64,000 nucleotides of DNA. It comes from Eledone cirrhosa. Its lineage: Eukaryota. The notes beneath the pieces are model-generated. The model did not search any database and was not told the origin of the DNA. It was given only the letters and a program-made list of their open reading frames with translations. The stretch covers positions 408,332,001 through 408,396,000 of the forward strand of contig OZ024740.1 in NCBI GenBank assembly GCA_964016885.1. The letters are read 5' to 3'. Each line of letters starts with the position of its first letter. The stretch's first letter is position 1. Of the stretch, positions 1-64,000 are shown piece after piece. Both the position numbers and the translations under genes were made by a program.

Positions 1-185
1 ATGGTAGTGTAATGAAAATGATGATCATCAGTTTTACTCAGTTTTACAAACTAGTATGGGTTGGACGAAATTTGTTGTTTTTATTTTTTTAGGCAGTATT
101 CTATAGATGGATTTTTAGGTTGGGTACTGATGTTTGCATGTTGAGCTGCTGCACTTCCGTTGATGCAGGACATAAAAAACATGAT

Positions 186-220
<35 letters not shown>

Positions 221-3200
221 GGCAGACTTTGTACAGTCTCAGTCTATAAAATTCATTCTCAAGGCAATATTAAAAGACATTAATTAGCCTAAGGTTCCAC
301 AAAGTGTAATGGAACCTGTAACTATGTGGTTGTGAAGCAAATTTCTTAACAACATAGCCACATCTGCCTTTAGTGGATTCTGTAACCACAAAGCCATGCC
401 TGTGCCTATAATGTATTCAGATCTTGGAACTTTGAAGTTGATTTAATGTATTCTTGTATTGGTTTCAATCATTGGGCTGCAACCAACCTTACTGGAGTAA
501 CACATTCAAGGGTTTAGTCAGTTGTATGGAACCCAGTACTTATTTCACTCTTGTATTAATTTTATTGGTCTCTATTTGTTGAACATCTAAGTTACAAAAC
601 ATAAGGGGACTCAATATAAACACAGGCATGGATATTCACACACAAACACACACATACTCAGTAATAAGACAGGTTTACTCTACAGGGTATACGACTGGCT
701 TCTGCACAGTTTGGTTTACCAAATCCTATTCATAAAGTAGATTGGTCAACCTGAGTGTATAGTAAAAGTTACTTGCTCAAGTATGGGATCAAACCCAGAA
801 GGTAAAAATAAAAATTAAATTTTGGAGCTTCAAAGTGAAGGTTAATGTTTATCATCAATCAGCTCTGATCAAGCAGACCTATTATTAAAGATATTCCAAC
901 TGTGACTATCCTGTCTTACTTTCATACACAGATCTGAAAGAGATCTGGCTGCTGTTTCTAGAAGTTTGAGTGACCACATCATTCATTCACCATGTTAATG
1001 TTGTTGTTATGCCCCTGGTCAGTTCTAATTGAGCATTCCAGCTGTGACCAGCCCATGTTTTCAGATAATATATCGAGGACTATGTTATCCAATGTTTTCT
1101 TCCCTTTTTAAAATGATAGATGTGGTTTGTGGAGTATATTGCTGCTATTTCTAGCAGGTTGAGTGATCATATTTTCAAATATATTAGATGTTTTATTATA
1201 TTAAATGTTCAAATGACAACAGTGAGAGATGTTATTCAAAATTAGCAATAAAAACTGATTCTGAAGTCAGGAAAACAAGTATAATTTAATTTGCATTTGA
1301 ATTATAATTTTGCTTTATTTATTAAGCTATGAAACTATTTTAGCAATATAGTTTAGTTTTTCTATGATGATCATGATAGTTTTGGAAATTATTTGTAATG
1401 AAAGTGGTTTTTAAATTAATAGAGAAAAATAGTTTCAGACCATTATTGATGACACACAGTGGTTGGCTGCTATAACTTCATCTTACATAGGGAACTATAA
1501 CTGTTGTTACCAATAGGAGACTAATTGTGAAAACTAGAGTAAATATTCTATTGCAAAGTTACATGTTATTCATCTCCACTTTTATAAGATGCTGAAGATA
1601 TGAAGGATTGTTTTATTGCAAAATTTTATTTTGAGATAGTGCGCTGCAAAATTTCCCTGCATGTTAATGAGACATAGACTTGTTTTTTTTTTTTGTTATT
1701 AGAGGCTTTGATAAATCATGGTGCTCATTTTTATAGTTTTGCTTTGACGTGATTCACTAGACCAGTGTATCACTGCACACTTTTACTATAAGGCTTTACT
1801 GTGCAGAAGATCTATAATTATCCACTTTATGTGTGTAATTCATGTTATAATAGTTTTTAAGTATTGTCCATGTTTTATGTTCACTTCTTTTATGATGCAG
1901 ATTAGAATCTCACTTGAAGTTCTGGTTGTTTGAATTGATTAGAGATGCAACATAGCAAAATATTCTGTCTCTGACTAGTTTCCTAATGCTCTTTGTTGCT
2001 AAACAGCTGTCATTGATAGATGTGTATAATGAAAGTACATATATGTTTATGAATACACAGGCAAATAATGTCTTTGAGAAAATGTATGACCTCCATGAAT
2101 TGTAATAACAACAAATTGAACATAGTTGATCCCATATTGAACTGAAACCAGTTTTAAATCACATCTGTTGCAAATTCTATGGTTGAATAAAATCAAGGCT
2201 GCTAAATCTCTATAAAATGTAGCTATTACTGCTTTTAATTATTATAATCAAGTAGCAGTTTGTTGGGTTTCATTTTCTGTATTTTATGCAAATGTGTTTC
2301 TGAATTCTCTACTTTTGAGAATGAATTAATTCACATTTAAAATTGTCATGTTTTTCTAAAGATTCAGTGAGTTTCTCTAAATTTGAATTCTGTTCTAGGA
2401 TCCTCCTAAAGTATTCCCAATTTAAACCCAATAGTAAATATAGAACTTAACCTTACTACAAATATTGGTGACGCTCATCATGATATTTATTAACAGAGTT
2501 AACATACTAGATTCTATACAATTTTAACATACAGTATATTCAGTATTTTTATATTTTCGAACCACAAAATAAACTAAAACCATTTATCTATTTAACTACC
2601 TACATCTCTAAACAACTCACCCACACATCCTATCTACATTAAAGAAAAATGTGATAGTTATTCAAAGCACATATATACCTATCTTCTTTTAGTAGATGTA
2701 TTTAGTTGTCACTAAAAGTTTAATACACTCTATCTATATTTTTCTTAACATTAACATGACATGCAGAAAACTTTATTATGCATAAACTGAGAAGCATCTT
2801 CTTTTATGGAAATCTATTCAGATATACACAGCAGAAGATTGTATTCTAACTACACACCATCATGAAAAGAAAGAACATTTTAGAATTTGTTTTGAATCAT
2901 TTTTAAAAAATACCCTAATCTATAAAGGAAATAGCCAGTTGAATATAAAATGATGCATAAGTTAATAATAAATTTTTTTATTATAAAAGCTAATGGCCTT
3001 TTAGTTCATATTTATTTTACAAAAGATTCTATTCTTAGTGACTATTGTGATAATCGTTTCTCTGTATCGTTATTGCATATCCTTATTATCTTACCCACTG
3101 ATATTTTTGGTTATTTTTGTCTTTCTGAATTTAATAGAAAAGTTTTCATGATAGCAATCACTTTCCAGGCTCAAAATATTTCATCATCATCACCACAACA

Positions 3201-3295
3201 GCGATGACTACCACTACCACCATCATCATCATATTTACATCCATTTGTTTATGCTGTTATGAGAAAATGTTTAGAACGAAAATCAGTACTATGAA

Positions 3296-3450
3296 GACAG
3301 AGACACTTGTCCTCTCAAGGAAGCCTGTACAGTGTACTCTACTCTACTCGTGAGTGGAGTTTCACTGAAACAGCTGGGGAAGTTCAAGTATCTTGGGACC
3401 ATGTTCATGAGTGATGGAACAAAGGAGGCTGGATTATGCACAAGATTTGC
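3296..3450 (+). pseudogene. RTE-clade LINE reverse transcriptase fragment
   Basis: Hand translation gives ETLVLSRKPVQC..VSGVSLKQLGKFKYLGTMFMSDG. The FKYLG motif is typical of the non-LTR RT C-terminal block. Confidence 0.6.
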
Positions 3451-4939
3451 AGCTTCAGCATTTCTGTAAGAAATCAATATCTGACTATCAAATCCTGTAA
3501 AAGACTTATTTTCTCAAATGTCTTTAGCAATTTTTTCTGCACTGATTTCTTGTTTCTCTATGTTTCTAGGCTATATTGGAACATATTATTAGCTATGACA
3601 TTTTCCTTCCTTATTTTCACTTTCAGTTATAAAATGGTACCTGGTTGTTTCAGTGCCTTAGCGTATTGGCTTACCTCAAAATATTTCATTGACTCTTGTG
3701 ATGTGCGGTCGATTGTTGCACTTGGTGGTGAATTGATGGTCCTTTTTGTTTTGTTTCCCTTTTTTTTTCTCTTTTCTCTCACTCTGCTAATATATTTTGG
3801 TGTGTTGTATTTGTGAGGTTCCTAGCAATAGTTAACTGTATTTGTTATATGTGTTTATATTTTCATTCTAAAGGAATTGTGAGCAATTTATAATGTTATT
3901 TATGTATATTTAAAACAAATAAATTCCTTTAAATGGGCCACAAATCAGAAACAATGTATTAGATGTATGGGTAATATTAATTTATGCCGAAGCTAAACAA
4001 GAACTAGAAGGAATTTGTAGATATTCTAGAAGGTGGTGAATACCTTTTATCATCACCTCTACTAGAACACGATAGAGATGATTTGTTGTAAAATAAACCA
4101 TACATATGGATTGAAAGAATAGAAGTATAAGAGAAATGTCTTAACCACATTAATGATATATAATTTATATTTAAAATGAATTTTACTTCAGTTCAATGGT
4201 TATAATAGAAGTCAATGTGGTAAATGAAGAGGATGAGTCAAGTTTCATCTGTTTTAGGTTTTCACTTTGATTTCTGTCCCCTCAATCAACATAACATAAA
4301 CTCCTAAACCAATAGCTCAGATATGAAGTGTGTAAAATACAAAACATAAGTGAGATCTGGGAGATAAGATTATCAGAAGAAAACTCTTATTTTGAAAGCT
4401 ATAATCTTAACTATTATATTTTTATTAGCATTAAAATCACTATATATTGTTTTGTTATTTTATCATTCTATAGCTAATAGATACTAGATTTTAATCTAAT
4501 ATTTGAATTAGAATGACACATTGCCCATAAGTCAGCCCTCTGTTGTGAGATAATGTGATAGCTAATTTAGTTTGAAACATTTTAAGTTAGTGTAAATAAT
4601 AAAGAACTGCTTGTAAAATTTACTGTTGTTTTTTAGAAAATGAAGTAGAATTTAAGTGTTATAAGTCACAAAAATAAGTGTTCTGTTTTAATTTAAATAG
4701 AAAAATATGAAAACTACAAAATCTGAAGACTAATGTCTGTTATAGAAGAGGAGAGAAGATATGGAATGTTAATGAACCAGAAATTGTAGTCTTTCATTAA
4801 ATAAGTGTTTATTGATTATAAAGATATCTGCATTTTGATTGCAGGATTCAATTAATCAGATAAACATTGCTGCACCAGGATTTCAATAATCATATAGAAA
4901 CATTACCTCAGGCAGGTTGACTAATACATTGAAATTTAG

Positions 4940-5258
4940 TAGATGGAGACAGTGCAGAGAGACAGATATAACATTTTTCAAACCTCCATCCTCTCTCCCT
5001 CTCTTCTGATGACACCCTCCCAATTTGTCTTTCCTCCCCTTCACATCCTTTATTCCTCCTTCCTTACCCAACCCATCCCCACATGGAAAAATGAATGCAC
5101 CTTACCGACGGTACCACATGATGTTGCCCACTCAATCCCTCACTTCAAGACCACCTCTGTGACTTACTTCCCTCCACTCACATCTCTGATTCCACGTTCC
5201 TCAGTCAACAATGACCCCGCTCTCTCTTCACCGCCATTTAAACAGTGATGATGATGAT
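4940..5258 (+). mobile_element. Probable 3' end of a LINE/SINE with (GAT)n tail
   Basis: C-rich block ending TTTAAACAG(TGA)n, similar to the other RTE-type tails in the window. No recognisable protein. Confidence 0.3.
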
Positions 5259-5282
5259 TTTGTGTGTGTGTGTGTGTGTGTA

Positions 5283-5480
5283 TCTATATATATAAAACTG
5301 AGGTTGTCTGTCTACTAAAACAGTTGGCACACATCTCCTCCTAAACCGTTCGTTCAAATTTAGGTAAAATTGCTACACTTATAGATGAAGGTCCGGCGGA
5401 GACATCGGTCAAAGAATTTTCAAATCGACCCACGCCAAGTGCAAAAATCGAATTTGTAATGTATTGATTTTTCAGTTCAA
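5283..5480 (+). mobile_element. Helitron/Helentron-like non-autonomous 5' fragment
   Basis: Starts TCTATATATATAAAACTGAGGTTGTCTGTCT and contains ...TCTCCTCCTAAACCG..., resembling invertebrate non-autonomous Helitron 5' ends. Pattern recall only. Confidence 0.35.
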
Positions 5481-6441
5481 ATGTATAAATAGAGATGAGA
5501 GACGAGTTATTTCCCTTTTATGGCGTCATTTGTTTATATATTTACGTTACAAACAAACTACGCGTACAAAAATACGCGAACAGTTTTCGGGGCAGCAAAA
5601 TTTTAACCTGCAAAATTCATGAGTTCGAAGTTTCAACATTAAGCTTCCATTTTGCTTCATTTCCATTAAAAAGTCTTTTAAAACAATATTGCAGCACATC
5701 AGCCTCGCCATCACCTGAGGCAACGCTGCGAGTGTGCTGGCTTGCCTCAAAAATCATTAGAGAGGTTGCCCGGTACTTGCGACGTTGCTGTCTTTTGCTC
5801 TGGTGTTGGCTCCGTTGTTCACCCTTCCTTTACATTTTCTTTAAATATTGTAGCATTGAAGGAATATATCTTTCATTGTATCATCCTTTGTGTTACCGAG
5901 GCATTTGTAATGTTATTTATGTATATATATTTAAAAAATATTTGTTATGTTATTCTACTGTAAATTTATTTATATACTCTGTTTATATTTTCATTCTGAA
6001 GTAATGTTGTTTGTGCAACTATGAATAAAATATTTTTACTTGAAAACAAGCCTATTTGAATACACTACTACCCTCAAAAATCTATGAAACTACATAGATG
6101 TTGCAACTCTCTCTCTCTATATATATATATATATCACACACACACATATACATATACATCTAAAGAGAGAAAGGGAGATGTAGAGAGAGAGAGTGAGATA
6201 GGTCGTTATACAGAGAGAAGTACAAGATAATCAGATAGAGAGACAGAGAGAGAGAATGGCGACGAATGCTGGTTCACACACACAAACACATATATATAAA
6301 GACAGAGAGAGAGAGAGAGAGAGAGATCTGCGCGTTCTTTATTGTTCTCCATTCTGTAGAGGAAGAGAGAGAGAGGGGGTATGAGTGAGAGAGAAAGAGA
6401 GAGAGAGGGTATGAGAAAAATTGGGAGAGGGGTTGAGAAAG

Positions 6442-6797
6442 AAAGTTTAAGCAAAGAATCGCTGCTTTCAACATTAACGGGATCTTCTGAAGCTAAAAAA
6501 TTCAATCTGTGATCGCAGAATTAAATATTTCGAGAAACGTTGCAACGAAGGAAAACAGGAAGACGATATTTTGGTTCATGAAGACCTTCCCTGGTAATGA
6601 ACAGAAAAAAAGCGAAGATAATACGTCGTTATGTGGACCGAGAAAAACAATTTCATGCAGAGACAAGACCAAGTTTATGGTGTAAATGGAGTCGTTAAAC
6701 TAATATTCTATTTAAAATAACCGAATGATTTCCAGCCCCGGAGTTTAAGAATGATGTAAATAAAATTGTAAACGAAAATGACAGAGGTTATTAAAAT
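6442..6797 (-). mobile_element. Diverged PLE family A pLTR fragment with hammerhead remnant
   Basis: Aligns by eye to 10700-11175 (AAAGTTTAAGCAAAGAATCGCTGCTTTCA...ACAGAGGT). Has only one copy of the internal ~140-bp unit. Confidence 0.85.
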
Positions 6798-7803
6798 AGT
6801 TGTTTCTACTTTTGGCACAAGGCCAGCAATTACCCAGTACAGCAATTACCCAGTACAAAGTTCAGAGATCTTATACCACTATTGGCCGCTAAAGGGTTCT
6901 CTCTAAAAATGAAAGGCAGGCTGTATGATGCCTGCATACGAACAGCAATGTTACATGGCAGTGAGACCTGGGCATTCTGTGCAGAGGATATATGCAGACT
7001 GGAGAGAAACGAAGCTTGCATGCTCCGCTGGATGTGTAATAGTAATATACGTGAACAGCAAAGCATAAACGAACTAAGGGAGAAATTAGGAATAAGAGGG
7101 ATCAGATGTTGTTTACTCGAGAGAAGACAACGTTGGTACGGTCACGTGATGCGCATGAAAGACAACAGCTGTATAAAAAAGTGCAGGGCGTTAAAAATAG
7201 ACGGTAGCCACAGAGTAGGTAGACCCAGAAAAACCTGGGACGACTTGATAAATTCCGACCTCACACACTTACACCTCTCCAAGACAATGTCACTGGACCG
7301 AGAGCTTTGGTGCTACACAGTCATACAGAAGACCCGCCTTGTCTAAGTACAAAGCGGAACCTACTACAGTCAGTAGGTACCTCTAACAAAATACACCCCC
7401 ACCCTCCACCCCATCCACACCACCCCTTTCAATGTAAAGTTATGTTGGTACCACAACATCCAGTCCTAAATAAATGAGGTCGTGTAGGTGTCATGACAAA
7501 AATACGCACAGTCCACGCTGTAATGTGGCCGTGTAGGTAACACGGTAAAAACCTTCCAGTTCCACACTGTAAACGTGGTTGGTGTTAGGAAGGGCATCCA
7601 GTCGTAGAAAACCCGCCAGACAGTCCTATGCGAGCAGGACAACCAATCTTGCCTCAAGTGGGAAAACTCCCGTCCAAACCCATGCAAGCGTGGAAGATGG
7701 ACGTTAAACGATGATAATGATGATGATGATGATTACTGGTACTTTATTTTATCAACCCCGTAAGGATGAAAGGCAAAGTTAACCTTGACGGGATTTTAAC
7801 TTT
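6797..7803 (-). mobile_element. SINE family B copy split by an RTE insertion (pieces 6797-6857 and 7733-7803)
   Basis: The two flanks join to give the sequence that is contiguous at 17742-17930 and 21711-21900. Confidence 0.8.
6858..7732 (+). mobile_element. 5'-truncated RTE LINE (family RTE-1): ORF C-terminus to 7346, 3'UTR, (GAT)n tail
   Basis: ORF 6882-7346 has KGRLYDACIRTAMLHGSETW, RWYGHVMRM and GRPRKTW. Near-identical to 44941-45657. Confidence 0.92.
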
Positions 7804-7807
7804 GCCT

Positions 7808-8345
7808 TAAAATAGTAAAAGTAAATAGTGAAAATTTAAGCCAGTACATACGTATGCGCCGACAGAACACACATACATATACATACGCACACACAAATAC
7901 ATACACACACACACACGCATGTGTGTGTAAACCTTATGCATTTCTACAGTATTTTCACCAAACTTAAGACATAGGTTACTTATGTACTCCGGATGGTCAT
8001 GGGTGCTTTTATTTTTCCAGATATTGATTATAGGGCCTCCCGGCAGATAACCCCCTTTAACCACCTCCTTGGAGTCGACTGAAGCACTGCAGGGCAATGC
8101 AACAAAACGTCAAAACTTCTGGAGTTCGCAACCGATTTTCACAAAACTTGACACATGGACTACCTTTGTTCTACAAATGAATGTGAACTCTCAGAATTGG
8201 CACATATTGAGTAGGGGACCCCTGGGGGCAGGAATCCCCTTTTGGAAAAAGCCGATGATTTTGTAAAAGTATAGTTTTCGAAGCAGCTCTGAAGTATTGA
8301 CATAAATGGTATACATAATTGCTATTTAATACCCGAGCAACTAGT
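7808..8345 (+). mobile_element. Helentron/Helitron-like non-autonomous element
   Basis: Internal microsatellite, ATTTTCACCAAACTT / CCGATTTTCACAAAACTT motifs, and a 3' end CCCGAGCAACTAG followed by T. Confidence 0.4.
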
Positions 8346-8374
8346 ATATATATATATATATATATTGATGTGAT

Positions 8375-8644
8375 AGACTGAGGTGATAGACTGAGGTGGT
8401 ATGGACATGTGATGCGCATGGAGGATGACCGATGGGTGAAGAAGTGCCAGGAAATGCCAGTTGAAGGAAGACGTGGTAGAGGTAGACCACGAAAAACATG
8501 GGCGGAGGTGGTGAGAACAGACCTCAGATCATTGAAGCTCATGGTGGAGATGACGAAGGACCGTGATGAGTGGAGAGATGCTGTGCTGAATAAGACCCGT
8601 CCCACCCTTGCAAGCAGGGAAAAGCGGACGTAAAATGATGATGA
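8375..8644 (+). mobile_element. 5'-truncated RTE LINE (family RTE-2)
   Basis: RLRWYGHVMRMEDDRWVKKC..GRGRPRKTW..RDEWRDAV followed by a (ATG)n tail. Matches 14080-14600 and 53188-53400. Confidence 0.9.
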
Positions 8645-8705
8645 TATATATATATATAAAAGTGAAGAATAACATGGTCAACAGTACAGATGAGGAGATT
8701 TATTT

Positions 8706-8816
8706 ACAGTCTAACAATTGTTTCCATGATAGAGTTGTCTATAAATTGCTAAACACTGAAGACAGCATAATTCAATTTAAAATACATATAACTTCAATTA
8801 TTTCATCAGAAACTAT
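8706..8816 (-). ncRNA. Type I hammerhead ribozyme, long stem II (sense copy)
   Basis: Reverse complement of the motif at 10272-10382: CUGAUGA...GAAACAAUUGUU. Confidence 0.7.
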
Positions 8817-10271
8817 TAAGAAATACAAAATACATGCGCAACGGTAAACTTAAAAATTAAAACTACTACATTAATAATAGTATTAATGATAAAGAAATAA
8901 AGGAAGGGTGACATATGGAAAAGAGAGAGAAAAGAAGAAGATGAAGAAAGAGAGGACGAAGATATAGTTAAATGTATAACCGGCAAATTTACGAAATCAA
9001 ACTATCACATCAAAATAAATAAATATAATATTAATAATAAAGATACAGATAGAAAGACAGAAGGGGGTGGGGGGGGGGGTAGTAAAGGCATAGAAGAAGG
9101 ATTAATAAGGAAGAAAAGAAAGAGATAGAGGAAGATTAAGAGGGAGGAATGAGGCAGGGAGGGATAAAAGTTAATGATAAATACGGGATATGAAAGAGAG
9201 AAAAAGAAAATAAACAGACGGACAAATATACATTATTGGAGGGATGAAAACAAATAAGAGATAGAGATTTAAGCATAGAGATAAATTAATAAATAAATAA
9301 ATAAATAATTGCATAAATAAGATGAAATGATAGATAAATAAATAAATAAATAGATAGGTGAAAAAATAAACAATTTACATCTATTGTTATATAAAATAGT
9401 ATATGTGAAACGCAGAGATGAAAATAAATAAATAAATAAATAAATAATAAATAAATAAATAAATGAATAATAATAAATAAATAATTGGATATTTAAATAA
9501 GTAAATTAGCTAGTTTGAGATGTATTACATGATAGGAGAAAATGATCGAGATGAAATAGGTTTAAGTAGAGAAATGTAAAGACAAATGGTGAAAGATGTA
9601 GGTGTATAAATAAGATAATAAATGATGTAAATACAAATAAAATGAAAATAATGATGTAAATACAAATGTTCTGAAGTTGTTCATTCGGAATTATAAAGTG
9701 TGTGATAATCTGATATCTTAATAGGTACTAAAGGTATTAAAAAGGAATAAGGAGTAGAAGATGGAGTTAAGTTGGTCTAAAGTTCAGGAATTTCATTACT
9801 GATTTATGCCAGCAAAAGATAGTTCGTTCAAATCTACTGTTAAGAAGGGTTTTACTAAAATTAAGAATTTGGAAGAGCTCCATATTACAGAGCCTACAAT
9901 GGGACATACCAGTTTGATAGGCCTTAGCTTTGACAGTATTGTCCAACTGATCTCATATTCAATGCCTGCATTCCTGAGTTGCCATATTTTGTTGGCAAGA
10001 GTTGTTTTATTTGATTGATTCTTATTAATCATAGAATGTCTGTGCACGTACCACCGTTTTTTTAAAACACCAGCTGTGGAACCAATGTGATACCATGCCA
10101 AGCTACCTGAGTTGATAGTACACAAGTATAATACGTTTTTCTCCAGGCATCTGTTTAGTAGAGGGCATTTGTCAGGTAAGTGGCAGTTGCATAGAAATGC
10201 TTTCCTATGCGCCGGTTCTACTATATGATTTTGAAGATTGTTATGTATGGGCTGCGAATTAGGTTTGTTGA

Positions 10272-10382
10272 ATAGTTTCTGATGAAATGATTGGAGTTAT
10301 ATGTATTTTAAATTGAATTATGCTGTCTTCAGTGTTTAGCCATTTATAGACAACTCTATCATGGAAACAATTGTTAGACTGT
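10272..10382 (+). ncRNA. Type I hammerhead ribozyme, long stem II (inverted-arm copy)
   Basis: ATAGTTT-CTGATGA(10279)-[78 nt closing as ATGATtGGAGTT/AACTCTATCAT]-GAAA(10364)-CAATTG-T-T-AGACTGT. Stem I is 7 bp with two G.U pairs. Confidence 0.72.
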
Positions 10383-10542
10383 AAATAAATCTCCTTATCT
10401 GTACTTTTTTATTACTCCAAGATATATTTACATAGGAATACAAGCGAAGTCAAAAACTCGTCACCCACGTAAACCTCTTGTTGAGTCACATAGCACCGTA
10501 CGCTTAAACTGTCCATGATAAGTAGTTTTCACAGACTCTTAT

Positions 10543-10593
<51 letters not shown>

Positions 10594-10691
10594 ATAGTAA
10601 TAATAATAAATTTGAAGACTAAAATCCAAAGAGGGCTCGATAAGGATATATCAAATATATAAGAACCGTAGAGCAAATATTTATTAAAATA

Positions 10692-10767
10692 ACAGATTAA
10701 AGTTTAAGCAAAGAATCGCTGCTTTCACCATTAACGGGATCTTCTGAAACTAACAAAGTCAATCTGT
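10692..10767 (-). ncRNA. Variant hammerhead (U4A), family A
   Basis: Same fold as 46892-46967, with one substitution in stem II. Confidence 0.65.
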
Positions 10768-11926
10768 AAACGCAGAAGTGAATATTTCAAAAAACGTTGC
10801 AACCAGAGGAAGACAGGAAGACGATACTTTGGTTCGTGGAAACGTTCCCTGGCAAAGAACGGGAAAAAACGAATATAATACGTCTTTATTTGGAGTGGTG
10901 AAAAACAATTACCCGCAAAGACAGAACCACGTTTATGGTATAAAAGAAGTCGTAGACTAATATTCTCTTAGGTGGTGCATAGAGACGTTCTCTGGCAATG
11001 AACGGAAAAAACGAAGATAATACGTTATATGTGGAGCGTGGAGAACAATTGCACGCAAAGACAAAACCACGTAAATGGTATAGCCGAAGTCGTAGACTAA
11101 AATTCTAACTAGGAAACCGAATGATTCTCCGCTTCAGAGTTAAGAATAAAGTAAATAAAATACAGAGGTAATTGAAATTAAATAAATACATACACGCATC
11201 CTAATACGTACATACACAAGCATACGCGAAAACACTCGCCATAGGTATACAAATACACGCACATATAAATATGTGTGTGTGTGTGTGCGTGTATACAAAT
11301 AATTAAATAAACGTATATAAATAAATACGTATATAACAAGCGCACACACATACCTACATGTAAATACACAAATGTTCGGAAACGTACGTCAACCAAAACA
11401 CGAACTACACATATACACACACCCTACATACGTACGAACCCGCATACTCACACAGACGCAAAACTCACGTATACACATAATCAAAAGCATATGTACCAGA
11501 ATATATAAAATATACGCCATAACATATACAATCAAATATACGTACGAGAAAGTATACGTACCTTCACAAAACATACAGGTAATTTATACTTACCTATGCA
11601 AATAAGTTATGGTATAAACATAACATATACTTAGCTACCACATCAAGACGTAGAATATCCGTGTATAGATCGTGCTATCCGTTAGGGTATAACGTGGGGC
11701 TGTAATACAGGAAAGTTTTGTGCAATTTATCTTTACAAGCCGAAATTGCCTCAGATTTTTTGTTTAAGATGTGGTCTGTGGCGTAGAGTATTTCCAGGGC
11801 CTCAGCGGCGCAGAGGTCACATGGTCTTTTATTTCCGTTATACGATCTAGCCCTAGCTAGGATCTCCCAGTGTAACTTATATTGGGTGTGGTTGCAACGT
11901 TTTTTTAAATATCCACTTCTGCGTTT

Positions 11927-12002
11927 ACAGATTGACTTTGTTAGTTTCAGAAGATCCCGTTAAGGGTGAAAACAGCGATTCTTTGCTTAAACTTTAATCT
12001 GT
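11927..12002 (+). ncRNA. Variant hammerhead (U4A), family A inverted-arm copy
   Basis: ACAGATTGA..AGTTT-CAGAAGA-TCCCGTTAAGGGT-GAAA-aCAGCGATTCTTTGC-TT-AAACT-TTAATCTGT. Position 15.2 is mutated G>A. Confidence 0.6.
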
Positions 12003-12009
12003 TATTTTA

Positions 12010-12049
<40 letters not shown>

Positions 12050-12136
12050 ACAGGGAGAAAAAGACGATTATTAGGAAGAAAAAAAAAATTTTTTTTTCCC
12101 TTTTTTATTTCTTTCTCTCTTATATATATATAATGG

Positions 12137-12473
12137 AGGCACATGGCTTAGTGGTTAGAGCATTGGCCTTGCAATCGAAAGATTGTGAGTTCAATTCTCA
12201 GACCGAGTGATGTGTTGTTTCCTTGAGCAAGACACTTTATTTCACATTGCTCCAGTTTACTCAGCTGTAGAAATGAGATGATAGGGACTGGTGTCCCTAT
12301 CATTCCACTGCAAAGTGGTCGTGGAGGTGACACGGCAAAAAAGCACCCAACACTCACTGTAAATGAGGTTGGTGTTAGGAAGGGCATCCAGCTGTAGAAA
12401 TCAAGCCAGAATCAGTTCCCGTCCCACCCTTGCAAGCAGGGAAAAGCGGACGTAAAATGATGATGATGATGAT
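12137..12473 (+). mobile_element. tRNA-derived SINE family A, full length, RTE-2-type tail
   Basis: A box TGGCTTAGTGG, B box GAGTTCAATTC, CCTTGAGCAAGACACTT core. The last ~45 nt are identical to the end of RTE-2 at 8596-8644. Confidence 0.88.
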
Positions 12474-12489
12474 ATATGTGTGTGTGTTG

Positions 12490-12760
12490 ATGGATCGCCG
12501 TCATTTCCAATTAATGGAACTGCCTGCTTAGTAAATTAATATGTAAGTGGCTGAGCATTTCACAAATACATGCATCCTTTATGTTAGGAGATTTAATGCA
12601 ACAAGACTGGCCCCCTGAATTACAGGTAGAACTTACGTTTGCCAGCCGAGTGAACAAGAGCAATGTGAAATAAAGTGTCTTGTTTAAGGACACAGCAGCC
12701 GGTCTGGGAATCGAACTTATGACTTTTCAGTTGTGTGTCAAACACCATAACCTATTCACA
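12490..12760 (-). mobile_element. tRNA-derived SINE (related head, different body)
   Basis: Minus strand has GTTCGATTCCC and CCTTAAACAAGACACTTTATTTCACATTGCTC. Related to 26130-26420 (+). Confidence 0.6.
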
Positions 12761-14079
12761 TTCACACACGTACATATATATAAGCTTCTGCACACATTCC
12801 ATCCATCCATCTACCAAATTTCACTCCCAAAGCATTCATTGGTGAGCTCGGGCCTATAGTAGAAAACTATTTCCAAAAGTGCCATATAGTGAGGCTGAGT
12901 CCCAAACTACATGGTTGTGAAGTGAACTCCTTAACCATGCAGTTATATCTGCATGAAACCTTTGTCATCTGACCAGATTACATTGAATATATTTCATTGA
13001 ACCCAAAGATTGAAAGATAATATCTGCAATAATATAAAGTGGAATTGGTGGTGACATCCTCAAACTTGATGTTAGAAAGCTCAACTGACCAAAATGATCT
13101 TTAAAATGGGGGACATTTGAGTTAATAATAAAAGCTATTGCAAAAACAATAATCAAACAATTTTCTATTAAGGGCATTTTAACACTGTACTATAAGTATA
13201 ATAAAGCAGGACTGATTGAGATTATAGATTGGCAGAATATTTTGTAACAGACAAAATGCTTCATGATGTTTAGTTTCACCCTTTTACATTCTGAGTTAAA
13301 ATCCTGTCAAAGTCAACTTTGTCTTTTATCTTTCTTGGGTTGATAGAATAAGTCAATGACTGGGATCTGTCCAATTAATTGACACCATCTCCCAAGATTC
13401 TTCAAGTAAAAGTCTACAATCTGAAACATTCTTAAGACTGCTCGTATTTTAAAGATGAATGAAAGTTTAAAGCTCAATGACCACAGTATTTCTGTGAGAT
13501 GTGGCAGCTTGAAATATTATTAGATTTGAAAGACATGTGTTTGATGCAATTGTTAATGATAGACAACAGAAATATCTGATTATGGTTACTTGTCAACAAG
13601 TAAAAATGTAAAGAATAATTTATCTCTTAACATTTCCAACTACTTCCACCAACCTGCTTTGTTTCTGACTGTCAGTCTCAACTCTTTCAAAGTGTAGTTT
13701 AATTTGTTCAAGTAGTTATTTTCAGATTATTGATTATAGTATGTATTTGTTGTGTTGTAGTAGTAATATAATTATTTCAATGTTTATTTTAAAGAAAAGA
13801 AAAGCTCTTAGTTTGTACACTCAATATTAGTATAGTTTAACATTGACTTACTAACGATACATCTAACAATTAAGTATTAACATCTTTTCAACTACTTTAT
13901 TTCATGCTATTTGTTTTTTGTTGGTTTCATTCATAAAAAACATTGATTTATTCATTTATGACTGTTAACATGTCCTAAAGTTTTAGTGATACAAACCCCT
14001 AAATAATCAATATATAACTTACTTTAACATCATGTTGTAAACAGAAAATAAATATGTATTCAACAAGAGGACATAGTAT

Positions 14080-14600
14080 CTAGATAAGGACGGGTTGGAA
14101 GAAGTTTAGGGAGCTGCTTCCTCTGTTGACAAAGAAGGGTTACTCCCTGTGAACGAAAGGCTGGTTATATGATGCCTGTGTGAGATGCGCAATGCTGCAC
14201 AGTAGTGAGACATGGGCAGCAACTGCAGAGGATATGCGACGGCTTGAGAGAAATGAAGCAAGCATGCTCCATAGATGTGCAATGTCAATGTGCGTGAATG
14301 ACCAATAATAGACGAGTTGAGACAGAAACTGTGTATAAGAGGGATAAACTGTAGTGTGCGGGAGAGAAGACTACATTGGTATGGACATGTGATGCACATG
14401 GAGGATGACTGCTGGGTAAAGAAGTGCCAAGAAATCCCAGTGGAAGGAAAACATAGTCAAGGAAGACCACGAAAACCATGGGCAGAGGTGGTGAGAGCTG
14501 ACCTCAGATTGCTGAAGCTCACAGAGGAGATGATGCTGTGCTGAATAGGACCTGTCCCACCCATGCAAGCAGGGAAAAGCGGGCGTGAAATGATGATGAA
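14080..14600 (+). mobile_element. Degraded 5'-truncated RTE-2 LINE
   Basis: KFRELLPLLTK..MLHSSETW..LHWYGHVMHMEDD..GRPRKPW with frameshifts, same tail as RTE-2. Confidence 0.88.
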
Positions 14601-14995
14601 GATTATATAACATTATATGAAGATTCTATAACATTGTCTTGAGTTTAAGCTATAGTATATAATCAGTAATCATACATAATCTCTTTTTTATATAACATGT
14701 TTATGTATATAAAATATCATTTATATATTTTGGTGCTGTAAGTTATCTCTTTGTCTTGAGTTGTTTCAGTTAACTGTATGACATCAAAGTTGCCTATCGA
14801 ACAGTTAGAAGCAATCCACAGACTCACCACCCCAGATATGTACAACAAAAACGTGGGTAAACAGAAATTGTGTAGAAGCTGTCAGAGGGATTGCACCTGT
14901 TTTTCAAAACTCTATCTTTGTCACATGTTGCATTATGCTGATTCAGCTTGGAATTATGTTACGGGTACATGTGTCTGGAATACTGAATCATTGGC

Positions 14996-15185
14996 CAGTT
15001 CCCCTGACATGCCGCTCTCAATGACATATTGAGAAGGAGCCTGGATGCAAGTGACTTCCCATCACAACTGGAGCTAGCAGAGATGGCAAGCGCCCCAATG
15101 GAATCACCCTCTTCCCATTCATAGGAGATAGATCCCTCATCTGGGATGCTAGATGTTGTGACATATTCCCTGCCCCCAACTTACT
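14996..15185 (+). pseudogene. Restriction-like endonuclease domain remnant of a CRE-type non-LTR retrotransposon
   Basis: FP*HAALNDILRRSLDASDFPSQLE / RDGKRPNGITLFPFIGDRSLIWDARCCD. Matches the RH..LND...GKRPDG...WD pattern of CRE-clade RLE domains. Confidence 0.7.
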
Positions 15186-15194
15186 CACAAAGCT

Positions 15195-15400
15195 AAAGGC
15201 AAAGCTAACTACAATGGGATTTGATTTCAAAGTGCAGTATGGAAACAAATACCACAAGTCATTTTGTCTTATGTTCTAAGGGGTGGGTGGTCTTGTCCGC
15301 AGGGGGCAGCCCCATTGCCACTGCACCCTAGGCCCAGAGTCCAATCACCATTACCCTCCCTATTCTTCTGTGATACTAAAGCCTTTGACTTTCCCCTTCT
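15195..15400. repeat. Dispersed repeat, inverted relative to 28285-28530
   Basis: GTGCAGTATGGAAACAAATACCACAAGTCATTTTG..TTATGTTCTAAGGGGTGG appears reverse-complemented at 28435-28490. Confidence 0.7.
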
Positions 15401-17741
15401 TTTCAGTTTTGTTTTATATTTTCTTATTTTTTCATTCCATTCTTTCTTCTCAATCTAAACTTTTTTCTTTTTCTATTAAATTATATTTACATTGTTTTTA
15501 CACAGAATAAAGAATTTCTTTAAATAAAAGCAGATAGTTCAACACAAAGAAAAAAAATAGTTATATATCTATCAACAAAACCAAGCTTTATCATTGACTG
15601 TCTAGTTATGGAGTTTCTCACATTTATTGTAGAGTGTAACCTGAACCTATAGTGTTCCATGCTGTAATTATCAGCTTGTATCTATGTGTCTATCACATTT
15701 CAATATATAACCCCTAATTGATCTATCTCCATTTCAAAATTCTGATTGCCAAGATTTTCTCTAATTCTTAAAACAACAGATCAAATTTGAGAAATATCTT
15801 TTGATTTGAACTTTAGGGGCTATGTGTCTGTTATATGAACTTTGACTCACCATGGAATATGATCCGTAAACATACAACAGACATACATGCAATAACTATT
15901 GAATAGTTATAAGTTTTATAACTGTATAACTAACTAATGGTTTTAGCTCTGCTTAGAATATGGGAACATCAAGCTAGTGTTTCTTCCTCTGATTTAGCTT
16001 AAATCTTGTTGCTATAGGGAGTATGCTGTAGACTTTGGTCACATATTTTTTAGATCAATAGACAACATACTAAATCCATTCTAGATTTCCTTTTCTGCCA
16101 ATTATCACACCTGTCTTATAAGACCATTGGCTCTGCTCGTCTTCAGGGAATTAACAATTAGTTTTTTAAAAATCGATTTTCTAATCATCAGCATCATCAT
16201 CATCATTATTGTTCTCATCATCATCATCAACATTGCTGAATGTGGGTTGGCTAGTTCTATCCCTAGCTACATGCTGTCACTAATAAACATTAAATTCATT
16301 CATCATTACCTTGTGTAGGAATACAAAGAAAATTGTTTATAGGTACAGTGCTGCCCTCTGTTGTTGGTCTGCCCTGAATGAGCAAATGTATAATGAAAGG
16401 TATTCCAATCTTGACTATCTTTTCTTCTTTTTTAAGGTATAATGTTTTCAATTGGTGTTTTTCATAAATGAATAAACCATATTCCACCAAATGTTCAAAG
16501 TATTTTACGTACAGAGATATATTGAAAGGTGATTTCTGAGGCAAGAGTTTTGGGATTATGCATCAAATGAAAATAATTTCTTAGACTCAAGTCTTACATT
16601 CCCTTGGTGTGTCCATTATTTTGTTTTTCTAGTCATATAACAAAGAATTAATTGGTTGATGGAGTCATTTTCATTCCTATATGAAATTCTATTTCAAATG
16701 GAAATCTATATAACATCACCAATTCATACACCAATTGAAAATTATCAGATTACATGAAAGAAAGTAGGGGGTAGGAGGGTCCTATATTTTTACATTGAAG
16801 ATCAGTGAAACTTGTTTGGTAAATAATATACTGATCAGCCCAAATCTCTGATTCACTTCTATACGAAAATCATCCAATATCTGTTAATAGAGCATAACTA
16901 AAATGTCATCAGAATGTCTTCATAAATCAATAATTTTGTCTCTTGAGCCTTTCTACTGACAATGAAATATTTCATATAAATAATCAATGGTTTGTGTTTT
17001 GAATAGAATTCATAAAAAGACTACTAGAATGAGTGATAGCTATTAAAATTATCTTATCTCAGAAGAGTTTTCAAAGTTACCCTTTCAAATCATTTAATAC
17101 TTTTGATTATATTCATTAGATCCATATTTTTTTACCCTTTAAAGTCAAACCATCAAATAGAAAAAAATGTGATAGTTGCAAACCTTAAATGGATATATTT
17201 GTGTAATTAACTTAAAATGTTGATTAAATAATCAATGAATTATACCTTTGCTTTAAACATTTGAACTACTCCATTGATGAAATGTTGATTCTATTTATAT
17301 AACTATTCCATATTAAACATTTGAACAAATGGAAAGATTGAAGGGCATATGATTAATGAATGCTTAACATGGGCAACCTTTAGAAGATATACTTGTTACC
17401 TAAAATGTTTAATATTGTTACCTAGTCTGTAGAAACTCAAACCATTATGGTGATCATCATCATCGTTTAACGTCCATCTTCCACGCTAGCATGGGTCTGG
17501 ACGGGCTATGATGAGGAATAAATAGAAAGATGTAAAAAGTATATGATCGATTGAGAAAGTGGGGGATATTAGAAGAGACATAATTAGTGTCAAGTTCATA
17601 TTGAATGGAATAACTGTGTGGTTTACCCTTATTGATTATAGAAATTTAAATGAAAGATCAGCATCTTTTGCTCCTCTGTTACACTTTCAATTCTCAAGTC
17701 TTGAAGCGGTTATTGTTAATTTCTTTACTCTGTGGAAGTAA

Positions 17742-17930
17742 TAATTGTTTCTACTTTTGGCACAAGGCCAGCAAATACCCAGTACATTACTGGTACTTTA
17801 TTTTATCGACCCTGTAAGGATGAAAGGCAAAGTTAACCTCGGCGGGATTTGAACTCAGACCATAAAGAGCCGTAACTCTTTGCTACAAAGCATGGCGTCT
17901 GACCCTCTACAGATACTGCCAATCCACCAC
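17742..17930 (-). mobile_element. tRNA-derived SINE family B
   Basis: B box GAGTTCAAATCCC and core GCCTTTCATCCTTACGGGGTCGATAAAATAAAGTACC. Multiple copies in the window. Confidence 0.85.
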
Positions 17931-20475
17931 TCTGTGGAAGTAATAATAACGATAGTTTATTATCTTAACTGTAATATATTCTGGAGCAATAAATGTATAA
18001 TTATAGAAGCTATAAATAAGACAAAACTCTATGAACTGTATGGTTGCACACCAATCCATTGAAACCATTATGTTTAAGTTTAGAAATTTATTCATTGAAA
18101 TCTGTAATATAAAGATGAAAAGATAATGTTAAAGATAACATGGTGGTTTAAAATTAGGTGGTCATTTCAGTTTGCATAAAATTTTTTTAATCTCTTGTCT
18201 GAAAAATATGTAATATAAATTCAAGGATTAAGTTTCAGACACATATAATTATTGGATACACCATAAATAAGTAAGACATTATAAATAGATGCAGTCATAG
18301 GTGTATGGTTAAGAATTTCACTTTGAAACTATATAATTATGAGTTTGACCTCACTGTGTATTCTACCAAATCCTAAGACTGGTGAAATTTGGTAGACAAA
18401 AACTATAGAAACTGATTGGAAGGACTATTCTTATTCTTGGGTGGTAGACTTCATTTATCATCCAGTTTAATAGCCCCACCTGGCCCTTGAATGCCTTTAG
18501 CAAAATCCAAACTGTTGGAAGCATTTGTGTCAGATCTTTCTGATCTGATAAGTTCTTCAATTCTTCTCACAATCTGATTTCTTGTAAAATCTCATAGGTC
18601 CTGCCATTTATCCTTTGACTAAGCTATTATAATATAAAAAGTGTAAAAAATGTATTGGCTTGAGGATTTTTCTTATATTAATTTCATTTCTTTCCACTTC
18701 TTTTTACTTTGTCTCTATTTATGGACTGTGATGTTTATCAAATAATAAAATACAAAAAAATGACACTATTTGAGGAAATAAGAATAAAAATACATTTGGC
18801 AGGAATAAATATAAAAAAATTTTTTTTAGTGAACTCATGCCAAAAACCTCAGTACTGAAATGTTATATTTTCATTTTTAGCTGAATGTATGGATTTAGTT
18901 TCCACACTTTCAGAAGAACCTGATTGCAATGCAAAGGTCACATAGTCAATATAGATGTTTTTATCATCGAGATTGCATGCTTATTTTTAAGAAATTATAT
19001 AAAATCTTGTTTCCATGATATCCCACAGTAGAAGATGGACATTAAAATAATTTCTTCTCTGTATAGAATAGTATTAACTATTTTATTTGAATAGATTTAC
19101 TGGCAAACAAAGCCTAATGCATGTCTTGTATTTAATAAAATAAAGTTTGGAAAATGTTCAAACATTTTAATTTTATTTGTTAACCCCCGACAGAAAATGA
19201 TAAAAATATGATTTCTTAGTTAAAATTCACTACCTTTGATTTCTGATGTGCCCAAGCATGGAAAATTGATGATAAATGTTGATGATGATGATAATTAAGA
19301 TTTTATCAAACTGTTATAAATATTCACTATTTACTTATTTGTGACTTTACATTTCATTATTATTTTTTAAATAATTTTGACTGTAATGATGCTGCTATAG
19401 ATAATATCAGGTAGTGTTACATTGGTGCAATAGATATAATTTCACTTTTCCCACTTTCATGGTGCTTATAAAACCTTAGATGAGATAGAAAGAGATGACT
19501 TTAGAAAGAAATGAACTGACTAATGGCAATTAACTGGATTGAATTATTTTTTATGCAGTCTATAATGTATATGTATGCAGTGACAGCTTAATCTCATAGA
19601 TGTGAATAGTACCTGAATGTGAGACCTGGTTGAGCTTTGGAGTTTACTTGATCATTGTTCCTCTCTAAGATTGTGGGTCAAATATACATCAGTCATTTCT
19701 ACAAAATGGGGAATTGTGTGAATGTTATAAATAATTACTCATATTCTTATGAACATTTTCCTATTAAAAAAAAGAATGTTTAATGTATCTATTATTATCC
19801 ACAATTTCACCATAAAATAGGAATGTTTCTTTTCATGACATTTTGTAATTGAGGAAGATTGATGTTAGTTTGTATATCATTGGTGCCAGCAAAAAAAACA
19901 CACTATTGACTTTTCTTATATAACAATAGTTCAGAGCATCTTCTCATTTTTGGCACAATTCCAATATGAGTGTTTCATTCATTGTTACATACTCGAAATA
20001 TTTTTGGGGAAAATCTGTTTACAAATTCCTGTGTATATCCTGTTTAGAATAATTTTACTGTATATGTGCAACTAAAAGGATTGGTGACAGAAACGGCATC
20101 TAGCCATAAAATCTTGTTTCAGAAAGGATTCCATGATGAGTAGGAAGCCTGTTATGGGGCCTGCAATGCTATCAACTGCTTTAGCAGGGAAATGGCCTTA
20201 AAATGCTTGTATTGTATATTCTTGAAGTTCCCAAAGTTTTTATATACTAAAAATTAAATTTTAAGTTATAACTGAAAGCAGAAAATCTATTTTGAGTAAA
20301 TAAATATGATAGGAAATAACATATTCCTATACACTTTTCATATTATAAAGAAATCATATTATGAAATATATTTTTCTCGGAGGGTTCTAATGCTTGGCTA
20401 TTAAACATAGAATTAAAATACATTTTAATTTTGATAAATCTTTAGTCATTGTTAAAACCTAACCTGTCCCATTAT

Positions 20476-20640
20476 AATTGTTTCTACTTTTTGGCACAAT
20501 TACTGGTACTTTATTTTATCGACCCCATAAGGATGAAAGGCAAAGTTAACCTCGGCGGGAATTGAACTCAGATCGTAAAGGGACGTAACTATGCTGGAAA
20601 GCATAATCCAACTCTCTACCGATACTGCCAATTCACCTGT
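20476..20640 (-). mobile_element. SINE family B
   Basis: Same core. Flanked by the direct repeat CCTGTCCCATTATAAT (20463 and 20636), a likely TSD. Confidence 0.82.
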
Positions 20641-20778
20641 CCCATTATAATGTGTTTCCCACATTAACTAATAGAATGTTTTGTTAAGTTGAAATAAAAT
20701 TTCAACTGTAAAACAGCACTTTTAGATTCCACCCCATGTTGTATTGTTTCTTTTTTGTATTTGTTTGACCATATAGAA

Positions 20779-21063
20779 CAGGCATGGGTAACCTTTTTCG
20801 AGAAGCGGTTGAGATATGGCTCATCACGAGGCAGGCCGCAAGCGCTAATTAGATTCGTGCCCACATTTTAAAAAAGGGTTGTAACTCGGGTTGTTTTGAT
20901 TTGTTTCTTCAGAATTCCTACACATTGCTTTCCTTGATCGTAAAAATGATAGAAAGATAAATTACGACTGAAAAGTTTGGGTAAAAAAATCAGAAAGATT
21001 TCACTTAGGTGACTTAGGCGAGCCATTCAGAAAACTTTGCGGGTCGCAGGTTGCCCATGACTG
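20779..21063. mobile_element. hAT (Charlie/Buster-type) MITE
   Basis: TIRs CAGGCATGGGTAACCT / AGGTTGCCCATGACTG. 8-bp TSD ATATAGAA / ATCTAGAA. Confidence 0.85.
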
Positions 21064-21710
21064 ATCTAGAATAAACAGTCCCCAAATAATCCTTACTGTA
21101 TCCTAACAGATCACACACTAAACAGTTCACCCAGTTCTTCTTCCACAGAACTGTAATACTCTGGTATTCCCTTCCCATTCACATATTTGTCAATCAGACA
21201 TTGACTTTCTTATATATAAGCTGAATATCGAAAACATCTATCATAGTTAATGGTGATGAGTTGATATCAGATGTATATGGGTAAAAAAATTGCTGGGTTG
21301 GAGGAATTATTAACTTTATTTGAGTGCATTGAGCAAGAAACCAGAATGCATAACTGCTGCTGTTGTAATTAACATACACTTTTCTTTTACAAATTCATAC
21401 TTGGTATAATTGATTTCTAACACCAAACCAGCAAATTTAGGAGAATGTAAAAGTCAATTTAAATCAACCCCAGTACTTGACTGCTACTGTATATTATCGA
21501 CCGTGAAGGATGAAAAGAAAAGTTGTTGACAGAATTTGAACTCAGAAAGTAAAGATCCAAAACAAATGCCTCTATGCTCCAATGCTCTAACAATTTTGTT
21601 AATCCATGATATCATGCAATTTTTAATTATCATTAACATGATTCCCATAATATTGACAATGAAAATTAGATATATGTAATTTTATTAGCCAAATATATTT
21701 TAATTGTAAA

Positions 21711-21900
21711 TAATTGTTTCTATTTTTGGCACAAGGCCAGCAATTACCCAGTACATTATTGGTACTTTATTTTATCGACCCCGTAAGGATGAAAGGCAAA
21801 GTTAACCTCGGCGGGATTTGAACTCAGATCATAAAGGGACGTAACTCTATGCTTCAAAGCATGGTGTTCGACTCTACTGATACTGCCAATCCACTGCCCT
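21711..21900 (-). mobile_element. SINE family B
   Basis: Full-length copy. TTTTAATTGTAAATAAT on both sides (TSD). Confidence 0.85.
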
Positions 21901-24900
21901 TTTAATTGTAAATAATGTTTTTAATTATCTTATTGAATTTTATTTAATTTAATATATCATTTTGAATTTTACATTATATTAGCTAATTAGTTTAGTTTCC
22001 AGTGGAGCATATTAAATAATAATTAATAGGAATTAGTAAACAATGGTTTGCTGGTTACACTAATTAAGAATCTTAAAAGTGTGTATATAAGCAAGAAATT
22101 ATTATTTAATTAGCCTTATAATTATAGTTGTGGTGTTTATGTTCTCCATATAGAAATTTTTCAATATTGGAACATGAATTTATTATTTGTTTAACTTGTT
22201 AATATCACGAGTGTAGTAGTACATTTGCAATATATGTTAATGGGTTAATGGTACTAGATATAGCAGGGTAGTGTGTAAAGAGGTAAAATGGAACAGAAGT
22301 GCTATCTATGAGAACTGACATTGGTATCATGAAGCTGCTATTCTTAGTGAATTCTAGTAACAAACAAGTGTATTTTACAACAACAAACGACAGGAAATAA
22401 TGTTTAAGAGATGAAATATAGCTGCCCTCTAGAAGATTGCAGAAATAAGATAAAAAGAATGAAGCGTACATTCTCTATAGAATTGTATAATTTGTAGCAG
22501 AAGTATAGCAGGAATATCTAAATAGCTTTCAGTTGTTCACATCTGCCAGTCTGGGGCATTTGAAGCAGTTCGATGTTACATCTTTAATTTGTCTTATTCC
22601 TGGGGACTGTTTGGCCCAAATAAATAGTATATATATGTACCTAGTTATGTGTTGGTATGTAAGTTATTGTGGATATCCTGGGTGGCTCTAGTGCCATAAA
22701 ACTCTTCTTTGCATTGCCAGTATAAGCTATGAAGAAAATAAACATAATTCTAATACCAGCCTGGCTGTGAATTTAACTGTCCTACTCAAGAAGGTAGTTA
22801 AATCATGAATCCAAGAATCTTACATTCCACCAACTTTTTTTACAAACACTACACATGGATAGACAGTGAGCAGATGAGAAGCCTGGATTATGAATTAATG
22901 TATATACTCAACAACTGATTGTTTTGTGTTAGCAGGGCCAGCTCATAGACCAAGGAAGAGATGTTGGCATGGTTGATCACTACAAAAACACAGAGGAAAT
23001 CAAAATAGATTTGTACAGGTCTATACTAAAGAGAATAAAATGATCATAAAAACATTATTGGTGATCATAAATTGCTAGATAGTAAGGAAGAGAAAGAACA
23101 CATTTGTGTCATTGCTTTTCTATTAATTATTAAGACAAAAGACAAGAACATTGTTTTATGAAGGAATTGACATTTTTAGCTATTAATTCAATAGATGACC
23201 TTTAATTTTTTTCCACTAAAGTATTGTCCTCAAATAAATGTTTCGGATTTTTTGCCAGTAGAATAGCTTTAGTTTTAGAGTGCTTTGAAAAACTGTGTAG
23301 TAAATCTGGTGTAAAAGGTAAAACGTAAGCATTGTCATTTGAAGAGAGTGCTAATATTTATGACACAAGGGAAAAGAAATTATCTGAAAATTTTCCAACG
23401 TTCTAATTTATGGCTATGAAAATGTCTACTTTGTTTACTAAGCTCTGAAATATCTAGGGGATTATTTCTAGTTTGTTGACTAAAATCTGATATATTTGGG
23501 AGGGGAAAATAAAAGGGGTCAGTATTTCTATTGTAGTTTAATTTTGTGTACGGATGTTCTCAAAACTATTGAAATATCAAACAGTTGTTGATGTGTTTAC
23601 CAAAATATAGGACCTGTTGCTGAAATGTCAGTGGTTTATATTTCATCACTGGCACAACCAAGACACCATTACCATCATCATCACTTAACATTTAACGGTT
23701 TGATTCACTTAGTTAGAAATAATTGCTATTGATAGGTATTATTTGTTATTGTAAGTAGTGGAGTGTTATAGAACTGATTTCAGTAGTTTAATAAGTGCAA
23801 TGGCAGACAAAGAGTGGATTCCTCAATCATTTTGATCAACCCAGCAATTGCATATGAACCCTATTTCAGATTACAAACAAGCATCTACACCCAGATTAAT
23901 ATTTTACTTGGTTGATCAGAATTCCACAATGATTTAAGAAACTGTGGATGTGCTTTAGAAGCATTAGTATAATTTGTGAAATCTTAAATGTTAGCTTTGT
24001 ACAGGAAGTAATCTGTAAAGACGTGCCACTGAAGCCTATGAATTGCCAAGATATCTCACTAGATTTTGTTGAAACTTTCTGTTACCTAGATAACCATACT
24101 AGTGATAGTAGTGACTGTAAAGAGAATGAATGAACTAAAAAGAGGTAGAAGAATGTGTTATTGGTGTTATTTCTGTATTATTTCTGTTTATCTCCAGGAC
24201 AGCTCTACTTGAGCAAACCTATGTATGGCATATAAGCAATTAGTAAAATCACTAGTTGGGATTCACAGATCTATTGTTTTAGAGGCATCACATCTTCACC
24301 TATTAGAGAACCATACTATGCACTCTGACATGAAACAGTTTATTGTATTGAGTGAAGTGTAGTAATCATGTCATGTTATTTTTCTTTCCACTATCTAGTT
24401 TTAGTATGGTTTATGTTCTGGTGGTAGCCACAGTAGAGATTGACTCAACTTTAATGCATCAGTTGCTGCTGTTTTATACTTATCTTTTATGATGTACATC
24501 ACAGCAATGTTTAGGCTATGCTCCTTGCACCTTCACATCGTTATCTATTTCATGGATTTTCATTTTGTTGAATCTATAATGATACAAAACTTTCTGTTTC
24601 GTGTAGCCTATATTTTGGTTGTGGTGGGAGGGGGGGGGGGAATAGATTACCATGTTTCTAGGCCAGACTAGCATAATCCATGATAAGTCTTGTGTATTGC
24701 TTAGATACTAATAGTGTTGTTTCTTTTTGTTGACTAGATATCTTACTACTGTCTACATAAGCAATGAGCATTTCATGTGATTGCATGGAATTAGTATGTT
24801 TGTTGAGATATGTCTGTCACGTCTGAATAATACAGACAGTTAAGATGGAATAAAGAATAGGATTGTCTTGAGAGAAGGGTGTGTTTTTGTTGTTAGTGAA

Positions 24901-24901
24901 A

Positions 24902-25115
24902 GGGGCGGTGGATTCATAGAATCCGAAGAATGTCGGACAAGCTTACTGGCATAGAGTTACGGCCCTTTATGTTCTGAGTTCAAATCCCGCCAAGGTTAGC
25001 TTTGCCTTTCACCCTTACAGGGTCGATAAATAAGGCACCAGTAACACACTGGGGTTACTTTAATTGACCCCCCCCCCTCAATTGCTTGTCGTGTGCCTAA
25101 ATCTGAAACCATTAT
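24902..25115 (+). mobile_element. SINE family B variant
   Basis: B box and core present. Confidence 0.75.
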
Positions 25116-25219
25116 TAGAAATGAAAGAAAGCTAATCATTAATGTACAGAAAAAGGAGTATAGGTGACATCAATGAACATTTGAGTAAATCTAAGACTGA
25201 GAGAATGCTATTATTTACA

Positions 25220-25403
25220 GTGGATTGGCAGTATCGGTAGAGGGTCACCATGCCTTGCAGCATAGAGTTATGGCCCTTTGTGTTCTGAGTTCAAATCCCA
25301 TCAAGGTTAACTTTGCTTTTTATCCTTACGGGGTCAATAAAATAAAGTACCAGTAATGCACTGGGGTAATTGCTGGTCTTATGCCAAAAGTAGAAACAAT
25401 TAT
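25220..25403 (+). mobile_element. SINE family B
   Basis: B box, core and 3' end GCCAAAAGTAGAAACAATT. Confidence 0.8.
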
Positions 25404-26579
25404 TTACATGTTTGCCCTGGTGTAGTCTAGCAAGAAACTTCCAATTCAAGAAATGAGAGACAGATGAAAACTCTAGGCCAACAACTTTGCCAGTAAATGC
25501 TTATTCATGACAGATAAAGGCTTTGTTGATGTCAATTATAACAACATTGCTTTTGCTAAACTTCTTAACACTGATAAAGACATCTAACTCAGTGCAGATC
25601 AAATATAGCAACATTTTTCCATTTTCTCATTAATGTTTATATTCTTTGCCAATATACATTGATGAAAAATACACACAATCATCATCATCATCATTGGTTT
25701 TTTTATCTGTTTCCCCACACTTGTACAGATTAGATGAAACATTTTTGAGGGAGAATTCTAATGTTGTTCCTGGCACCAAATCTTGCTTGTTTTCTTTAAG
25801 TAAGGTCTAAATCCTTGCATGTCTACCCACTAAGCTACTGGGCTTCTATTTATGTGGGCTATAAACAAATATCACTGTCTATGGTAGCAATATCAAATAT
25901 ACAGTGAAGAGAAGAGGTGAGAAAAAACAAAGACAAATACACAGATATATGGTTGGCTTCATAGTTTCCATTGACCTGCATGAGTCTGTAGTAAAAGATA
26001 CTTGTAAGGTGCCATATAGAGAGATCGAGCCCCAAACTATGTTTCTATGTTTCAAAGTGATCTTAACCACACACTTATGGCTGCACCTATATATGTATGT
26101 CTAGGTGTGTGTGTTTGTATGCACATGACTTAATATTTAAAGCATTCAGCTCACAATCATAAGGATGAGTTTGATTCCTGGTAGTATGTTGTGTCTTTGA
26201 GCAAGACACATTATTTCATGTTACTCCAGTCAACTCAGCTTTCATAATGTGTTGTACCTGTAGTTCAAAGGGCTAGTCATGTCACATGCTGCATCATATT
26301 GAATCTCTCTGAGAACAAAGTTGAAGATGCACTTGTCTGTGGAATCCTTAGTCACTTGCATATTAATTTAATGAGCAGGCTGTTCTGATGTTCAAACAAT
26401 TGGAATACTGATGGGGATCCAACAACATACTGTAGCACAAACATGAAGAATAGGGCACTCAATACAAGATGTAGAGTGTTTTTATATATATTGAAAGCTG
26501 AAACTTCAGTAACCATTACTCTGAATTTAATGGTTTTTTATCTTCAGACATCAAGGAGGTGTAGCCAGTATTTCATTTA

Positions 26580-26967
26580 TCATCATCATCATCACCGTTT
26601 TACATCCGTTCTTCCACGCTACCATGGGTTAGACGGGTTGTCCTGTTGTGGGCAGTGTCCGGTCGGCTGACCTTGTCTTGCTCATACGGGAACTGATTCT
26701 GGCTTGATTTCTACAGCTGGATGCCCTTCCTAACACCAACCTCATTTACAGTGAGTGCTGGGTGCCTTTTTTGCCGTGGCACCTCCTCGACCACTTTGCA
26801 GTGGAATGATAGGGAACCCAGTCCCTATCATCTCATTTCTACAGCTGAGTAAACTGGAGCAATGTGAAATAAAGTGTCTTGCTCAAGGGAACAACACATC
26901 ACCCGGTCAGAGAATTGAACTCACAACCTTTCAATTGCAAGCCCAATGCTCTAATTACTAAGCCATG
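26580..26967 (-). mobile_element. SINE family A with RTE-1-type tail
   Basis: Body is the reverse complement of 12140-12422. The tail is CCCGTCTAACCCATGGTAGCGTGGAAG..(GAT)n. Confidence 0.85.
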
Positions 26968-27389
26968 CTATTTCATAGGATAAAAACCCATAAGAAAAAA
27001 ACCCTTATGAAAAAGGCAGAAACAAAATAAAAGAAACATAAAAAAAAAGAAAAAGATGAAAAAATTACTGGGAAAATTATTCAGATAAATGCTTTGAATA
27101 TTCGAAAATGATATTGGGTTTGAGTGGAAACTGAAGGGATTCATTATTTTCATGTATTTAGTACACCTGGGTGACCCTGTTAGTGTGGATGTGTGATTTA
27201 TTCATATTTTCTTGTGAGGGGAGATAGAAGCATATAACAAAGTGGAAAACGTTATAAGCCTTGTGAATATATGATTATTTAAAGTTTGATAATATTTGTA
27301 GTGAAGGTCAGAAGGCAGTAAATTGATATAATATAGAAAATATGAGGACATCTTATGTTAATGTTAACGTTATCAAGCAGTCACTAATA

Positions 27390-27531
27390 ACAGGGGGCGC
27401 AAGCTCTCCTACCCCGATGTCATCTCCAGAGATTCTGGTATTGAAATCCAAGACTTGGCAACGGCAATGAACGACTGACCCACGTGGAGATCAATTGTTG
27501 AGTCCATTTCGGGTGAGGCCACCGGATGATG
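27390..27531 (+). mobile_element. 3' tip of another LINE
   Basis: Reads RGRKLSYPDVISRDSGIEIQDLATAMND*PTWRSIVES and ends GATGATG. Resembles RTE C-termini (..AMxDRxxWRxxV). Confidence 0.6.
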
Positions 27532-29929
27532 TGCAAAATATGATAAAGTCAGTCTGTAATGTATTAATATAAACAAATTTTAATGGTTTTATTATGTTGG
27601 GGCTGTAAGGTGAGAATATAGAAGACAGGGTTTGTGAATATAAATGTTTGCCCGCAATTAAAAGACCAAGGAGGATAACTTTTCTGCAAAATTCTTTTAA
27701 TCATACTTAATTATCCATGTATACATGCATTCACACAGGTATGTAATCATTCACATACCTGGCGCTATGAATGCACACACATTGCACAGATTTACATGCT
27801 TGTACAAATGTACATAAATTTGCTTTTCATGCACAAACACACATATATATACACTCATGTGGTAACCATACACACACACACACTACACATAAAGGCAACT
27901 AAAGAACAGACTCTATTGCACATGTGTATGTTCACATTATTCATGAATATGCATATATATATGCACATATAATCACCCACATGCACCTATATTCATTTAA
28001 TCTATATCCATGCATATTCAAAATCATGTGTGATCCTGTTTGTCTACTGATATACCTTCACAGTTTTCATGTTTAAGCTTTCAACATATTCACATACACA
28101 TATTTGCATAGATGCATGTGTAACAATTAATGAATACCTGTTCAAAAGTTGCCGATTGAAATGGAAATGTATCAGGTAATTGCAGGTAAAAGAAATGCAT
28201 AATTAATGTATGAGTTACATTGTAAAATGTTTTATTGTAAAATATGCAAGTGTCTTTTGTGGTTATGAAAATGGAAAAGGATGAAAAAGGCAAGGGCTGT
28301 AGGGTCACATAAGAGGGGAAGGGGAGGGTGATGGGCTCTAGGCCTAGGGCACGGTGGTGTTGGGGCTCTGTTCCGCGGACAAGACCACAAAAGCATTCCT
28401 GCGGTTAATGGCCAGTGACACCTGCTGCAACAGCCACCCCTTAGAACATAAGCCAAAATGACTTGTGGTATTTGTTTCCATACTGCACTCTGAGTTCAAA
28501 TCCCATTGCAGTTAGCTTTACCTTTCATACTTTTGAAGTTTTATCAAATAAAGTGCTAGTCCAATGTGGTAAATTAAGAGAATTGTTAGAGCTACAGATG
28601 AAATATCTTGCTTTATTTGTGTTGAGTTCAAATTTCACAATGGCCTACTTCTGATAACAACATAACCTGGCCTGGTAAATTTATAAAAAAGCACCCACTG
28701 GAGTTTGGTTAGAAATTTCTTTTTTTCTAGATTTTTTCTTTTTGCATATTTTCAACTAATCTTACTTCTAACTCATTGACTTTTTCTGGAAGGTGGGGAT
28801 CCTAGGAGTTTTCTTTGGTGGGAAGGAATTTTTTTCTTTTTACCTTGGTTTTTCCATGAGTTTTCAATGAATCTGACCTAAACAATTTCCTCACTGAACC
28901 CTAGAAGGTCCTTTACTGGTACTTATCTGTATCTCTGAAGGTCACCCCACTTCTGTTTTTGGAAAGAAAGGTTGATTGTGAGTGAGTGAAGGTCAGATTC
29001 GTTGAAAACACATGGGAAACCTAAGAAAAATTCCCACCAAAGAAAACTCTGAGGGTCCCCGCTTCCATTTCTGGAAAAAAAAGTTGATTGAAAGTGTATT
29101 GGAGGTCAGATTAGTTGACAACCTAGAAAAAGAAAATTTGTCACCAAATCCTAGCAGATGCTTTTTTTTAATAAATTTACCCATGGCCTTTGGGTGTCTT
29201 TAACAGAGTACAATCTGTTGCATGCATTCAGACCAGGTCTCTAGTTTGACAACATCTTTCTTCTTTCTTCCCACAAGGCACAGAGGGTTGAAAAACGTCA
29301 TGAACATTGTTCTTCTCCAACTAAACATTAATTATAATAATAATAATTTGAGTTGAGTGAGTGAGGAATATGATAAATGGCAGTAACTGGTGAATGATGA
29401 AAGGCAAAAGATGATACAGTTGTTAAAAGTGGCAGAATAAAGAATTAAATAAAGTGAAATAAAACAAAATAAAATGAAGTAAAATACATTAGTGTTAAAA
29501 AAAGCTTGGTTCTGACTTTTTAAAAAATCATTAAAAGCAAAGTAAAGAGATGTTCTGTGGTGAAAGGGGTGAAAGCTCTTCAGAAAGGTGTTTATAGAAG
29601 CCAATGAAAACGGCTACAATTTTTTAGTATTTTATCCAACCAAAAATAAAAAGTATATATATATATATTGTGTGTGCGCGTGTGCATGTACGTATCTGTG
29701 AGCCCATGCCAACATGGGAAAGCATATGTGTAAAATGATATATATGTACATTCATATAGCAGAGTCTCACTTTGAAAATATGGCAAATGGAAAAAAACTC
29801 AAATCAACTGAGACTATCGTTACAATTTCAAGACCAAAACTTTCTTTGGGGAAATATATGCTGAAGTTTTTTCCACTCTCCATATTTAAAATGTAAGACT
29901 TTACTTGTATGTATATAGTTCATAAGTGA

Positions 29930-30070
29930 AGGCACATAGTTTAGTGGTTAGAGAGTTAGATTCACAATCGTGAGATTGTGAGTTCAATTCTCGGACTGGG
30001 TGATGCATTGTGTCCTTGAGCAAGACACTTTATTCCACATTGCTCCTACTGTGTGGAGTTGCGACCGGTA
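29930..30070 (+). mobile_element. tRNA-SINE head (subfamily shared with 36228-36365)
   Basis: A/B boxes, CCTTGAGCAAGACACTT, then TGGAGTTGCGACCG in both copies. Confidence 0.7.
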
Positions 30071-30797
30071 CAAGTGAATGAAGTTTGGGATCTTTGTCTT
30101 TCGATCAGAGCGAGCGATATAGTTCATGTAGTTGGGAATTTTGTTGACACACATATTCAGTGCACTTGACCATTTTAGTCAAGCCAACTTGTTAAGTAAA
30201 TATGCTTTGCTGAAGAGATCTAATAAGATCTAAACTTGTTCCTTGCTTTTATCAAGTTAGCTTAATTGTAAGTTACACTCCCACTGCATTGTCTAAAAAT
30301 ACTTCGCAAAATTTGTATAAGTTCAGACTACAGAAGTTCTCTTCCTTGTTTGCTGCTCCCAATCTGACCCCCCCCCCCCACACACACACACACCCTCACA
30401 AGGGAGTTTTGTTGTTTTGAAATTGCAAGGTTAGTTTCAGTTGATTGAGGTTTTTCCACTAGTCTTATTTAGAATGTGAAATTCCACATGTATATATACA
30501 CTTTGTAGATTGCTCCCCTCAGTCATTTTCACCTCTACACTTTATATATGTACATACCTATGTATATATACATGTGTATGTGAATATGTGTACCATATGC
30601 CAGCATAGAAAAACAAATATTAAATGAGGATAAGGATGATGGATTCTACACAGTTTCTGTCTACCAAATTCTACTCAGGAGGTATTGGTCAATCTAAGAC
30701 TATGGTAAAAGTCATTGGCTCAAGATGATGCTCAATTGGATCAAATTCAAAACCATATGAATTTCTTAAACACACGCCCATTTTAGGAGGAGATTCT

Positions 30798-31061
30798 TGA
30801 ACCTTTTTGATACCAAACCACTTGAAATCACCCCTGGTTCTAATATGCAAAGCTATATAATTTAGAATGTTTATATTTATCTAAAAAAACCTTCCATCAT
30901 AATGTTATCCAAGACCCTTTTTAAATAATGTTCCAAACACCAGCTTAATAATGAGAGACTTAGTTATTTTACTAAGTCCCTTCAAATGCTTAATATTTTC
31001 AAAATTAATTGAAAATCAACTGCAGTGTCTTTCATTAAAAATATGGTAGTGAAAGGGTTAA
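30798..31061. mobile_element. TTAA-flanked (piggyBac-like) MITE
   Basis: Ends (T)TGAACCTTTTTGATACC ... GGTAGTGAAAGGGTTAA. An oppositely oriented relative lies at 31792-32034. Confidence 0.6.
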
Positions 31062-31791
31062 CAGATAATTTCAATCTTGTAACAGTACTAAGTAAGTATG
31101 TACTGAGAGACAGAAAAAAGTTGTATGTCTGAGAAAGAAGGGGAAAGAAAGAGAAAGCAAACAAATATGAAAGAGAGTGAGGAGGGATAGAGAGAGAATA
31201 AATGAACAGATTAGTAAATGAAAAATATATAAATAATTAGATAAAAATAAAGTAAATGGAGAAGTAAAGGGACTGAAAACCAAATAATCTGAGAGTGAGG
31301 CTAAAGTTGAGCAGACTAAAGAGTGGAGGGTATAGGCTATCAATATGTAATTTTAGTCAGTTTTATCAAGTAAGAATCTAAAGTAACTGACCATTTGTCT
31401 TGAAAAGGTTAAAGTGAAATGTGACCAAGATGGAAATGTTAAGAGGATAGATGTTGGTTGGGTGGTGGAAGATTAATTGTAGTAGCAAATATACTGAAAT
31501 AAAGACATGAAAAAATAAAGTCCAATACAGTTCCAGAAAAATAAAACAGACATTTTAAGTCATTCGATATGAGAATCGTTGATTATATGGTAAATACATC
31601 TAACTCATACCAGCATGGAGAAATAAATGTTACAAAATTGATAATAATGATATCTGACAGACACAATGTGAAGGCATGTAGCCTAGGGGATAGTGTTGGG
31701 CTCACTTCATTTCACATTGCTCTAGTTCACCAGCAGCAGTTGGAGTTTAGCCTTTTGATTAATTTGTGTCCTATTAAATACTTTGAGTTGG

Positions 31792-32034
31792 TTAATCTTT
31801 TCATTACCACATTTCTAATGAAATACATTGCCTGTGTTTCAATTAATTTTGAAAATAACCAAACATTTGAAGGAATTTAATAAAATGACTAACTTTTTCA
31901 TTAGTAAACTAATATTTAAGAAAAATTTCTAAAATGAAATTATGATGGAAAGTTTTAATATAAGAATAAACATTTTAAAGTGAGCAGTTTTGTATGAAAA
32001 ATCTATTGTGGCTGTTTGGTATCAAAAGGGTTAA
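31792..32034. mobile_element. TTAA-flanked MITE, same family, opposite orientation
   Basis: TTAATCTTTTCATTACC ... GGTATCAAAAGGGTTAA. Confidence 0.6.
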
Positions 32035-32909
32035 TATTCATGAAACTAGGATAAGCTTTGGACTTTATTAAACACAGGCAAACATGGAAAAAAAGGATAT
32101 AAAATGATAATTCTACCCCTAACATAGACATAAGGCTAGAAATGTTTGTAGAGAAGAATGAAAAGCAAATTTGATGTTAGCAGAGTATAAACTCAGAACA
32201 TACAGTAACTAATTTCCACAAGGTTGCAGGGAAAATGGATGTTAACTTTTTTGTTACTGTATTTCTAATGAAAAGCACTGTATTTGAATTAATTAATGAA
32301 GAACTTTACTAACATTATTAAGATGGTAACTTATAAAACAATAAACTTATATGGTTCTTATATAAAATTATGCTGGAAGGTTTTACTTAATAGAGGAACA
32401 CTTTAAAATACTTTGAGCAGGTTAGTATCAAAACGATTAAATGATGTTGCTCTTTCAAAAAACATTGATTATAATGAACATGATGATGTTGATTGCAAAG
32501 GAACATGGTAGGGGTGTCATCTATTCTTTCACAGTATTTTAGGGAATAGGGTTCTTTCATCTTTATTTCTTTTTTTTTCTTTCTTTTTTGTAAATCCAGT
32601 GGGAGAACTTCAATTTGAGTTCTTTGTATCTTTTTTGTGTTTTTTTCCTCCAATTTTAAATTTCAAATTAATAGAACAAATATGTCTATATAAAATTAAA
32701 TGAGGGAATATGAAATAAAAGGATTAAAAGAACTAAATATTTTTCTATTGAATAATGTTCCATAAATTCAAACAAGAATTAAAATGTCAGTTTTGATTGG
32801 ATTATTTTTAATTCAATTTTCACCTTACTGCTAGTACTCAGCATTGTGATTATGAAGGCATCTCAATTTTATTAACATTAAATTTCAAGCTGAATATATA
32901 TTTATATAT

Positions 32910-35170
32910 ACACAATGTAAATAATTAACAAAGAGTATTTAATCCAATCAAGAAGGATAGATTAGAGATTAGTTTGTGAGAATTATATGCCAGTAGTGAA
33001 AGGACAGTGTCCTCAATGCATAAAAGATGGAAGACAAGTGTTTCCTCCATAAGTGATATGTATTTTTGAAATTTGTTTTTTACGTTCTGAAGATGAGGTC
33101 CGACCATAGTTCGATTTTAATATCACTTAGGCCTATTGATTCAAATATTGATAGGTCTCAATCTTATGGATTGAATTGTAATTTGTCCTCTGAAACAATT
33201 TAATAACTAACGACCGTTTCATCCTAGCACAAGGCAAGAATCTTCAGAGTTATTACAAAAGTTAAATACAAATATAGAATCTAACCTTTGCTTCAGGAAC
33301 ATTTACATTTGGAGGATACATATTATGAGAGGTTAGATAAGAGCAAGCATTAATATTTATACAAGGTAACCAAGCAACTGAGGCGGAATACATGTGAAAA
33401 ATAGGAGTAGATAACAGATCAGGTGCAGATAAAATGTGATTAAATAAAGTAAAATACTTATGGTTACAGATAAATGAAGTACAATAAAAGTCCATATACA
33501 CAGTTGATGCTGTGCTGAAAAGGATGGTAATAGGAGACAGAGGAAAACTTGCATTTCAAAATAAAACTTAAGGATTTAAGCATTTTATAAGATTAGATGC
33601 TAGTGTAGTATAACATAGGATTACAGACAGGTGAAAGATCTTGGTCTTTATAATGGTACAAGTTAAGACTATAGGTTTGACCACACAATTCAGCCATAAT
33701 AATGATTTTATAAACGTCCAAAAAAGTTATGTTGTGGAGAATAAATAAAACAATCAAGCCTTTAAAGTGAAAAATCAATATAAATGAAAGTACTATAAGT
33801 GAGGTGTTTAAGACATATCACCTAAGGCATTATACAGTTCGATTGAGGAGAAAAAGTCATATACTATCAAGAGTATAAAGCATATAACATAACAGAAATT
33901 AAAGATATTTTGAAGTCAATCCTTAAAAACCCGGTTAAATCAAAATAAAGGGGAGGTAATTCATGTACGAAATACTAGACATTAGACAGTTAATAAGGAA
34001 AATGAATATATTAAAAAAAAAATTTAATACATAAAGATATATAAGGATCGAATTAGACTAGGGGTAATGATTGCAAAACTATAAAACTTGAAAAATATAA
34101 GAAATTTACAAATTGCAGAGGAAGAAACTATCTATGTATACTTAAATGTTATGCATTATTAAAGGATAAAGAAATTTATAAGTTAATTTTACTGGTATTG
34201 AATAGTTAATATTAATATATATAGTGGGTGAGGCAATGGTTGTTATAAAATTATTAGCCAAAAGTAAGGATAAGAGAGGGTTGTGAAATATGGTGTGGAA
34301 ACAATGTATTATTAAAGTGCCTAAATGTGATGTGGTGGTTATAATAAAATGTAGTTATAAAAAAATATTAGTCAAAGTAGGAATCTGTGAAGGAATGTGT
34401 GAAAACTGATTGACTCTATATAGTAGTTAGATATATTATAAACTTTTATGTTTTAAAGGTGCATTTAAGTAATTATTATACAGTGATTCTAGTTCTAAAA
34501 TAGGGAAAAGAATGGAGATTTTGTGAGGGCGAGTGGAAAAGATTTAGGTTAGAGTAAATAATGATATGAGACTCGAGAACGCAAAGGTTACAAATTTTAT
34601 TGGGAGGTTTATAGGATGAAGTTTTGGCAATCGCCTTCCAGGTTAGGGTGTAAGGTGTATTATTATTCTTCAAATGTGGTATAAAAATAGCCAATGAGGT
34701 TGCAAGTTTAACTTAGAGTTTTTGAATGTCTGGAGATGAGAATTATATCGTCTTAAAGCTGTTCGAAGTAGAGCCAATATAGGTTTTGGAGCTAATAGAA
34801 GTCGTGACAATACAGGAATAAACAATATTCTTAATAAGGCAATTCCCATTAAGAGGGCATACATTAATAAGTCTACAATTACAGTTATTGATTAAGGAGT
34901 TTTGTGGGTAAAGATGTGAAGAGTTATTAGAGTGTATTATTAGGTACAATATTGTTAAGCCTATCTAATGGTTGTAAATTGTTATTTAAGTTATAAGAAG
35001 TAAAATATTTATTAATTTTCCTATTATTACTACGTGGTATGTGATTAGCAATGTTAGGTGTGATTAAGCAGGACATTTTTTTCAATAATTGAGAAGAATA
35101 CTCTAGGTATATTTGTAGATACATTTAAGTTGAAAGGGGGATTAAAATATAAATTAAGCCTTCTATTATT
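32910..35170 (-). mobile_element. Degraded Penelope-like element (family C) with long 3'UTR
   Basis: FNPPFNLN at ~35120-35150, NCNCRLINVCPLNGNCLIKNIVY..YIGSTSNSFK at 34750-34890, and ICNLCVLE at ~34580. Hammerhead near the left end. Left boundary approximate. Confidence 0.8.
33201..33255 (-). ncRNA. Type I hammerhead ribozyme (family C)
   Basis: TAATAACT-CTGAAGA-TTCTTGCCTTGTGCTAGGAT-GAAA-CGGTCG-T-T-AGTTATTA, with a perfect 8-bp stem I. Confidence 0.82.
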
Positions 35171-35439
35171 TTTATTTTTGTTACTAATAGATGTATTTCT
35201 AAAGTGAGATTTAAACTATTTTGATTATTACCTTCAGTTTTATGTTTAGCTTTATAGATGTTAGGTTTAGTATTATTACTATGCATTATATTCACAGTAT
35301 TTTTCTTATTATTATTAGGTTATTTTTTTTTTATTATACAGAATATGGCCATTAGTGCTAGGAGCAAGTGTAGAAGGGTGCATGCCATTATTTAATTTAC
35401 TGTTTCCATTAATTATATTATTATTATCTTTACTAGTTT

Positions 35440-36118
35440 GTAGTAATCAATACAAAGAGTTTTATATGTATATAATCCGGTAGAATATTTATGTATTATT
35501 AGATTAAAAGTTTAAGCAAACAATTTCTGCTTTCACCCTAAAGCATTATCTTCTGAACCTGTACACAAATGCAAATATTTTGAAAAAATTACGACCAAAT
35601 ATTGTTTTTAAAAAATAGTAAGACAACAGTAATGCACTGGGGTCAATTTAATTGATCTTCTCCTCCCCCCAAAATGTTGGCCTTGTGTCTAAATCAGAAG
35701 CCATTATTACTATTATTAATATTGCTGGCGTTTTTACGCATATTATTAATTCCTTCATTATCTTTATGTTTAATCACATTACTTCTATTAATATCATTTT
35801 CCATATATGGCAGCTGGAAATTATTCTATTCTAAAATGAATAGTCTCCTGATTTCTTCATAGCAGGAGTTTCTTCTTCCCACTTCACTTAATGACGTAAT
35901 TGGATATTTTATTCTCCTTGCATACATTTCTCTGTATCTCAAGAGAACATCTTCATGTGTTATCATAATGTCTCTTTATTTGTTAAAGGTAATATGTAGT
36001 CATAATTTTTTTTTAAATACTTACATCTGCGTCCACAGATTGATATTTCTCAGTTTCAGACGATCGTGCTTTAGGGTGAAAGCAGAAATTATTTGCTTAA
36101 ACTTTTAATCTATACTAA
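35440..36118 (-). mobile_element. PLE family A-related remnant with inverted arms
   Basis: 35501-35560 and 36052-36111 are reverse complements and homologous to the family A hammerhead region. Confidence 0.7.
36037..36111 (+). ncRNA. Variant hammerhead (U4A), diverged subfamily
   Basis: AGATTGA-tatttctc-AGTTT-CAGACGA-TCGTGCTTTAGGGT-GAAA-GCAGAAATTATTTGC-TT-AAACT-TTTAATCT. Confidence 0.62.
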
Positions 36119-36227
36119 TAATTAATTAATTAATTTATGTATATGTGTGTGTATGTTTGTGTGTGTGTGTATGTATGTTTGTATGTGGACAGGCATTGTA
36201 TTATATATATATATATATGAGAGAGAA

Positions 36228-36447
36228 GGCACGTGGCTGAGTGGTTAGAGAATTGGATTCACAATCGTGAGGTTGTGAGTTTGATTCCAGGGCTGGGTAA
36301 TGTGTTATGTCCTTGAGGAAGACACTTTATTTCATATTGCTCCTTCTACCTGGAGTTGCGACCGATAGATAGTATTATTAATTGGAAAGACCAATGGAAA
36401 CATTGTTTCCTCGGTCCAATTTGACAAAAAATTGATCAACTGTCGAT
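36228..36447 (+). mobile_element. tRNA-derived SINE ending in (TA)n
   Basis: A box TGGCTGAGTGG, degenerate B box and core. (TA)n nearby on both sides. Confidence 0.7.
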
Positions 36448-37654
36448 ATATATATATATATTAAAATTCCAGTAGTTTAGAATGGAATACTGTTCATTCT
36501 CAAAAGTTCCAGCCAACCTATGCCAGCATGGATCAAATGTGAAAGTAGATGTTTAATTTCTTTCAATTGTATTTATTGATTTCTTTAACATATTTCATTT
36601 TCCTGGTAAAACAAAAAATATAAGGCAAACACTGAAATGAAGAGTGCAAATGTTTCATTATATTCAATATTGTAATTAATATATAACACTTGAGTATTGG
36701 TAAAGTAGCAAAAATATTACTATAGGTTATATCTAATTACGCTGCTTTGTGTTCTGAGTTTAAATCACATTATGGTTGACTTTGAAAGTGTGTGATAAGT
36801 ATCAGTAATTTACTGAGGTTAATTCAATGTGTCCACTTTCTCACAGATAAATGTGTGTGGCAATGTGCCAGAGCTTGAAAGTAATATTTAGCTTACATTT
36901 TCAGTGTATGTTCACATTGACTGTTTTAAGTGGCAAATCAAGGAAATATGAAAATATTGTAATACTTTGTTATATTTGGTTTAGCACATTAGATTGTGCT
37001 GACATGTATGTCTGTATAGCAGTGATGTCATGTATTTCTGGATTACAGTGAACTTAATCTCACCAGAGAATCCTTACAATATGTAGTGGTTCAAATCTGA
37101 GGTTTGTTTAATTAATTTTCTGCCTCTACCCACCACCAACACCACCATCAATACTGCTACTGTTATCACAACTGCCATTGTCTTCATTATCTCCATCATA
37201 AACATATTCATCACTAAAATTATAAGTGTAGAGTAACAATAACTGATATGTTTTGACCAAGTCCACCTTGTAGGCCTCCATTGCAGTCACCACTAAAACT
37301 GACTTGATACTAGAAAAACATGTCAACACTGCCACACAACATCCCATCCATTTCTTGTGCCTTAGAGCAATATCTACATACATCAATAGGTTATGGTTGA
37401 AAAGTAGAAGCTAGGATGAAAATTGTTTCATTTTTGCCCATTAAGGGATGAGGGGTACTAACTAGAAGACGAACTGCCAACAGCTAAGCAACCACACTGT
37501 TTTATCTATTTTAGTCACACTTAAATGAAGGACAAGGGCCAAAAATGTGATATTTTTTTCAGTTCTCACAGTAATTGAATTTATCAAACACTTTTGAGAA
37601 CTCTCTCATGGTGGAAAATTACAGCATTTGCACAGGTTCCTACATCATCATCAT

Positions 37655-37800
37655 TATTACAGAGTTACAGTCCTTTGTGATCTGAGTTCAAATCCCGCCG
37701 AGGTTAGCTTTGCCTTTCATCCTTACGGGATCGATAAAATAAAGTACCAGTAATACACTGGGATAATTGCTGGCCTTGTGCCAAAAGTAGAAACAATTAT
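37655..37800 (+). mobile_element. SINE family B (5'-truncated)
   Basis: B box and core. Confidence 0.8.
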
Positions 37801-38417
37801 TACAACACTAATTATGGGATCTACAATGTTTAACAACAATATAACTAGAGAACTAATCCACTTACTCAACCTGTGTTTCATACATTGATAGATATAGAAA
37901 ATAGTTTGTAAATAGACACCATATCCTGCCATGTCATAAGAGCCAACTATGAAAGTTGGCATCAGGAAAGGCATCTGGCTATAGAGCACTGCCTCAAAAA
38001 GTTCTGTTCAGCCCATACCAACATGGGAAAGCAGATATTAAAACAATGTTGATGCTGATGATGTTCATCATTATCTATTGCTGTTTTGAAGAAGAAAATC
38101 ATAGCTATGGAATTCTAACTTGTGCAATATAAATAATTGATTTTACTTAACCTTTTCTTTACTATACTTCTAATGAAATCATTTTGAAAGTAATTAAGCA
38201 TTTGAAGGGTGTTTAAAACAAAACTTAATAAAGGATTTTACATAGAATATGATGGAAAGAATCAGCTATATGGAATGAGTAGGCTCTCAGAAAAGTTTAG
38301 TTTCAGAATGCACGGCCCTCTTTCAGCTTTGTATATTTTTTTCTTCTGTAAAATCAGTTCTATTGAAGTTAGAAATCAAATTTGTAATTACTTAAAAGGA
38401 TACCCAGCTTTAATGAA

Positions 38418-38585
38418 GGCACATGGCTTAGTGGTTAGAGCATTGGGCTTGCAATTGAAAGGTTGTGAGTTCAATTCTCGGACCGGGTGATGTGTTGTTT
38501 CCTTGAGCAAGACACTTTATTTCACGTTGTTCCAGTTTATTCAGCTGTAGAAATGAGATGATAGGACTGGGGTCCCTCTCATTAA
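38418..38585 (+). mobile_element. SINE family A, 5' half
   Basis: Matches 12137-12304. Confidence 0.82.
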
Positions 38586-39014
38586 ATCACCCAAGACACC
38601 TCCAACGAGATATACCTAGGAGGAGGCCAGCTAAACCTGCATAGGTGTGAGCTGTAATAACAACAACAACAACAACAACAAAACCCAGCTCCAAGATATC
38701 AGATACAACCGACCAGTAAAGGATATTGCTATTTTCTCATAACTTTCTAATTTATATTGGAAATGTCACTTTGTATAAGAATAATGAATGAATGAAAGGC
38801 TGGTTGTTGTATTCTTGGTTGTTTTGTAAACACGAGGGGGAGGGCGACACATATTATTTGACAGCCATGGAAGCTTTTGGTTAATATTAATAACTTACAA
38901 GAAATATGAAGGAAAGAAGATTTTTAGAAAATTGATCATTTGATGTATTTGTTTGAAGATGTTTACTTTTATACAGTTCTGTATGAATCATCAGAACCCA
39001 GTTTATTATTATCA

Positions 39015-39230
39015 AAGGTGGTGGATTGGCAGAATCGGTAGAGCGTCAGACAACATGCTTAGCGGCAGGCAGTTATGGCCCTTTATGTTCTGAGTTCAAA
39101 TACTGCTGAGGTTAGCTTTGCCTGTCATCCTTACAGAGTTAATAAAGTATCAGTAATCACTGAGGTTGATTTAATCAACTTTCCCCTCCCCTTCAAATTG
39201 CTTGCCTTGTGCCTAAAGTAGAAACAATTT
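39015..39230 (+). mobile_element. SINE family B variant
   Basis: Head and core present. TTATCAAA on both sides. Confidence 0.72.
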
Positions 39231-39521
39231 TTATCAAAACGAGGGAGTAAGCCAATTTTTTATTGCTAGTTAAAACTGATTCATTTCTTTTAAAAATATT
39301 TGTTTACAATTTTTTTAATGTTTATTAATAAAACATATTTATCTGATAGATTTTACTAATGCTGCTTGGCAGGCTGACTTACCAAAACCACCACTGGTTT
39401 ATACATGCATTGGTTCCTGAATCTGTTTATTCTTCCAGCATGACAATGACATCTGCTCCTTTGAACTACAACATACTTATCTGACATAACTGTCCTGTCA
39501 TCTTTTGTCACCTATATTGTA

Positions 39522-39867
<346 letters not shown>

Positions 39868-40031
39868 CACACACACATACACACATGCATGTGCACATAC
39901 CACATGTTTTTTTGTTTTGTTTTGTTTTATTTTGTTTTGCAAACATCAACTTTATGGTGTTCATATTTAACAGTAACCACATCAACTTCAGCAGTTTCAA
40001 AGGTCCAGTCCATTTCTTCTGATTAAAGTAT

Positions 40032-40476
40032 TTTAACCATGTTGTTACCATAATTCTAATGACATACATCCATTTCAATTAAATAATGAAGAATTTTGAA
40101 GAATTTACTAAAATTATTAATTATTTCGTAACTAAGATAATAAGTTAATATATGGTTCTTGTATAAATTATGTTCAGAGAATTTAATTTAACATTTTTAA
40201 AACCAGCATGGCCAAAATCTGTTCTGGTACCATGAAATAAATCTTCCTAATTTAAATTAAAATCTTCCAACATAATTTCATGTAAGAACCATGTTAGGTT
40301 ACTATCTTAGTAATGAAACGATTAATAATTTTAGTAAATCTTTCAAAATTCTTCATTAATTAATTGAAATGGGGAGTATTTCATCAGAAATATGATCACG
40401 AAAATGTTTAAAAGTGAATAGTTTCATTTCATAGAACCAGAGCCAGTTTTGGCTGGGTTGGTATCAAAATAGTTTA
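40032..40476. mobile_element. Fold-back arrangement of the TTAA-MITE family
   Basis: ~40035-40140 and ~40300-40410 are imperfect reverse complements, similar to the ends of 31792-32034. Confidence 0.55.
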
Positions 40477-40874
40477 AAACATGTCAATAATAGTTATGTA
40501 AACACCATCACAACTTTCCCATAGACTATACATTTGTAAACATTAAGGAACAAATCAATATCACAGAAAACAATTGTTTATCATATTTCTTTCATTTTTT
40601 TTTTTTTTTGGAAATCTCATAAGACAAAAAATATTAAATGACAAATTTAGCTTTAAACTTACCAAAATTTCCAAGAATTACCAACAATATATAAATCCAA
40701 ATGTTATAGAATAAAAGAAATGTTTATGTATTACAACTTCTGTAAATTGTGTTTAATTATTTATATTGTAAAACAGGAGTGCTTAACAGTAATCTAAGAC
40801 GTTAGTTAAACACATTTATATATATATATACAATTGTATATTATATATAAATATACACATGCACACATATATAC

Positions 40875-40915
<41 letters not shown>

Positions 40916-41072
40916 TGAAATCTTCACTAGTTGTCACAGCGATGCTATCAGATATTCACTGATACTTGTGCTGCTATTTTGGAATACTTAGTTGACTACT
41001 CTAAATAACAATCAAAGCCAGACAATAAGTTATTCTCTAGTTTTGTTGTACACATGTCTGTAACTTTGGAAG

Positions 41073-42398
41073 TTTGTTTGTTTGTGTGTTTGTTTGTTTG
41101 TGTGTATATATGTGTGTGAGTGTATGTATGTGTACATATGTATGTGTGTGTATGTATGTGTGTGTATGTATGTGTGTATGTATGTATGTATGTATGTGTA
41201 CGTATGTATGTGTGTGTGTATGTATGTGTACATATGTATGTGTGTGTATGTATGTGTGTATGTATGTATGTATGTGTGTGTATGTATGTGTGTATGTATG
41301 TATGTGTGTGAGTGTATGTATGTGTACGTATGTGTGTGTATGTATGTATGTGTGTGAGTGTTTGTATGTGTACATATATTTGTGTACATATGTTTGTGTG
41401 TGTATGTATGTATGTTTGTGTGTATGTATGTGTGTGAGTGTATGTATGTATGTGTGTGTATGTATGTATGTGTACGTATGTATGTGTGTGTATGTATGTA
41501 TGTGTACGTATGTACGTGTGTGTATGTATGTATGTGTACGTATGTATGTGTGTGTATGTATGTGTACGTATGTATGTGTGTGAGTGTATTTATGTGTACG
41601 TATGTATGTGTATGTATGTATGTGTACGTATGTATGTGTGTGAGTGTATTTATGTGTACGTATCTATGTGTGTGTATGTATGTATGTATGTTTGTGTGTA
41701 TGTATGTATGTATATGTGTGTGTGTGTGTGTGTGTGTATGTATCTATGTGTGTTTGTGTGTGAATGTATGTGTATGTATGTATGTGTGTGTTTATGTATG
41801 TGTGTTTTGTATGTATTTGTATGTATTTGTATTTGTATGTGTGTGTATGTATGTATACATATGTATGTATGTGTGGTTGTATGTGAATGTGTGTGTTTAT
41901 GTATGTATGTGTATGTGTGTTTGTTTATGTATATATGTATGTCTGTATGTCTGTATGTATGTGTTTCGTATGTATTTGTATGTATATATGTTTGTGTGTA
42001 TGTATGTCTGTACGTATGTATGTGTGTGTATGTATGTATGCGTGTGTATGTGTGTGTATGTATGTATGTGTGGTTGTGTGTGAATGTGTGTGTTTATGTA
42101 TGTATGTATGTATATAGGTATGTGTCTGTATATATGTGTGTTTTGTATGTATTTGTAGTTGTATGTATGTATGTATTTGATGTAATTTTATGTATGTATG
42201 TGTGTGTATTTTATGTATGTATATATATGTGTGTGTGTGTGTGTGTATGTATGTATTTGTAGTTGTATGTATGTATGTATGTATTTGATGTATTTTTATG
42301 TATGTATGTGTTTGTGTGTGAATGTGTGTGTTTATGTATATATGTATGTATGTGTATGTATTTTATGTATGTATATATATGTGTGTGTGTGTGTGTGT
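41073..42398. repeat. Complex (TG)/(TGTA)n microsatellite field
   Basis: Directly visible. Source of many spurious ORFs. Confidence 0.97.
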
Positions 42399-42541
42399 AA
42401 GAGGAAGAGGATGAATGTGTTCAGAGATTCTGTATGTTTTTGTTGCTGTTTGTTTTCTGTTTGTTGTGTGTATTATCTCATTTCTGTGTTGACTGATATA
42501 AAGTTACTTGCTACCTCATAGGTTGATGTAGTTACAATAGC

Positions 42542-42542
<1 letters not shown>

Positions 42543-42598
<56 letters not shown>

Positions 42599-42611
42599 TG
42601 TAGTAGTTGTA
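42543..42611. repeat. (GTA)n microsatellite
   Basis: Directly visible. Confidence 0.97.
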
Positions 42612-42773
42612 GATAGAGCTGGCCAGTTAATAAATAGCAGAGACTCTTATATCTCATCTAGCATTGGTGCCATTTAAAGAATCTCTGGGTGGAATTCTTG
42701 ATATTTTAATAATCACTGACTATAGAAAACATTTACATGTAATATGTATGAACATACATACAAACATACATGA

Positions 42774-42857
<84 letters not shown>

Positions 42858-42880
42858 ATGTATATATGTATATATATATA

Positions 42881-43495
42881 TGGTAACATGTATCCCAGTA
42901 CAACCTGTCTCATGGTCGGGTCGTTGGCGACTAAACTGGCAACCCCACCAAGGTTTCTTGGTGAGGAGGGTGACTTTGGACATCCTGCAGGACTAAAAAC
43001 AAAACCTGTCAAAGGGCAAAGGAGCTCTTAAGAGTCAATGGCCATCCAAAATCACCGGGAGAGATGACCCCTTTAGCCTTAGTCAAGGCAGAATTCTAGG
43101 AGAAGGAAAACTCTGATATAACACCTGCAACCCTGATGGTATCCAATGATGTTGACTTGTTCTTCTTTTTGGTAAATAGCATCTTGGTTAAGAGAGTGGG
43201 ACTGGCTTTGTGCAGTGCCTTTGCTCACTATAAAAGCTTCACGGCACAGGCATTGCTTTATATCTGGAGATCTCTCTGCACTTGTCCTCACATGGGCCCA
43301 GCACTATGTGTCAATAATTGTCCTACCATGGGCCTAGCACTATGTGTCAATAATTGTCACAGGTGTAGTGTTTGTACCAGAGGTTTCAAGTCGCTGGCTG
43401 GACTAAAAAGTCACACTCGTTCAGCGCTTCGGTAGGGGTTATCATACATGGATGTAAAGTAGTGGCCGTACTCGAAAACGAGTTGGCAGCCACCA
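42881..43495 (+). mobile_element. Internally deleted (bipartite) RTE-like non-autonomous element in (TA)n
   Basis: The 5' part has GGCGACTAAA and CTAGGAGAAGGAAAACTCTGA, which I recall from RTE 5'UTRs. The 3' part encodes CSVCTRGFKSLAGLKSHTRS (LINE C-terminal zinc finger). The terminal stem-loop CTCGAAAACGAG..GGCAGCCACCATA is shared with 46180-46215. Confidence 0.6.
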
Positions 43496-43522
43496 TATAT
43501 ATATATGTATGTATTTATGTAT

Positions 43523-43932
43523 ATATTAGAATATAAATATTAATAAAATAGATGTTCTTTTGATCAATTATATTTTATTATACTTATTTTGGATGTACAA
43601 CAGTACGTCCTCATCAGACAAAATATAATTATACATGACATACCCTGAGATGTTAAATGGTTAAGATTTAATCAAGGTAGTACCTTGATTAAATCTTACT
43701 ACCTTGATTAAATCTTAACCATTTAACATCTCAGGGTATGTCATGTAACATTATATTTTGTCTGATGAGGACGTACTGTTGTACATCCGAAATATGTATA
43801 ATAAAATGTAATTGATCAAAAGAACATCTATTTTATTAATATTTATATTCTAATATTAATAACTCCGGAAAATTATTTTTCGTAGAATGCTTCCAATCTA
43901 CTGTAAAACTCATTTTTTGATATACTCATTGA
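43523..43932 (+). mobile_element. Miniature fold-back PLE family D insertion
   Basis: Arms 43523-43681 and 43698-43856 are near-perfect reverse complements, followed by a ~75-nt tail. (TA)-rich flanks. Confidence 0.85.
43750..43812 (+). ncRNA. Type I hammerhead ribozyme (family D), canonical core
   Basis: ATTATATTTTGT-CTGATGA-GGACGTAC-TGTT-GTACATCC-GAAA-TATGTA-T-A-ATAAAATGTAAT. 12-bp stem I, AUA triplet. Confidence 0.88.
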
Positions 43933-43951
43933 ATTTTGTTTAACTCTTCAA

Positions 43952-43997
<46 letters not shown>

Positions 43998-44000
<3 letters not shown>

Positions 44001-44073
44001 TTATTAAATAACAGATTAAAGTTTAAGCAAAGAATCGCTGCCTTCACCCTTAACAGGATCTTATTATTATTAC
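43998..44073 (+). mobile_element. Ultra-short PLE family A insertion
   Basis: Inverted arm (matches 10680-10743) fused to TTATTATTATTACTA, the reverse complement of the family A terminus at 10596-10611. Confidence 0.75.
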
Positions 44074-44193
44074 TATATATATATATAAATATAGATATAA
44101 AATAAAAAATAAAATTTCGCTCTACATGGCTGAATACAATAAATGTAATCTGAGTTTTTCAAATATTAATAATAACATTCGATTCGTTTGCAA

Positions 44194-44286
44194 TTATGCA
44201 AACAAGCCTCAATTTTATAGCCATGTCAGTAGAATGAAGTGTTCATTCTACTGACATGGCTATAAAATTGAGGCTTGTTTGCATAA
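44194..44286. repeat. Perfect 45-bp inverted repeat with 3-nt loop
   Basis: 44194-44238 is the reverse complement of 44242-44286. Loop GTG. Confidence 0.95.
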
Positions 44287-44299
44287 GTGCAATGTCAAC

Positions 44300-44560
44300 T
44301 CTGAATGTCGGTGAGCATGTCCAGCTAACCTCAGCCTCCTCTGTCTCACTTTTGAGCTGGATTTTGGGAGTTTTTCATCCTCAGTGTATACTGATTAATG
44401 TTCAGAGCCATCCTCATCAGTGTCCAAGTCTCAGACCTCCACTACAGCAATGAAGAGACGAATTTTCAGGTCTTTACAGAGGTCCGACTTCCACACCGAT
44501 CTCAAGCTGGGCGTGCCATATATATGTATGTATATATATATATGTGTATATATATATATG

Positions 44561-44641
<81 letters not shown>

Positions 44642-44645
44642 ATAT

Positions 44646-44722
<77 letters not shown>

Positions 44723-44940
44723 GTATATATGTATATATATATCTTGCACTCAGTACTCCTTTGGGAGCCCCTACATGGACACACTAGAAGAGGAAGACCA
44801 AGGTTAACATATGTTGATGCCCTAAGGACAGACACTGGTCTGTTAGAGATGCAGGTCATGGCAGCGATAATGAGGGACAGAGACCGCTGGAGAGAACTCG
44901 TCCATGGATCTCGGGAATTTTACCCGCCTTAGATAGATAG
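44300..44940. mobile_element. RTE-like LINE 3' region with inverted 5' segment, split by (TA)n
   Basis: Minus strand ~44400-44515 reads [21 protein letters not shown] / SETWTL. Plus strand 44745-44932 reads [33 protein letters not shown]. (TAGA)n tail. Confidence 0.75.
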
Positions 44941-45657
44941 ATGCTCCACTGGATGTGTAATAGTAATATACGTGAACGGCAAAGCATAAACAAACTAAGG
45001 GAAAAATTAGAAATAAGAGGGATCAGATGTTGTTTACTCGAGAGAAGACTACGTTGGTATGGTCACGTGATGCGCATGAAAGACGACAGCTGTATAAAAA
45101 AGTGCAGGGCAATAAAAATAGACGGTAGCCACGGAGTAGGCAGACCCAGAAAAGCCTGGGACGACTCGATAAATTCCAACCTCACACACTTACACCTCTC
45201 CAAGACAATGTCACTGGACCGAGATCTTTGGCACTACACAGTAATAGAGAAGACCCGCCTTACCTAAGTACAAAGTGAAACCTACTACAGTCAGTAGGCA
45301 CCTGTAACAAAATACACCCCCATCCCACTACCCCCACCCCATCCACACCACCCCTTTCAATGTTAAGTTATGTTGGTACCACAACATCCAGCCCGAAACA
45401 AATGAGGTTGTGTAGGTGTCACGACAAAAAAAAACACAGTCCACGCTGTAATGTGGCCGTGTAGGTAACACGGTAAAAACCTCCCAGTTCCACACTGTAA
45501 ATGTGGTTGGTGTTAGGAAGGGCATCCAGCCGTAGAAAACCCGCCAGACAGTCCTATGCGAGCAAGAAAACCACTCTTGCCTCAAGTGGGAAAACTCCCG
45601 TCCAAACCCATGCAAGCGTGGAATATGGACGTTAAACGATGATGATGATGATGATGA
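44941..45657 (+). mobile_element. 5'-truncated RTE-1 LINE
   Basis: ORF 44941-45267 and 3'UTR near-identical to 7020-7732. Confidence 0.92.
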
Positions 45658-45664
45658 TATGTAT

Positions 45665-46054
45665 ATACAAAGTAAAACCTACTACAGTCAGTAGGAATCT
45701 CTAACAAAATACACCCCCGTCCCACCACCCCCACCCCATCCACACCGCCCCTTTCAATGTAAAGTTATGTTGGTGCCACAACATCCAGGCCGAAACAAAT
45801 GAGATCGTGTAGGTGTCACGACAAAAAAACACACAGTCCACGCTGTAATGTGGCCGTGTAGGAAACACGGTAAAAACCTCCCAGCCCCACACTGTAAATG
45901 TGGTTGGTGTTAGGAAGGGCATCCAGCTGTAGAAAACCCGCCAGACAGTCCTATGCGAGCAAGACAATCACTCTTGCCTCAAGTGGGAAAACTCCCGTCC
46001 AAACCCATGCAAGCATGGAACACGGACGTTAAACGATGATGATGATGATGATGA
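45665..46054 (+). mobile_element. RTE-1 3'UTR-only copy in tandem
   Basis: Repeats 45269-45657 with scattered substitutions and has its own (GAT)n tail. Confidence 0.9.
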
Positions 46055-46404
46055 TATGTATACATATATATGTGATGTGATCTTTTCTAGCTACTTACGC
46101 TCAGAGAGTGGGATTGGCTCAGTGCACAGGCATTGCATGATATCATTAATTGATAATTATTAATAATGTTATATCGTGCAATGGCCATACTCGATAACGA
46201 GGGGGCAGCCATCATATATATATGTATGTGTGTGTGTATATATATATATGTGTATATATATATGTGTGTGTGTATATATATATATGTGTGTGTATATATA
46301 TATGTATGTGTATATATATATGTATATGTGTATATATATATATATATACATATATGTATATATATGTATGTATATATATGTATATATATATGGAGGCACA
46401 TCGA

Positions 46405-46728
46405 GGCACATGGCTTAGTGGTTAGAGCATTGGCCTTGCAATCGAAAGGTTGTGAGTTCAATTGTAAGACCGGGTGATGTGTTGTTTCCTTGAGCAAGAC
46501 ACTTTATTTCACATTGCTCCAGTTTACTCAGCTGTAGAAATGAGATGATAGGGACTGCAAAGTGGTCGTGGAGGTGCCACGGCAAAAAAGCACCCAGCAC
46601 TCACTGTAAATGAGGTTGGTGTTAGGAAGGGCATCCAGCTGTAGAAATCAAGCCAGAATCAGTTCCCGTCCCACCCTTGCAAGCAGGGAAAAAGTGGACG
46701 TAAAATGAAATGATGAAATGATGATGAT
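46405..46728 (+). mobile_element. SINE family A with RTE-2-type tail
   Basis: Matches 12137-12473 with a ~20-bp internal deletion. Confidence 0.88.
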
Positions 46729-46891
46729 ATATATGTATATATATTTATCTATCTATTTCTCTCTATATATATATATATATATAAATATATAGTAATAATA
46801 ATAAAATTGAAGACTAAAATCCAAAGAGGGCTCGATAAGGAAAATATATATCAAATATATAAGAACCGTAGAGCAAATATTTATTAAAATA

Positions 46892-46967
46892 ACAGATTAA
46901 AGTTTAAGCAAAGAATCGCTGCTTTCACCCTTAACGGGATCTTCTGAAACTAACAAAGTCAATCTGT
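46892..46967 (-). ncRNA. Variant hammerhead (U4A, U10.1.U11.1, CUU), best-preserved copy
   Basis: ACAGATTGA-ctttgtt-AGTTT-CAGAAGA-TCCCGTTAAGGGT-GAAA-GCAGCGATTCTTTGC-T-T-AAACT-TTAATCTGT. Confidence 0.7.
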
Positions 46968-47875
46968 AAACGCAGAACTGGATATTTCAAAAAACGTTGC
47001 AACCGGAGGAAGACAGGAAGACGATACTTTGGTTCGTGGTAACGTTCACTGACAAAGAACGGGAAAAAACGAATAATACGTCATTAATAGGAGCGGTGAA
47101 AAACAATTACGCGCAAAGACAGAACCACGTTTATGGTATAAAAGAGGTCGTAGACTAATGTTCTCTTAGGTGGTGCATAGAGACGTTCTCTGGCAATGAA
47201 CGAAAAAACGAAGATAATAAGTCATATGTGGAGCGTGGAGAACAATAGCACGCAAAGACAAAATCACGTAAATGGTAAGCAGAAGTCGTAGACTAAAATT
47301 CTAACTAGGAGACCAAATGAATCTCCGCTACAGAGTTAAGAACAAAGTAAATAAATACAATACAGAAGTAATAGAAACAAATAAATACATACACGCAAAC
47401 AGATACGTACATACACAAGCATACGCAAAACCTTACCATAGGTATACAAAACCACGCACATATAAATATGTGTTTATGTATGCTTATGTACAAATAAATA
47501 AATAATTATATAAACGTATATAAATAAATAAATACATATATAACAAACGCACATGCATACCTACATATAAATACACGAATGTTCGGAGACGTAAGTCAAC
47601 TAAAACAAGAAGTACACATATACACACACCCACTATACGTACGAACCTGCATACTCACGCAGACGCAAAACTCCCGTATACACATAGCCAAACCCTAAAT
47701 ACCAGAATATGTAAAAATGATACGCCATAACAGTCAAATATACGTACGAGAAGGTATACATACCTTCACAAAACATACGGGTAATATATACTTACCTATG
47801 CAAATAAGTAAAGGAATAAACAAACATATACTTAGCTCCCACATCAAGACGTAAAATATCCACGTATAGATCGTG

Positions 47876-48842
47876 CTATCCGTTAGGGTATAACGTGGGG
47901 CTGTAATACAGGAAAGTTTTGTGCAATTTATGTTTACAAGCCGAAATTGCCTCAGATTTTTTGTTTAAGATGTGGTCTGTGGCGTAGAGTATTTCCAGGG
48001 CCTCGGCGGCGCAGAGGTCACATGGTCTTTTATTTCCGTTATACGATCTAGCCCGAGCTAGGATCTCCCAGTGTAACTTATATTGGGTGTGGTTGTCTTT
48101 TAGACTCCAGATATAAGCTGAAAGTGACGTCATATTCCTTCTTAGAGGGTAACGAAAAGAATGGGTATGCATGTAAAGACGCTGCTTGAAACTATTGGCG
48201 GTTAACCCTATGTAGGCCCTACGGGACGTGGGTGTTACAACCTTACATTTGTAGACAATGTTACTAGAGAGGCATTTCCCAGATAGGGGGCAATCAGCCC
48301 GATTCCTACAATTACAGTTAGTACTAACTACAGGGTTGCACGTGTTCCTACGGCTAGGTAGTTTAGCTAAATTTGAAGCTGAGATGTTATGTGCATGGTT
48401 AGGAGTCATAGAGTAAGAAATTTTAATAGTATTTCTATTAAAAATTTTACTATATTTATGTGTAGGGGGAAAATGCTTCATAATAAGGGAAAGAAAGATC
48501 TTAGCTAATGGTGTGGCCACCTCCGTATTATATGGTGGGTTAAACCAACAAATGCGACGGTATCTATTTCTTCTAGGTCTATTTTCGTACTCAGTATATG
48601 CTACCTTATCGACAAATCCACTTCGAGCAAGAGCTTCATTGTAATAAGTGGAATGGTCGTTGAAAATGCGCTCGTTGGTGGAAAGACGGGAAAGCCTCAA
48701 CGAAACGTTTCTTACCAGGTTCTTGGTTATGCTGGCAGGATGGTTGGAATGCTTACTTATGTAATTAAGTGTATCATTCGGCTTTCTATACGGGTAATAC
48801 AACCCATTCAATAAATTGAGGGTAACGTCGAGGTAATTAACG
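47876..48842 (-). CDS. 5'-truncated PLE ORF: RT C-terminus/thumb + Cys-rich linker + GIY-YIG endonuclease (Naiad-like)
   Basis: VNYLDVTLNL..YRKPND..SNHP..WFNPPY..CNCRNRADCPLSGKC..IVY..YIGLT..FKQR..H..CDLC..LNKKSE..CKH. No stops in >310 codons. Confidence 0.9.
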
Positions 48843-48879
48843 GATTCTTTGCTTAAACTTTAATCTGTTATTTTAATAA

Positions 48880-48910
<31 letters not shown>

Positions 48911-49038
48911 AGTATGTACACGTACATACATATATGTATACAGACGTACACATATATGTATGTACGTGTACATACTTATATTTAAGTAACAGCCGTACTA
49001 AGAGTGGGAAATGAAATTTTGTTTCATTTTTTCCGTTT

Positions 49039-49069
<31 letters not shown>

Positions 49070-49483
49070 AATATTGGAAAATGTGTGAGATCCTTGGTAC
49101 AGTTAGGTATATTTGAAAAAAAAGGAAAAGAATTACTTCATTTGTAGTGTTAAATAATTTGATTTAATTTTATAATATTATATTATGAGTTGGTAGATCT
49201 AGTAAGTTCTTTGTTAACTTCGGGGGAAGAATTTTAAAGATTCCTGGTCAACTTTGTTGGATAACTTTCTCGCATCCGTTGGTGGCGATTGTCAAACTAA
49301 GATCAGGTTGTGTTGAGATGTGACTATATATAGGAGAGATTGGATGTGTCTGCGGTGTAGGGTGTGGAGTTAATGAGTGTTGATAATGATGAAGATTTGG
49401 AGGAATTAAAGCATACATACACACACACGCACACACACACATACACATACACACTCAGAAAATGGTGAGGTTGCAAGAAAATA

Positions 49484-49893
49484 CTATTGTATTTTCACAG
49501 TAAAGGCTTTACCTCACATAATATCTCACATAACATTTACATTACTCTATATATACTATTGTATTGTCATAGTAAAGGCTTTACTTTACATAATATCTCA
49601 CATAACATTTACATTACTCTATATATACTATTGTATTTTCACAGTAAAGGCTTTACCTCACATAATATCTCACATAACATTTACATTACTCTATATATAC
49701 TATTGTATTGTCATAGTAAAGGCTTTACTTTACATAATATCTCACATAACATTTACATTACTCTATATATACTATTGTATTGTCATAGTAAAGGCTTTAC
49801 CTCACAAAATATCTCACATAACATTTACATTACTCTATATATACTATTGTATTGTCACAGTAAAGGCTTTACTTTACATAATTATCTCACATA
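49484..49893. repeat. 72-bp minisatellite, ~5.7 units
   Basis: Unit TTGTATT(T/G)TCA(C/T)AGTAAAGGCTTTAC...CTCTATATATACTA. Seen as a 24-aa period in the ORF track. Confidence 0.95.
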
Positions 49894-50167
49894 ATATAGA
49901 ACCTATTAGATTTTGATATTATTTATTTTGATAACAATACCTTAACATCAGTATGAGCAGCCAGTTACAGCCAGTTTTAACAGAAAGAAGTGAGAGAATT
50001 CTGGCCGGTTTAAATTAAATGTTAAAGGGTTAAGTGAAGAAAGGCTTTGCACACTTGACCAATCCCACTCTCTGAATAACGGTGATAGGTATCCAAAATG
50101 AAGTACAGGTCAACATTATTGGCTGTCATCGAGTTACAGGACTTACATCAGAGTTTTCCTTCTAGAA

Positions 50168-50507
50168 CAGCATTTCTCAACCGGTGTTCCTCGGAACCCT
50201 AGGATTCCGCAAGAGGTCGCTAGGGGTTCCGCGAGAACCAGTGATAAATAAACTAATGTATTTCTTAAAAGTAATTTTTGTTTAATTTTACGGTATTTAC
50301 GGCATATTGTCGGAAAATCCTTGTTTATTTTAAGAAAGGCTTCAACCCCTTATATTATTTAAAACTAGGTCAATATAAGAGATAGATATTAATAATTGTT
50401 TCTACATTTGGCACAATAATGGTATATAATAATTTTTATGTAGGGGTTCCCTGAGACATGAACCTATTTCAAGGGTTCCACAAGGGTAAAAAGGTTGAGA
50501 AATGCTG
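50168..50507. mobile_element. hAT (Charlie/Buster-type) MITE
   Basis: Perfect 15-bp TIR CAGCATTTCTCAACC / GGTTGAGAAATGCTG. TSD TTCTAGAA / TCCTAGAA. Confidence 0.9.
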
Positions 50508-50659
50508 TCCTAGAAAGATGTCCTAACAAGACCTAGAGGGTCTCTTGGCAGTAGAATTTGGTAACTGGGGACTGGAAACTGTCTGAAACTTGTCACTATT
50601 GAATCTGTATGTGTGTGTGTGTGTGTGTGTGTATATACATGTGTGTGTATTTCTATTGT

Positions 50660-50985
50660 GTATATTGTTGTTACTGTTGTTATTGTTAGAGGTGATGATG
50701 ATGTCGCTGTTGTTTTTACTGTTGTTGTTGTTGTTATTGATGTTGCTGTTGTTGTTGTTATTGTTACTGTTGTTGTTTATGTTGTTATTGATGCTGTTGT
50801 TGGTGTTGATGTTGTTGTTATTACTGTTGTTGTTATTGGTGTTGTTGTTACTGTTGTTGTTGTTATTGGTGTTGTTACTGTTGTTGTTATTGGTGTTGTT
50901 GTTGTTACTGTTGTTGTTACTGGTGTTGTTCTTGTTATTATTGTTGTTGTTGTTGGTGTTGGTATTGGTGTTACTGTTGTTGTTG
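50660..50985. repeat. Degenerate (TTG)n trinucleotide repeat
   Basis: Directly visible. Confidence 0.95.
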
Positions 50986-51280
50986 GCCAGACTTTCCTCC
51001 TATCAGGTCCACACACCTCCCAAAACATGGTTCTGCTATGAACAAGGTACAGCATGGCCAACAAACCAGACCCTTTTTATATCGGCAGACCCTTTTTATA
51101 TCAACACCACGCAGCCCCACACTGTAAACGTAGTTGGTGTTAGGAAGGGTATCCAGCTGTAAAAAAACACCCCAACCAAAATATAGTGTGATGGACATAC
51201 AGAAACACTCTCTTTCTCTATCTCTCTCACAAAAACTATAAGTACGAAGCTGAATTTTGGGATTTTAAGTGCTAAGAGTG

Positions 51281-51318
<38 letters not shown>

Positions 51319-51339
51319 GAAAGAAAAAAAAAATCTACT

Positions 51340-51578
51340 CCCAGTCCACGCTGTAATGTGGCCGTGTAGGTAACACGGTAAAAAGTTCCCAGTTCCACAC
51401 TGTAAATGTGGTTGGTGTTAGGAAGGGCATCCAGCCGTAGAAAACCTGCCAGATAGTCCTATATGAGTGAGACACGATCACCCGACCACTCTTGCTTCAA
51501 ATGGCACAACTCCCGTCTAACCCATGCTAGCGTGGAAGATGAACGTTAAACGATGATGATGATGATGATGATGATGAT
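51340..51578 (+). mobile_element. RTE-1-related 3'UTR fragment
   Basis: Matches 7510-7730. (GAT)n tail. Confidence 0.85.
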
Positions 51579-51754
51579 ATTATATATATATATATATTAT
51601 ACACATATACACATACAAATTATACATACATATATATATATTTCATATACACATATATTTTACATATATATATATATATTTTATATACATACATATATAT
51701 ATTTTATATACACATATATATATATATATCTTATATATACACATATATAGTTTA

Positions 51755-51791
<37 letters not shown>

Positions 51792-52290
51792 CATACACAT
51801 ATATATATATACCATGTATATTTTACATACATATATATACCCTATACATATATACCACATATATATTTTATATATACATTTTATACATACAATATATATA
51901 TTTTATATATATATACCATACACATATCTTACACATCCTATATATATATTATATATATCTTATATATATATATCCTATATATATATATATATCATACATA
52001 TACACATGTATATATATCCCATATACACATACATATATATATATATTATATATATATATATTCTATATATATATATTCTATATATATATATTTTATATAT
52101 ATATATATTTTTATATATATATACTACATATATATATATACATATAAATACACTATATATATATATATCTCACACATACGCACATTCATACATGCATATG
52201 CACACATACATATAAACATGTACACATATATCTGTATACCTCAGACACATATATAAAAAAACATCTATACATACATATATGTACACACAT
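51579..52290. repeat. Degenerate (TA)/(CATA) low-complexity tract
   Basis: Directly visible. Confidence 0.93.
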
Positions 52291-53144
52291 CTACTCAAGT
52301 GTTTAAGTACATTGGTGTGGAGAAGGGAAAATTAATGAAATGTTATTGTACCTCTGGGGGTTTTTCTTCTCTTCAGCGATCGAATGTTTGAAAGTACAGG
52401 TGTCATCAACTACTTTTCTTTTACAATATGAGATTTTTTTTTTAAAGAAAAGAGAGGGGAGAATCCCGTTATTTGAAGATGGAATATCTCTTTTTTGTGT
52501 TCAGTAGTGGTTTGTATTTTCTAATAAAAAATTCTTCTTTATATTTTCGGAAATGTTTGTTGTCCAACCATATCTTAAAGAAGGGGAAAATTGTGAAATT
52601 TCCCTTTCAGCATGTTGCAAAGTGTTCACTTTATGTGGTGTTTCTGACAGAGGGGTCTCTAATTTGTTGTTTATGTTCTCGAACTCTGTCATGTAGACCC
52701 GTTATAAATATATATATATATGTGTGTATGTGTGTGTGTTGTATATATCTAAAGAGAGAGAGAAAGACAAAGACACACGCACAAACATATATATCAATAT
52801 ATATCATCATCATCGTTTAACATCCATTTTTCCATGCTAGCATGGGTTAGGCAAGTTGTTCCATTGTGAGACAAGTCAGATCAGATGACCATATCTTGGC
52901 TTCTACAGCTGGATGCTCTTCCTAACACCTACCACATTTGCAATGCTTTTTTATTGTGGCACTAAAACGACCACTTTACCATGTGGACTGGCCAGTTTTT
53001 GTCATTTCAGCAACTGGTTCTACAGAACTCTCTAAGAATTTGATAGTGCTTGTTTCCTCTGAGTTCTTAATACATACTGCTCCCATACATCGACCACATG
53101 TAAAATCTACATTCTTTGCTTGTAAAAAATAACCAGTTTCGATT

Positions 53145-53187
<43 letters not shown>

Positions 53188-53188
<1 letters not shown>

Positions 53189-53400
53189 GCTGGGTAAAGA
53201 AGTGCCAAGAAATCCCAGTAGAAGGAAGACGCAGTGGAGGTAGACCACGAAAAACATGGGCGGATGTGGTGAGAGCTGAAACTCACTGAGGAGATGATGA
53301 AGGACCGTGACAAGTGGAGAGATGCTGTGCTGAATAGGACCCGTCCAACCCTTGCAAGCAGGGAAAAGCGGATGTAAAATGATGATGATGATGATGATGA
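53188..53400 (+). mobile_element. 5'-truncated RTE-2 LINE
   Basis: Matches 8430-8644. Confidence 0.88.
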
Positions 53401-53420
53401 TTTATATATATATATATACT

Positions 53421-55769
53421 TAAAGGAAAGGGATGTTTCTCTTTGTTGAATATAAGTCACCAATTTAGCGGAGAAGTATTTAGAAGTTGGTAAGGTTGCC
53501 ACAAGGAACCAGGTTTGGTAGAAAGATATGATAGGAATATGGACAACGACTTTAGCTTGGTTTTACATTATTTATTAACAGAGGTTGAGCTGGCATGCCA
53601 AGAGAAATAAAACAAATCAATTAAGATTACAAGAGAAAATACGGTTGACTGGCTGAGGCGTTTAGCCAATTCCGTAGTAAAATTGTTGTGTCGTTACATA
53701 TTGTTTGTGCTGGCGGAGCAATAGAACAAGTGGTGTTTACTTTAGCACGGTCTAGCTGGAAGTGATTGCGTCCTCAAATCTTTGCGGGCTATTTCTCCCT
53801 CAGAACGCGTAGGGATACATCCTCTTCTACTGGCGCTGATTGGCCGAGCTGAGCCAAATCACGCACAGAGAATGTATGTGAGCCCGTGGAATGTAGGTCA
53901 CTACATCACCTCCAAGCAGATTTTTAGCTGAAAATCGTTAACGATGAAGCCGAGGACCCACAGATTATTGAATCAGCAAGAACAAATGCTGAAAGAGCAC
54001 ATCAGTGAAAAAATAATTGAGCAGAAAGATGCATGCAAGAAAAAAAAATGAGGCGCGACAGGCCGTGTTGAGCCGCTGTTAAATGACTAGCTGTTTTGTA
54101 GTTTATACGTGACCACCAAAGGTCTACCAGAAAACAGATAAAGTCTGACATGGGCGAAGTTGCTGTTCTTGCATTAAATGTTAATGGTAAGTGTTGTACC
54201 AGTAGCTGTGAACGAAGCTATTATGGTAGTTTACCAGTGCTGGAGGAAAAATGATGGCCTCCCAGATGTATTGCCGAATGTGATAGGGAGCCAGGAAAAA
54301 ATGGCTGGTTGCTTTGATAAGAAAAAAAAAGCAAGTTGAATCTTTAGGTGTGTGTATATATGCAGGCATGTAATACAGCAAAGAAAATGTGTGCGTGTGG
54401 TCACATATACAATGATAGAGAGAAATGAATTTTCATATAATACAGTTTTAAAAAAATAAATGTCCAAAATAAATGCCTGAAAAAAAAAGGAACAAAGAAA
54501 GAATTGTTTCTTTTCCTTTAACAAAAAGTTCGCTTCTTTTTTCTTTGGGATCGCTCTTACTAGGAAGCTAGTAGAGTTGTTGTTGTTAAAGCAAATTCAC
54601 AATGAATCTTCTGTAAAGTCGAAGTCTAGCGTTGAAGAACCTATAGTCACCAACATGGCAGCCACGTCTGACGCCATAATGGTGAGAAAACTAATGTCTT
54701 AATTTCTCAAGTCCTTGTGGCAACGAGACAGAAGGTATGGTGGTTGCGTTGGTAAAGTTACAAGCCGTTTCCTGGTGTTGGTTAATAGTTAGCCATGTGT
54801 TGCTGCTGATGGGTGGTACTTGGTGGTAGCCGTTTTGAAATATCCTCGTGGCGTAAAGTTTTTGAAATACTGCTAATTTTTTTTCAAAAACTATTATAAA
54901 GAAAATTTGAAAATATTCTAAAGAAAAAAAATTATTTTCCATGATGGCCGATCGAAAAATGTGTCCGTGATGAAGAAGCCGTCATGTGGCACGATGCAGC
55001 CAATCAGATGGCTGGGATTGAAGAAGACAAGCTGAACGCGGGAAAACAAAATTTCTGAGTCTCCATTTGTAATTTCAACAGAACACCGAACGCAAAATTC
55101 CACATCCAGAGAAATCCTTTTTCTTTTAATTAATTTTTTTTGTGTTGTATTTTTGTGTTTGTCTGTATGCGTGCTTCAACAAATGGAATATTATGAATTT
55201 TATGGACTTACGCTAAGTGAGTCTAGCTACCCGATTCGAACATTCCAAATGTTAAGCCATTCCACATTGCCGTTAAAACGAATGGCGAATTCAAATAGGC
55301 TGCGTTTTCATGCTTAATCGTCGAGGGTCGCCAATAAAGGAAAGGAATGTTTCTCTTTGTTGAATATAAGTCACCAATTTAGCGGAGAAGTATTTAGAAG
55401 TTGGTAAGGTTGCCACGAGGAACCAGGTTTGGTAGAAAGATATGATAGGAATATGGACAACGACTTTAGCTTGGTTTTACATTATTTATTAACAGAGGTT
55501 GAGCTGGCATGCCAAGAGAAATAAAACAAATCAATTAAGATTACAAGAGAAAATACAGTCGACTGGCTAAGGCGTTTAGCCAATTCCGTAGTAAAATTGT
55601 TGTGTCGTTACATATTGTTTGTGCTGGCGGAGCAATAGAACAAGTGGTGTTTACTTTAGCACGGTCTAGCTGGAAGTGATTGCGTCCTCAAATCTTTGCG
55701 GGCTATTTCTCCCTGAGCCAAATCACGCACAGAGAATGTATGTGAGCCCGCGGAATGTAGGTCACTACA
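53421..55769 (-). mobile_element. Non-autonomous LTR retrotransposon (Ty3/Gypsy-type termini)
   Basis: LTRs at 53421-53905 and 55335-55769. Minus-strand ends TGTAGT..CCTTTA. PBS TGGCGACCCTCG one base after the 5' LTR. TSD TACT on both sides. No long ORF in the 1.43-kb interior. Confidence 0.92.
55322..55333 (-). promoter_or_regulatory. Primer binding site (TGGCGACC, tRNA-Arg-like)
   Basis: Starts TGG one base after the LTR end. The tRNA identity is inferred. Confidence 0.7.
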
Positions 55770-56642
55770 TACTTTTTATACATATATATATATATATATA
55801 TATAGTTGAAGAAGTGGGAGAAGTTCCTTACAACTCAAAGATTATAGGTAAAAAATAAAAGTGAAAAAGTACAGAAGTATATTCAAAGATTTTTTTTAAT
55901 CTGACAATAATGTTCTAATTGTCCACAGAATATGAGAACAAACTTTTTTAAATATTTGATAAGATTGATATACCAATCGAAACTGGTTATTTTTTACAAA
56001 ATTTAAATCCACTCGTTACAATTATAAAATTATTTGTATACTTTGAGTGATCAAAAGCAGCAATAGAACTAAATGGTGGTTTGAACTGTACTTAAGATTA
56101 CTTCATGATAATCCATACAATGTTTTCATTGGTCACATTGGGTGAAATGGTGTGATGGTTCTTTGTCCTGGTGTGTATTAGGAAAGCTACTGGAGAGGAT
56201 AATTCTATCTTTTCAGTGCTTATTATTGATATGATGTCCAAGAGAAGATTTCTCTGAATAGTGAATGTTAAATTTGATAGAATAATATTATATCCTATTG
56301 GTTTCAAATTTTCTGAAAAGATACCTTTTTTTATGGGAACATAGGTTATCTTATATTGCTATTTATATTGCATCTCCACAATGCACACATTGCACCAGTA
56401 TCTTTGACAGATATAACATGCATTTTATTGAGATATTGTCAATACCTCTACTTTTAAATTTTCAGCTTTATTGGGTCAGAAGTATTCTAGATTCTCTGAA
56501 TCTGAAATAAATTCATGTGCTGTATATACCAGGTTTTAAAAGGCTACTCATTGAACTCTATTTAGGTAATTTCAATACCATCTTCTGTGATTTCATACAT
56601 AAATACCTTCAATAGGCATTTTTCATAAAGTTGGTATTTATA

Positions 56643-56871
56643 TATATAACAAAATTTAATATAGAAATGGCTTCTACAGGACTAGAATGTTTCATTCGAA
56701 GGAAATTATCAGGAAAAACCGAGTGCTTTTCCAGATGATTTCCTTTCCTTCGAATGAAACAGTTCTAGTCTTTTGAAGCCATTTCTAAATTAAATTTTGT
56801 TGTATACACTCTACTAATATATTGAGTATCTTACTTACTGTGGTTACCTCTGATTGAACCTGAAACTCACT
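56643..56871 (+). mobile_element. Miniature fold-back PLE-type insertion (family G)
   Basis: Arms ~56643-56716 and ~56727-56807 are inverted, then a ~65-nt tail to (TA)n. Hammerhead-like core C(A/T)GAT(G/A)A..GAAAC. Confidence 0.65.
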
Positions 56872-56882
56872 ATATATATATA

Positions 56883-57085
56883 TGTAACAAAGAGGATGTG
56901 GTAAGATACCAGGTGGACCATAACACACCAGAGTACTCAATACCTAGGGTAGTAGAGTGGGTAATATAAAAAAATTCAGGACCCCGATGGCTGAACTCCA
57001 GCCATTTCGACAGCTAAATCCGAATGTGGATCTAGCTGTCGAAATGGCTGGAGCTCAGCCGTCGAGATCCTGAATCTTTTCATAT
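56883..57085 (-). mobile_element. Miniature fold-back PLE-type insertion (family F)
   Basis: Arms ~56963-57020 and ~57027-57085 are inverted, with an ~80-nt tail on the left. Contains the hammerhead 3' half GAAA-TGGCTG..CAGCCG-TC. Confidence 0.7.
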
Positions 57086-57324
57086 ATATATATATATATG
57101 CCATCTAACCCATGCTAGCGTGGAAGATAGACATTAAATGATGATGATATATATGTATATATATATATATATTCAAGCTGTTGGTGTATGAGGTCTATGG
57201 AATATTTAGGTGTTTGTATTATCTAAACAACTGACCTTCATGCTTTCTTTTGTTGAAACTCTTCTGATATTTGTTTGTTAGGGACAAATGTTTGCAACAG
57301 GAAGTTTAACTTGTCTCAAAACAG

Positions 57325-57900
57325 AATGGGCCATTATTCGATGTGTTCATGAAGTTGAAGTTTGTGAACAAGTAGAGCTTTTTATCTTAAACTCTTAACA
57401 AATGAATTAGGTTACAAAGATTTGGATTATACAGAGACAATGGTTGAGTAGTTTCCTATAACCTGAATGGCCTCCATAGGGACGAATTTAGAAAAGAAAT
57501 GATATGCATATTTATAGAATTCAGTTTGAAATTCATCATCAACATTATTCCAAGAATTGACTACATCAGACAATTGACTACATCTTACTACAGGCAAACA
57601 CTCCCCTTATAGAAAGACACTTGTGGGCACATTACATATATGCAAAACCTCCAGCCATCAAATAAATATTGTATATGGCATATGTGGGAGAATTTTCAAA
57701 ACCTTTAGAACTGTACAGCTGTCTATTATAATGATGTATTATCAAAACGTAGCTTCATTTAGAAAATAGTTGTATAACAGAACCATGAAAAAATAACATA
57801 AGTTGATTCAATCCACCCACAAGTATGAATGTAATCACTAACATAGCCAAGAATTTTCTCTCTCTGTTAAGTAGACAATTCCCAACATGTCAGTGTCACA
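57325..57900 (+). pseudogene. Highly degraded PLE reverse transcriptase remnant
   Basis: Broken frames give PLFDV, EVCEQVELFIL, GLHRDE (GLYRDD), GKHSPYRK and FNPPTSMNVITNIAKNFLSLL. Confidence 0.65.
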
Positions 57901-58009
57901 AGCTCTGCATCACAAATAATTCTGATGTAACCAAAATGTCCATTCATTTAAATCCAGGGATAGAATTAATTGTATCAGGAAACTAAAGGATATTGAATTA
58001 AAAATATTC

Positions 58010-58712
58010 TCATAACCTAGAAACCCACAGATACATCAGATTCCTATACCAACGGAGCTAAAAATTGCATAACTTTTGAAAGGACTTTTCTCTGAAATTT
58101 GGTGACATTTCCTAAAATTTACCATTAAATGTTCACATAACTGATTTTAAAAACATTTTCCTGGTGGCCATGGAAACAGCAGGGGTTGAACAAGGGGTTA
58201 TAAAATTATGATATTTCTTTGAGTGCTCTTGTTATAAAATTTTATTATATAGACTTTGTAACCAAAACAATATCACCAAACAACATTACCAATCTAATGT
58301 ATGTGTTTCGAGTTGCATAGCGACCACGCCATTTCCATGGCAACCACGTGTTTACCATGGCAACAATATTTTATCCATTTTGCAAAATCTTTGAGATTGC
58401 ATTGTTATTTTATTATTAGCAAACTTAGCAATGAGAATGTACATATAAATACTTATCCTTGAAAACTTTCATGGTCATAGGTTTAGTAATTCTGAAAAAA
58501 ATTTATAAAGTACTAAATTTTAACACATCTGGGTACAACTGATGTCAGCAACATTTTTATAAAGCAGAAATGTTTGTCTATCAATGGTATGCATTTCTGC
58601 CAAGTTTCATTGTCATAGCATTAGGGATTCAGGAATAAAGGGGTGGTGGGGGCTGAAGCACCTGCCACCAGACTTACAGCACCCCTAAAATGCTCAGGTT
58701 TTATAGGGTTAA
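58010..58712. mobile_element. Probable non-autonomous DNA transposon ending ATAGGGTTAA
   Basis: Repeated CCATGG(C/A)AAC motifs and a TTAA-type right end. The left end is not resolved. Confidence 0.35.
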
Positions 58713-60079
58713 AATAGCCACACAGATTTTTTTATAAAAAATCTGAGATTCTATCTTAAATTTATTATTATACTGCCGCAAGACAAAATGTTTACTAGTT
58801 CCCTAATAAATCATTCAACTGCAATACCCTCTTTGCTGTAGTAATAATATCCCACTAAATAGCAAAACAATAATATATAACAAAAACACCAAACTTAAAA
58901 ACCCGCTTGTCAACAAGCCATAACCTGCAAGCCACTGAATCAACCTTAGATGACCAATATACTCTGCCACCCTCAAAGATGTAAAGTTCATGATTAAATT
59001 TCACTGACAATGAGTCTTCTATACTGGCACAAGTCCATATAACTTGACCAGTGTTGGGAACTAACAAAACTGTATTTAACTGCATTTAAACCGGCCATAG
59101 TTCTCTCACCTTTTTCTGTTCAAACCAGCCATAACTGGTCACTCATACCGATGTTAAAGTATTGTTCTCAGAATAAATAATATCAAAATCTCAATCTAAT
59201 GTAAGATAATTATGTGACATAAAGCTTTTACTGGGAAAATACAATAGTATGTATAGAGTAATGTAAATGATATAGGGTTAACCAGTGCTCTAAGTGCTTA
59301 CAGCATGGAGTTGTATTTATAAACAGCACCAATTCAAGTTGTGACTTCATTATATTTAGTAGGTATGAGATACATTTTATATTCTATATATCAAATAATA
59401 GATACCAAATCGTCTGTTACATATCCATGGTGGTAAGATTTATTTTTCAATAGCTTATCAACTTGAAACTGTATAGGCATTGATGTTTGTAAGGACTTTT
59501 CACAATTATGTTGTGATTCAATTGCAGATTAAATAATTTTATACAGCTTCCACTAGTATAGGAAAAGGAAATCATTTTTTATAGAAGTGGAATATTTAAC
59601 AGTCTGAAGATAATGTCAAGCATGAAATGTCTGCTGAAGAGTTTTAATTAATGTTATAAACAGACCCACAAAATAAGATTAAATGAATCCAGATCAGTAG
59701 AAGTAAAGATTTAAAAGAGATAAAATAAAGCAGTTATTTCCAAATGAGCAGATATATCTGATGCACTTGTATATATGATATATGGGAATCAATATAGACT
59801 GGATGGTGAAATACTGTGTTACTGGTTTTCATTGTACTGAAGAAGAAAGTAATGGTACATGCACACACACATTTATATCATCATCATCGTGAACTTTGCC
59901 ATCGGAGTCTTAGTTCATTTTAATGAGATATTTAATCACTGAGTTTGTACGATGACTCAGCAGGTAGCCAGTGCAATGAATTTGTCTATCTGAAATAAAT
60001 AAATGGAAAGGATGGACCTCAGATATAACAAAAAACATATGGAATATTTACCACAATTTACTCGTCAGGCATTCAGATG

Positions 60080-60280
60080 TTGCAAGGCCAGCAATTTTTT
60101 GGGGGGAAAGTCCATTAAATCGACCCCAGTGCATGACTAGTACTTTATGTTATCGACCCCATAAGGATGAAAGGCAAAGTTAACCTTGGCAGGATTTGAA
60201 CTCAGATCATAAAGGGTCATAACTCTATGATGCAAAGCATGGTGTCTGACCCTCTATCGACACTGCCAATCCACCACCCT
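60080..60280 (-). mobile_element. SINE family B variant
   Basis: Core and B box on the minus strand. Confidence 0.8.
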
Positions 60281-60594
60281 ATAAAATTTAAATAATAACA
60301 CTAGAATTACTAGCTGGTACAAAAGAGACTATTTCTTCTCATCATGTAATCCTATTTAGCAGAATTAATGCTCAATACTGATACCATTTCATATGAATTA
60401 TCTAACAAAGATGAACCTTACTCAACATTCAATACATCGTATTTAGTATATGTTGAAGGGCATCTAGCCTTAGAAAACCAGCCAGAAACTCCTCTATATG
60501 AATGAGACATGGTCACCCAACCCAACTTGCCTCTAAATGGGACAAACCCATTTAACCCATGCTAGTGTAGAAGATAGGGGTTAATCGATGATGA

Positions 60595-60673
<79 letters not shown>

Positions 60674-60757
60674 AAAGGTAAACAGAAATAACAACACAAT
60701 CGGTACAGTATATGGAAGGAATATATTAGGTTAATGCTTGAAATAGCAGGAAGATGG

Positions 60758-60793
60758 TCTTAACGTTTCGGACGCTATTCCTTCATCAGAAGA
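60758..60793 (-). ncRNA. Minimal type I hammerhead (family E)
   Basis: TCTT-CTGATGA-A-GGA-ATAGCG-TCC-GAAA-CG-T-T-AAGA. The palindromic AACGTT at stem III is as in dimer-cleaving PLE hammerheads. Confidence 0.82.
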
Positions 60794-61720
60794 AAGAATG
60801 AGAAATTAGAAAGATTGAAGGGATGGTCGGGGTGAAATTTGAAAAAATGTTTTTAGAGAAAAATAACAGGTCCATTCATGTTGCCATCTCTTGGAAAACT
60901 GTTATATATATATATATAATGTATAATAAACAATACAATATAATTACCTCATTACCAGAGGTTTCCCGAATAAGACGAATACGAAAAATGTCCTCATTCG
61001 TTCATCGGACAAGGCAATTTAAAACATAGTGAAATATTTGAAAAATCTCCTCAAGAAAGGCAAGAGTTTAATGGGCAAAAAAAATATATAAATAAAAGTA
61101 ATGCAAGAGATATATAAAAAAATAAGGAAATATAGTTAGGGTATGTGTATATGTATGTATATTCACTCACAACTGTACATATGTGTGTATGTACAAATGC
61201 ATGTGTATGGTGAAAATGTGTGCGTAAGTACATATATGAGGGCAAATATATTTGTGTATGTGTGACCACAAATACGTATATAATATGAGTTGAAAAAGAA
61301 ATTGTAAGATAATATAGTTAACATACATCCAGATACAGGTATTAAATATATACACATACGAGTATGAAAGTACGCGTATAAACACACACACACGCGCGCG
61401 CGATCACTTATATGCGGAAGATAAAGAGGGAAGGGAGTGTAATAGTAAAAAGAAGTGTCATTCTCGATATATGTATAAAAATGAAACAATATATGAGAAT
61501 GAAAAAAATTTTTTAAATCAAAGAGAAAGTAAGAGGGAGGGGTTATCAATTAACACTAGAAAAAAGAAAACAAACATAGGTACGCACGTACACACATATA
61601 TATATAAAAATATATATATATAAATACGTACAGACAAAAGTGCATGCATGCGTACATACACACGAGGCACATATATACATATATCGCCACATGTATATCT
61701 AATCACACGTACGTACGCGA

Positions 61721-61795
<75 letters not shown>

Positions 61796-62303
61796 TACAT
61801 ACATTTACACATACATTCACCCACATACATACACACGTATAAATAAGTATGTAAAAATCAGATATAAAAACACACATATATATACGCACGCACACATACG
61901 GAGGCGTTCGTATACATATACAGAACGTATACACACATATGCACACTCACATGCATAGATACAAATTATAAACCAGCCGTATGAATAAATGAGTACAAAT
62001 ATAAAAGCAGCTGCGAAATAACAGAATATATCTGGAGTGGAAAACGCAAGTGACATGTGATATCAGGTAGTGAAAAAAATGGGGAAGTAAAATGTGGAAT
62101 GTGAAGATATTAGGTAAGTGAATCAAAAAGTAGGGGGGGGTTCACTGGTGGATGTGAAGTAAAAATAAAAATAAAATTAAAAATGAAAGTAAATCAGAAA
62201 GAGAAGTCTGTAAAGAGGATAATTTAAGGAAAGTGAAGAACAAGAGTTTATGGAGGATAAGTATCTGAAAGTGAGTTAAGTTTATATGAGCTGGAAAGCA
62301 AGT

Positions 62304-63631
62304 TAAATTTCGCTAGAAAGTTTATCAATATTTCTGATATTGAAGAGAATGTCATCTTGCATGCTAGAAACACTCTACTTTTTACTAATAATGACACTTG
62401 GGTAAAAAAAATCTAACCCAGAGAACCCATTCGATGTCTCAATGGGTTCTTTTGACAGTGCTGATGTTTGTGATTTAGTCGGCTTATTCCTCCTACACAC
62501 ACTTAAAGAGAAATTCCCTAACCATATTTTTGGGCTTTACCGCGACGATGGTCTAATACTTTCCCATACCACCATAGGCCATAACTTAGATAGATAAAGG
62601 AAAGACTTAATAAAAACCTTCGCTAGTTTTAATCTTAAAATTACTATTGACACTAACCTTTCCAATGTTAATTTTCTAGATATAAACGTAGATCTGCCTA
62701 CTGCTTCTTATAAACGATACCATAAACCTAATGAAAATTTAAAATATATAAATAAAGGCTCGTGCCATCCTCCTATAGTTTTTAAAAACCTTATCCCTAA
62801 TATTAGCCGTAGGATCTCCACCCTCTCTTCCTCAGAAGCTATTTTCAATAAGGCATCCCCCTACTATAATAAAGCCCTTCAAAATAGCGGATTTAGCGAA
62901 CCGATTAAGTACATACCCAACAATACTAACTCCTTTAAACATAATAATAGGAAAAGAAAAATAATCTGATTCACACACTCCTACTCTTTAGCAGTTAAAA
63001 CTAATGTAGGCAAAAAATTCCTAGAGTTCTTAGATAAACATTCCCCTAGAACACATAGATACTATAAGATCTTCAATAGAAACTGTGTCAAAATTAGCTA
63101 CTCCTGCGGTCACCCTATTAAATCTTATATCATCAATAAGAAAACACACGGAGAACATCAAAATTGCTCCTGTAGAGTCAAAAGTGAATGCCCATTACAA
63201 GGTAAATGCAACACCAAAGCCATTGTATATGCGGCTAAAGTGACAACCATCAGCAACAACCTACCAGCCACCAGCGAACGATATGTGGGTAGAACACAGA
63301 CAAATTCAAAACGCGTTATTACTCACATGTCGCATCTTTCCAACATCCAGAAAAAAGATTTACAACAGTTCTGGCTAGCAGAATATGGGATTTGAAAGAC
63401 CAAGGTATCCAATATAAATTGGATTGGTCAATTTTGAACCAATCTAAAGAATATGCAAGACGAATAAGAAGATGCGCACTCTGCATAAGTGAAAAATATT
63501 GGATTTTACAGAACCTTAAATCACCAAAAACCTGCCTAAACGCAAAAACAGAAATTTTCACCAGTTGCCCACACATGAAATCACACTTGCTTTCCAGCTC
63601 ATATAAACTTAACTCACTTTCAGATACTTAA
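62304..63631 (+). pseudogene. PLE RT + GIY-YIG pseudogene (Naiad-like)
   Basis: FDVSMGSFDSADVCDLVGLFLL, GLYRDDGL (YRDD 62538-62549), VNFLDI, CSCRVKSECPLQGKC, IVY..YVG, CALCISEK, LNAKTEIFTSCPH. Frameshifts and at least two stops. Confidence 0.93.
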
Positions 63632-64000
63632 CTCACTTTCAGATACTTAACTCACTTTCAGATACTTAACTCACTTTCACTATCCTCCATAAACTCTTGT
63701 TCTTCACTTTCCTTAAATTATCCTCTTTACAGACTTCTCTTTCTGATTTACTTTCATTTTTAATTTTATTTTTATTTTTACTTCACATCCACCAGTGAAC
63801 CTCCCCTCTACTTTTTGATTCACTTACCTAATATCTTCACATTCCACATTTTACTTCCCCATTTTTTTCACTACCTGATACCACTTGTCACTTGCGTTTT
63901 CCACTCCAGATATATTCTGTTGTTTCGCAGCTGCTTTTATATTTGTACTCATTTATTCATACGGCTGGTTTATAATTTGTATCTATGTGTGTTTTTATAT

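Follow-up and report, generated by a model that had tools for sequence, protein, structure and literature searches.

The question raised by positions 46892-46967 of this stretch of Eledone cirrhosa DNA (the window, meaning the whole 64,000 nt analysed, from a genome assembly of 3.0 Gb) is whether a hammerhead-shaped motif in which core position 4 is fixed as A still works as a self-cleaving ribozyme in the retrotransposon that carries it. Positions within the motif follow the usual hammerhead numbering, and cleavage is expected after an NUH triplet. Published work is cited below for the accessible parts of each source.

Architecture of the motif and its host element

On the minus strand, sequence complementarity and a descriptor place the motif in the type I register, with the following parts.

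46892..46967, minus strand: hammerhead-shaped motif in the type I register
46947..46967, minus strand: 5' arms, i.e. distal helix (46967-46959), bulge (46958-46952) and stem I (46951-46947)
46940..46946, minus strand: core positions 3-9, CAGAAGA, with A4 at 46945
46927..46939, minus strand: U10.1 (46939), stem II of 3 bp with a 5-nt loop, and U11.1 (46927)
46906..46926, minus strand: G12-A13-A14-A15.1, stem III with a 7-nt loop, U16.1 (46907) and U17 (46906)
46892..46905, minus strand: 3' arms, i.e. stem I (46905-46901) and distal helix (46900-46892)

Read 5' to 3' from 46967 to 46892, a 9-bp distal helix, a 7-nt bulge and a 5-bp stem I lead into CAGAAGA, a U and stem II (CCC/GGG), followed by a second U, GAAA, a 4-bp stem III (GCAG/UUGC), UU and the 3' arms; the predicted cut is the 46906/46905 junction. 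Three stems surround the core with stem I open-ended, as in type I hammerheads, and 94% of cells are paired across 35 copies. G12, A13 and A14, the A15.1-U16.1 pair and an H at position 17 are all present. As the sequence-only reading had noticed, the core departs from CUGANGA by the A at 46945, and its other six positions conform. The R10.1-Y11.1 pair is replaced by U.U, a tolerated natural variant (PMC3088659). Because U4 and the 10.1-11.1 pair are both missing, the motif is not classed as a canonical hammerhead but as a hammerhead-derived variant that is likely slow-working.

The same reading had the motif fold "exactly" into this register. The type I register does fit the minus strand, but the best RNAfold fold differs from it, and the register, drawn by hand, lies 2.1 kcal/mol higher (z = -0.63). 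Stem I has a pairing probability of 0.07 in the 46892 copy, within a range of 0.01-0.17 for the motif, compared with a mean of 0.40 and a median of 0.18 in 45 canonical controls. The expectation that CUGANGA searches would pass over the motif was borne out, the core reading CAGANGA. The Rfam hammerhead models did not match it either; a natural U4 copy and the four canonical motifs in the window were likewise unmatched (0/4 of the latter recovered at E up to 1).

The motif lies in a Penelope-like element (PLE) insertion composed as follows.

46780..47875, minus strand: 3' UTR and pLTR with tail, (TA)n at the end
47876..48859, minus strand: open frame with a 5'-truncated PLE ORF, i.e. RT thumb, CxCx5C linker and C-terminal GIY-YIG-type endonuclease
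48843..48883, plus strand: inverted, 5'-truncated pLTR piece capping the insertion

It is on the sense strand of the element, in the 3' pLTR, ~930 nt downstream of the truncated ORF. The 47876..48859 frame is ~98% identical to intact 713-aa frames elsewhere in the genome, and a protein search returned 65,566 candidates, the 150 scored being 97-100% identical and several having 713-aa open frames. Pfam gave no informative match for the host ORF. By eye, the 713-aa frames at 10 loci carry RWR, DKT, YRDD, CNC-x5-C, CDLC (CxxC), CKH (CxH) and a GIY-YIG-type domain, i.e. a single RT ORF with a C-terminal GIY-YIG and the RWK-like, DKT, CxCx5C, CxxC and CxH motifs of the Hydra clade. They agree with the diagnostic features that Craig et al. 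2021 give for the Hydra clade, and the proteins are similar by eye (PMC8557442). The pLTRs are partly tandem or inverted, with a tail and insertion into (TA)n, as in Hydra-clade hosts. Judged by sequence, the motif is thus a homologue of the pLTR hammerhead in a Hydra-clade PLE. Six of the 9 full-length copies have a tandem pLTR upstream, and in them the start codon follows the predicted cut at a distance of 157-159 nt. Three of the nine start at nearly one site, which lies ~25-30 nt ahead of the start codon and does not coincide with the predicted cut; this shared start is possibly the transcription start.

Copies, subfamilies and the base at position 4

Besides the copy at 46892, the window holds the following relatives.

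6442..6510, minus strand: subfamily A2 copy, A4, stem II broken (subfamily-wide)
10692..10767, minus strand: family copy, A4, stem II mismatch
11927..12002, plus strand: family copy, A4, stem III change, inverted partner of the 10692 copy
35501..35560, minus strand: old subfamily B copy, A4, decayed, without stem II
36035..36111, plus strand: old subfamily B copy, A4 (CAGACGA), stem II broken
44006..44062, minus strand: partial copy starting inside the core, without position 4

As reported from the letters alone, A4 is present in all six named copies (6443, 10692, 11927, 35501, 36037 and 46892), among which every stem is intact only in the 46892 copy. Since 10692 and 11927 are an inverted pair of one insertion and 35501 and 36037 are probably another, these six represent ~four insertions.

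Genome-wide, a 30-letter pattern with positions 4 and 7 left free gave 19,810 exact matches versus 0 for the reversed pattern; the motif is not a chance match. With stem I included, 13,593 of 13,711 exact matches have A4 and 118 do not. By our own count, the first 100 of these 118 listed carry 39 G, 36 T and 25 C, which puts U4 at ~0.3%, the level of random mutation. A4 also stands in 99 of the first 100 listed of 4,569 matches to the older subfamily A-old (T in none listed), in 87/88 copies of the oldest subfamily B, and, among 39 matches in an unanchored sample of 1.064 Mb, in all 26 that cover position 4. Extrapolation from this sample gives on the order of 100,000 full or partial copies. 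The proposal that A4 is inherited and not post-insertion decay therefore holds, and a genome-wide U4 consensus is excluded by the dominance of A4 in A-young, A-old, B and unanchored copies. ORF DNA identity to the young family, decay included, is 83-95% beside A-old-type copies and 74-83% beside B copies.

A type I descriptor with position 4 free found 65 motifs in the 1.064 Mb (reversed control, 0), of which 53 from many families have U4, 11, all from the lineage under study, have A4, and 1 has C4. As U4 occurs in many families and A4 is confined to one lineage, A4 appears to be derived and lineage-specific, and we infer that U4 changed to A once, in the ancestor of the sampled subfamilies.

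A hidden U4 subfamily was considered and rejected. The 198 U4 matches genome-wide are sporadic or at junctions; about half of 30 U4 loci read have non-element or fold-back sequence upstream, and at 5 U4 loci a second copy at the same locus has A. False U4 arises at inversion centres because TTCAGAA reads TTCTGAA on the opposite strand. Fold-back junctions recur at this near-palindrome in the core, giving apparently canonical U4 copies, and many truncated copies start in or beside the core. Contigs of 4 runs held no variant of at least 5% at 46939-46946, two of the runs being one contig each and thus uninformative on other species, and a metagenome pattern scan gave 0 matches to the motif. A conserved switch, in which A4 would pair with U11.1 and sequester the core, was also rejected, the mean pairing probability being 0.32 in A-young and 0.25 in A-old versus 0.01 in B and 0.03 in A2; as modelled, this pairing may hinder assays.

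Canonical type I hammerheads abound in the genome (the 53 motifs above), and four lie in the window.

39725, plus strand: canonical type I hammerhead
43761, plus strand: canonical type I hammerhead
~33247, minus strand: canonical type I hammerhead
~60789, minus strand: canonical type I hammerhead

A second Hydra-type PLE family (family C) carries a hammerhead with a canonical core and a loop 2 of ~70 nt (window 8720-8815, minus strand; ORF 9796-10296, minus strand); we ruled out that it is degenerate, the long loop 2 accompanying a canonical motif. C4 is found in 7/31 of its copies (6 loci) and needs 4 changes on the family tree, a pattern suggestive of U4C master copies whose signal CpG decay has blurred. 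Other repeats in the window include a 160-nt inverted repeat (43523-43856; 97%, 14-nt spacer) overlapping a canonical hammerhead motif, a tandem repeat of ~six copies of a 72-nt unit (49409-49954), and short dispersed repeats at 12133-12445, 26766-26976, 38413-38576 and 46400-46692, which are probably SINEs; weak tRNA-like matches lie at 12144 and 38424.

Constraint, insertion ends and the probable role of the motif

We aligned 271 copies, of which 166 spanning the motif fall into four groups, 21 spanning copies are unclassified and the rest are too short; the subfamily sets are partly anchored on motif patterns. Columns were tallied from the subfamily alignment. Among A-young, A-old and B, the majority letter differs in 0/56 core and stem columns, compared with 7/20 loop, bulge and position-7 columns (Fisher p 4e-5) and 22/114 flank columns (Fisher p 1e-4). 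The bulge and loop 2 differ among subfamilies, and position 7, the variable core position of hammerheads (PMC2837043), is divided between A and T in B. Taken alone, the 14 unpaired core columns gave no significant subfamily test (p 0.13).

To lessen the anchoring bias, we turned to 30 B copies and scored their unanchored 3' halves, in which departure from the column majority is lowest in the core (5.7%), followed by stems (11%), flanks (20-22%) and loops (28%). In the 17 of these 30 copies that reach far upstream, A/T columns depart by 2.0% in the 3' core and 2.7% in core plus stems, versus 14% upstream (p 0.007 and 1e-4, respectively) and 19% in loops; C/G columns in the same 17 copies gave p 0.11. 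The covariation support that had been proposed as a check did not appear: 1/22 pairs changed on both sides, with no excess over shuffles, in stems that have too little change.

These tallies bear on the hitchhiking reading, in which a dead hammerhead, itself unconstrained, was carried along by master copies that succeeded. The young family is ~98% identical at the protein level, so most A4 copies count as one event, and the core-only test is not significant. However, hitchhiking does not predict 0/56 structured columns differing against 7/20 in loops and 22/114 in flanks, and the lineage covers ORF DNA identities of ~74-98%, decay included. We consider this reading improbable.

Where the motif sits in the element, on its sense strand, is established, as is A4 in all sampled subfamilies; core and stems do not change among A-young, A-old and B, while loops, flanks and position 7 vary. 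The explanation we prefer, with about an even chance of being correct, is a slowed, putatively self-cleaving ribozyme with A4 fixed in the pLTR of a Hydra-clade PLE. We infer a reduced, non-zero rate and a role in freeing a unit-length or circular template. With A4, a weaker U-turn and a much lower rate are predicted, and most transcripts would remain uncut across the site, 29 nt upstream of the commonest insertion 3' end. The cut after CUU, which in tandem copies precedes the ORF start by 157-159 nt, would be made now and then and free the unit-length or circular template, often enough for the other core residues to stay under selection.

Consistent with slowed cleavage, the motif shares position and architecture with the Hydra-clade hammerheads in print, among which U.U and often U17 also occur; the core and stems (0/56) are set apart from the flanks (22/114), with the free position 7 splitting in B; and another change at position 4 is seen in family C, whose C4 accounts for 7/31 copies in this genome. 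A viroid U4C hammerhead is weak in vitro yet sufficient in vivo (PMC3088659). Against slowed cleavage, single mutants of the CUGA turn are all low in activity, with no rescue by a second change but C3G/G8C (Roberts et al. 2023, PMC9901934), and hammerhead-dead mutants of an Anolis PLE insert normally in vitro (Frangieh et al. 2024, PMC11167929). The amplification of A2 with a broken stem II, the lack of covariation, the weakly predicted stem I and the insertion ends also count against it: the predicted cut is the start of 0/104 unanchored copies.

Of these 104 copies, 47 end 29 nt past the predicted cut, which is the commonest 3' end, maps to 46877 and is presumed to be where reverse transcription starts. 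No DNA footprint of cleavage was found in the 104, a set without a canonical family as control. Continuity across the cut site does not separate the readings, since it would also result from a religated circle. Subfamily A2 (window example, 6442-6764) carries two changes that break stem II and counts 202 exact dispersed copies, where by our own estimate independent double mutation would predict well under one. ORF DNA was found within 1.5 kb at 0/14 true A2 loci, so A2 may be non-autonomous.

These ends suit another reading, tentative but possible, in which the motif does not cleave and its fold and sequence are kept as a putative binding site for the RT/endonuclease next to the start of reverse transcription. 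The 47/104 ends lie just beyond the motif, the stems are conserved in sequence without covariation as protein recognition would predict, and A2 amplified despite its broken stem II. U-turn mutants are weak (PMC9901934), and cleavage is dispensable in vitro in another PLE (PMC11167929). Recognition by protein does not, however, account for the conserved unpaired letters being exactly the catalytic ones, with position 7 being what varies.

At the other extreme, the variant could be fully active, with U.U, contacts of the bulge or loops, or the element's protein predicted to compensate for A4. A4 is retained across all subfamilies with no reverted subfamily, and tertiary contacts have been proposed to offset core variants (PMC3088659). 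Set against this, a pairwise scan gave no second-site rescue, in a different hammerhead (PMC9901934), stem II has just 3 bp and stem I is weak, and full activity is very unlikely. It is likewise unlikely, if less markedly so, that a natural A4 hammerhead, predicted to be rescued by RNA context or the element's protein, cleaves at a useful rate in this highly successful young retrotransposon.

Comparison with known hammerheads

Cleavage proved dispensable for insertion in the one in vitro test (PMC11167929), which leaves the retention of hammerheads by PLEs to be explained. A family that has lately been very successful, and in which a core position that hardly ever varies carries a fixed change, offers a natural test case. 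If the A4 motif cleaves, search descriptors and the hammerhead consensus ask for too much; if it does so at a useful rate, the core would widen to CNGANGA, and such variants could be hidden in PLEs now counted as having no hammerhead. If it does not cleave, a PLE multiplied to tens of thousands of copies with a non-cleaving hammerhead fold preserved, a sign of a second function.

Of the features first singled out as unusual, U.U at 10.1-11.1 and U17 turned out to be ordinary in Hydra-clade hammerheads (PMC8557442; for U.U also PMC3088659), while U4A was not found in print in the accessible parts of the literature. No report of a natural U4A hammerhead was found there, though some survey figures, datasets or supplements could still list one. 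U4A goes unnamed in the accessible text of Perreault et al. 2011 (PMC3088659) and is absent from the accessible parts of 10.64898/2026.07.22.740005 (bioRxiv), PMC11014351, PMC6765202, PMC13725137, PMC6155905 and PMC3376415.

The closest relatives are the Hydra-clade type I hammerheads (Craig et al. 2021, PMC8557442 File S2), which share the sense strand, the place near the element 3' end, the short stem II, often CUGANGA-U...U-GAAA, the U at the cleavage site, the (TA)n targets and the ORF motifs. They have U4 in every motif tabulated in the accessible part, whereas the Eledone motif has A4; in the Hydra rows stem III begins with C and has a loop of 1-3 nt, whereas the Eledone motif has G15.2-C16.2 and a non-palindromic 7-nt loop 3. 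The minimal and variant PLE hammerheads (Cervera & De la Pena 2014, PMC4209133) share the pLTR location, variant cores and low expected activity, but their core variant is a compensated U3-A8 pair, in contrast to an uncompensated change at position 4, and their metazoan forms lack helix III and are active as dimers, whereas the Eledone motif has a 4-bp stem III. The PAc (Anolis Poseidon) hammerhead (PMC11167929) also belongs to a PLE, with reverse-transcription starts and tail downstream and no ends at the cut; it has a canonical core, its cleavage has been shown, and it comes from a different clade. The viroid U4C variant (cited in Perreault et al. 2011, PMC3088659) shares the changed position, but there a pyrimidine replaces a pyrimidine, whereas the Eledone motif has a purine, and this is fixed in a retrotransposon family numbering tens of thousands of copies.
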